A DNA stretch of 64,000 nucleotides. It comes from Saccostrea cucullata (taxonomy: Eukaryota). The notes beneath the pieces were generated by a model. That model was not told the DNA's origin. It did not search any database and was given only the letters and a program-made list of their open reading frames with translations. Position 1 is the first letter of the stretch, and each line of letters opens with the position of its first letter. The position numbers were made by a program, and so were the translations under genes. Positions 1 through 64,000 of this stretch are shown here, piece after piece. The stretch lies in NCBI RefSeq assembly GCF_032062105.1, contig NW_026929349.1:62001-126000 (forward strand). The letters are read 5' to 3'.

Positions 1-1995
1 ATGTCTTGATGACCACTTGAACTGATCCGAAAATTAGAATTTAAAGGTATACCAGTAAAATGTTTATCGGTTGCCATGGAACTTATGGCCAAAGGAGGAC
101 TCAGTCACCTTTTAAAGCAATTTACTTAATGTGGTATATGAAGTATTTTACTTTGTAAATGAGGCATACTAATTCCAGACACCCTTCACAGTGAAGTTAG
201 TTGATGGTATCTGAAAATTAATCCTTCCCTCAAGGTCTTTTAAAGATTGCTTTTATTGAATTTTCAAACATCTGACAGTAATCTGTATGAATTTTAATTT
301 TTTTTTTCCAAATAAAGGATACAAGTTTCTAATGGAACCATACACTGCTTATGATATCTGATTTCACAAGATTATGTATGTATGTCAAACAAATGAGATC
401 TATATATCATATATATAAATCAAAGATTAAATTACATTGAAAATGTGAAGTTAAAAGCAAATAAGATTAACCTCATGGTCAAAAAATGAAACAGCAAGAA
501 AATGAAAAGAAGCAAGTTCCTTCTGTATAAATTTGAAGCTTTGAGTAGGCTTCCTAAAATGGCATCTAATATGTACTTTATTTTGAACCAACAATTCCAA
601 CAGACAATTAACTTAACACTGAAAAAAGTTCTCCATGTGTCTGCAGAACTTCCTGGCAACCTTGGAAGTTAGAAAGCGGTAAATTATCTTTGAAATTCCA
701 CATTAAGTTAAAGGCAAAGATCAAAAATATTTATTGGGCATAAAATGACCATAAAATATTTTTTTAGTAAATTTAAGACACTAGATGCTGGCTTTGATCC
801 CACATAGCCTGTGCACAGAAATTTACCTAAATCAAACTAACTTTGATTTCCACTGATCAATAATAACTTTATTAATCTAAAATCTCTCCCTTTCATGGGG
901 TCCATGTTGGTCTATTAAATTTTCCAATAATTTATAATACTGCATCTTGTAATTTGAACATTTCTCATAATTGCTAACTTTAATCATCAGATTTTAAATC
1001 ATGCACCCAAAAGTTGCAGAGAGAAATAACTTTTTTTAATGATTCATCACTGTTTTTGTAACATCATTATTTCTGAAATCATTTATAATTATAGACAAAA
1101 AATTGGAATTTAAATTAACAGTTATTGCAGTGAAACATCTGAACATTAATAAAAATGTTTATGTAAAAGTATTATACAAGACAAAATCAGAATTTTATAA
1201 ATTAATAGAACAATTTATCATAGAGATTAATATCCTATTCCCTTCCAAGTAACTGAATATTTTTCATCACTTATATATACCGCTAAGCTGTTGACAGACA
1301 AATTAAAATGACAAATTACACTCTATATAAGCAAACTGTCCTTTCCTCACACCTAGAGATAGAGGAGAGACACTTGAAAATGATCCAGAGACCACCAGAG
1401 TCTATAAAATTAGTACAAATCTTAGCAGTGCACCACGGGAGTTTGCTTTGTTATTAAACCATATGAAGATTTGTTTAATTTCAAATAAAAGAAAATGCAG
1501 TTGAAATTTGGTACCTTGAACATCGATTTCTCAAGTACATGTACCAGTTATATGTCAAAGTGAGTTGGAAATCCTAATTTTACTTTTCTTCATGGGTTTG
1601 AACCTTAGTATCTGAGATCCTTGGGTATTGCTTGAAACTTTGGGGAGGGAGGGGAGGGGGTCCCATTGAGTTAGAGATAATGATAGAAGCTTGACTTTTG
1701 ATGAATACAGAAATATGATAAATGGGATTACAGAATTAGATTAGCTGAAGATTTGTTTAATTTTGGGAAAAAATACATACAAATGTATAATAATAAATAC
1801 AGAAACAAATATACTATATTATGCCTGTATGCTTTTACAGTCAACCAATGTAACAAAAAATTGTACAGACTTGAATGTTGACTTTGATATTTACTTCTTT
1901 TTAAAGATACAATAAAATATTGGGGTCTTAGACAGCTTTATTTGAAGGGAAATATTTGTTTTTGTCATTAATATAAAATTTATAAGTACAAATAC

Positions 1996-2176
1996 ATTTT
2001 TGATTCTTATAAAATGATGATCTGACAATATCAACATAATCAGGAACATAGCAATAGATCTCTGTCGATATCAGATTATCATTTTTAATATCAGAAAATT
2101 TTATCTGAAGATCGTTTGTAAATATGATGTCCTTCATAGTTTCCCATGCATGTTTGAACAAACATAAAATAATCTT
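1996..2176 (-). CDS. Candidate second coding exon of the same gene (KIILCLFKHAWETMKDIIFTNDLQIKFSDIK...YKNQK)
   Basis: Acceptor aaaattttccttag|AAG (phase 0), 60 open codons, donor T|GTATTT; overlaps ORF 1928-2161. Downstream exons not resolved. Confidence 0.4.
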
Positions 2177-2612
2177 CTAAGGAAAATTTTTACCACTACC
2201 AGGACAAATTTAATTAATACTGTATTATACGTATTTTTAAGGTTTTTGTTAATTTAAAATCCAAAATAGACTATAGAAACAATTCGTGTGCATTCTTACG
2301 CGACAAGCTGTTTTTTATTTAAAGCTTCTGTCAGGGACATTCATGTAACTAAGAATATAAACTGTGGTTTAAAAACGTGCATTTGAATATTTTTCTGAAG
2401 TAAATATATCTTTTAAAGATAAATAAAGAATATTTTCCTACACATATTTATTTACACGCTTTTCAACAACTTATAAATGGAACAATCAAATAATATGTAT
2501 TCATTTAGCTTTAGTTTGATTACACCATGCTGATTTTTATATAAAGATTGCGACACAACATGCAAAGTTGTCAACAAAGTTTTTTTCAGTTTCGGAAACT
2601 TTTTTTTCTTAC

Positions 2613-2681
2613 CTCTGCCGACGTAGGTCTAATTTCTCTACTGCTTCCTCGGTAGGAAGTGTATCCGTTAGGCCTACTCAT
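2613..2681 (-). CDS. Candidate first coding exon of an unidentified gene running off the left edge (MSRPNGYTSYRGSSREIRPTSAE)
   Basis: ATG at 2681 with an upstream in-frame TAG; 23 codons end at a strong phase-0 donor GAG|GTAAGA; joins in frame to 1996-2176. No homology recognised. Confidence 0.4.
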
Positions 2682-2797
2682 CTTTTTAGCACCTGTCACA
2701 TTCTGATATTCGTACTATCCATGCCGTATTTCACTCCATTTAAAACTCGTATGTACAGGTAGATAACCTATGCACGGCGTATTGTTTCCAAGTTGAG

Positions 2798-2812
2798 GTC
2801 ACATGACTTCCG
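2798..2812. promoter_or_regulatory. Composite E-box/CLEAR-like plus ETS motif (GTCACATGACTTCCG), candidate proximal promoter
   Basis: GTCACATGAC overlaps ACTTCCG (CGGAAGT on minus), about 120 bp upstream of the candidate ATG at 2681, in a locally CpG-richer patch. Confidence 0.35.
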
Positions 2813-5753
2813 TTTGGTTACGAACACCAACGGGGGATAACTCTACCTGTAAACATGACATTTTCACTCGCGTAGGCTACTTGTTTTCTCCAGTCACTTT
2901 CACTCTCTTTACAATCTTTTCTACATTGCTTTGAATTTTAGGATTTTAAACATTTTTTCCCTTGTGCAATTTGTGCGAATTAATTAAACCTAATAGAACC
3001 TTGTCCTCCCTTACGGTGCAATACCAAAAGTGCAGTTTCCTAGCTTAAAAAATACCCAAAATTGTAGGTTTCAATATCATAAAATTGAGAAATATAATTG
3101 AACGGACCCAATTATGTTCTCTAAATAATATATTCACCATGTCGATCATTCATCATGAATGATCATTTACCAAGCCAAGGTACTGTAGCGGAAAAAGTTG
3201 CTGAAACGGGAATAGAAACAAGAGTTATTCCCCTTTAACCATACACAGAGCAATAAATAGGCCTATGCCTTTGATTTATTATTTTTATTTCTTGATTTAA
3301 TTTACTCAAAGGAAAGAATGGTCTGTTTAGGGTGTAAAATAACTACTAGTATTTTGCAAGAAATTATCTGGTATGTAAAGGAATCACAATAACCCATTGT
3401 GCGATTTTATCTAATCTGTATATTGAATGATACTGGACTTTCTTATGTCTTACTAACTTGCTGAGCAATAAATGTACAAGGAAACAAGTTTGTATACACT
3501 GTACGATAAGTTAAAACTAAACTTTCTTTGGTACGTCTCGCAAAGAAGGTCAATGGTCAGGGTCAAGTGCACTTTTAAAAATTTTTCGAAAAATTTGAAA
3601 AATGTGCAAAACATAAAATCCCTATCTTTGACAGTTCTCGAGATACAAGATGTGACAGACGAACAACTAGACAGACAGACAGGTAAACTGATCCCTTAGT
3701 GCCACTCTGCTCTGCAGGTGACACAAAAATATCGCTAGCTGAGAGAGTCTCTACTTTATTTTGATATATGAACTGGGAAAGAGGGTAATATATAGTCAAT
3801 TGTCAGATATTAGACTTTTATATAAGACAATTATGCATAAGGTGAGCCTAGCTCTTTGTATATGATAGTATAGTGTCATATACAACTTTTTTTTTAAATT
3901 GAAAATGCATTTTTTTAGAGGACACTAGTACACTGTCGCCTCTCATTTAAGGGTACATCGTAGGGTGATATGGATGTTAATTTAAAAAGAAATTAATTGA
4001 AATCATATTTACCCAAGGATACTTATCAAGTTTGGGTGAAATTGGTCCAGTAGTAAGGTAGAGGGGAGGATGAAAGTGTGAAGAGTTAACAGACGAAACA
4101 AGACGAACGAAAAACGGTAAACAGATAGACGGATCAGGAAAGCACATTTCACATTTTGGAGCAGTCAAAAAAGGAAAGGGACTGTTCAAAATAAAGCCAA
4201 CAAGAAATGATACAAACAAAATTTTATTTGATCAATATTTTGCTCGTTTTAAAATTGACATGTCCTACTTTTCTTTGGGGGTTCATCACTCGGGGACCGG
4301 AAACAATAAAGATGTACTATAGACAATAAAATTTTATCACCACCAGGGTTAATAGTATTTAAAAGTATTACTGCAAAAACTAATGTTTTTTTCAGAATAT
4401 CGAAATGTCATTTACCACAGAAGTTGCAAAGTTATTTAAATAATAAAATATATCTATATATCGGGAATGATAAAGAATGATGATATTCCTTATGCTGTGT
4501 TTTATGTAACCTTTTTCCAATAAAGATAGAAGATGATGAAATTGAACCTGCGACCAAGTGAAGTGCTAGAGCATCTTATTAGCATTTAATCTGGTTAGAC
4601 ACAACTATTTGTCTTCATTAATAGCAATGTTATTGAATTTGGCATGACGAAGGCGTTTGTGCTACAAAGATAAATGTATCTTGTGATTTTCTTGGTACAT
4701 ATGATACCTAAGTTTCTAGAACTCAATCAATATTTTAACCATTTTGTTTTCTAATACAAGATCTAGAATTGAACTGAAAGAAAATTGGTTAATCATTTAC
4801 TTTTGTCATCTGAGTCTCCCAGACTGAAGGGAGTTATAGAAGATGAATCTTCTTTTTTTTTTATTGTTTGAAACTTTCGATTGTAAACATATTGGATGCT
4901 GAAGGCGCTTCCATGTAAACTGAGTTGAAGATCTTGAGAAAAAAAATACTGTAAGATTTTTCTTCTACAATTCAATTAATTAAAACCGTGTACCCGCATC
5001 ATATCTGGCTTCATCGGAAGCTATGATTTTAAAACACAACTTAAAATTAAATTATCAAAAAAAAAAAAACAATTCCGCTTTAATATTATATGTCAAATAT
5101 ATCATATATCAAAAATATGCATAAGTACAAACTGTATATTGCAAACGTATGTTCGTGTATTGCATGAATTTACTTCATAATTTATTGAATATCAGAATCG
5201 TTTGGCTAACTTTTATCTATGAAATATACCATTCAGTTTTTAAGAAGTTAAATTAAATCTAAAAAAAAAAAATTCATTTTTTTTCCTACAGTGAAATTTA
5301 AGTTATATTTACTATGTATATACTTGTATATATAATTTCATCAGCGGATGGACATGAAGTAGTGTCGAGTAGATCGACTTACACAAATGTGGAGCATTAT
5401 AATAAACAAAAAATAATCACCCTCGCAGTGATAATCAATGGAGATTGTACAATACCGGAAGTGGACAAGGTGGTCAAGTGTTCGGACAGAGAGAAAAAAT
5501 ATTGAATTTGTGGTTCTGTAGAGAGTCCCAGGGGTTCTGTGAGTTTATTGTATCTTAGCATTAAGACTTTGTTTTCAGCTGAACCTATTGATATTACTCA
5601 TAAGAGGTTTTATGAAACTCGTGAACTGAATTGAAATTCGGCTTTGTTTTTCACGCTTCGCTGCACCACTGGTATGACTTGTGTATGTGACCAGTCCGGT
5701 CTGATCTATATATAAACACTGTGGTTGGTAAACTGTGTCTGTGTTTTTTTTAC

Positions 5754-6947
5754 ATGGATAACGATTCGAACACTAAACCTGACAAGTGTGATAACAAACG
5801 TAGGCGATCAGACATGAGTTCATTAGGCACGGATTCAGAACTATCTCCTAAACGATTGAATGATCATAATTCAAGTCCAATAGCACCTTCAAATAGACCA
5901 AATAGTGCAATTAGTGAACTCCAGGGTGTCCCTAAACATAATGTCAATAAAGATAAGAGTGAAGAGACAGTGCACACTCCAGGAAGAGGGACAAATAATC
6001 AACAGAATGGTCAAGGTATGCCCCAATATACTCCTACACGTGCATCTGTTCCTGCCCAACAGCGGATGCCACAATATCCATCCTATCCCTCTTCACCACC
6101 AGGCTTTCCCATGGGTGCATTTCCTGCATCTCCGCCCATAGATTACCAGATAATGAGTCAAGCTCCACCCTGGGCACAGGTTATGGTGAGACAGGTCAGT
6201 GACATTAAGATGAGAATGCAGAAACTAGATCAAATTGAACACGCAGTATTTGACACTCGAAATGCTCTAAAACATATGGAAAAATCTGTACTTGATCTCA
6301 CAGACAGAGTCAGCGTATTAGAAAATAAATCCAAAAAGATCGAAGACTGTTATTCTTCTCAAAAATCACTAGAGAAATCAATGACCAAAATAAAAAATAA
6401 TGCATCAAACCAAACAGAGATTATAACAAACCTACAAAACGAATTTGAGAAACTAAAATCTGAGAACGATAAATTAGCAGGCGACAATGCCAAAATCCAA
6501 GATGAACTTTTGAACATGAAATGTAATGCCATGAAGGATAATCTGCTTTTTTTCAACATTGAAGAAACAGAATTCGAAAACTGCCGACTACTTATCCAAA
6601 ATATTTGTAAAAACAACCTGGGAGTTGGAGATGTTGGAATGATGCAGCTTCAAAGCGCCCACCGAATTGGGAAACCGAGTGAATCAAGACCCCGTCCAAT
6701 TCTGGTGAAATTTAAGAACTTTCACGATAGAGAGGTCATTCGAAAATCCAGCTACAAGCTTAAGGAGACCAATTACAGCATAGGGGAGCAATTGCCACGG
6801 GAGTTTCGCGATCGACGCAAACTTCTTCTTCCACAATACAAGCAGGCCAAAGAAAACAATCAGAAAGCACACTTTGTTAAAGACAAATTGATCGTTGATG
6901 GGAAATTAGTAGCCCCACGTGAAACCTGCGTTGATGACGACGAATAG
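5754..6947 (+). CDS. LINE ORF1 protein, L1-type (low-complexity N-terminus, coiled coil, RRM, CTD), 397 aa from first ATG
   Basis: Heptad-rich coiled-coil segment, then DNLLFFNIEE and AHRIGKP...RPRPILVKF motifs typical of L1-like ORF1; ends TAG 6945-6947. Confidence 0.85.
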   Translation: MDNDSNTKPDKCDNKRRRSDMSSLGTDSELSPKRLNDHNSSPIAPSNRPNSAISELQGVPKHNVNKDKSEETVHTPGRGTNNQQNGQGMPQYTPTRASVPAQQRMPQYPSYPSSPPGFPMGAFPASPPIDYQIMSQAPPWAQVMVRQVSDIKMRMQKLDQIEHAVFDTRNALKHMEKSVLDLTDRVSVLENKSKKIEDCYSSQKSLEKSMTKIKNNASNQTEIITNLQNEFEKLKSENDKLAGDNAKIQDELLNMKCNAMKDNLLFFNIEETEFENCRLLIQNICKNNLGVGDVGMMQLQSAHRIGKPSESRPRPILVKFKNFHDREVIRKSSYKLKETNYSIGEQLPREFRDRRKLLLPQYKQAKENNQKAHFVKDKLIVDGKLVAPRETCVDDDE

Positions 6948-9900
6948 GGGTCACAGGGGGGTGATATCAAATGCCGAATATGGAACGTAAATGGCGGACT
7001 GGAAAATAAACTAAGTGACAAAAAATTTCATTCTTGCCTATTTGATTACGATATTTGTATACTTCTTGAATGCTGGATAACGGAACACTCCAATATATCT
7101 CTTAGTGGTTATTGTGTTCACGCATATCACAGAAAAAAACGTGTCAGAAATCGCACACAGGGTGAAGGAATAGTTGTACTAGTCAAGGACTCGCTTGATC
7201 AATTTATTAAAATAAATGAAATATTTTATGACACTATTGTTTGGATAAAAATAGATAAAGTCATTTGTTGGGATAAGAAAGATTTGTACATTGGGGCAGT
7301 TTATATACCACCCATTGATTCAAAATTTCATGATATTTACAATTGTGACTTGTTTACTACTCTTGACGAATGTATTACAAAATATACAGAAATGGGCAAT
7401 GTTATAATTACTGGCGATTTCAATGCAAGAACTGGTTCATTATTAGATTATATTGAAAGCGATACCCTACACTCCGAAATTAATTATCATATCTCAGAAG
7501 TGATGACTTATATACCTGATATTGAACTCAATCCAAGATCAACAATGGATAATAAAATAAATACATTTGGTAGAAGGCTTATTAGCATATGTAAATCTTC
7601 AAATATTCGCATAGTTAACGGACGACATCCGTCCGATCCAGACGGAAACTATACCTATTGTGGCCCAAATGGGCGATCTGTCGTTGATCTAGTTTTAACA
7701 AATTCATTCAACAATATATCGAATTTCAAGGTTTGTAATTTAACCGAATTCTCAGATCATGCACCAATCAATTTTTCATTTCCGAGCATCTTAGGGTTTC
7801 AAAAACAGACAAACAATTCTAAAATTTCAAACCGTCTAACTTTCCAAAATTCTACCACAGTGAGATGGCAAGAACAATCCCAAATTCAAATGAGACGAGA
7901 TCTTATAAACAACTTAGACGCTCTATATTCTTGTGTTGAAGATGAATTCGATGTCAACCAAATTGTCGATAACTTCAGTGAAAAATTAAGCAGTGTATTA
8001 GGGAAGTATTGTACAAAGAGTAGCAATTACTCGTGTCCAAAAGACAGAAATGCAGAGGATAAACCTTGGTTCAACCACAAATGCAAAGTCTTATACAATC
8101 AATATATATCTGCTTTAGAAGAATATAACAAGTTTCATAGTAAAATAAATTACAATAAGCTTACTAAAACAAAAGGTGAATACAAAAAACTTCAAAAGAA
8201 ACTTAAAAATCAATACAAAAGACAACAAGGTGATATGGTGCAACAACTGAAGAAAAATAACCCTAAAGAATTCTTTAAACATTTTAGCAAACGAAAGACA
8301 TCAAACTCCAAAGTTACCTTATCAGAATTTTTTGAACACTTTCGGAACCTTGCTAATGATTCAGCGACTACGTACATTTCGATTGCAAATTATATGGACA
8401 CCGATAGCCCTGTATTTGAGCTCTTGGACACTGAAATTACCTCAAAAGAGGTTGAAACCTGTATACGCAGACTTAAAACAAACAAAAGCGCGGGAAATGA
8501 TAATTTAATCAACGAATACTTTTCCGAGTTCAGTGACATACTTCTTCCTATTTTAAAGAGCCTTTTTAACAAAGTATTTAATTCCGGTATATTTCCTTCT
8601 TCGTGGTCGAAAGCAACTATTATTCCAATATATAAAAAAGGAAAAACGGATGACCCCGGAAACTATAGAGGCATCAGCATCACAAGCAGTCTGGGAAAAC
8701 TTTTTACTTCAATCCTTAACGAAAGAATAATGAAATGGAATATCTCAGAAAATATTATAACTGATGCACAATTGGGATTTCAGGCTGGGCGTTCAACTAC
8801 TGACGCGATATTTGCTCTTCAAAGTTTAATATCACAAAAGTTGAATAATAAACAACGTTTATATTGCTGTTTTATCGACTATAAAAAGGCATTTGATACA
8901 ATCAACCGGGAAAAATTATGGTATATATTGATCAAATTGGGAATCACCGGAAAATTCCTTGAATTATCCGATGCTCTATGTTGATGTACGCGCCTGTGTC
9001 AAAAATGCAGGAGAGATATCCGAAAATGTAAATACCGGGTTGTTGCAGGGGGAAGTACTATCACCGATATTATTCAATATGTACGTTAACGACTTGGAAA
9101 ATCATTTCATAAACGATAAATGCCCAAGTGTAGAATTAAGAGAACTAAATCTTTTTGTTTTAATGTTCGCAGATGACACAGTAATATTCGCTAACACGCC
9201 AGAAGAGTTACAGAACTTGCTTGATGCTTTACAAGGATACGTATCATCATGGAATTTGACCGTGAACACCGCAAAAACCAAAGTTTTAGTATTCAGGAAA
9301 GGGGGGTGCGTTAATTTTTCATGGACGTACAATAATGAAGTTTTAGAAATTGTCAATTCTTTTAATTACCTTGGATTATGTTTAAACTACAACGGTAAAT
9401 TTAATGTTACGCAAAAGAAATTAGCTGAACAAGGTCAAAAAGCTCTGTTTGGTCTAAACCGTAATATTCAGAAATTTGAATTTAACGCCGAAACCCGCTG
9501 TCAGCTATTTGATACATATGTTGGCAGCATTTTATCGTATGGTAGCGAAATCTGGGGTTTTCATAAATCTCCAGAAATTGAAAGACTGCATTTATCCTTC
9601 TGTAAAAATACTCTTGGTGTTAAGCGCAATGCATGTACTTACATGATTTATAGAGAATTGGGACGATATCCACTTATTATTCAAAGAAAACTAAGAATCA
9701 TAAAGTTCTGGTGTAAATTATTAAAAACAGAAAACTGCATTTTAAAATCGTCATACGAGTACCTGCGACATGATGCAGAGAATGGGCCGGGAACAAGCAC
9801 AAGTATAAATTGGGCGCGTGAAGTAAAGCTTGAATTATTTAGGTTGGGTCAGGGAGAATTTTGGATTAATCAACAAGTAATAAACTCTGCTAATTTCATG

Positions 9901-10371
9901 CATATATATAAAAACAGACTACTAGATATACATCTCCAAGAATGCAATGCATTTATGGATAATTCGTCAAAATGTTTTTTATATAAGCACATTGTCCAAC
10001 CTGACTTCTGTAAAATGCAACCTTATTTAACAAAACCTTTACAAAGTAATTTAAAAAAGCATATTTCCCGCATAAGACTTTCATCGCACTATTTAAACAT
10101 AGAATGCGGAAGGTACCAAGGCAAAAGCAGAAATGATAGAATATGCGATGTTTGTGATAGTCATCAAATAGAAGACGAATTTCATTTCATTTTCCAATGT
10201 CCTAGATATCTAAATCTAAGAAAAAAATATATAAATGAGTATTATTACAAATCACCAAGTACATTTAAATTAATCCAATTATTAAGTACAAACCGCATAT
10301 CTACTTTGGTTGGTCTAGGGAAATATATTCAACATGCTCTAACATTACGTAACGAATATTTATCAGGTTGA
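6948..10371 (+). pseudogene. LINE ORF2 (AP endonuclease, reverse transcriptase, C-terminal CCHC) with one frameshift region near 8960
   Basis: APE motifs IWNVNG (TGG at 6981), LLECW, YIPP, GDFNAR, SDH; RT motifs YRGIS, FIDYKKAFD, QGEVLSP, FADD, YLG; C-terminal CDVC...EDEFH....C. The frame switches between ORFs 7284-8984 and 8959-10371. Confidence 0.92.
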
Positions 10372-10747
10372 CTTACATGTAAGTTCTCTATATTTATGTC
10401 TGTAATCTGTATATCAAAATAGCATGGTTGTATATTGTACTCTATCTTTGAATAATACTGTACTGCTAATTTCAAATTCATTATAATTGTATCATATAAA
10501 TGATGATTGGAACTGTGGGACTGAGGAACACTTGACCTGGGGTTTTACCCCCCAGTTTAGACTCTTTGAGAGTCGATTGTATCATATGTTGTATGTATAT
10601 TTGTCATTTTGTAAACTGATGGGCTGTATTGCCCAAAGTTGTATCCTGAATAAACTTATACAACATATTTTGTGGAAGTAGTCAAAACTGTGTCAAGATT
10701 ACTGTCGGACGGATGGAAAGACAGACGAATGCTGGAAATAGACAATC

Positions 10748-11547
10748 TATGAGGCGCATTGATGGTATTTACTGATAAAAAGTGATATCACTTATTTGAA
10801 TAGGTGATATCACATATTCACTTGGTGTTATCTCCTATTCAAATATGTGATATCACTTATTCAAATTATTTATGACATAACAACTGCTCCAAAGACTATA
10901 GGGTCCCTAAGTCTTATTAACTTTCACCTCGTTTTATAACTCATCGTTTTTGGAGAGAATGGATTACAGCTTCGCAATGCATTTAGTTTTAAGCACCCCG
11001 GTAGAACTTGTAGTTTGTTTTGCTTATGGATTATATTTTAAAAATTTACACTTATCTATCATGCATATTAGAAGAAAAATCGTGAAAAATTCTGGCATAA
11101 ATGCTCCATTCAGAAAGTGCTCCAATTCACATTTAAAACTGAAAAGAGAAAATGTATGCTACTCTGTTACCCCAGCTGGGAAAAATTTATAAAATTTAAG
11201 TAACTAAACTTTATAGGATTTCAGAACATGGGGTATTTAAAAATTCTTGGACTAAAAAATAGATGAACACTGGGCAGTCCGAATTTTCTTGGTTCCAATG
11301 GAAATCTATTTAGATAGTGTTGAGGAAGGGAGGATTCATTATTTATCGTCGTAAGAAATGCAAATAGGTGATGTGTTGTCACATATTCGAATTGGTGATA
11401 TTACTCATTCAAATTGAATAGGTAATACATGTATCACCTATTCAGCACGAATACTAGTAGGTGATATCACCTATTCGAATAAGTCAAATCATCTATTTGA
11501 ATATATCTGACACAAAATGGCAATCAATACCAAAATGGTACCTCAAT
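10748..11547. mobile_element. Degenerate non-autonomous DNA transposon with internal palindromic ~20-bp repeats (AATAGGTGATATCACCTATT)
   Basis: Imperfect TIRs TATGAGGCGCATTGATGGTATT and AATACCAAAATGGTACCTCAAT; repeat clusters at 10780-10865 and 11360-11500; splits a GACGGA/GACAGA...GATCAATAAAGCTCAGTTGAGC element end. Confidence 0.55.
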
Positions 11548-11891
11548 GTGATCAATAAAGCTCAGTTGAGCCTTTAGCGTAGGGAATCTAATAATGACTG
11601 TTCAAGTGATTTTTATTTTAACATCTTTATTCACAAAATAAATGAAAGCTGTATCAATAGGCGAAGTTGATTCACCTATAAATTTAAAAGAATAAACCTT
11701 TGTTTATACAAAATAGGTCTTTGTACATTATATAAAGAACTCATGTCCTTTTTTACTAACTTCATTATTTTTGTCCCTAGCTGCTTTATAATAGAAGTCG
11801 GGAGGGTATCCATTTTTTGTTTCTTTTGATTATTTTATGCTGGGTATGCAGCAACATCAGTATCATTAGAAGAACATTAAAAAACCCACAA

Positions 11892-12117
11892 TACTGTAAA
11901 TCACTCATTTTTCGCGGCACCTAATTTTCGCAAGATGGACATTTGTTCTTTATTAGAGAAACAAAATTTTCTCGAATCGTGCTTAATGCTCTATGTACAT
12001 GTACATATGTAATCTTTAGCAATACTAATATGGACGAGAATGATTTTTTCGCGAGCACATTGTCTCGCATAATAACACCAAAATAAAGTTATCGCGAATA
12101 AAAAGTTATTTACAGTA
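11892..12117. mobile_element. Tc1/mariner-type MITE
   Basis: TA|CTGTAAAT...ATTTACAG|TA termini with TA target duplication; subterminal TTTTCGCG/CGCGAA inverted motifs. Confidence 0.7.
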
Positions 12118-12333
12118 TTGTCAATGCGTAAACGTTAATGATTCGCAGATGATGACACTAGTCAACAGGGGTTGTTTGCTCGTCCAAATCACATGGTCTC
12201 ATCTTTGGAATTTTCAGGGGGTCCATGTTTTCTGCCCTGTTCACAGATTCGTATTGTTTTGAAATAAAGTTAAAAGTGGCTATGTGTTGTAAATAGCGAG
12301 GCCACGCTCCAACTAGCACAAGCTAGTGGGACA

Positions 12334-12404
12334 ACCCTTTAGCGCAGTCGGTAGAGCGTTGGATTTTAAATCTGAGGGTTGTAGCTTCGAGCCATAGTGT
12401 GGAC
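12334..12404 (+). pseudogene. tRNA-Lys(UUU)-like sequence (Pol III A/B boxes) inside LTR-B; not a functional tRNA
   Basis: TAGCGCAGTCGGTAGAGC A-box/D-arm, GGATTTTAAATCTGAGGGT resembling the tRNA-Lys(UUU) anticodon arm, degenerate B-box GCTTCGAGCC; acceptor stem broken. Confidence 0.65.
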
Positions 12405-12471
12405 ACCCCCTAGCTAATCAGTCATATTGGCGCCCAACGTGGGGCGTCAAATGTTACGAGCGGGGAAAAAT

Positions 12472-12549
12472 GTCGGCAGGACTGGGACTCGAACTCGGGA
12501 CCTCCCGCCAACCATGCGGGTGCTCTAACCACTGAGCTACCGGGCCGAC
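12472..12549 (-). pseudogene. tRNA-like sequence (Pol III A/B boxes) inside LTR-A
   Basis: Minus strand reads GTCGGCCCGGTAGCTCAGTGGTTAGAGCACCCGCATGGTTGGCGGGAGGTCCCGAGTTCGAGTCCCAGTCCTGCCGAC: perfect D and anticodon stems, B-box GTTCGAGTCC, mismatched T stem, atypical anticodon loop. Confidence 0.7.
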
Positions 12550-12806
12550 CCACCCAATCCCCGTTACAGTTTATAGGCTTTATCATTGTTCGTTGCCTTT
12601 GTCATCAAGTTTAAGGTCAAGGTCATCACAAAGCAACGATTAAATATGTACGTGTAATATATAGAAATTGAAGGCATCGTATAACATGCCTTAAAATGCA
12701 TGGTGGATAAAAAATAAAAAAAAAATGTCTCTCTTGATTATCAGTTGCGATGCACAGTCAAAACATCGGCAGACGTTGCATTACTTGATGGTCCGATGCA
12801 TACGCC

Positions 12807-13076
12807 TCAGCGTTGTGATATTCTGCGCATTGGAATACAGTCCAAGTCATTCACGTTCTTTTCACATAAAAGCGTCTTTTGGATGGCGATTCTGAATCTC
12901 TTGTTAATAATGGCGTACACTACCGGATTGTAGCATGTGGAGGATTTTGCGAAAACAGCTGGAATGACATGGAATAAGGCAGGAAGTGTACCCACTTCTT
13001 TTATCGATATAACGAGAAAGTAAACAGTAAATGGAGTCCATGCAACGAGGAAAAGTATTACCGCAACAACACACAT
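12807..13076 (-). CDS. RRH: Peropsin-like opsin, last coding exon (TM6-TM7, C-tail)
   Basis: Acceptor ttttcag|ATG (phase 0); AWTPF, FAKSSTCYNPVVY (retinal Lys, NPxxY), NKRFR; TGA 12809-12807. Closely resembles peropsin FAKSSTFYNPCIY...NKKFR. Symbol is family-level. Confidence 0.93.
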   Translation of the reverse strand: MCVVAVILFLVAWTPFTVYFLVISIKEVGTLPALFHVIPAVFAKSSTCYNPVVYAIINKRFRIAIQKTLLCEKNVNDLDCIPMRRISQR

Positions 13077-13413
13077 CTGAAAATAAAGTGAAAACATTAG
13101 ATGCTGTCATAAAACATTAAATTCAGTTATACCCAAACATTTTTTTTTATTTGTAATGTATTTAAACGTAATTTTTTATGTATTCATTTAAGAAATATTC
13201 TATGAATATGACTACTCGTACTTTCAAAAGAATTCCATTTTTTCTCCCACAAATTTGCTCAAATGGGATAAATCCAGATTTTGACAATAAGTCATGTTCT
13301 CCTATACATTGTTATTAAACATGGTACTGTAAAATCATATAATTTCGTATTGTCAGTTTTTCGAGAATTAGGAAAAAAGTATTGATTTGTGAGGATATCG
13401 TGGTCGGAAAATG

Positions 13414-14323
13414 TATGGCACGCCAAATTCACAAAATTGAACGAAACATAGTTTCACAGTCGATAAACTAGGTTTATCGGTTGTAAACAATAGTTTACGG
13501 ACTGTAAACTATAGTTAAGGACGTTAATCTATACATATGGCACGCCAAATTCACAAAAATTAGCTAAACCTAGTTTCACAATTGATAAACTAAGTTTATC
13601 GACTGTAAACAAATTAACCGTAAATTAACCAACAGATTTAACTTAGTTTTTTTAAAACTATATTTAACGGTTGTTAACTATCATTTGGCAAATCCGTCTG
13701 TAATAAAACGTTAACAACAGATTTTGTTGATAAAATTTGATAATTTTTGTATATCTATATATTTAGCTCGTTAACTATAGTTAAGAGTTGTAAACCACAG
13801 TTTACAAATCGTGAAACTGTATTTATAAGATGGCGTGCTAAACCTAGTTTCACAATTGATAAACTAGGTTTATCAACTGTAAACTATAGTTTACAAACCG
13901 TGAACCATAGTTTACAATTCGTTAATTATAGTTTTCACAAAACTAATTTGTAAACTATGGTTTACAACTGCTAACCTTAGTTTATCTGTCTGTAATAAAA
14001 CGTTAACAATAGATTTTGTTGATAAACATAGATTAACAATTCTGTAAACTATAATTTACGATCGTTAACTATAGTTTAAGAGTTGTAATCTATGTTTATC
14101 AACAAAATCTATTGTTAACGTTTTATTACAGACAGATAAACTTTATTTATCATTCGTAAACTATAGTTAACAACAGTTAAATATAGTTTTACAGATGAAA
14201 ACTATAGTTAACGAATTGTTAACTAAAGTTCACGGTATATAAACTATAGTTTACAGTCGAAAAACCTAGTTTATCAACTGTGAAACTATGTTAAGCTCAT
14301 TTTCGTGAATTTGGCGTGCCATA
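13414..14323. mobile_element. IS3EU-like non-autonomous DNA transposon, nested in a Tc1/mariner-type MITE (13325-14441)
   Basis: TIR TATGGCACGCCAAATTCAC; 6-bp TSD AAAATG (13408-13413, 14324-14329); AAACTATAGTTTAC-type internal repeats; extra left-end copy at about 13537. Confidence 0.8.
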
Positions 14324-15379
14324 AAAATGTTTAGTAAAAATGCACATGAAGTTTTACATTTCGTGGTGGTCATTAATTCGTTTCAGAAAGTAAAGTAAAA
14401 TTAAACACTGAAAACAAATATGCAAAACATGATTTCACAGTTTCACGATTTGTATCACATGGATTTAGATAACTGAGATATCATTATCACAATCTATTGG
14501 AAACATACCATATTTATCAATGTATAGAAGAAAATATCTCATTGTAAATATCCATGTCATTTATCCGTTAATTCAAGTTTCTTTAAAGTCTTAAAAACGG
14601 TTTTATAAAAGATTAACATTTATCAACTGTGAATATATGTTGGAGAAATCGAATTTCCTGTAACCATAAAAATGTTTAGTAAAAAACATGAAGTTTTCAT
14701 TTAAATAAATCATTAATTCGTGCATGAAATTGTCATGAAAATAAAAAAATTGAAAATTTCACAAATTTTCACATGGATTTAGATAATTGAGATATCATTA
14801 TCACAATTATTAGCATTACCATATTTAAATTAGAAGAAAATATCTCATTGTAAATATCCAGGGATTTATCCGTTTATTCAAGTTTCTTTAAAGTCTTAAA
14901 AACGGTTTTATAGAAGATTGACATTTGTAACCCATAAATATATTTTGGAGAAATCGAATTTCTTGTAACCTAGTATTCTCTATAAAAAATAGAAATTTTC
15001 AATTTAAACGAATTAATTTGTGCCTGAAATTGTCATACATAAATCTAAATTCAAAATTCAAAATTTTTGTATAGGACACTAACCTTAGATACCAATGCTT
15101 ATTAGATTTGCATTGAATTACATCCTATACTTTGGTAATAGACTGCCTCATTTGAGACTCAGCAGTTAAGCCGAAGTAAATTTGTACATTTCTGTGCTGT
15201 TCATTTTCTAATGCTTCCTCCCTTTTATCCCAACAATCCCTTATTTCTATATGTGACGTGAAACTGTCACATCTTATTGAGACCGGCAACCTAATATCCA
15301 CTCCTCTAATTAAGTCAAAAACTACAAAAATCCCAGCTGAGGTATATTTAGCAAAAACTATTAATTGGTTTAATCCTGC

Positions 15380-15602
15380 CTTTGTAATCTGTTTTTGATG
15401 TGTCCATTCGATGTTTTCCTGGGAACCACCGCCGCCAACGGCTTTGATGAATTGATATGTTTTCCGGTAGCTCACCATGATGACACAACACGGGAAGATG
15501 AAGCAGACGACAGCCACTGCGTAAACGAAGGAAACAAACGCTGCTCTTCCATGACACGTCCAGGATATCGTACAAAGCACACCGGTGTCGTCAAGATCAT
15601 AA
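15380..15602 (-). CDS. RRH: Peropsin-like opsin exon (ECL2, TM5, ICL3)
   Basis: Acceptor ctttttag|T (phase 2); YDLDDTGVLCTISW...FVSFV...FIFP...EWTHQKQITK aligns to peropsin YAPDPTGATCTINW...DWSDQIDVTK; ends at a GC donor AAG|GCAGGA. Confidence 0.88.
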
Positions 15603-15717
15603 CTAAAAAGAGAAAGTAAAATGAGAGATGAAAGCAATTAACATAAACCCTAAAAAATACTGGACCCAGGATCATGAAGCATTTTAAGCTGAAGTCCAAA
15701 AATTGCATACATGTATG

Positions 15718-15803
15718 CATCGTTGGAAACCCACGGGTGATTTCGTCTTTACTTATCAATGATGATAAGTAAAGACGAAATCACCTGTAGGTTTCCGACG
15801 ATG
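15718..15803. mobile_element. 86-bp fold-back MITE with a 9-bp flanking direct repeat
   Basis: CATCGTTGGAAACC...GGTTTCCGACGATG, about 41-bp arms; ACATGTATG at 15709-15717 and 15804-15812. Confidence 0.75.
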
Positions 15804-16071
15804 ACATGTATGGTGCTTATTACTTAGAAGGCAGTCCAAAAATAAAAATGCTTTCCAATTCTGTATCACTGTTTTCTGTCGTATGCAATCTAGAGTTTCA
15901 TTCAGCAAGTTTTAAACATTTTATAGATAATTGAAATTCTGACTTTAAAATGCTAAGTTTGTTACATGATCTTTGGGCTTGATTTGTTACGCCTGGAAGC
16001 GAATAGCAGAAATTATGGACCTATCTAGCAAATTTACAAAAAAATCAGCTGTACAGCGTGTTCATTTAAGG

Positions 16072-16234
16072 AATCACTGTCTAGTTAGTGTAGTATGCCA
16101 GGGCATCAACGATAGTGGGAAACATGGCATAATTTGCGTAACGGCCATTGGGCGAAGCCCGTTATGCAAAAATTATCCCATGTTTCCCACTATCGTTGAT
16201 GTCCCTGGCATATTCTCAAAACTAGACAGTGATT
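16072..16234. mobile_element. Fold-back MITE with central GGGCGAAGCCC mini-hairpin
   Basis: About 70-bp imperfect arms: AATCACTGTCTAGTT...CATCAACGATAGTGGGAAACATGG and CCATGTTTCCCACTATCGTTGATG...AACTAGACAGTGATT. Confidence 0.7.
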
Positions 16235-16599
16235 TTTTATATTTCCATTTCCATTGTGAAATAAAATTGTAGACTTAGACTTTAAAAAATGTAGATTAAT
16301 AGATTTAAATCACATGAGGACTTCCATGCCAATTTCAATACTAGTAGTCCTCGCCAACTGACGTCAAACACAAAGGCAGCCGCACGAGATTTACATGCAT
16401 ATTTGGCCTCCTTAGCGTCAGACACAAAGACAGATGCGCACGAGAATTGCATGCTTATTAGGCCTCCTTAGCTCCCGACCTGTCGACCTGCCTTATTTAC
16501 ATTCCGGCAGAATTATCAAGAAATAAACTATCCCTAACTTTTAAAGAGTTATCACAGAGAAAAAAAAATTAGAATTGGAAATATTGTGAAATCAATCTC

Positions 16600-19500
16600 A
16601 GATGGCACTTATAGCACCAAGAGTAGTTGACAAAAAACATTATTTGTCTACAGGATGACAAAAATATTGTATGCAGAATTTATGTACTATTTTTTTGCAC
16701 GGCGTGTATTCTTCTTGCTAATTATGTTTCTACAAAATTAATAGTATTGCTAGAATAGTTCTACATTTTATACAAGAGGTCAACTTATTTCTTTCTGATG
16801 GGGCATTATTTAGAATTAATACTTAGTATATTGATAACGTCATTTCAAATTTCAAAGTACAATTAATGTATTTGTACTCTGTAGATTCTATAAATGCTGA
16901 TAAATATAGCAATATTGTGAGAAAACATCAGTTTGAGTGCAAGCACCAATAATAATTGAAATAAGCAATTATTATTTTTTTTCTGCACGATGACAAAACC
17001 ATTATTTGTCTGCAGGATTTAAAATTAGTCCTGCTGAGCGTGTATCCTTCCTGTTCGTCTTGTTTGTTTCTGCTACATAATTGCTGGACTAATTCATCCT
17101 TTCTTTCCTTACTAGGTACAAATGAATTTTACCTACCGTCGATTGCTAAAGGACACAGAAAAATCAAAGGAAGCTTATTTGCGATTACAAAATCAGTAAT
17201 ATCGCGGGAAACTGTCTTTTAAGGCATTTACAATAACCCATCTGCCCCCCCCCCTTCTCTGGTGCCAAGAGGTACCAAAACCAAGTCGCTTACTATACAA
17301 TACGGACAATTGTGGCCCTACCTTATCTAAAGGGGATATGATTTGAACAACCTTGAATCTACACAACCTGAGGATGCTTCTTTACACTATTGTTGTCACT
17401 TTGTTGTTTTTAAGAAGAAGATGTTTAAAAGTTCTTTCCTTCTTCTTCCTATTTAAACTTTCAACTTTTGACCCCACAATTATAGTTTCACTCTACACTT
17501 TGATTTGAAAAATAATTCTACGCTACTTGAGGTTGCTTTTGTATTGGTATGTCAACAATATGTCTTATCAAGGGTTTTGTTGTCATATTTACAGAAGATA
17601 TATATACCAAAGAGTGAATGAATAAAAGAGTATAATGGTGGATGAGAACACTTTCAAAGGAACACATAGTTGATGATCAAAAGTAGAAATGAGTGTTTCA
17701 GGGAAAAACATAATGTAATAAGAGATTGCTATTTACATAAAACTTAATCATCAATATATGACCTAGTAATAATGATTTTTATTACAAAGTCTTTTTTCTT
17801 TCCAAAATTACGAACCTACATACAAATAAAATGTTCAAAATTTAATTTACGAAGGTATTGATTTGAAATTTGATTGAACTGACTGAAATGTGCAAGCTAA
17901 TTATAAGTATGACGCGGTTTGCAATTATTTCATGTAGTTTTACTATCATAATAAATTCAAATCAAGTAAACAAATTTTGCACGAAATTTCCCCATTTAGA
18001 AAGCATGATTCTGTTATCAATACTTTGTTGTATTTGAATATTTTTCCTAAGGGAAAAGGCAGGTAGCCAGAGATGATAACTTAATAGATTAACAAACTTT
18101 TTTCACCTTTCTAGAATTTTATTTTCCCTCAAAGTAAAGAAAAAACATTATGTAATAAGAGTTCTTAAATAAGATCTCCATTTAAAATGTTTTTTTATAC
18201 AAATATAAGATTTACATATAGTAAAACATAGTTATTGTAAAACAATAAAATTGTAGGAGATAGATAAATATTTTTAGTGAAAATGTGCAAATTAAAGAGC
18301 AAACCTTTTTTCCAGATATAAGTGTTTTATCGAAAAATTTATATTGAGAGTCCGGTTGCAGTATTGTCAAATAAGGGTAATGTAAGGGTAATACAGAAAC
18401 TGAATTAAAAAAATGTTTTTTAAAAATATTTTGACCCCCACCCCCACGAAATAGGAATTTCGAGTTGTTGGTCCCCACCTTCAAAAACGATGCTACGTCA
18501 CTGTACTCCTCCCTATATGCCCCCTCCCTTCCTTCTTAAATTTTTCAACAGTGGCTTGATAAGTTGTCAGGTTCTACTGTATAAAAATAACAAGTTCGAG
18601 AATAGCTAGGCATAAACATAGACACTTGGATCACCAGCAAAGAAGCAGCCTTCAGGAAGATTTACCTAGCTTGGACAAAAGCATTGTCGAGACTGAAGAC
18701 AGTCTTGCTATATAATTAATATATTTATAGATAGATTATATACGTTGTGCTCAATCAAGACAAAATCTGATCGAAATCAGGTCCTAATTAGAGATTTCTA
18801 CGTGAGTGGATAGAAGGATGTGAATACTATAGTACTCTTTTGCACAAGTTTTTCTATTTAAGGAATTTTAGATCTGTTATTATTTGAATATTTATTCTTG
18901 GAGAAAATGAGAGGTACCCAGAGATGAAAAAAGAAATAAATCAACTCATTTGTTTCAACGTGTCATTTTTTATTATTTTCCCTCAAAGTCTAAAAGAGAT
19001 AGGATGTTTAGGTGATTTTTAAATAAGATCTCATTAATTTATTCTTAAAAAATAGAATTTTTTCATATTTATAAATTCAATTAAAAACATGGATATGGAG
19101 AGACATTTTAAATTCTATCAATTGTGCAAAACAAAAGTATCACACCAGAAGAGCATGCAAATTAAAGAGCCAACAATGCGTCATGTCCATTGTGGATCTG
19201 AGGTAAAATACTGAGTGGCAAATATTGACAAAAGCACTGATGCATCATTGTCGGAAACCTTACGATGCTTGATGCTACATACGTACGTTTAATTGATATA
19301 TCTTTGCACAAGGTTGATCATCATACAAAAATACATTTTCACAGCAACGCCATATATATATTCTAGTATGAGAAAAAAGATTAAAATCATAGATGGCTTA
19401 GGAAACAAAAAGTTATATAGTTATTGCGTTCTCTTTCTCTTAATCTCTCTCTACATTTATTATTTGTTTATATAAATGCACGTATAGCAAAAAAAAAAAA

Positions 19501-22500
19501 AATGGGAAAACCTCAGTTTGCTTGCAAGCATCAAGGGTATAGTTGACAAAAACCATAATTTGTCTGCAGGATGACAAAATCATTAACCATTGGAGGATTT
19601 CGATTTAGATTTGCTGAGCGTGTATCCGTCTTATTAATCATATTCCTACAGTTTTATTACAGGACTAGAATACCACTTTTAAAAAATCATAACAACGTAC
19701 ACATCAATCCTGTCTGCCGTGGGTTGCTAAAGAACAAAAGTTATTCATTGCTTCAAAGTAAAAAAAATGAGTTTCATTGGCGGTAACAATATCAGTAATA
19801 TATAGACCGGGGAACTGTCCTAAAGGCATTTACCTCATGCACGTAGCATTAGGGGCCTGCCTTCTTTTCCAGACATAATGTTTATTGAGATTCAGGTTGG
19901 AGTATTGTCAAATAAGAGTAATATAAGGGCAATACAGTAACTGAATTTAAAAAAAATGGTACTAAAATAATTTGAAACCTCTCCCATCCCCACAAAAAAG
20001 GATTTTTGATCATGAATTGTTGGTCTCCACTTTCAAAAATGATTCTACGTCACTGTACTCCCAATATGCTCCTACCTTACTTCTTAATTTTTTCAACGGC
20101 GGCTTGATAAGTTCTCAGGTTCTAATGTATAAAAATAACAAGTTCGAGTATAGCTAGACATAAACATAGACCTTTGGATCACCTGCAAAGAAACAACCTT
20201 CATGAAGATTTACCTAAAAACAAGCTTGGACAAAAGCATTGTCGAGACTGAAGACAGACTTGTAATATAAATAATATATTTATAGATAGATTATATACTG
20301 TAAGTGCACAATCAAGACAAAATCTGATCCTAATTAGGTTCTTATTAGAGATTTCTACGTGAGTGGATAAAAGAATGTGAATACTTTTTTTTTTTTGCTG
20401 AGACAGAGATGAAAAAAGAAGTAATTAAACTCATTAGTTTCAACTTTTCATTTATTATTATTTTCCTTCAACGTGAAAAAAATTGATGTAAAGAGGAATT
20501 TTAAAATAAATCTGAGAGGTCCCCAGAGATGAAAAAAGAAGTAATTAAACTCATTAGCATATATTGGGGGCACAGGGGGCGAAGCCCCCAACTGTTTTCG
20601 TGTATTTTAGAGTAAAACCAGGCACAATGATTTATTATTATTTTAATAAAGTATATCATACGTGAAAAAAATTGATGTTAAGATGGTTTTTAAATAAGAT
20701 CTCTTATTAATTTTTTTTTTTAAGAAAAAAAAAATCATATTTATAAATCCAATTGAAAAATTGGATATGGAGACACATTTTATATTCTATCAATTGTGCA
20801 TTGCCATATGCAAAAAACATAGCACACCAGAAGAGCATGCAAATTAAAGAGCCAACAATCCGTCATGTCCATTGTGGGTCTGAGGTAAAATACTGAGTGG
20901 CAAATATTGACAAAAGCACTGATGCACCATCGTCGAAAACCTTACGATGTAGGTCTAATTGATATATCTTTGTACAGGGTTGATCATCATACAAAAATAC
21001 ATTTTCACAGCAACGCCATATATATTCTAGTATGAAAAAAGATTAAAATCATTGATGGCTCACGAAACAGAACGGTTAAATCCTTATTGTGTGCTCTTTC
21101 CCTCCATATCTCATTTTATGATTTGTTTATAAAATGCAAGTATAGCAACAAATACGAGAAAACCTTAGTTTTCTTGCAAGCACCAAGAGTAAAGTTGACA
21201 AAAACCATAATTTGTCTGCAGGATGACAAAACCATTATTTGTCTGCAGGATTTAACTTTTGGCTTGCTGAGCGTGTATCCGTCTTATTAATCATGTTTCT
21301 ACAGTATTATTGCTAGATTATAATGCCTACTAAACTAACTAGGTACAAACCAATCGTGTCTGCCGTGGCTTGTTAAAATAAGAAAAAAATATTAATGGCT
21401 ACAAAGCAGAAAAAAAGAGTTAATTGCGTTTGCAGTGACAAAATCAGTAATCGTCCTAAAGGCAATCACCCTATCCAACCTATCCCCCTAAGTTCCCTGC
21501 TGCAAAGGGAAATTTAGACCAAGTCGACTACTGCATTCATACGGGCAGATCTTTTCAGTTGTGGGTGTTGTTTAGTTGTGGAAATGTGGGGGTAAGTTAG
21601 GAACACGCGGTTAGTAATACTTTGATTGATTATTTGTATGTTGTTTAACGTCTCTCGAAAGAATTTTTCACTCATATGGAGACGCCACTATTTGCCGGTG
21701 GAGAGCTGCATTTGTCCTATACTGCACTTAGAGCCATTGATCAGGGAGGGATCTTTTTCGTGCCAGTACTTACTGCGACAACGGTTCTCAATTTATACGG
21801 TCTCATCCGACGGACAGGTCTCCATGTCCCAAAGTGGGATTTGAACCCGCGGCGTAAGGATCAAATCATTTCTTCGCGACTCTCAAACCATCGGCCACGC
21901 GGGCGACAGTAATATTTTGAGAGGACAGTCAAATGTTTGCCGAAAAAAAGAAACGTACGTAAATAAGATTTGTAGTTGCCAGGCTTGCAAGATTTAAGTA
22001 TACCGTTGTTTGAAGACCATCTATAAACCTAATTAGTTCGGTTTTTGTTGGTTTTAAAAATAACCAAAATAGAATATAAAGAAAACTAAAAATAACGTAT
22101 GCAGTGAAAAAAATAATGGTCATAGTTCATATTTCCCCATGGTCCGTTTCATTAACCAATAAACATACCCTAAGTGCCTATGACCGATTTCAATATTGTT
22201 TTTATTATTTTAAATTTTAGATTTCTAAAAAAAAAATCACCTGTCTTATTTTTTTCAAACACCAGGTTCTTCATGTGCTTGATATACTCGAAAAAAGCTA
22301 TTTTTAGCATATAGGTCACAGTCAAGGTCACAAGGTCATTAACCTTGGTGTCATTTCAAAGATTTTGATTAGAAGAATATGCATACTAAATATGAAGTCT
22401 CTACTTTTATCAAAAACACAGAAAAAACACTTGGCCACAGTCAACAGCAATGAGGCAAAATTCATGTAGATTTACCTAAGAAAAACAAGCCTTGACAAAA

Positions 22501-22700
22501 GCATTATTCTAGTCGAGACTGAAGACAGTCTTGTAATATATTTTTGATAGACAAATTACTTTTTTAAACCTTTGTATCTTCGTTCATGTCCCCCCTTTCA
22601 ACCTAAATTTGACACAAGCAGAATCAAATCAAAATCAGATTATTTATAGTAGTATAGAGTTTTCTAGAGTGGATCAAAGGATGTAATTTTATTAAGATTA
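16600..22700 (+). repeat. Intronic tandem duplication: ~1.55-kb unit at about 18350-19900 and 19900-21540, with partial copies at 16600-18350 and 22440-22690
   Basis: Shared markers GTATTGTCAAATAAG (18361, 19902), GTCGAGACTGAAGACAG (about 18686, 20241, 22512) and CACACCAGAAGAGCATGCAAATTAAAGAGC (19141, 20823). Confidence 0.8.
21622..21907 (-). mobile_element. tRNA-derived SINE with Nin/Deu-like core
   Basis: Minus strand: A box GTGGCCGATGG, B box GGTTCAAATCC, core GGATGAGACC...GGCACGAAAAAGATCCC, tail GACGTTAAACAAC...(AATC)n; paralogues at 57.3, 57.5 and 59.5 kb. Confidence 0.8.
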
Positions 22701-24455
22701 AGAAAGAACCATCAGATAAGAATAATGACCTCCATGCTTATTGATACGCATACTTTAATCACTAAAATAGCTGTACTGTATTTTATATCAGGCTTTATCC
22801 TGAGGCAATTTGAAAGTTTAAAACACCTAATATAGTATTGCCAGACTCGTATGAAGCAATGTAGTGGGGAACACCAGTCAACTCCCAAAAATTCGTTGGA
22901 ACAAAAGACACCCCCGTTCCCAGGTTCCTTATTCCATGCATAACCAGGGAAGGTAGCTTAAGCGCCAATAGTAGTATCACTGGCATGGTAAATCTAGCAA
23001 TGAATCTGGGTTCATACTAGTATGTATGTAGATCAATTCAAAAACAAGCTCCCAGAGGGAGATTTTCTACAAAGAACCAATTCTAAGAGTATCCCGGCTG
23101 ACAGATCTCATATCAAGTTGGAGAAGACAAGATATTTTAATCTTATTTGAAATTGGCAATAGGATAGAATACGAAAATAGAAAATACTTATTAAAAGTCA
23201 ATATGATCTCATTTCTCATTTTGTTTGCATACTTTGAAGAAGATTAGTTTGTATATATATTTCACAGACAGTCAAATAAAATTAGTTATTCCTATTAATC
23301 AAGTTCCCACTTTTGGAGTTTCAAATTTCAAATTTCATCTATGATACTGTGTAAAAGACTATTATCGCCCCGTGTTATTTTATTAGCCTTTTCACACTGA
23401 AAAACTAATTTTCCCCGTTTTAAATTTGCCTAGTCATTGTTTTGTTTGAAAAAAATATTCCGTGTTCTTTGAATTCGCCCAGTTTTATATTCATTCAAAT
23501 ATGGGTAGGACAAATGGGGCGAAAATAAAACAGGAGCGAAACTTGAAACTCATAGTCACAGAGGTACGAAAATGGTCTCTTCAAAAAGAAATTGAAATTA
23601 AGAATTTTCACGAAAGTCAAAATCCTCAGACTGCAATTTTTCAAATGAAAGTAGCCAATGAATGTATGTCTGTGCCCCCTTTATCCGTTTTATGGAATAA
23701 ACCACGATTTTTTACTATTGGTTTTCAGCGCCAAATTTATCAGAAGTCTTTAAAAAGTACATCAACCCCTAAGTCGAGATAAAAAAAAAGTTGGTACCCA
23801 TAGAAAGGCCATATCAACGGGAAATTCATCTAAAATACATGCATGATGCTTTGGCAGCAACTATTCAGAAAGTTAAAAACAAAAATGCTGGTACCCAAAG
23901 AAAAGTCTTGTCAAAAGGAATACAAACGAATGTCAAAGCCCTTATAACGACTATATAAAATTTATGATCAATGTTTTAGTTTGGCTGAGGTTTTTCAATT
24001 GTAGATTAACTTCAGGGTCATGAGGTAATTTTTTTTATTACATAAATTAAGGTCACTGAAAGGAGTATACGTATGAGAAATGTGGGGGCCTTAGAACAAA
24101 CCGTTCAAAAGTAATAGTCATGGTTAAAGATACTCGGTATTTCTGGATAGACAAACTGACAGAAAAACGGAAAAAAATAAAAACCTTATGCCATCAAATC
24201 TCCATCATTAACATGAATATTTGTTATTAATATGCCTAAACTTAAAGGTTTCTTTTCGAATGTACAATGAAGCAGATTGAAGTGATAAAATTTGCCGATT
24301 GAATAGAACGTTTATGTGGCCTTTTTTAGAACTATGATTCTTATATAATGATACGCTTATTTCTCTAGAAAAGAAAAAAAAACACGTTCTAATAGTTCCT
24401 TCGAATACATGCAAAACAAGTATTCCATAAATATAATAGCCAATCAACACCTTAT

Positions 24456-24832
24456 AAACGTGTGTTCGACCGATACATGTGTTATGGTAACTTTAGTGTA
24501 TAAATACAATGAAACACATTGAAGTTGTAAGTAATATTCTTAGTTTGAATGGAAAGTTTGGGTGGATCTTATTCATGTTATTGAACGTCAGTTGTTACAT
24601 AATGACACGCCCATTTCTTTAGATACAAGGGAAAAAAATAACGTCGCAAGGACACCCTTTTTTGCTTTTTTTCTCAAAATGAGAAATACTACAATGGAAA
24701 TTTTATAAAGTTAAAAGAGCCAGTGAGAGACTCCCCAATTCTATAAAACACATATTGCACGAATATGTACATATTTATTATTTTGTGATTTTGTGTTGTT
24801 TAATGGGGTTACGATACCGGTCGAACACGCAT
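24456..24832. mobile_element. Probable TIR element
   Basis: GTGTTCGACCG at about 24462 and its inverse CGGTCGAACAC at about 24818. Confidence 0.4.
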
Positions 24833-25209
24833 TTTTTATTTACTCGGTGTTTAAGAATTAGGCGTGTCATTATATGACAACCAACAACCTAAAATTAGCG
24901 CAAAAAATTCAAGCGGAAAAATTTTACCACTTCAATGTGCCTCCTTGTAGGTACATATTCGTGTTTTACAAAAGCGGGGTTCCTAGCTCTCTTCTGATTT
25001 ATAAAATCTCTATTTCAGTAAAAATTAATATTGCTAGTCGCAGAGAGTGGGGTTCTCCAAAGCATTATGACGAATATTTTTCTCTCGTTTCCGAAGAAAT
25101 GGGTGTGCCAGTGTGGCAAATGACGTTCAGTAAGAAACACCTAAATATTCCACTCAAGCGAAAAAATTTTACCACTTCAATGCGCTTCATTGTACATGTA
25201 AATACATAC

Positions 25210-25306
25210 CATCCCCATCCCATGAATGGAGCTGCAGCCCAAATCATGGAATTTGTCCATAATAATATGCTGACAATGAAGTAATGCCGCTTGCTAAATC
25301 TGCAAT
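25210..25306 (-). CDS. RRH: Peropsin-like opsin exon (ICL2, TM4)
   Basis: Acceptor cttttttag|AT (phase 1); CRFSKRHYFIVSILLWTNSMIWAAAPFMGWG; donor TG|GTATGT (phase 2); phases match both neighbours. Confidence 0.92.
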
Positions 25307-26409
25307 CTAAAAAAGACAGGAATGAAATAATATTTGGTATACTAAACAATTTACATATACAGTATATATGTATACACTTCAATATAAAACAAGTTGCCGT
25401 CCTTTAAAAAAAAAAAGACTACAATACGTGGACCATATGCATGTGTTTCTAACCGAAATTCAATTAGAAAATTTCTAGGTTCAGTGAATATTCATGTACA
25501 TGTAGGTTCGTTCATATTTTCTACAATGACCTGCCTACTTTGACCGATAGTACTTTCATTGCAAAATTGTTCAATTTTATCTCTGATTAGCCCATACATG
25601 TAGTTTTGTCATTTTAAAAAATCGGGCTATTTTGATACATGTTACACATAACGGCTGAGACTTGACATCTGTTCTAGATTTATGAATACGAAAGAAATCT
25701 ATCATTGGAAAAATAAATCTGACGGTACCCGTATTGCACAGCTCTATAGTATGCAGATATTTTTCGGAACCCTCCCCCTTTTTCCTCCTCCACTTGGATT
25801 GCTTCAGGCCTGTGTCAAGCTGTATTTGGATTGCTGTATATCAAATTATTTTGCGAGCCTTGATGCACAAAATTAATACCGGTGAGGACTTGTTCTGTCT
25901 TTTTAAACCTAGAACTATTCGTTGAATGAATTTTAAATTCAAGTTGTTAAGTTATCTATATTCTGCAAGTTCTTCCAACTTTTAAAAATGCTTGTGCCAA
26001 AGAATCGATGTTTAGTTTGCATATAAAAGTATATGTATAAGAGAGAAATTCGGATGTCCAAATATATAAATACGATATGCAGATTTAAAAGCGAGATTTG
26101 CCAATGAATGGCATGTTGTAATTCGAACAGGGCGAATCATTATTCTACGAGCAAGTTGTCTTATAGGGGCGAGCTCTCTAGCATTCTCGCGCATGCATAG
26201 CATGAAGTATGCCCATGGCATCCGGTTTAACCTCGCTTATATATTTTCTGCGTGGACCCCAGGGTCCACGCAACTATGAATTATAAAAGAAAATAAACAA
26301 CAACAAAAAATAATCGGTGCCATTTTTGGATGCAAGTTATAAAAAAACAGTTTCAATTTTAATAGTGATTAAAACAAAAAAAGTAACAAAAAGAACAATA
26401 AAAATTTAT

Positions 26410-26531
26410 TTAAAGGGACATGGACACAGACACAGAAATATGCTATAGCAACATATAAGTCATGAAGTCATGATATTATACAGAACATCTGAGAAAATAT
26501 CAACCTCAAATCTGTGTCTATGTCCTTTGAA
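26410..26531. mobile_element. Short inverted-end element (TTAAAGG terminus, Crypton/MITE-like)
   Basis: TTAAAGGGACATGGACACAGA ... TCTGTGTCTATGTCCTTTGAA; ends about 20 bp from an opsin splice donor. Confidence 0.55.
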
Positions 26532-26550
26532 TATCAGGAATATAGCTTAC

Positions 26551-26678
26551 ATAGTTCGTGTTTACAGGTGACAATGTAACGGTCGCTGCTTATTGCGGCC
26601 AGAAACGCTATGCTGCCAAATCCAAACAGCATACTGTTAAAACCATACCAGCGACAAATGTCAGCACCGAAAGGCCAT
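26551..26678 (-). CDS. RRH: Peropsin-like opsin exon (ECL1, TM3, DRY)
   Basis: Acceptor cttttgcag|A (phase 2); WPFGADICRWYGFNSMLFGFGSIAFLAAISSDRYIVTCKHEL; donor T|GTAAGC (phase 1). Confidence 0.93.
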
Positions 26679-27469
26679 CTGCAAAAGAAGAACATTGTAT
26701 CCGTGAATGTACGAAAGGCCATCTGAAAAAGTACATTGTATACGTGAATGTACGAAAGACCATCTGAAAAAGTACATTGTATCCATGTATGTACAAAATG
26801 CCATCTGAAAAAGAAGTACATCGTATACGTAAATGTACGAAAGACCATCTGAAAAAGGAGTACATTGTATACGTGAATGTACGAAAGGCCATCTGAAAAA
26901 GAAGTACTTTATATACATGAATGTACGAAAGGACATCCGAAAAAGTACATTTTATCCATGTATGTACGAAAGGCCATCTGAAAAAGAAGTACATCGTATA
27001 CGTGAATGTACGAAAGACCATCTGAAAAAGAACATTGTATACGTGAATGTACGAAAGGCCATCTGAAAAAGAAGTACTTTATATACATGAATGTACGAAA
27101 GGCCATCTGAAAAAGTACATTTTATCCATGTATGTACGAAAGGCCATCCGAAAAAGAAGTACATCGTATACTTGAATGTACGAAAGACCATCTGAAAAAG
27201 GAGAACATTGTATACGTGAATGTACGAAAGGCCATCTGAAAAAGAAGTACTTTATATACACTTGAATTACGAAAGGCCATCTGAAAAAAATTTTACGAAA
27301 GGCCTTCCGAAAAAGAAGTACATCGTATACTTGAATGTACGAAAGACCATCTGAAAAAGGAGAACATTGTATACGTGAATGTACGAAAGGCCATCTGAAA
27401 AAGAAGTACTTTATATACATGAATGTACGAAAGGTCATCTGAAAAAGAAGTATTTTGTATACGTGAATG
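26668..27469 (-). repeat. Minisatellite of 19 units, mostly 41 or 44 bp, spanning the opsin intron/exon boundary
   Basis: Minus-strand consensus TACATTCACGTATACAATGTACTTCTTTTTCAG|ATGGCCTTTCG; units start (+ strand) at 26668, 26712, 26753, 26794 ... 27428. Confidence 0.97.
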
Positions 27470-27944
27470 CACTTGGAATGCTACAATCGTACTAACTTCT
27501 GATTTACTTGTATAATTTATTTTTCTCATTTTATTCCATGTAACAATGGACCAAAAGTAAGAGTCGCACTTTTTCACAAAAAAAAACTTTTTTAAATCAA
27601 AAGATTCTACTTAATAAACTGAAGTAAAGTACAATGACTATATTTCCGCTTTACCCCCAGTGTGTTTATAATATTATAATTTTATTGCAAAATTTTGACT
27701 TTAGAATCTCTTACGACAAATAGACGGAGACCAGGTCTTCCAAACAGTGGGATTCCATTGGCACAAATTCTTCTCCTTTGTTATCTGATCCTTTTTTTTA
27801 ATAATCCTATGATCAGAGATTATTTTAATTAAAACATGAGCAGTTTAAACACATGCCAAGGTCTTCAAATCGGCATTTAGATACCGGTATATCGGCACTG
27901 TTTTATCATTTAACAATAGTTAATTTCATTTATACGTGGACTCG

Positions 27945-28600
27945 ATAAAACCCAGTGAACTTGAAATTAAAGACATCACAGTTCTTCTACATCGGTTTCA
28001 TATTTGTGCGTTTTTCAAAATACAGACAATAAAGGCAATTCAATAACGAGTAAACTGTATGACAAACGAAACGAGATGATTTTAACTTTTCCATCATCAA
28101 CTTTCATTATTCATAAAGAAACACCCTGCTTTCACCTGCACATCACCTGCAACTTCACCTGTATCTCCCAACTTCATTGATAATCGAAACCATGCACGAT
28201 TGATTTTTAAGCCTATGCCGGTTACTAACCGAAAAGTTGATGTTACGGGAATTTCAACCACCTCGTTTAATGTAAGTATTTCGCAGTTTCTGTCGTCGGA
28301 ATAATGAACCTGTTGGCAAATATGATTTACTTAATCAATGGGTCGTATTTGGGCTAACTTGTTTCATACGATTTGTTCGTCATTTGAACTGAAAACTGAA
28401 TTTAACTATACACGTTCCGTCTGCCTGAACTATAAAAGGGCTCAAGGCGGGTGTGATCAGTCACCTGGGGATGCTTACTCCTTCTAGCCAACCGATCCCA
28501 TCTCTGGAATTTCTAAGGTACGTGTTAGTATTCTTTTCATGGTTATGTATTGTTTAAAGATTGTTTGAGATCTATCACTTTTCATCATCTTAATTGTTTT
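27945..28600 (+). mobile_element. Degraded Penelope-like retroelement fragment; related pieces at 30950-31325, 33050-33470, 39570-39885, 12165-12605 and, on the minus strand, within 44760-45310, 46970-47430, 48910-49110 and 50520-50770
   Basis: Broken frames resembling PSELEIKD...KLYDKRDDFNFSIINF (PLE reverse-transcriptase C-terminal region), followed by the shared GGGGATGCTTACTCC...CCTGATCCCACCTCTGG tract. Confidence 0.6.
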
Positions 28601-29795
28601 CAGTACATTGATTTATCAATAAAATTACGAGAGAGTTCTGGCTTTCATATACGTGTTTAAAACGAATTTTGTTAAAACAGAAGAATCTGGCAATGTTTCG
28701 GAAAAAGGTATAAGCTTGCAATTTCTCTGACGATGTATCGTAAGATTTGTTGAAAGACACTTTGCACAAAGGTTACCAATGTTTAGAGGCAGAACAAATT
28801 ATTTTAGACAGTAAAGATATATGTGCCGAGATCGGGCATAGACCTCTATTTGTGGGTTTGCTCTCTTTCTTGTCTGGAAGGTATTGTCGGTTCTTTCACA
28901 GTCTCTGTATATAATATGACATAGAATATTACAGAAGAAATAGATACCTTTGATATAATATATTCTCGTTAATGAACATAGGAGTTTGACCTCTTTGTAG
29001 TTAGCTTTGTGTAGTCTCTCTACAAAATTAATATAGTTTTCTCTCCTAGCACCAGCTGATACATTGAAAGGAACTCAAAAATGCTTTGCAAAAAACTTTT
29101 AGATATGAATGAGTTCAATCGTGTCGAAACATTAAAAAATCAGAATACAATAGTGAATAATGCATGGAAAAAAGTGGTGAAATATCTTTCTTTGAAATCT
29201 GCATGAAAAAGGTCAACTTAATATTGATGCAAACAATCAAATCAGCAGCAAAGTCTTTCAATGTGCAAACATCAAATTTTCAAAAGAAAACAATACACTG
29301 GTTCTATCAAATGTTATTTTTTAATTAGATTTATTTATTTCAAGGTTCTGTAATCAGTGCTTGGAAAATCGTCTCGAATTGCTTTTATATTTTACACACT
29401 CCAATGTCGGACTTCTTGAACGATTTTCTTTATAAAATTAATTAATATCCGAAGATTCTATGACATTTGTGCTAGGCTTTCTGTTCCTTCAATGCAATAC
29501 GATTTAATATAGACTGTCAAAGGAAGAAATGACACGTCATCCACTGCGTCATTAAAAGCGGCAGCAGTTTTATATCAAATGTCACTTTGTATAAAACTCC
29601 AGCATCAGTAAATTCTTCCAGATTTCAAAAGGAGTTTTCATTCTTTTCCATACAGTAGATTTCTGCAATTTTGATCGATAACGCAATAATTATAATTAAA
29701 AGGACATTTGTGTCAACTTTGACCTTCAAGGATTGACATGCTTAAAATGTTAGTGCAGATGAATTTCCACATATTGATGCCAATTAAGAGATATA

Positions 29796-30026
29796 TTAAG
29801 GCCCCGGGATCATGGAAAATCGCAAGCTTAAATCAAAATCTCTATTTGATAATAAAATGTTGTAGAAGTCAAGCAGACCAAAATTAAGACATTTTCAATA
29901 TAGCTTCTCCAAAGTGTTGTTATCTGTAAATTTCAAAAAAAAATTCCTGAATTCATGAAATAATATTTTATAAGCGATTGAAAATGTGACTTAAGGACAA
30001 GTTTGTTTCATGATCCTGGGGCCTGA
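29796..30026. mobile_element. MITE specific to copy 1 of the triplication
   Basis: AGGCCCCGGGATCATGGAA and TTTCATGATCCTGGGGCCT inverted ends; absent at the paralogous site near 32620. Confidence 0.7.
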
Positions 30027-31920
30027 TTACCTGTGATATGACATATTTCTAAGATTGAAGCCAGAAGGGTATTTTGATATTTCTTTTCATTCAATTACTT
30101 TGGGAAATGAGATGAAAGTTTAAGCAAATTCATGGCCGCATACCCTGTATATACATTTAAAATGCCCTCTGATTTTAAAAACCTTTATCAAATTAGTATA
30201 TCAACTAATTTCCAACCACTTCCCTAAAAGAACATACACTATTCACAAATCTAAAGTGTAATTCTCTTGATCAGACAGCTTTTTGCTGGCTATAAGTAAG
30301 ATTGGAGGTTAAACGCATTATTCTGCTTTATCTCTTTCCCCTTCCAATGCCTGAACCAATAATACTAAAGTCGTTCAAAACATCCCAGTCTCACCCACAA
30401 GGGACGGACAAATAAGACAGTATATCACCATTACACAACATAGTCCTCCTTGACATCAATGCTTCTGGTCCAAAAGCCAAAAGTGCTCAAGCATTGCAAT
30501 TCCATTACTGAACAATTGGTATTACAACCCTAAAAATAGTCAAACGATGTTCAAGCATTGAAATCCAATTAAAGACAAAATTGATACTCGATTCCTCAAA
30601 AAACAAAAACAAAAAAGTAAACGCATCAACATTATAGCATGACACCATCTTGACCGCTAAACAGAATGGATAAAACAAAAACAAGTTAGATGGCCGTAAA
30701 TCTGAAGAGTCATGGTCAGGGAATGGGTCATTTAAAGCCTCAGTTGGCTAGTTACGCTTACCTAAGCCTGTGTTGAGTAAACAGACACGTTATCTAGGTA
30801 CAAGAGCACACCTGTCCTTAATTTTCCTTTTATTTGACTTGATTGCACCTTTTATACCTTGTTCGTCCATTAATACAAGTCCTTTTCAAGGCATATGATC
30901 TTTAAATCTACCAAGTTCTTCGAAAGTCAAGAGCATGCTCCGAGTATAACTGATTTTTAAACCGATACAGGCTACTGACAGAAAAGTTGATGTTACAGGG
31001 ATTTCAACAACCTCGTTTAATGTCAGCATTTTCTATGGTCGGTATGATGAACCAGTTAGCAAAAATGATTTATCAATGGGTCGTATTTTGGCCGACTTGT
31101 TTCATACCAGTTGTTAGGCTTTTGTTTATATACTGAAATTAACCATACTAAATGTTCCGTCTACTTGTTTAATACATTGGACTCATAGCGGATGTGACGT
31201 CAGGGGATGCTTACCCCTCCTAGCCAACCGATCCCATCTCTGGAATTTCCAGGGTAAGTGTTTATATTCTCTTACCGGTTTTGTATTGTTTCAGATCTAT
31301 CACTATTCAACATCTTCACCGTTTTCAGTATAATGATTTATCAATAAAATTACGAGAGAGTTAGTGCTTTCATATCTTTAAAACGAATTTTGTTCAAACG
31401 GAAGAATCTCGTAAAATTTTCGGAAAAAGTATAAGTTGGCAATTTTTCTTACGATATATCGTAAGATTTGTTGCACGACACACTTCTCAAAGGCTACCAA
31501 TGTTCAGAATAGAACCAAGTTCCTTCGGACAGTTAAGGTATTCTTACCAAGATCGGATACATTCTATTTCAAAAACACTTTTCTTGTTCTCCCTATTGCC
31601 TGCAAGGTATTGTCGATGTTTTCACGGCCTCTATTTAATATGACATAGAATATTACAGAAGAAATAGCTAAGCACGTTTGATATCAGATATTCTTGTTAA
31701 ACAACATAGGAGGTAGAGCTTTATGTACTTAGCTTTGTGTAGTTTCTCTACAAAATTAATACAATCAGTTTTCTGTCTTGGCATCAGCTGTTACATTTAA
31801 AGGAAATCAAAAATGATTTGCTAAAAAAAACAAACTTTTAATCAAATCAGCAAAGTCTTTCAATGTGCAAGAATCATATATTCAAAAGAAAACAACATAC
31901 TAGTTCTACCAAATTTAATT

Positions 31921-32223
31921 TTTTATAACCCCCGCTTGAAAAGCGGGAGAATATATAATAATCGGTATGCCCGTCCGTCCGCCTGTCTGTTACCCTTTGG
32001 GGTACCCATCTCTTATCCGCAACTCCTCTCATACCACTGAAAGAATTTTGATGAAACTTTCACAGAATCTTTATTGCATATTGCCATAGTGCACTTCTTA
32101 TTTTACTTTTTGATCCGACACATATTTTAGGTTTCCTATAGCAAAACATGGACACTGGCATTATATTCTTATGGAAGGCGGGGGTATCATTCAGTGAGCT
32201 CATTGCTCACAATACCTCTAGTT
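31921..32223 (+). mobile_element. Helentron-type non-autonomous element (HINE/pearl-like)
   Basis: TTTTATAACCCCCGC...GCGGG terminal hairpin, (GTCC/GTCT)n microsatellite, GGCGGGGGTAT subterminal inverted repeat, GTGAGC-GCTCAC hairpin, CTAGTT end; absent from sister copies. Confidence 0.7.
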
Positions 32224-34148
32224 TAATCTGAGTTGCTTTAATATCTTACTCCCATATCGGAGAGTACTTCTTGTTAGATTTTCTTTATAAAATTATAATT
32301 AATAAATATCCGGATTCTCTGTCATCGTTGCTGAGCTTTCTGTTCCTTCAAAGCAATATGATATAATATAGACTGTCAAAGGAAGAAATGACACGTCATC
32401 CACTGAGTAATTAAAAGCAGCAGGAGATCTGTTCCAAATGTCACTTCAGCACCAGTGAAATCTTCCAGATTTCAAAAGGGGTTCTGATTCTTTTCGATAC
32501 AGTGGATTTATGCATTTTCGATCGATAACGCAACAATTAAGGATATTCGTGGTAACCTTGACATGCTTAAAATATTAGTGCAGATGCATTTCCACATATT
32601 GATGCCAATTAAGACAGATGTTCTGATTACCTGTGATATGACATATTTCTAAGATTGAACCCAGAAGGGTATCTTGAAATATCTTTTTTCCTTCAATTAC
32701 TTTGGGAAATTTGATGAAATGTTTGGCAGTTTCATGGCCACATATATACATATATAATACCTATATAATAAGTAATATATAATAATTAGCCAGTATCGAA
32801 TCAGTATAACAACTACTAGTAATTCCAAGCCCCTTTCTTTGTAGGAAACACAGATTTCATAACACAAAATGTAAATTTCTTGATGATCAGTGAGCTTGTT
32901 TTCTAGATGTAAATAAGAGTTACAAGAGCACACCTGTCCTTATTTTTCTTCTGTTTTGACTTGATTACACCTTTGATACCTTGTTCCTCCGTTGATATCA
33001 ATTCTTTTCAAGACATAGGGTTTTCAGATCTACCAATTTATTCGTTTAGTCAAGAGCATGCTCCGAGTATGATTGATCTTCAAACTGATGCAGGCTACTG
33101 ACAGAAAAGTTGATGTTACAGGGATTTCAACAACCTCGTTTAATGTCAGCATTTCGTAATTTCTATGGTCGGTTTAATGACCTTGTTAGCAAATATGACT
33201 TATCATTGAGTCATATTTTGGCTGATTTGTTTCATACCAATATTAAGCCTTTGTAATACTGAATTTAAAATTAATATGAAATGTTCCGTCTACTTGATCA
33301 ACACATATGACTCACGGCGGGGATGAACAGTCGCCAGGGGATGCTCACTCCTCCTAGGCACCTGATCCCACCTCTGGAATTTCCAGGGTACCTGTTTACA
33401 TTCTCTTCACAGATTTGTATTGTTTGAAGATTTTTTTGAGATGTATCACTGTTTATTATCTTCATCGTTCTCGTTTTCAGTGTATTGATTTATACAATGA
33501 AATAAAGAAAGGATTACCGTATATACTCGCATATAAGTCGGTTTTTTGTGGAGTTAAATTTTGGTCTTAAACTCTATGTCCGTCTTATAGGCGAGTCATA
33601 AAGAGATTAGTATTTTTCTGGACGCTGAAATTTCTGACAATTATCATAGAAAATGTCTGGATATATATGATAATCGATGTATTCTTAGATTATACATTAA
33701 GTTCAAGTATTTACATTTTTTATTTTTTTTTTTTTTTTTGTTTCTTATGAAAGCATTACTTATTTGTTTAATGATTTAACATTACATATCGGTTTCATTT
33801 TTAAAAAAAATATTAATTGAAACCAGGTTCAAACGGGAGGAACTCGTAAAATGTTGGAAAAGGTATAAACTTGCTAATTGGCTTACTTTGTATTGTAAGA
33901 TTTGTTGCAACACACTTTGCACAATGGTTACCAATGTTCCGAGGCAGTACTAAGGTCGTTTAGACAGCAAAGATATTCATACCGAGATCAGGCATATTTG
34001 TATTTCAAAAACACTTGTTTTATTCTCTTTCTTGTTTGCAGGGTATTGTCGGTGATTTCCCAGTCTCTGTATCTTTAATATGACGTAGAATATTACAGTT
34101 ATGTACCTTTGATATAAGATATTCTCGTTAATCAACATAGGAGGAAGA

Positions 34149-34757
34149 TATGGCACGCCAAATTCACAAAAATGAGCTAAAGATAGTTTCACAATTGATA
34201 AACTAGGCTTATCGACTGTAAACTATAGTTAACCAACTTTAACTATAGTTAATAATATGTTAAACATAGTTTTCATGTGTAAAGCTATATCTACGGTTGT
34301 TAACTATAGTTTACGAATGCTAATCTAAGTTTATATGTCTGTAATAAAACGTTAACAATGGATTTTGTTGTTAAACATAGATTCACGTCTGTAAACAATA
34401 ATTTACAATCATGAACTACAGTTAAGAGTTGTAAATCACAGTTTCACAAATCGTGAAACTATATTTATCACATCCTTAACTATAGTTAAAAGTTGTAAAC
34501 CATAGTTTACAAATCGTGAAACTGTATTTATCAGATAATCTATGTTTTGCAATCGCAAATGATTGTTTTCAGTGTGAACTATAGTTTACGGTTCTGAAAC
34601 ATAGATTATCGTGTTAACTATGGTTTACAGATGTAAAATATAGATAATGTTGTTCACTATAGTTTACAGTCCGTAAACTATAGTTTACAACTGATAAACC
34701 TAGTTTATCGACTATGAAACTATAATTAGTTCATTTTTGTGAATTTGGCGTGCCATA
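34149..34757. mobile_element. IS3EU-like non-autonomous DNA transposon (same family as 13414-14323)
   Basis: TIR TATGGCACGCCAAATTCACAAAAATGA; 6-bp TSD GGAAGA (34143-34148, 34758-34763); empty site in the paralogue near 31710. Confidence 0.88.
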
Positions 34758-35120
34758 GGAAGAACTTTTTGCACTTAGCGTTTTGTAGTTTCTCAACAAA
34801 ATTAATACAATCAATTTTCTGTCCTAGCATCAGCTGTTACGTTGAAAGGAATTCAAAAATGCTTTGCAAATTATGAGCTTTTAGATATGAATGCGTTCCA
34901 TCGTGTTAAAACATAAAAAGAATCAAATTACACGTAGTGAAGAATTTGTTACAAAATACAAAAGGATGTATAAAAATTGGTCAAATATCTTTCTTCAAAA
35001 TCTGTATGAAAAAAGTCAAATTAATATTGATGCAAACCATCGAATCAGCAGCAAAGTCTTTTAAGGTGCCAGAATCATAAATTCAAAAATAATATTCTAG
35101 CCTTACCAAAGAACTTTATT

Positions 35121-35677
35121 CGGTAATAACCAATATTTGCCCCTCAAATCAAACTTTGATGGAGAAATATTCAATTAAGTTCTTAAACAGGGGAGTATAT
35201 GCTGACTTCAAAGCACTGAATATTTTCATAAGTAATGACGCCATATTTACGTAATGACGTCACAAACATGACGTAAATTTCAGTTTTTAATGAATTTTAC
35301 AGAAAAATGTGCATATTTTGTCGATATTTTGAGTAAAAGTCACCGAGCGCATGTGTGTTCAGGATCAATTTTTTGATATAATATGTAGAATGATAATATC
35401 AATGAAATATGTCAATATTGTTCCTGAACAAACTTGCGCTCTATAAATTTTAAAGCTAAAATTGTTGAAATTTTATCCATTTTGTCCACTTTCTGAAAGA
35501 GAATATAAAATCGGACTAGTTTGTGACGTCATAAAAACAAAAATTGTGAATACACTGCTTTGACACTATAATATTTTCTGTTCATTTATATTTCTCATAC
35601 AATTTATTGAATTCAGCACATTTCAGGAAGTTTTCAAAATTTGATTTTTGTGGGGGCAAATATATGCAATATACCGC
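35121..35677. mobile_element. TIR element specific to copy 3
   Basis: CGGTA...ATATTTGCCCC...AAATCAAA and TTTGATTTTTGTGGGGGCAAATAT...TACCG inverted ends; symmetric internal TGACGTCA motifs. Confidence 0.65.
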
Positions 35678-38600
35678 ATATAGTTCTTAGATTCTTTTAT
35701 TTGTTTTATTTATTTTACTGTTCTTAATTCAATATTTTGAAAACTCATATGGAGTTGCTTTTAGGATCTATATCTATATATATTACACAAGCCCATGTCG
35801 GGGAGTATTTGTAAGATTTTCTTCATTAATTACAAATTAATAACTGAAAATTCTATGTCATAAAAAGCACTGTGCTGAACGTTCTGTTCCATCAAAGCAA
35901 TACAAAACCATATAGACTGTCAAAGGAAGAAATGACACGTCATCCACTGTACTATTAAAAGCAGCAGCAGTTCTATACCAAATGTCACTTTGTTTTAGAC
36001 TGTAGCATCAACAATCCATCCATGTTTCAAAAGGAGTTTTGATTCTTTTCGATACAGTGGATATCTGCAATTCTGATCAACAACGCAACGATTAATGAAA
36101 AAGACATTGGGATTGGTTGGCATTGGTGACCTTGGCATGCTTAAACTTTTTATTGAAAATGCATTTCTACATGTCTATCCCGGAAAAAATTCTGTGATTG
36201 TCTGTGATATGTCAGATTTCTAAGACTGAACTCAGAAGGGTATTAGGATATTTTGTTTTATTTATAATTACTTTATGAAAATTTGATAGGAAAGTTGAAA
36301 CGAACATATGGAGATAACAAACATTATTCAAGATCAAAAGTCCATAAAACAATACAAAACAGGAGCAGAGAAAACAAGGACCTCCAGAACATCAGAGATT
36401 GCATCAGGTGTCATGGAGGAGAACATGAAACAAATTCAGCAGCCACATATATACATAGATTTTATATACATATAAGATATTTTACTAATCTTAAAAGTCA
36501 GATAATCAAATCAGTAAAATAACTTATTCCCATCCCCTTCCCTTATAAAAAAACACATTTCACAACACTATAGTGCAATTCTCTTGATGATCAGACAGCT
36601 TGTTTGCTAGCTGTAAATAAGATTGGATGTTTAACGCATTCTTCCCCCTTCCAATGCATCATCCCAGTCTCACCCACAAGGGGACGGACAAATACGACAG
36701 TATACCACCATTTACAACATAGTCCTCCTTGACATCTTTGCTTCTGATCTAATAATGCTCAGTCTTATTATTGAAGAAGTTAGCATAAAAATTCTAAAAA
36801 AAAAACTAAAAAAAAAAAAAAACTCCAATCATCAAAAAAAAAAAAAGAAAAAAAAAGAAAGGAAAAGGAAATAAGAAACAAAACTTCATCAACAATCCAA
36901 CGATGCTCAAGCATTGGAATCAATTACTGAAAAAAAATTGGCATTGCAATCCTTTCAAGAAACATAGTCCAACGACGTTCAAGCATTGAATTCCCACTAT
37001 TGAAAAAAATGGTACCCAAATCCTTCCCCCAAAAAACCCCTCATCAACATTATACTATGACAGAATCTACAGAAGGGATTAAAAGTGGAGAAGCGAAGAA
37101 AACAAAAAGAAATCAGATAGAGGGAAGTGTAAAGAGTTAGGGGAAGCAGCAATTCAAAGCTACAGTTAGCTGCTTAAGTGTCGACGTGATTGCGCCTAAT
37201 TTGATGCATACTGTATTCAGTCTGTTAACATCACTTCTTTTCAATGAAATCTTACACCTTCAGAATAAATAATAAATTAGAAGCCATCATCTTGCAAAAG
37301 GGTGTTAAACCAAATTTCTTTTAGGGCTGAATAATCGAAGGTTTACACTGTTAATCGTGATTCTTGGAATCAGGATAGAAGTTTTCATTATCAGGATCTC
37401 CGGAAAGCAGATCAGAAGTGTCCTTAAGGCCTAATCTAACGTTAGCTTCTGCTTCGGTGTAAGCATTCCTGGAATTCTTGCTGACAGACCGCTCATCCAA
37501 AAAAATTTAGTTTTAAACCTTGACAACTGAAAATTAACTTAAAATCCCAAACTGAATACTGGGTATTAAAGAATCTTAGTATATAGACATGTCACTATTG
37601 ATTGAAATCTTTTAAAATAGGATGTCATTTTTGCTTATCAATACTTATAATAGAATTCATTTTTGCCTAAAAATGAATTTTTTTTTTTAATTTTATATAA
37701 AAAATAAATTTTAAAAAACGAAGTAAAATCACATCAACTGTTGCATGAAACACATAACCAACGTTATTATTATGATATTACATTTCTGAACGCAATTTCC
37801 GTTCATCCACATGTCAATAGCAAGTTATTCCCAATACTTTTATCACAAAAACAATCAATGACGACTTGTATTAACCGAACAATCTCACTTCGAGTTGATT
37901 CTCATCAAAATGGTTTGACTTTTTTGTACTTAGGCGCCAGGATTCAATAGGAAGTGAAGTTCAAGGTTGTTCGATCCTCCACACGTGTCTCGGTTTATCC
38001 GTTATTTTGAAGTCCTTTTACAAACCTGTTTTATGTCACATATTTCATATTCATCAAATTCATTTCCTGTATCCTTAATGAAATATCTGACGTCATTCTG
38101 CTTCATTTCATCAGATTTCATCGTTTCCTTCAAAATACAGTTAATTAACATCCTAAGTTAGGTCATCTATTGTTTTGTCCCTGGCCCGGTTGAATAATTA
38201 AGCTTCCTTCTTTTACACAGTTGCATAAAAAGGCGAGATTCCAGCAATCCCTACCAAGTCCTTATGGATTTCCTTTGTTGTTATGTACATCTTTTTTCTT
38301 TTGCCGGTTTTTTATGACTACCCTTTGATTAGGTCTCAAATGAATTAAAATAAATAGATCTTAGTTTCTCGAAAGGTGGTAGAATCTCCAAACAACGGCA
38401 AAAATGCATAAAACATGGAGCAATTTATTTATGAAATCTATGAACAGATCTTAATGGGACAATATTTCACTCAAGCCTTAAAACAGTCCATTCTTTATAA
38501 TTGTTTAAATCGTGTTATTTTTTAAAAAATATCAGCTAATAATTGCAGCAAAACCACAAATACCCTTGATGAAGCTCGGAACTAGAGTCACCTTAGTACA

Positions 38601-38766
38601 TGTACAGGACTGCATTGATTATATGAAACCTTGCTTTCAAGTTCATTATCACTAAAAGAAGCTCATCATTTAGAAATCATCAAAGAAAACAAGTGTGGTC
38701 GAGTGGTCGACTTCCGAGAAACATGTGGTGATGCTAGATGAATACGAATAAATAAATTTCGAAATG

Positions 38767-38930
38767 AACACCTTAAGTGTGCAAGCTATCCATCGATAAA
38801 TCGATTGTTTTCTTTTATATTAATTGTGCAATTCATGTTTCATTTTTATAGAATAGAAACATGAATTGCACAATTAATATAAAAGGAAACAATCGATTTA
38901 TCGATGGATAGCTTTCACACTTAAGGTGTT
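38767..38930. repeat. Near-perfect 164-bp palindrome
   Basis: 75-bp arms (38767-38841, 38856-38930), 2 mismatches, 14-nt loop. Confidence 0.95.
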
Positions 38931-40347
38931 AATTTTAAAATCTTTTGAAACACTGACACAGACATTCATACATTGAAATGTCATGCCTGTGTAATAACAT
39001 TTTTGAGACATTTTTCAAAAGTTTATTTCTTTTTGGATTTTTGTTTGTCAGCAATGACAACAATAATCCCAACGAATTTCTATTTCCAATCTCATTCGGT
39101 ATTTCGATCATTCCTGTGATCATTGTTTTACATAAATCAAGCACAGAATAAAATTGAAAGAAAATAAGGTCTGGTTGTTTTCGATTGTATACTTTGTGCC
39201 TTGCAGTCGAAATCAAGTTTATTTCGAAGTTAATCCATTGACCTCAAATGACAAATACAAATCTTGTTCCGTATTTTCTTCTAAATTCCATTTTATATCA
39301 TAAATTGAAATTGATTTATTTCTTCTCAAGACACAGTGGTTAATGAAAAAAGCGGAAATAACAAGAATGAAAGAGATAATTGCATTAGCAGAGTTTTTCG
39401 TCTGAAGTCTAAAACATTAGCAAGAGGCCCTTGAACCACAAAAGCCTACCTGACTACCTGACCATGCATTCTATTCTACAAATAACCCAGTGACTATTCT
39501 TTTTCTTTTTCATATAAATTCCTATGTAAAACTTCAACTTGGAATCAGCCATTGAAATCCCATTCTCGTTTAAAGTCATCGTTTCGTAAGTTCTATGGTC
39601 GATACAATGACTTTGTCAGCAAATACAATTTATTATTGAGTCAAATGCTGACTGACGTTTTTCATGCTGATTGTTAGTGCATTATTTATATACGGAATTT
39701 TTCTGTTATTTCCCGATCATGACAAGGAGCACACGGCAGATGTGACCGGTCAGGGATGCTCACTCCTGCATGGCACCTGATCCCACCTCTGATGTTTTGG
39801 AGGTCATCGTTTGCTCTGCTCCTATTTTGTATTGTTTATGGATTTTTGATTTTGAAAACTGTTTGTGATCTCCATATGTTTCATTCTACCTCAGTGGGTG
39901 AATGAACTTGACTCTATACACTACCTAAGGTTACTAAGCAAAGCTTTCCTGATCTTGAAAAGAGGATATAAAAAGAAGTTTAATGTGCATTCCAATGTAA
40001 ATCTTTATTATCCTCTGTGACTTCACTATACACCCACGAGTCACAATTTTAACAAACTTCAATATACATTATCTTTGGGTGAATCCATGGAATAAGAATG
40101 AACATCATGGCTTTGCTGAACTTGTCAAAATGAAATCCTATGTTTTTGTACATGGAGATTTTTCTCATATAAATCTATGATTGCGCCTTATTGCCTGTGG
40201 ACATGGCTTTGATTTATATGCTTCCATATGAATTGATCAATCATGGTTTTGATGTTCTTGAAAAGAAGATAATCGGAGACTTTTCCAGTGTAAAACTTTC
40301 ATTGTCCATGATTGTACCATTCTCCTTCCTGGGGTCATTGTGAACAA

Positions 40348-40490
40348 NNNNNNNNNNNNNNNNNNNNNNNNNNNNNNNNNNNNNNNNNNNNNNNNNNNNN
40401 NNNNNNNNNNNNNNNNNNNNNNNNNNNNNNNNNNNNNNNNNNNNNNNNNNNNNNNNNNNNNNNNNNNNNNNNNNNNNNNNNNNNNNNNNN
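40348..40490. other. Assembly gap (143 N)
   Basis: Run of n; ORFs crossing it are artefacts. Confidence 1.
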
Positions 40491-42108
40491 ATTGCTTTGC
40501 TGTTCTCGAAAAGAATACTTTTGCTTTACAAAGAGCCATGTTAAACTTGATTCACCAACAGTAAATAAGTTATTCTTTTTTTCTTGATTAGTTTGTTTTA
40601 TGTGTTGGTGGTGGTGGGGAGAGTCCAGAAAAATTAGCACTCAAGTTTAAAGTTGTGTTTGGACGTTCAAAGGGGAAATCTGAGTTTTTAAAAACAATTT
40701 TACTAAATTTTTGCCCCCTGTTTCTATCGTCATATTGTTACATGTACCATCCTTTGAATGCGAATACAAAGAGCTACTTACATATAAGAAACATTGATCA
40801 ATCTAAAAACACACACACATGCAAAAAAAACCCCAAAATAAACCGCAAATAGTACGAATCTGTGAACAGTGTATCAGACACCGACGCTTGAAAAATTTAA
40901 AGGAGGGATCGGGTGACTTTGAGAAGTAAGCTTCCCTTGTCGACAGGTCTCATCAAATCACAAGGACAGATAGATACATGATAGAGACACACCGATAAGG
41001 AATAATTTTTGTGATGAGTCTTAATGAGGCAAATTAAAAAATATCTACTATTCTAATGTGGAAATACTGAAAAAAAAAATGAAGCATTTATCAATATACT
41101 ATAACATATGTCTTATCGTATGTTTTAAATCAAATTCCTTCATATAAAAGAAAAAAAATCAATTCTCACACAAATCCATTCTACTGACCAAGATTAATTT
41201 AGCTATAACGAAGTATATTCTTTGTGATTTCTCTCAATGCAATTTGCTAGGCAATAAGGAAGTCACGATTCGTGACATATCTGACAAAAAAAATTCATGA
41301 ATTTTCATTGAAACCTGGATAGAGATTCTCGTTAGTGAAAACATATAATTGTAAAAGGCGCGGTAGAATTACAATGACTTTCCAATCTGAAGGACACTAA
41401 CCTTTCTTGTCTTTATTAAATTAAGAAATTTTCTTAAGGGGGCCGACTTTGGTTTTCATTGCGCAATATTTCGCGCATCATAGTGAAATGAAGCGTACTT
41501 ACTGTTTTAAAGCAACTTTTTTTTGATTAATAAAAGAAATTGTCTTAAGGGGAACTAAAAGGTTTTAAAATGTTATTACAATATTTATATAATGATTTTT
41601 AAATTTGAATTTAACCTTTCCAAAATACTGTGATTTTAATATAAAATTAACATTATCTGTAAGGCCTACTGGTCTCAAATTTTTATTTTACCACGATAAT
41701 TACGAAAAACGCTGAAACGGCTCTAACGACGTCATTGCTTTTCGATATTTTAAGCAATGCACGACGCTGAAGAATGACACATGACTCGTTTATATGTTCG
41801 TAGACGTCCATGGAAATTAAACTAAAAACTGATGACAGAACATCAAAAGAAAGATACTAGCAATCTAAATAATGCTATTTTTTTTCACAAAAAAATTTCT
41901 GCGCTTATAATTCAACTGCACCGATATGTATTCATACCGCAATATGGAAATTTAAAGGTGCTTTGTGCATAAAAATTAACTTTGTAATATAATCCAATAG
42001 TTAATGGTAAACATTTTGAAATTTCACAATTTGGTGATTTTTTACAATAACGTTCATATACTTGACTGAAAAAAAAATCTCTAGGGCAAAAAATACAAAA
42101 AATATGGA

Positions 42109-43195
42109 AACAAGAGGCCCAGGGTCCACAGCGCTCACCTGAGCACATGTCTTACTTTTTCCTTCTAAATGTTCATGTACAGATTTTTTTTGAACAATTT
42201 AGAATCTACACTACCAAAACTGATTCCATTTTATAAATATCACTAATCATAGCTTTGAAGTACTTGAAAAGAAGATTTTAAAAGGTTTCCCTATATAACC
42301 TATGTAATAATTGTTTCAAATAAAAAATTAAATGACGTACATAATTCACTGAAGAACATAGCATTGCATTTGAAAAAAAAATCTCCAATAGTCTGGAATC
42401 GTTAACTGTTCACTATAATTATATACATGTTCTGGAGTAGATTTTTTTTAAAGCTAATTTTTCCTAATATATTCTATGTTTTGGTTTCGCCACTTTGGCC
42501 CTATATTTTTTCACTATTTCTATTTGAATAAATGTTTGCATCTACACTACCTGTCCTTCATTTTAACAAACTTGCATCTTTTTTCACATGCTGAGAAGAA
42601 GATTTTTTTTTTTCCTATATATTTATGTAAAACGAGGCCGAGTCCATTCGAGTGTGCATGACTTTGCACAGCTTTTTATTTTCATGCAACAAACTTGCGA
42701 TCTACACCTTTCCAAAATACTGTGATTTTGATATAAAATTAACATTATTTCTGGCCCACTGGTTCTGGAGAAAAGATTGTTAAAGATTTTTCCTATATAT
42801 TCCGAAAAACTTGAAACGGCCATTTTGGCCCCACTGTTTTTCGATATCATAAGCAATGAACAAACTTGAAGATCTACACTACCTTATATGTTCCACATGA
42901 GTTTCATCTTTCCTGGCTAAAAGCGGTTCTGGAGAAGAAGATTTTTTCAAAATGAAATTAATTTTTAACAAATTCATGATTTTTTTCACACAAAAAGGGC
43001 GTGGCCCTTAATTCAACAAACCGATATCCCCTTCACCCATACCTGTGCCAAGTTTGGAAATTTAAGAGGTATTGAGAAGAAGATGAAAAATGTGAAAACT
43101 TTGTAACAACAACAACGACGACGAGGACGACGACGACGAAACATTTTGAAATTTCACAATTTGGTGATTTTTTAGAAAAGCATATACTTGACTGA
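42109..43195 (-). mobile_element. Helentron-type element with internal satellite-like repeats; sequence looks chimeric
   Basis: AACAAGAGGCCC...GCTCACCTGAGC end, recurring GAATCTACACTACC and GAAGAAGATTTT units, (CAA)n(CGA)n microsatellite. Confidence 0.6.
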
Positions 43196-44139
43196 ACAAA
43201 AATCTCTAGGGCAGAAATACAAAAAATATGGTAAAAATGTGATAATTTTGGGCTATCCTAACAAATTCCCATAGGGTCTAGTAAAATTTAACAACTTTTA
43301 AGGTGGCCCCTTAAGAGATCGGGTGGTAAACATTCGATTTTTTAATCTGAAAACAATATATATAACAGTAAAAATTATTTAACGAAAAATTATCAAAATC
43401 CCTAAGGTAGAAATAATTAGACTCGGCCTCGTTAAATGGGTCCGCGAAAGAAGTCGTAGAAGTGAATACTTTCTGATATGACAAGACAAGTTTTGTTGTA
43501 ACAACATCTCTCATACGAAGCAGGAAGACAGACAGGGATGCAAAGTTTACATCCATGTAAGTGTAAATTTCAAATTTGTTCAAAATTTTCTGGGTACGGT
43601 TGAGCCACGATGAGCGATCAGAGTTTTACATAGGAAAACACAGGGGGAGGAGACATGAAAAACTTGAAAAACACCAAAGTCATAATTACCCGGTAGTTAT
43701 TATTCATTAGAAAGCATCCTGGTTAGCTAAATTTAAGTTTGCCCCCTCCCCATCCCCCATGTAAATTTTAATACTGAACTTATTTTTGCTTCTCCAAGCC
43801 AGTGTGCTCAGGTGAGCAATGTAGACTTTTATCCTATCGTTTTTCAGTTATGGGAGTAAAGTTCAGTGTAATAAAATTCTAATTCACACGACATGAAAGG
43901 AGGTTTAAATTCTTTTCGTTAATTAAGAACGACATTCTTATTTGACTTCTGTGAACGGTGTCGACAACGGTCTTAGACCTGTTTCAGTTATCGCTAAAAC
44001 AAAGAAATGATTTTTTTAAGCGGCGCCACAAACGAAGCATTAAACGGATGTATCAATTAAATGCCTGTGTATTCTTAAATCCAATGATTACTTCGATAAT
44101 ACTTGAAATGTCAGGATCTATAATCAAATACAAACCAAA

Positions 44140-47100
44140 GACGACGAAATTATTTTCAAACCTTGAATCTGGAATCGAAATGTTTTCAAAATAAAAATAT
44201 GCTTTTGTTCATGAGAAGTTTTTACTTATCAAAGTAAGGAGTATCAAAAAGTGCAATTTCAGTTTTGTATAAAATGAAATAAACGAATAAGAAATCCGTT
44301 AATAAGATATGATTCTACATTATTTTAAGTTCAATATAGTCTAAAAGTTGAAAGAAATTGTCCATGTGAAAAAATTGTTTAATCATTGGTGTAAGCCAGG
44401 TTATTAAATTTGTCTAGATCATAAAATTGGAGTAAAAATTATGAAGGTTGTAAAATAGTGTCAGGGGATTAGTTATTATATACTATTTGTTACATAACAG
44501 ATACATGTATCCACGACTTCATGCACGCTGAGATCAAAAATTTGTTTACTGTATCTACAATAATCGATTGAAAACACCTGGTACAGTTTCATATCAAGAT
44601 CCTCTATTTCTCCAATTTTTGATAAAGCTTCCAGCTTTCAGTACTTAAGAAAACTTTGACTGAGGCATACATGTATCATTGTTTTGCTTTACTGACACAA
44701 GGAAATAATTCATGTAAAGGGAAATAAAATGAAGCCAACTTTCTGTTGAATGTAAAAAGGTCAAAAGATAACGGAGAGAAATCGATTTTTAAAAAAATTG
44801 GAACCAATAATTATTTGTGAACAAAGCACAAAACGGGCCCCCGGAAATTCCAAAAGTGAGATCTGAGGCCTGTTCAACAAAGCCAACGTTCGCGAACACT
44901 CGCCAAAATTCCTTATACCTCCAATAGAATTTGCGAGCGCTCACTCTGTTGAACAGGCTTCTACAGGTGCCTAGGGGGCGTGAGTATCCTGTTTTCCGGT
45001 CACATTCACCGTGAGCCCCGTATATATTGATCAGAAAGACGGAACATTCCGTAATCAAATTAGGCTTAAAAACAAAGACCTAACAACTGCTAGGGCAGCA
45101 CATCAGCCAAAACACGGCGCTATTTATCAACAATGTTATTAAAACGACCATAGAATTTCTGAAATGTTGACTTTAAACGAGGATTTTGGAATCCCTGTAA
45201 TACCAACTGTCCGAAACAGGTGATAGTGGACAAAAATAAAGTCTACCATGGAAAAATTAATACATCTCATTTGCAACATATTTTACTCGTTAGTTGGCCC
45301 TTACGACATATACATAAAACTCGTTTAGAACGAACACAGATATTGCGAATTCACGGATATAGCGAAGTCATATTGGATTCCCAGCTATACAAATTTAATG
45401 AATTTCTTATACGTTTATAACAAATTACGGATATAAATAATTTCATAATGAATAGTTATAACCGATATATAAATCGATACATCTGAATGTCTTAAATTGC
45501 AAGTCCACTGGGATATATCGATTCAACGTATGGAAGTAATTGCAGTAACTGTAAACTTAAATAAATTCATAATGAATAGATAATATATAAATTGATAAAT
45601 CTGAATGTCGAGTTGATGAGCACAGCAAGTGTTTTTTTTTTCTCGTGTCATTTTTTTTTAAATTGTATTGTTTATATTGATATAATTAAGATAAATTCAA
45701 AAATTCTTTTTTATATCCGGAAAAAAGTCCTTAAATTTTATTTTATTAAAAATCAGACATGTTAGGAGTTTATCAACAATGATGAATTAATAACACATGC
45801 AGTCATTTACTAATGTATACAGCGTCCCTCTTTATTGAACGCTTTGTTAAGCTTTATGACTAGCTTTCATAAAGAGTTCTCGTGTAAGGCTTTCTGAGAT
45901 TTCCCAATAGGCAAGAGCTAGGAGAGGGTGTTTTAAATAGCCTCTTCATTACCCCATCGAAATGTTATAATCTTTTCGAAGCCTTGCATCATATGATTGG
46001 ATTTTAAAAGATTATGAATTTAGATATAAATGTACGGGTTTTTTTGTCGTCATTTTCAATATGTTAATCAAATGTTGGTTCCCCCAAAAAGAGAACTTTC
46101 TATCATGAATTAAAGACAAATTGATGTAATCGAGTTATTTATGTTTCAAACGAGAGAAAAGATTGCTACACGTATATACCAAAGTGTTTAATCATAATAT
46201 AGTGACATTAAGGAACTCTTCTAACTATAAATCATGCATTAGTAAATTGGAATCTCATAAAGTTATTAACTATAAACTTTATCAAAAACATCATCATTAT
46301 AACTCAAATCGAAATTATCCCAAAATAAAAATTTGCTTTTTTTCCGGAAAAGTTTTTACGAAGGAGTATTAAAAAGCGTAATTTCAGTTTTGTATAAAAT
46401 TAAACAAAATCGTTTAAACGAATAAGAAATTCTTTTGTAAAAAATTATTTTGCCTTGATTCAAAATCATTACAGTCTAAAAGATGGGGAAAAAAATCGTG
46501 GTGAAAAATTGTTTAATTATTGGTGTCAGCTAGGTTAATATATTTGTCTAAATCATGAATTTGGGGCAAAATTATGAAGATAAATTCAGTATGGTGGAAG
46601 GGGATTATTATTTTTTCGTTGCAATACATATATCCTCGACTTTATGCGCGCTGAGATCAAGAATTTGTTTACTATATCTACAAACAATGATCAATTGAAA
46701 ACTCCTGGTACAATTTCATATAAAGATCATTAATTTTTTCTTTTGGAGATCCGTGTTTGCTCTGCTACTATTTTGTATTGTTTTATGGACTTTGATATTG
46801 AATACTGTTCGTTATCTCCATATCCTTCATTTCTCCAATTATTGATAAAGCTTCTAGCTTTCACTAATAAGGAAAACTTTGGCTTAGGCATTGCATTGTT
46901 TTGCTTTGCTGACACAAGGAAATAATTCATATACAGGGAAATAAAGGAAGCCAACTTTCTGGTGAATGAAGATGGAGAAAACGGACAGTAGTCGATCTTA
47001 AAAAAAACTACAAACAATAAATATTTGAAAACAGAGCATAAAACATGGACCCTCGGAAATTCCCGTCGTGAGATCAGGTGCCTAGGAGGGTGAGCATCCT

Positions 47101-50100
47101 GTTTAACGGTCACATCCATCGTAGGCCCCATAATTATATATTGATCAGGAAGGCGGAACAATCCGTAATCAAATCAAGCATACATGTAGAAACAAAGACC
47201 TAACAACTGCTTTGCATCACGTCAGCCAAAACACAACGCTATTAATCAGCAGTCATTAAAACGACCAAAGAATTTACGAAATGTTGACTTTAAACGAGAA
47301 TTTTGGAAGCCCTGTAACATTAGCTTATCTACCCAAAGCAGGTGATATCGGACATAAATAAAGTCGATCATGGAAAAATTAAGTCATTTGCAATATATTT
47401 CAATCGCTAGTTGGCCTTAACGACCTATAGTGAAGTAAAACAAGATGTGTCACACTCTGTCTTTAAAAAAATGCAAGATTACTGGGATATATCAAATCTG
47501 CATATCTTAAAATCGTCTTGGAAGTAACTGTAATAATTAATTGATAAATAATTTCATAATGAAAAGTTCATACAGTATGTAAATAGATTCATCTGAATGT
47601 CAAGTTGAAGAGCACAGCACGTGTTTTCTTTTTCTCATGTAAAAGTTTGTATAAATATATATAAAGATATAAATCCTTTGCTTTAAAGAAGCATTATCGA
47701 AAAATAAACAATTTTTTTTCTATATACCAGGTATATTCAGAAAAAAGTCCTTATTCTCTGTTTTATTAAATTCTAAGACGTTTTAGGACTTCAACAACAA
47801 TAATGCATTTAATAAATCAATTATTTTGCTTCTAAATCCTTACAGCATCCCTATTTATTGAACACTTTTTAAAGCTTTATGGTTAGCTTTCATAAAGAGT
47901 TCTCGTGGAAGGCTTTCTGAGATTTCCCAATAGGCAAGAGCTAGGAGAAGGTGTTTTAAATAGCCTCTTCATTATCCTATGGAAAGCCTTACATTATAGT
48001 GTTGGAATAAGATTATTGAATTTAGCCTTACATTTTATGGTTGCATTCTAAAGATTAATATGAATTTAGATATAAATGTACGTTTCCTTGTCTTCATTTT
48101 CAATATGTTTCGGCAAAAGTTGGTTCATCCCAAAAAGAACTTTCTATCATGAATTAAAGACAAAATGATGTAATTGAATTATATTTATGTTTCAAACGAG
48201 AGAAACGATTGGTACATGTATATAGCAAAGTATTCAATCATAGTACAAGGAGCTCTTCTAACTATAAATCAAGCATTAGTAAAATTTGAGTCTGCCATTA
48301 ATTTATCAATAATAAACTTTATCAAATATTAACTGGAATCGAAGTTATTTCAAAATAAAAACATGCTTTTGTTCATGAAAAGTTTTTTTTTCGTAGGAGT
48401 ATTAAAAAGCGCAATTTTAGTTTTGTAAAAAATTAAATAAAATCGTTTAAACGAATAAGAAATTTGTAAGATTTTTTTTTTTTTTGCTTTGCTTTTCGTT
48501 CATTACTGTCTAAAAGATGGAAAACAATTTCCAGGTTAAAAATTTGTTTAATTTATGGTGTCAGGTTAATAAATATGTCTAAATCATGAATTTGGGGCAA
48601 AATTATGAAGGTATATTCAAAATGGTGTCAGGGGATTATTTTTTTTTCTCGTTACAATAAACTATTTGTTCTAAACAGATACTAGCATATGCGCGCTGAG
48701 ATCAAGTGTTTGTTTACTGTATCTACAAACAATGATCGAGTGAAAACGCCTGGACAATTTCATAGAAAGATCTTCTATTTCTCCAATTTTCAGGGTTCTA
48801 GCTTTCACTACTTAAGAAAACTTTGGCTTAGTCATTGCATTGTTTTGCTTTGCTGACACAAGGATTCATATACAGGGAAATAAAAAAAGCCAATTTTCTG
48901 GCGAATGTAAAAGTTGAAGATAACGGACAGTAGTCGATCTTAAAAAAAACTACAAACAATAAATATTTGTGGACAGAGCATAAAACACGGACCCTCGGAT
49001 ATTCCAGGAGTGAGATCAGGTGCCAAGGGGGCGTGCGCATCCTGCTTACCGGTCACATCCGCAATTAGCCGAGAATATATTGATCAGGAAGACGGGTCAC
49101 TCTGTAATCTAATTAAGCATAAAACAAGTAAATTTAAAGAATTGTGGTCCCCCTCTTTCGGTGTCTTTGTGGGTGAGATGTTATTTTTATGACATATTGT
49201 GCCTAATATGAACAGCCTATCATATGTCATTTATTTAGAAATTATCATTGAAAATGATTTTTTTTTAAATAAGGTAAATTGTCAAGGTCAAGGGGTAAGA
49301 GATCATAGAATGCTCGGAATTACCTTGTAACAGGTAATGCACATGTCATATATGAAAGCCCTATCTCTTCTTAATATAAGGAAGAAGATGTGTTTGTGAA
49401 ACACTGATGACCCCGAATGGCAACATAACGAAGATTAAAATTTTCTTAAATGCAAATTAAATATATTATTACCCAAAGTATGGTTTTTCTCACAAGAAAT
49501 ACGATTGTGAAATACAAAATCCCTGGCACCACCTGTTCAAAAGTCGAGGATAAGTTTTTGAAAGGTAGGTCAAACTCCAAGGTGAAAGGGTCTGAGTCGT
49601 TGGTTTCTTAAGAAAGGTCCTGTCACAAGTAATACATATGTGAAGGATGAAAACCTAATCCTAACCGTTCAAAAGTTATGGACAAGGTTAAAGTTTTTTA
49701 AAAGTAGGTCAACTCCAAAGTCAATTTCAAAGGGTTAAAGTTCTTGGTGTCCAAAGAAAGGTCTTCTCACAAGGATTACATATGTGAAGTATAAGAGCTC
49801 TGGCCCACACCATTCAAAAGTTGTAGTCAAGGTTAAAGGTTTTTTATAAGTACGTAAATCTCCAAGGTCAAGGTCAAAAGGTCAAAGTTGTTGGTATCCA
49901 ATGAATAGTCTTGCTACAAAAAATACATATGTGAAATATGAAAGTCAAAGTATCTACCGCTCAAAAGTTGTGTCCAAGGTTAAAGTTTTTAAAAAGTAGT
50001 TAAAACTCCAAGGTCAAGGTGAAAGGGTAAAAGCTCTTGGTATCCAATGAAAGGTCTTCTCACAAGGATTACAAATGTGAAGTACGAATCCCTAGCCCTT

Positions 50101-61683: not shown

Positions 61684-64000
61684 GCTATTGGAAACAAAAC
61701 ATAGATCTGTCCAATTAGATACTGCACATAAAAGAAGGTGCATATTGACAAATGCAATAACGTTTCCGTGAGTCTCTTAAAACTGTTTGGTGGTAAAGGA
61801 GAAAAAACGGATAAGAGACGAGTATTACTAATATTATAGAAAGAATGTCAGTGTCCATGTTTTGCAATGAGAAATCCCAGATATGTTTTCGATCGAAACA
61901 TAAAATTTGAGGACACAGTGTCGCTATATGAAATAAAGTTTTGTTAAAAGTATCATTAAACTGCTATCAGTAGCGTAAGAGGAGTTGCTGCTACTCTTAA
62001 GTATCACGGGCGTGCTCTCCTTCCTCATCACTATACCCCGACTTTTAAATGGTGGGTATAAAGTCATTAAATCCATCATCTTTTGAGATTAACAAATGAA
62101 TGGGGAAAAGAGAAGTTTTATTTGGTTCATGGTATATTTAAAAAGCAAAATATGATTTTATTTTTCGTCGCAGGACATGCGAATATACAAGAAATGATGT
62201 CAAGAAAGAGACGGTTAGACAATTTTATAAAATATTTCCCCTTTCCACAAAATTCTTGCAAGAATTTGACTGAGTTATAATGAGGACATTTTCTTCACAG
62301 TACAGATTCTTCTGAATATTTTTCAATATTTACTCTACTCAAGGTAGAGGACAACTGTCTTCCCTCAAATATTTATATATAAGCCATAACATTTTATGAA
62401 ATGTTATGGCTTATAGGAAAATTGTTTAAATAAAATACATGTATTAAACTGATCTGACAATTTTTAACCAAAATCAAAACATGAAAAAGCCAATGACCTC
62501 TTTTGGTATTAACTCTGGTATTAACCTGACATTTTTGACGTCAAGGGTGCTATTTGTTTTATGTTTCTCAATATAATGGCCATTAAGAAATTGCTAATAT
62601 AATTTCAGCTTTTATTGTCAACAGGAATGGTATGGAAAAATTGTTCATCGGGGAAATCCACACGCAAAGAAGATCTGTGTGCTATTTTAGGGTGTGATTT
62701 TCCTCAATGAAACATATTTAAATATCCTCTAAATACAATAAAACAATCCCCAAAAAGTGTAGATAATGTTGTTGGAGTTTGCACAATGATTGTTATGTCA
62801 AATACTGATGAAGTACTGATAAAGAATCAATACGCCTGTATGGACATCGATTTTTTACATTAATATTATTTGTTTTCTAAAAATAAATAGGTGGATTATA
62901 AAAGTGGATTATATATGTTTCCATATTTTCCCCCGGATACCTTAATTGAACGGCATTCCCACAAAAACTAAATTTTTATCCTGACCTTTCATAGTCATAC
63001 TTTGGAGACCTACTCTGTTGCTTTTAATTTCCCACAAGGCGGACACATCTTCGATACTGGAGCGACGTTTTCATTACGGTAAAAAATAAATCAATGATTG
63101 TTTATAAGTGTAATCAAAGGAAGTTTTAAACTATCTATCGATTCTGTGTTTAAATTCAATCATTGCTACTGTTTAAAGTTATAAGATTTTACTTGTAAAT
63201 TCGGTTAAAATGTTTCGTGTCAATATTCTCAAATGAATTGAAAATGAATTGCACCGTAGATGCCTTTTAAGCCCTTTACATTGATCAATACTATTATATT
63301 GTATTGTTTTCGAATACCCTTGTAAACCAGATGAGAGGCAAAAATTAATCTTAGTTTTAATATCAGAATACCTGTCAAACATCCACTTTTTATGTTTTGG
63401 AACGTAGATGTTTGTCCATCATATAACTTCAAAGTCACGAAAAATCTTATTTTTAAAATCGGAATAAGTACATTTGTATATGGGTCAATTATCCACTTTT
63501 TTCTGTTTCAGAACATCGATGTTTGTCCATGCATTATATAACATCAGATCGACAAAACAAGATATATTCGCAATTTACATGATTTCCCTATAAGCCATAA
63601 CATTTTTATCTAAGTTCTATGCCTGTATAAAAACGTGACAATTATTTAATGCATTAAATCTCCATGCATTTTAAAAATCAATCTGTCTACTTTTGAAAAA
63701 CTTTTTTTTTTCTAAACATACTAACATTTTTTATTATCAGTTTCGGTCCAACAGTGAAATACTAAATAGTTAAAAGAAATACAGTGTACTTGCATAGTAT
63801 ATATATCCACAAAATTAAAATTTTGCAGGTACGATTCAAAGTACTTAAGGGTCTTTAAATCATGGAATTTGGTCATGGTGCAAAGTTAATAAAAGTAATT
63901 AATTGGAACCTGTTCTAAAAATTTGAAGAAGAATCTCTGCGATATCTCGAATATCATGGATATGCCTTAATAATTTTGAAGTCCCAATATCCTTTATGTA

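Follow-up and report, generated by a model that had tools for sequence, protein, structure and literature searches.

An RTE-X LINE in the analysed window, a 64,000-nucleotide stretch of the Saccostrea cucullata genome, carries ORF1 and ORF2 in one frame, separated by a single UAG that is followed by a G and a purine; ORF2 lacks an AUG of its own ahead of the endonuclease, and the segment just past the stop has a family-specific complementarity to the 3′ end of the element. With a probability of roughly 0.6, a minority of ribosomes read through the UAG to generate an ORF1–ORF2 fusion of ~1540 aa, stimulated by a ~3.6-kb helix to the 3′ end. Such readthrough appears likely because a single UAG is conserved in one frame, almost always without an ORF2 start, and because the tail is complementary. 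Most ribosomes would halt at the UAG, releasing the ORF1 protein, and the few that likely continue would produce the fusion with endonuclease and RT. The helix between the segment 8–9 nt past the stop and the RNA 3′ end may form in cells and is predicted to promote readthrough; the fusion would be the active ORF2p and would co-assemble with ORF1p via the shared coiled coil, and the enzyme would be made only from RNAs with an intact 3′ end. A further-reaching proposition, on which the odds are about even, is that a whole animal LINE clade obtains its RT solely through ORF1–ORF2 readthrough, with the 3.5-kb helix to the element's 3′ end as the licence.

The element and its junction

The element occupies 5454..10661 (+) as a near full-length copy, matching copy L122 at 97% over 5.2 kb; alignment with L122 set its 5′ end, and its 3′ end was placed after the AATAAA at 10649..10654 (+) from the 3′ ends of 30 copies. 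RTE-X elements have an upstream ORF1 and a 3′ end with AATAAA and a short tandem-repeat tail, and they lack LTRs. This set of features (upstream ORF1, AATAAA, and a short tandem-repeat tail next to it in relatives) is present here, although the tail is short or indistinct in the window copy's own family. Its RT is ~83% identical (39 differences over ~229 positions, counted by eye) to C.gigas_78_LINE, which is labelled RTE/RTE-X and belongs to the RTE-X families of Martelossi et al. 2023 (PMC10294476). Judged by its sequence, the window element is an RTE-X LINE whose RT groups with RTE-X; the RT tree built here consists of unlabelled sequences and omits the window copy on account of the frameshift.

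ORF1 (397 aa; ATG 5754; 5754..6944, +) comprises a disordered N-terminus, a coiled coil, and an L1-like RRM/CTD region. Its family profile matches human LINE-1 ORF1p (2yko, E = 7.5e-5; 2ldy, E = 3.4e-4) alongside many generic coiled-coil matches; in Pfam, ORF1 gives coiled-coil matches only, and phmmer with ORF1 alone matched no LINE structure. ORF2 (6948..10371, +; stop TGA at 10369–10371) encodes an APE endonuclease, an RT, and a C-terminal zinc finger, with PF03372 (E = 3e-9), PF14529 (E = 1.5e-8), and PF00078 covering the endonuclease and RT; the Pfam search of both ORFs returned no protease domain.

One frame is open from 5691 to 6947 for ORF1 and reopens at 6948 for 678 codons, the predicted readthrough codon being the in-frame TAG at 6945..6947 (+), directly past which the ORF2 frame reads GSQGGDIKCRIWNVNG. 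Translation bears out the original prediction that the first ORF2 ATG, at position 7392 (residue 149), lies downstream of WNVNG, LLECW, and YIPP, and that the frame stays open after the TAG until a break near 8960. This break, caused by small deletions near 8960–9025, is particular to the window copy, given that additional letters at 8960, 8972, 9023, and 9025 appear in reads and in a contig from other copies.

Stop, frame, and context across the clade

Among 110 loci of the same genome, 14 are without an endonuclease start, and the 96 with an intact one were counted, the stop being the first one encountered in the ORF2 frame on moving 5′ of the endonuclease start. The junction stop is TAG in 89 of the 96, TAG-G in 79, and 78 have ORF1 in the same frame, such that the single in-frame TAG first described in the window copy is in fact clade-wide. 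It is TAG in all 26 families, and the terminal stop of ORF2 in these is TAG in 3, TAA in 14, TGA in 8, and unclear in 1. The close copies L002 (99%), L003 (94%), and L004 retain TAG-GGG, as do families just 28–53% identical in ORF1. The window copy is decayed elsewhere (the frameshift near 8960) and one copy of another family, L064, has CAG at the junction, as would suit a single-ORF element whose TAG is a nonsense mutation private to the window copy; this explanation is refuted by the prevalence of TAG and has next to no chance of being right. The family consensus does not have a sense codon here, the stop being kept by family and clade alike. A naturally fused subfamily represented by L064 was likewise rejected, the CAG being private (1/12 copies covering the codon, with TAG in 9/12), and so was the 1176-aa frame of L097, in which an internal deletion takes out the junction.

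The frame is held through linkers of 16 different lengths (12–50 codons), whose freedom from stops owes partly to the criteria by which families were selected, and through ORF1 tails of 18–97 aa that all reach the TAG in frame. ATG is found at 0 of 544 in-frame linker codons and at 27 of 1038 off-frame (25 families), and in 21 of 25 families the ORF2 frame could be followed to a first Met, at residue 41–248. The families of this genome have no in-frame ATG ahead of the endonuclease motif; one at that place would have undone the original prediction. Among the 22 metagenome elements, defined as those with a TAG-G, TAA-GGG, or TGA-CGG junction, four (L176, L201, L230, and L234) have an in-frame Met ahead of the catalytic Asn, as does the published consensus P.maximus_101. 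Other stop contexts are carried by relatives with TAA-GGG (L212 and L215) or TGA-CGG (L230 and L234), and some RT relatives are entirely without the junction (L177, L182, L187, L191, L207, L214, and L241).

These data also bear on termination at the UAG followed by an in-frame restart without AUG (stop-carry-on or L1-like reinitiation), in which a separate ORF2 protein would be made and the helix would hold the ribosome. For mammalian L1, AUG-independent reinitiation is the presumed route to ORF2, SART1 coupling requires downstream structure (PMC5972666, PMC5009743), and the linkers of a few relatives contain a Met. Reinitiation after scanning, however, would not keep one frame over so many linker lengths, nor would it hold the stop constant as UAG followed by G at +4, and a by-eye check of the linkers saw no conserved start-like codon; a restart is accordingly regarded as improbable. 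L1 and SART1 share with RTE-X a bicistronic LINE RNA and an L1-like ORF1, but have an ORF2 AUG and termination-reinitiation, with a 63-nt spacer in L1 and an overlapping stop-start in SART1 (PMC5972666, PMC5009743); an AUG of this type at or near the ORF2 start was not found in the linkers counted above.

The conserved part of the junction is the 3′ side of the stop. An 8-nt spacer (6948..6955, +) opens with G at +4 in 25/26 families and a purine at +5 in 25/26, and +13..+15 are purines in 26/26. Gly codons at +13..+15 are GGR in 16 of 16 cases, as compared to 42% GGR in ORF2; on the evidence of these sequences, the constraint just past the stop acts on nucleotides. On the 5′ side, no conserved signal was found at −15..−1 in the 26 families, so that the MLV-like context proposed for that side is not a conserved feature. 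The hairpin proposed at 6912..6962 (+) does fold as described (−23.7 kcal/mol, z −3.45, 2/200 shuffles), but is family-specific, with z < −2 in 2/26 families for −45..+25 and 0/26 for −60..+33, and was rejected as a clade-wide signal. What stands of the original prediction is programmed readthrough to a ~1540-aa fusion, the best reading of these sequences, with the local hairpin and the MLV-like upstream context left unsupported. A local stem-loop 3′ of the stop is likewise not seen, the mean z being ~0 for +4..+63, +4..+100, and +12..+80 in 26 families with a folder that does not handle pseudoknots.

Two further explanations concern the RNA itself. TAG-G fits the consensus of a 3′ splice acceptor, and a spliced RNA could then encode ORF2; the sequence after the TAG is purine-rich, but no pyrimidine tract lies upstream of the stop, the TAA-GGG and TGA-CGG relatives hold the frame without AG in register, and ORF1 tails of widely differing length always meet the TAG in frame. 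A-to-I editing, which in hepatitis delta virus turns UAG into a tryptophan codon, could do the same here using the duplex around the stop: UAG is the triplet preferred by ADAR and sits in a hairpin arm in the window family, but this hairpin is poorly conserved, as noted above, and two edits would be needed in TAA relatives. Raw reads from three runs number 76, 35, and 79 over 5.5 kb, with a junction depth of ~1 in one run only. No splice joints occur in the reads or in the contigs at this low depth, and four contigs from three runs (X1, X2, and X3) traverse the stop unspliced with no listed change at 6946. This weighs lightly on both splicing and editing, since rare variants are lost in contigs, which may moreover derive from DNA. 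Splicing is considered very unlikely, and editing equally so.

Complementarity between the junction and the 3′ end

The original prediction overlooked a conserved complementarity, apparent from sequence comparison, between +12..+21 and the 3′ end. In the window copy, the proximal arm of the predicted helix, GGGGGGTGA (+12..+20; 6956..6964, +), starts 8–9 nt past the stop and is complementary to the distal arm, TTACCCCCC, in the 3′ UTR (10545..10553, +), ~3.6 kb away; a C at 10546, present in most copies of the family, brings the helix to 9 Watson–Crick pairs. In 15/26 families, the best duplex of +10..+25 falls within the last ~6% of the element, compared with 2, 2, 4, and 2 of 26 for control segments, 7/52 for shuffles, and 11/52 for segments of other families. 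Pairing with cognate 3′ ends reaches −15.1 kcal/mol, against −12.3 for non-cognate ones (permutation p = 1e-5 over families), and the signal is strongest at +10..+21. Given that the +10..+25 window was picked after the pairing had first been seen, the sole out-of-sample test is a replication with the window fixed beforehand, in which 9/18 metagenome elements have a terminal partner and cognate ends give −14.7 versus −10.9 (p = 2e-5); both p-values overstate independence because families are related. The best partner lies elsewhere in 11/26 families and 9/18 metagenome elements, and several predicted helices are short (6–9 bp) or have a mismatch. Overall, long-range complementarity that starts at +12/+13 and covaries between families is present in about half of them, and a helix is predicted from it. 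A relocated partner in family F24 was dropped, since the odd base of that copy is private.

The long-range helix has competitors in the window family, in the form of a local hairpin at each end: the 6912..6962 hairpin overlaps the proximal arm, and the distal arm also lies within a 3′ UTR hairpin at ~10537–10555. In dimer MFE predictions for this family, the long-range helix is absent with the upstream sequence left free and appears once the input is trimmed to start at +12.

Measured from the junction stop, the position of the 5′ arm is constant; that of the 3′ arm varies between −40 and +340 with respect to the stop of ORF2. This geometry is relevant to the possibility that the local UAG-GR context alone yields the fusion and that the helix serves NMD escape or hands the 3′ end to the new RT (cis preference). 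NMD is suppressed in human cells when folding places the poly(A) tail in the vicinity of a stop (PMC2689704), 3.7 kb lie behind the ORF1 stop, and the predicted helix also occurs in UAA and UGA relatives. Nevertheless, the distance from the stop to the 5′ arm matches that of established stimulators of readthrough (8-nt spacer, PMC3542737), and so exact a spacing would be unnecessary for NMD escape; a helix uninvolved in readthrough is therefore rather unlikely.

Known systems and implications

For stimulation of readthrough by the helix, the closest analogue is the long-distance readthrough of tombusviruses rather than the local pseudoknot of MLV, because +12..+21 is complementary to the 3′ end. 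Type III contexts are defined as UAG with a G or a purine-rich octamer after it, with 3′ structure ~8 nt past the stop (PMC3542737), and the junction has the same UAG-G and purine-rich sequence, with the downstream ORF in frame and devoid of its own start. UAG-GGR is the type III context of Tombusviridae with long-distance pairing (PMC3542737, PMC3234231), and UGA-CGG, found in two relatives, is a listed type II context (PMC3542737). CIRV and RTE-X share UAG-GGR and, as predictions on the RTE-X side, a polymerase made as a readthrough extension (PMC3234231, PMC3542737), a short pairing of the segment just 3′ of the stop with the RNA 3′ end ~3.5 kb off, and alternative local folds at that end (PMC3234231). 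For CIRV, a dual-luciferase construct did not work (PMC3234231). In CIRV the proximal element is the bulge of a local stem-loop, whereas RTE-X has no conserved stem-loop and the predicted helix itself starts after the spacer. Tombusviruses are plant viruses and RTE-X is an animal retrotransposon, unrelated by descent, whose pairing is predicted from sequence; by analogy, the junction is predicted to work like PRTE-DRTE without being a member of it.

The product of MLV readthrough is cleaved by a protease, in contrast to the RTE-X element, which has no Pfam protease domain. With the readthrough predicted for RTE-X, MLV gag-pol shares UAG-G, the 8-nt spacer before a G-rich stem, and an RNA-binding ORF fused to RT, but it uses a compact local pseudoknot (PMC3542737), whereas the predicted second strand in RTE-X is kilobases away; the downstream folding described above, done with a non-pseudoknot folder, gave no sign of such a compact structure in the 26 families. 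Group 3 non-LTR elements of Paramecium tetraurelia also have both ORFs in one frame, with readthrough proposed from the consensus, but form a separate ciliate clade, and the account of Group 3 describes neither a signal nor long-range pairing (Guerin et al. 2017, PMC5405496).

Two long-standing questions, the mode of ORF2 translation in LINEs and the means by which ORF2p locates its own RNA, could both be tested with one reporter, since RTE-X offers a precise, mutable signal: UAG-GR, an 8-nt spacer, and a predicted long-range helix of ~9 bp for which compensatory variants occur naturally. If the proposal is true, a non-LTR element would use a strategy like that of retroviral gag-pol, and long-distance control of readthrough would exist outside plant viruses, convergent with tombusviruses. 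The helix would then be a built-in check by which enzyme comes from full-length RNAs only, and would bring newly made RT next to the 3′ end to be copied, a structural basis for cis preference.

In the literature outside Repbase Reports and subscription journals, no report of RTE-X readthrough or long-range pairing was found; a curator's note on the junction may exist, as those sources lay beyond the search. The word 'readthrough' is absent from the main text of Martelossi et al. 2023, which in its treatment of RTE-X does not describe the junction or long-range pairing (PMC10294476). Over the first ~400 letters of each record of that study, compared by eye, the consensuses S.grandis_24, S.constricta_60, and P.maximus_101 carry TAG-G in frame ahead of the endonuclease motif, the point at which S.grandis_37 begins (PMC10294476). 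RTE-X ORF2s annotated from the first ATG would miss the endonuclease N-terminus. As for gene annotation, models such as P0026 splice across the stop.

An in-frame stop between ORF1 and ORF2

The element is a near full-length LINE occupying about 5454-10661, whose close relative, copy L122, differs from C.gigas_78_LINE, classified as RTE-X, at approximately 39 of 229 RT positions (counted by eye). ORF1 extends from the ATG at 5754 to 6944 and is probably L1-like, because its profile matches human L1 ORF1p structures (E 7.5e-5 to 1e-3), amid many coiled-coil matches. The original prediction of a single ORF1/ORF2 frame split by one TAG is borne out: the stop lies at 6945-6947, and a further 678 codons stay open beyond it without a change of frame, encoding an APE endonuclease and an RT, both detected with Pfam. 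Endonuclease motifs begin 12 codons past the stop. ORF2 has its first in-frame Met at 7392, downstream of these motifs, as had also been predicted. Reads and one contig from other copies carry additional letters near 8960, which marks the frameshift there as a defect of the window copy.

Immediately downstream of the LINE, a GTGATATCAC-like word recurs in clusters of short repeats at 10750-10870 and 11350-11500, probably constituting a separate small repeat element. Further on, 12290-12500 is tRNA-like or SINE-like, with a palindromic stretch near 12428-12447.

Conservation of the junction

TAG-GGG is retained in three close copies of the window element. Searching the genome at the protein level with the C-terminal part of ORF1 yielded 150 scored matches, 110 of which (L012-L121) were inspected by placing the endonuclease start with an HMM and then walking upstream in the ORF2 frame, so that the stop was not presupposed. 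At the 96 loci with an endonuclease start, some of which may be allelic duplicates, the first upstream stop was TAG in 89, TGA in 4, and TAA in 3; the context was TAG-G at 79, and ORF1 shared the ORF2 frame at 78, differed at 16, and was missing at 2. Most exceptions look like decayed copies, sister copies of their families being in frame. ORF1 is fused to ORF2 in L064 (G000:C3848) by a TAG-to-CAG change and in L097 (G000:C18944) by a 1.3-kb deletion, each a private event in a single copy.

Clustering at 70% amino-acid identity, with one copy apiece, gave 26 families, all with TAG at the junction and purines at +13 to +15; G at +4 (the first nucleotide after the stop) and a purine at +5 each occur in 25. 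The terminal ORF2 stop of the same elements is TAA in 14, TGA in 8, TAG in 3, and unclear in 1. The linkers, one family being omitted for a frameshifted linker, come in 16 lengths of 12 to 50 codons, stop-free partly owing to how families were selected, and contain no ATG among 544 in-frame codons versus 27 among 1038 off-frame codons. By sequence comparison, the in-frame TAG is inherited, not private. On sequence grounds, an in-frame restart of the ribosome after the stop is possible.

The junction extends to other organisms. A metagenome scan retained 80 loci, 34 with an endonuclease start, two of which run off the contig. Among the remaining 32, ORF1 is in the same frame in 15 (TAG-G 11, TAA-GGG 2, TGA-CGG 2) and in a different frame in 2; a junction stop without an ORF1 profile match occurs in others (TAG-G 7, TAG-C 1), and 7 have no comparable junction. 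On a midpoint-rooted RT tree (54 of 58 rows), TAG-G is scattered across most branches, whereas the two TAA elements form one small supported group and the two TGA elements another. In-frame TAG-G was also read by eye at the starts of RTE-X consensus sequences published for other bivalves. Alternatives are splicing at TAG-G and editing of the stop; RNA data on both are thin, and both are disfavoured by the existence of TAA and TGA relatives, splicing further by the absence of an upstream pyrimidine tract and editing by that of a conserved duplex.

L177, L182, L187, and L191 make up a supported RT subgroup that lacks the junction; in three of these four elements a Met precedes the endonuclease, and the subgroup possibly comprises single-ORF or AUG-initiated derivatives. 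In Mytilus galloprovincialis, gene model P0026 links ORF1 to mid-endonuclease and skips the junction, likely an annotation artefact caused by the in-frame stop.

Proposed readthrough and predicted pairing with the 3′ end

Comparison strongly supports the in-frame stop junction, together with a long-range helix predicted in about half of the families, as a real, clade-wide RTE-X feature. It matches the anatomy of type III readthrough (PMC3542737): the frame is conserved, the stop identity is fixed, +4 is G, an AUG is lacking, and the predicted helix begins past an 8-9 nt spacer. A minority of ribosomes would pass the stop, giving a fusion of about 1540 aa. The nearest working example is the tombusvirus CIRV, in which readthrough requires pairing with the 3′ end across about 3.5 kb (PMC3234231).

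Pairing was assessed in 40 extended loci plus the earlier ones, the terminal region being defined as 60 nt upstream of the ORF2 stop to AATAAA (~6% of length). The best duplex of +10 to +25, a segment chosen post hoc on own-genome families after pairing had been seen there, falls within this region in 15 of 26 families, compared with 2, 2, 4, and 2 for control segments at −40, −20, +30, and +46, 7/52 for shuffled segments, and 11/52 for segments from other families. Duplexes are stronger with cognate than with non-cognate 3′ ends (−15.1 vs −12.3 kcal/mol, permutation p 1e-5), 15 of 26 families outscore at least 57 of 60 shuffles, and the signal peaks at +10 to +21 in a sliding scan. The arms covary by family: GGGGGUGA/UCACCCCC (window family), GGAGAAUG/CAUUCUCC, GAAGAAUG/CAUUCUUC, GAGAGUGA/UCACUCUC, and GGAGGG/CCCUCC. 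Because the segment had been chosen post hoc, the test was rerun unchanged on the 18 metagenome elements that offered both junction and 3′ end (the 3′ end was missing from another 5); 9 succeed, a TAA and a TGA-CGG element among them (cognate −14.7 vs −10.9, p 2e-5). L230 and L234 are long-branch metagenome relatives with TGA-CGG junctions, and L230 shows 9+4 bp pairing, from +12 onward, with its own 3′ UTR, suggesting that the helix persists through a change of stop context.

In the window, the predicted arms lie at 6956-6964, after an 8-nt spacer, and at 10545-10553; the match is a perfect 9 bp in most window-family copies, with one G-U in the window copy. Folding predictions have this helix competing with local hairpins at both its ends, and the predicted dimer shows it once sequence through +11 is withheld, mimicking a ribosome on the stop; hence, a ribosome-gated switch in this family is possible but speculative. 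The hairpin originally predicted at the stop does fold as described (z −3.45) but is family-specific rather than clade-wide, since in most families local folding around or 3′ of the stop does not surpass that of shuffled sequence (five windows, each with 0-2 of 26 families at z < −2). Instead of or besides promoting readthrough, the long-range helix could shield the RNA from NMD, for which PMC2689704 offers a precedent.

RTE-X elements, and long-distance readthrough in Tombusviridae (PMC3234231), were already known, and PMC5405496 proposes readthrough in the Group 3 non-LTR elements of Paramecium. Searches of the openly accessible literature, Repbase notes aside, turned up neither a description of the RTE-X junction nor one of a long-range helix in a LINE.

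The 3′ arm of the window element lies within a local GGGG-loop-CCCC hairpin (10537-10555) followed by GACTC, with 10560-10574 and the L124/L125 3′ UTR also noted; hairpin and GACTC are retained in sister family F02. By analogy with tombusvirus RIV, this arm may alternate between the local fold and the long-range helix. In one subclade (L136-L161), the 3′ arm occupies the final ORF2 codons, so that ORF2 ends in VCPP, VGSPG, VTPPG, or similar, a terminal peptide that may be set by RNA pairing. In nearly all of the 26 families, the 3′ end closes with a small hairpin, then AATAAA, then a tail of 3-7 nt tandem repeats particular to the family.

What the first reader, a model, noticed from the sequence alone, without database searches (positions are those of the whole stretch)
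12256..12572. Two different tRNA-bearing mini-LTRs fused face to face through a self-complementary primer-binding site and integrated as one unit
Seen: GTTT | LTR-B (TGA...TCA, 12260-12424, tRNA-Lys-like A/B boxes on plus) - TAT - TGGCGCCCAACGTGGGGC - GTCA - AA - LTR-A reversed (TGTAACG...CGTAACA on minus, 12452-12568, with a different tRNA-like sequence) | GTTT, interrupting a common repeat. The LTRs are unrelated apart from tRNA likeness, there is no PPT, and both Pol III promoters point at the centre. The junction reads as a PBS from both sides (minus: TGACGCCCCACGTTGGGC, 15/18). Known: the 18-mer is the exact tRNA-Lys(CUU) PBS; tRNA-in-LTR TRIMs with 4-bp TSDs (Helenus) are described from animals, but as direct LTR-PBS-PPT-LTR. 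Inference: the last 14 nt of this PBS are quasi-palindromic (12/14 self-pairing), so plus-strand strong-stop DNAs of two co-packaged TRIM families could anneal and extend. That predicts TGGCGCCCAACGTGGGGC-GCCA-spacer-reverse LTR; the observed junction differs by one base. The product has integrase-ready CA ends. This would be an unusual route to inverted hetero-LTR elements, and possibly a self-propagating family.
Basis: partly seen in the sequence, partly recalled or inferred. Interest (0 to 1): 0.85.

Follow-up and report, generated by a model that had tools for sequence, protein, structure and literature searches.

The report
Head-to-head fused retrotransposon LTR pair
Two different miniature retrotransposons left one LTR each, joined face to face through the copied end of a lysine tRNA and inserted as one 309-bp piece; it is a one-off fossil of a reverse-transcription side reaction that recurs in this genome, not a new mobile family.

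Summary
At 12260-12568 a complete LTR of one tRNA-bearing TRIM family (B, plus strand) and a complete LTR of a second family (A, minus strand) face each other across a 22-nt quasi-palindrome. More than ten paralogous copies of the interrupted repeat carry a single GTTT, so the 309-bp unit went in at once with a 4-bp duplication. Both families are ordinary Helenus-type TRIMs elsewhere: direct LTRs, PPT, 4-bp duplications, but only an 11-12-nt tRNA-Lys PBS. The junction instead holds the full 18-nt complement of this genome's own tRNA-Lys(CUU) 3' end, stopping at A58. That is the expected mark of plus-strand strong-stop DNA. I found three more head-to-head Lys-PBS junctions elsewhere in the genome, one homotypic with full LTR arms, one heterotypic and one in a complex locus. 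So this is a recurrent side pathway. No junction has a second copy, so a self-propagating family is not supported. The two LTR families are related, sharing termini, PBS and internal domain. Reads could not be checked. Interest is moderate to good.

The parts
12161..12259 (+). Left part of the interrupted interspersed repeat. It ends in the left copy of the target duplication.
   Evidence: Matches dozens of paralogues at 74-83% identity. The alignment runs through the insertion site.
12256..12259 (.). Left copy of the 4-bp target-site duplication, GTTT.
   Evidence: Paralogous empty sites read TATTGTTTATAG with a single GTTT.
12260..12426 (+). Complete LTR of Helenus-type TRIM family B (167 bp, TG...GGTCATA). 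Its U3 terminus is at the outer end.
   Evidence: Full-length match to 32 family copies, with 92.2% identity to their column majority. The first 20 nt align without gaps to the family start, 16/20.
12338..12397 (+). tRNA-Lys-like Pol III cassette inside LTR-B, pointing at the centre.
   Evidence: Rfam tRNA match of 21.1 bits, below the gathering score. It is 76% identical to the genome's tRNA-Lys(CTT) gene over 54 nt.
12427..12427 (+). Single-T spacer between LTR-B and the PBS, as in canonical family B.
   Evidence: Canonical 5' LTR junctions read GGTCATA-T-TGGCGCCCAAC.
12428..12445 (+). [quoted passage not shown] This is the PBS as it is written on plus-strand strong-stop DNA.
   Evidence: Exact complement of the 3' end of the genome's own tRNA-Lys(CTT) genes. 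Canonical B and A copies have only the first 11-12 nt.
12432..12445 (.). 14-nt quasi-palindrome (12 of 14 positions self-pair). This is the proposed overlap of the two strong-stop DNA 3' ends.
   Evidence: Calculated dimer has 12 bp, both 3' ends paired and 4-nt 5' overhangs.
12446..12451 (-). On the minus strand this reads TT + TGAC. That is the family-A spacer TT plus the first four PBS bases (TGGC) with one G-to-A change.
   Evidence: Canonical family A reads GTTACA-TT-TGGCGCC.
12452..12568 (-). Complete LTR of Helenus-type TRIM family A (117 bp, TGTAACGGGG...CGTAACA). Its U3 terminus is at the outer end.
   Evidence: Full-length matches to family copies at 75-84% identity, and 88% identity to the column majority of 14 copies.
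12472..12547 (-). tRNA-Thr(GGT)-like gene inside LTR-A, pointing at the centre.
   Evidence: Called by ARAGORN. Rfam tRNA 37.4 bits, above the gathering score of 29.
12569..12572 (.). Right copy of the 4-bp target-site duplication, GTTT.
12573..12620 (+). Continuation of the interrupted repeat.
   Evidence: With the insert and one GTTT removed, the window aligns to the paralogues across the site (ATAG......TGTTCGTT...).

Best explanation
The 309-bp unit is a dead-end by-product of reverse transcription that was nevertheless integrated.

Proposed sequence of events:
1. RNAs of two related Helenus-type TRIM families, A and B, were in the same particle of a shared autonomous LTR retrotransposon.
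2. Each produced plus-strand strong-stop DNA, that is U3-R-U5, a spacer, and an 18-nt copy of the tRNA-Lys(CUU) primer ending at the modified A58.
3. The last 14 nt of that copy are a quasi-palindrome. The two 3' ends therefore annealed to each other (12 of 14 pairs, both termini paired) instead of to their own minus strands.
4. Each end was extended to the 5' end of the other. This gave a blunt duplex LTR-B / 22-nt junction / reversed LTR-A, with a U3 terminus (TGTAAC type) at both ends.
5. Integrase inserted that duplex and made the 4-bp GTTT duplication.

Shown directly: the anatomy, the single-unit insertion, the identity of the 18-mer, the short PBS of canonical copies, and the recurrence of such junctions. 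Inferred: co-packaging, the annealing and extension steps, and the use of two U3 ends by integrase.

The unit has no PPT and no direct repeat and cannot replicate as a retrotransposon. It is old, with arms 8-12% from their families.
For: 1. Single event. More than ten paralogues of the flanking repeat have one GTTT and continue into the right flank. The right flank is otherwise unique.
2. Both arms are full LTRs that start at the family U3 terminus. That fits DNA templates whose 5' ends lie at U3, which is what strong-stop DNA provides.
3. The junction keeps each family's own spacer, T for B and TT for A, and the start of each PBS.
4. The 18-mer is the exact complement of nt 59-76 of the genome's tRNA-Lys(CUU) and does not read through A58. 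About 23 sampled canonical A and B junctions carry only 11-12 nt followed by unrelated bases.
5. The predicted junction TGGCGCCCAACGTGGGGC-GCCA differs from the observed one by a single transition.
6. A and B share termini, PBS, PPT type and a homologous internal domain. A shared partner and co-packaging are therefore plausible.
7. Recurrence:
   - L127 is a full LTR-D, TT, the 18-mer, CA, AA and a reversed full LTR-D. The arms are 98.6% identical and the flanks match at 3 of 4 positions.
   - L130 is a family-F 5' LTR whose PBS carries the tRNA-copied GTGGGGC only in this copy. It runs straight into a reversed TRIM-D. Seven of seven other F copies are uninterrupted.
   - L085 has the same junction between family-C LTR ends.
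8. In the window and in L085 the junction has the asymmetric tRNA form (...ACGTGGG...). It does not have the symmetric form expected from two genomic PBSs placed back to back.
Against: - No reads could be examined, so support for the junction in raw data is untested.
- At 8-12% divergence, one or two substitutions in 22 nt are expected. In the window alone, only one base (G at 12440) separates the tRNA-copy model from a back-to-back 11-mer model.
- The calculated dimer energy of the 18-mer (-15 kcal/mol) is not exceptional against composition-matched shuffles: 86 of 500 were as stable.
- L127 and L130 lack 2-3 nt of the predicted GCCA, so the register is not always the predicted one.
- L127's flanks match at only 3 of 4 positions.
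- Integration through two U3 ends is inferred, not shown.
- I found no published precedent.
Confidence: 0.72

Rival explanations
1. Same intermediates, but the joining was done by the host. Two double-stranded strong-stop fragments with 3' PBS overhangs, or broken cDNAs, were annealed and filled in by nuclear microhomology-mediated end joining. Integrase or repair then inserted the product.
For: The 14-nt overlap behaves like a sticky end. The 2-3-nt losses at the junction in L127 and L130 look like repair or slippage.
Against: The exact U3 termini at both ends and the family-typical 4-bp duplication point to integrase acting on a finished blunt duplex. L130 shows continued synthesis through a whole reversed TRIM-D and then back into element F. 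That is template switching by reverse transcriptase, not end joining.
Confidence: 0.12
2. Stepwise origin. A family-B TRIM and a reversed family-A TRIM inserted separately, nested or adjacent. Deletions then removed everything between the two PBSs and beyond.
For: TRIMs are abundant and often lie close together. Rearranged copies exist in L023, L039 and L126.
Against: The outer ends share a perfect 4-bp duplication at a site that is continuous in more than ten paralogues. LTR-A has no duplication of its own, CAAA against GTTT. At least two deletions with base-exact ends at the two PBSs would be needed. The seven extra tRNA-matching bases are absent from canonical copies.
Confidence: 0.05
3. 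One-sided mispriming. The strong-stop DNA of B acted as a surrogate tRNA on a family-A RNA or full-length plus strand, rather than pairing reciprocally with A's strong-stop DNA.
For: L130 shows exactly this on a TRIM-D template. The copy there continues past the LTR into PPT and internal domain.
Against: In the window the A arm stops exactly at the U3 terminus, with no reversed PPT or internal domain. A second strand with a 3' end in the PBS is also needed to copy LTR-B, and A's strong-stop DNA supplies one.
Confidence: 0.08
4. Assembly artefact: a chimeric or fold-back read joined two LTRs.
For: Reads could not be checked.
Against: The arms belong to different families and each has diverged 8-12% from its family. 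The unit sits between matching 4-bp duplications inside one continuous repeat copy. Independent loci show the same kind of junction.
Confidence: 0.03

Closest known systems
Helenus (TRIMp3), tRNA-bearing TRIMs of pteriomorph bivalves (Kojima 2024, PMC10886601)
   Same: Both arms are LTRs of such families. They are short LTRs with a tRNA-derived A/B-box cassette, one of them tRNA-Thr-like as reported for seven bivalve families. They have a tRNA-Lys PBS and 4-bp duplications. Canonical LTR-PBS-PPT-LTR copies of both families are common in this genome.
   Different: The unit itself has one LTR from each of two families, in inverted orientation, with no PPT and no internal domain. It is joined by a 22-nt palindromic PBS and bounded by two U3 ends. 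The paper describes no such form.
Self-primed minus-strand strong-stop DNA of retroviruses, a dead-end fold-back product (reviewed in PMC6088434)
   Same: It is an aberrant product made when a strong-stop DNA 3' end pairs with the wrong partner and is extended by reverse transcriptase.
   Different: Here it is the plus-strand strong-stop DNA. The pairing is between two molecules through the tRNA-copied PBS rather than a hairpin in R. The product was integrated into the germ line.
Chimeric LTR retrotransposons from co-packaged heterodimeric RNAs (reviewed in PMC6894440)
   Same: It requires two different elements in one particle and a strand-transfer step that picks the other element.
   Different: Known chimeras are collinear mosaics with direct LTRs and stay replication-competent. 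This one is head to head and cannot replicate.
Foldback or MITE-like inverted-repeat elements
   Same: It is a short unit with inverted ends of similar terminal sequence (TGTAAC type) and a short target duplication.
   Different: The arms are not homologous to each other. It is single-copy, and its ends are LTR U3 termini rather than transposase sites.

Membership tests
Helenus / TRIMp3 (Kojima 2024) | tRNA-derived sequence with box A and box B inside the LTR. | tested here: met
   A tRNA-Thr(GGT)-like gene lies in LTR-A (ARAGORN; Rfam 37.4 bits). A tRNA-Lys-like cassette lies in LTR-B (Rfam 21.1 bits; 76% identity to the tRNA-Lys gene)..
Helenus / TRIMp3 (Kojima 2024) | Two direct LTRs flanking a short internal domain with a PBS at its start and a PPT at its end. 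| tested here: not met
   This is met by canonical copies of families A and B elsewhere. It is not met by the unit at 12260-12568, where the LTRs are inverted, belong to two families and have no PPT.
Helenus / TRIMp3 (Kojima 2024) | 4-bp target-site duplication, as in animal members. | tested here: met
   GTTT on both sides, with a single GTTT in paralogous empty sites. Canonical B and A copies also have 4-bp duplications.
Helenus / TRIMp3 (Kojima 2024) | PBS complementary to the 3' end of a tRNA. | tested here: met
   18/18 match to the genome's tRNA-Lys(CUU). Canonical copies match at 11-12 nt.
Solo LTR nested in another element | The inner LTR carries its own target duplication. | tested here: not met
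   The flanks of LTR-A are CAAA and GTTT. Its inner flank is instead the family-A spacer TT plus the start of the PBS.
Propagating inverted-repeat family (foldback or MITE-like) | Several copies of the same unit at different sites. | tested here: not met
   The exact junction pattern is unique. No second B-A unit is among the scored matches. L085, L127 and L130 are each single.
Plus-strand strong-stop DNA product | LTR followed by an 18-nt tRNA copy that ends at nt 59, just before m1A58. | tested here: met
   12428-12445 equals the complement of nt 59-76. The next bases are GTCA, not the TCGAAC expected from read-through. The modification itself cannot be tested in sequence.

The most novel reading that the evidence does not exclude
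The quasi-palindromic 3' end of tRNA-Lys(CUU) opens a recurrent side pathway of reverse transcription. In it, plus-strand strong-stop DNA behaves as a surrogate primer on any other Lys-PBS element in the same particle. This gives head-to-head LTR dimers that integrase can insert through two U3 ends, and also longer inside-out recombinants. Such fossils record which families were co-packaged. They may be a general source of short inverted-repeat DNA in genomes rich in Lys-primed elements.
Probability: 0.5. Interest if true: 0.7.

Novelty: new variant of a known kind. Interest (0 to 1): 0.6.

Why it matters
The components are known Helenus TRIMs, but I have not seen this product described. It is a germ-line record of several steps that are otherwise seen only in vitro or in retroviruses.
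- Reverse transcriptase of a bivalve LTR element copies exactly 18 nt of the tRNA primer, even when the element's own PBS has 11.
- Two different non-autonomous families met in one particle.
- The integrase accepted a substrate with two U3 ends.

The three additional junctions suggest a property of the Lys(CUU) primer rather than an accident. That gives a testable prediction for other genomes and for PBS types that are not self-complementary. The unit has no evident function for the host.

Tried and rejected
- **Self-propagating family:** rejected. The exact junction is unique, there is no second B-A unit, and the 22-mer with up to 3 mismatches gave only the window, L085 and L127 as palindromic junctions. 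The two remaining places I did not fetch carry the same 22-mers as sites I did read.
- **Other 18-mer sites:** most sites fetched (L086, L118-L125, L128, L129) are ordinary LTR-PBS junctions of other families.
- **Solo LTR-A with its own duplication:** rejected.
- **Dimer stability as an argument:** the 18-mer homodimer is -15 kcal/mol, but 86 of 500 shuffles are as stable. Geometry carries the argument, not energy.
- **biv-TRIM (PMC6934838):** a different family without a canonical PBS.
- **Precedent in the literature:** searches for head-to-head strong-stop dimers found none. Lauermann and Boeke 1997 is not held.
- **L085 anatomy:** arms of about 76 and at least 295 nt inside a rearranged family-C copy. 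I could not resolve it.
- **Earlier notes of the scan:** they mention canonical tRNA-bearing TRIMs in this genome but no inverted fusion.

Full report
**What is at the site**

- GTTT at 12256-12259.
- A 167-bp LTR on the plus strand at 12260-12426.
- A single T at 12427.
- The 18-mer TGGCGCCCAACGTGGGGC at 12428-12445.
- GTCA, then AA.
- A 117-bp LTR read on the minus strand at 12568-12452.
- GTTT at 12569-12572.

ARAGORN and Rfam call a tRNA-Thr(GGT)-like gene at 12472-12547 on the minus strand (37.4 bits). They also give a weaker tRNA-like match at 12338-12397 on the plus strand (21.1 bits). That plus-strand match is 76% identical to this genome's tRNA-Lys(CTT) gene over 54 nt. Both cassettes point at the centre.

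**What the two arms are**

Whole-genome searches show that each arm belongs to an abundant family of miniature LTR retrotransposons.
- Family B is normally LTR (TGTAACAGAG...GGTCATA), T, TGGCGCCCAAC, about 90 nt, a polypurine tract, and a second LTR. It is flanked by 4-bp duplications.
- Family A is normally LTR (TGTAACGGGG...CTGTTACA), TT, TGGCGCC[C/A]AAC, about 75 nt, a polypurine tract, and a second LTR. It also has 4-bp duplications.

These are Helenus-type TRIMs. Kojima (PMC10886601) described such elements from pteriomorph bivalves, including tRNA-Thr-like LTRs, tRNA-Lys primers and 4-bp duplications.

The families are not unrelated. They share the terminal TGTAAC, the PBS, the PPT type and a clearly homologous internal domain. 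This makes a common autonomous partner likely.

The window's LTR-B is complete. Its first 20 nt align without gaps to the family start at 16/20, so the left boundary is 12260. It is 92.2% identical to the column majority of 32 sampled copies. LTR-A is 88% identical to that of 14 copies. I used these majorities only to measure divergence.

**One insertion, not two**

The left flank (12161-12259) belongs to an interspersed repeat. I fetched twenty more copies and aligned them, together with L063, against the window with the insert and one GTTT removed.
- The repeat continues across the site.
- More than ten copies read TATTGTTTATAG/A with a single GTTT.
- They then match the window's right flank (first seen).

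The 309 bp therefore entered as one piece and duplicated four bases, the family-typical length. LTR-A has no duplication of its own (CAAA against GTTT). Its inner side carries the family-A spacer TT and the first four PBS bases, so it is a 5' LTR with its PBS start, not a solo LTR.

**The junction**

This genome has at least 16 exact copies of a 22-nt tRNA-Lys 3'-end motif, mostly in arrays with a period of about 1.27 kb. The three I fetched are tRNA-Lys(CTT) genes.
- With CCA added, nt 59-76 of the tRNA are the exact complement of 12428-12445.
- The match stops where A58 would be copied. The next bases are GTCA, not the TCGAAC that read-through would give.
- Eighteen nucleotides ending before the modified A58 is the textbook extent of the tRNA copy on plus-strand strong-stop DNA. 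That point rests on established retroviral knowledge. The general scheme is in PMC6088434.
- None of about 23 sampled canonical A or B junctions has more than 11-12 matching bases. After TGGCGCCCAAC they continue TA[A/C]AAAA or [A/C]ATAAAA.

So the seven extra bases GTGGGGC were not inherited from a TRIM template.

The last 14 nt of the 18-mer pair with themselves at 12 of 14 positions. The calculated dimer has both 3' ends paired and 4-nt 5' overhangs. Filling those overhangs predicts TGGCGCCCAACGTGGGGC-GCCA, followed by the spacer and the reversed LTR. The observed junction differs by one transition, GTCA for GCCA.

**Mechanism**

1. Strong-stop DNAs of A and B, made in one particle, annealed through their tRNA-copied ends.
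2. Each was extended to the other's 5' end, which is the U3 terminus set by PPT priming.
3. The resulting blunt duplex with a TGTAAC-type end on each side was integrated.

In family A the U5 end is the inverted repeat of the U3 end (TGTAAC...GTTACA). An integrase that serves this family already sees this sequence at both ends.

A possible predisposing factor is inferred, not shown. In TRIMs with an 11-nt PBS, the last seven bases of the strong-stop DNA cannot pair with the element's own minus strand, but they can pair with another strong-stop DNA.

**Recurrence**

The 22-mer with up to three mismatches, and the 18-mer followed by a reversed LTR end, gave three further loci.

*L127.* This is a full 139-nt LTR of a third Helenus family (D), TT, the 18-mer, CA, AA, and the full reversed LTR-D. 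The arms differ at 2 positions, and the flanks GTAC and TTAC match at 3 of 4. Family D's canonical form is in L119, with an 18-nt PBS and CTTG duplications.

*L130.* This is a copy of an LTR element (F) whose PBS reads TGGCGCCCAAC-GTGGGGC-AAA. It then runs into a reversed TRIM-D: 3' LTR, PPT and internal domain back to PBS nt 155. It then repeats F's U5 tail and PBS and continues as F. Seven of seven other F copies are uninterrupted and have only the 11-nt PBS. This reads as F's strong-stop DNA priming on a TRIM-D template like a surrogate tRNA and later returning to F.

*L085.* This has TGGCGCCCAACGTGGGACACCA between facing ends of a 650-bp-LTR family (C). The arms are unequal and the locus is rearranged. 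I did not resolve it.

In the window and in L085, the central base that distinguishes a tRNA copy (...ACGTGGG...) from two genomic PBSs back to back (...ACGTTGGG...) is the tRNA form. In L127 and L130, 2-3 nt of the predicted GCCA are missing. This suggests an alternative register or slippage in the GCGC run.

**Rivals**

- *Stepwise insertion plus deletions.* This needs a chance 4-bp match at a site that is continuous in paralogues, two base-exact deletions, and seven extra tRNA-matching bases.
- *Joining by host repair.* Repair of the same intermediates cannot be excluded for the window. L130 argues for reverse transcriptase.
- *Assembly artefact.* This is unlikely for two diverged arms inside matching duplications, but reads were not available.

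Weak points of the main model:
- At this age, one or two substitutions in 22 nt are expected. In the window alone, a single base separates the models.
- The dimer energy is unremarkable against shuffles, with 86 of 500 as stable.

**Not a family**

The junction pattern is unique. No second B-A unit appears among the scored matches. Each of the other junctions is single. With no PPT and no direct repeat, the unit cannot replicate as a retrotransposon.

**Comparison and novelty**

The arms are members of Helenus. The unit is not, because it fails the direct-LTR, PBS and PPT architecture. It works like a dead-end strong-stop product, comparable to self-primed minus-strand strong-stop DNA (PMC6088434). 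It also presupposes heterologous co-packaging, as collinear chimeras do (PMC6894440). However, it is head to head and was integrated. My literature searches found no description of such a product. I rate it a new variant of a known kind.

**Limits**

- Other PBS types were not surveyed.
- The autonomous partner was not identified.
- Nothing here is experimental.

Noticed in passing
L127:108-415 (G000:C17575, about 420737-421044): Young head-to-head homodimer of a third Helenus family (D). It has two full 139-nt LTRs that are 98.6% identical, joined by TT + 18-nt Lys PBS + CA + AA. The flanks are GTAC and TTAC.
   Followed up: yes
L130:300-700 (G000:C12321, about 31800-32200): LTR element F whose PBS carries the tRNA-copied GTGGGGC. 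It runs into a reversed TRIM-D (3' LTR, PPT, internal domain), then repeats F's U5 tail and PBS and resumes F. Seven other F copies are uninterrupted. It looks like strong-stop DNA used as a surrogate primer on another element.
   Followed up: yes
L085:226-386 and L094:5232-6844 (G000:C23172, about 53475-53635): Palindromic Lys-PBS junction between facing ends of a 650-bp-LTR family (C). The arms are about 76 and at least 295 nt. Other pieces of the same element lie nearby in rearranged order. The anatomy is unresolved.
   Followed up: partly
L023:1265-1660 (G000:C13226): Family-B TRIM with a perfect CAGA duplication. Its 5' LTR is replaced by a reversed copy running from the U5 end to just upstream of the tRNA-like start, followed by the last 30 nt of U5. 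The break next to the tRNA start would fit an RNA 5' end set by Pol III.
   Followed up: partly
L126:111-329 (G000:C7856): Family-D unit with a perfect GTTA duplication: a reversed full LTR, T, the Lys PBS (17/18), a shortened internal domain, and only the last 22 nt of U5. Both outer ends are U5 ends.
   Followed up: partly
L039:1487-1655 (G000:C19690): Two family-A LTR copies in inverted orientation sharing the tRNA 5' region. There is no clear target duplication.
   Followed up: no
window:12807-13097 (minus strand): Open frame with the TM6-TM7 end of a rhodopsin-family GPCR (7tm_1, E 2.5e-5, NPVVY motif). Its stop lies about 240 bp from the fused unit, which therefore sits just downstream of this exon.
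   Followed up: partly
G000:C12954:344537-350897 and C6323:18383-22223: Arrays of a tRNA-Lys 3'-end motif repeated about every 1.27 kb, 6 and 4 units. The one C12954 unit I fetched (L116) is a tRNA-Lys(CTT) gene, and its 3' end is the primer copied at the junctions.
   Followed up: partly
window:12060-12125: Part of a very common interspersed repeat (416 first-look candidates, about 90% identity), distinct from the repeat that the fused unit interrupts.
   Followed up: no
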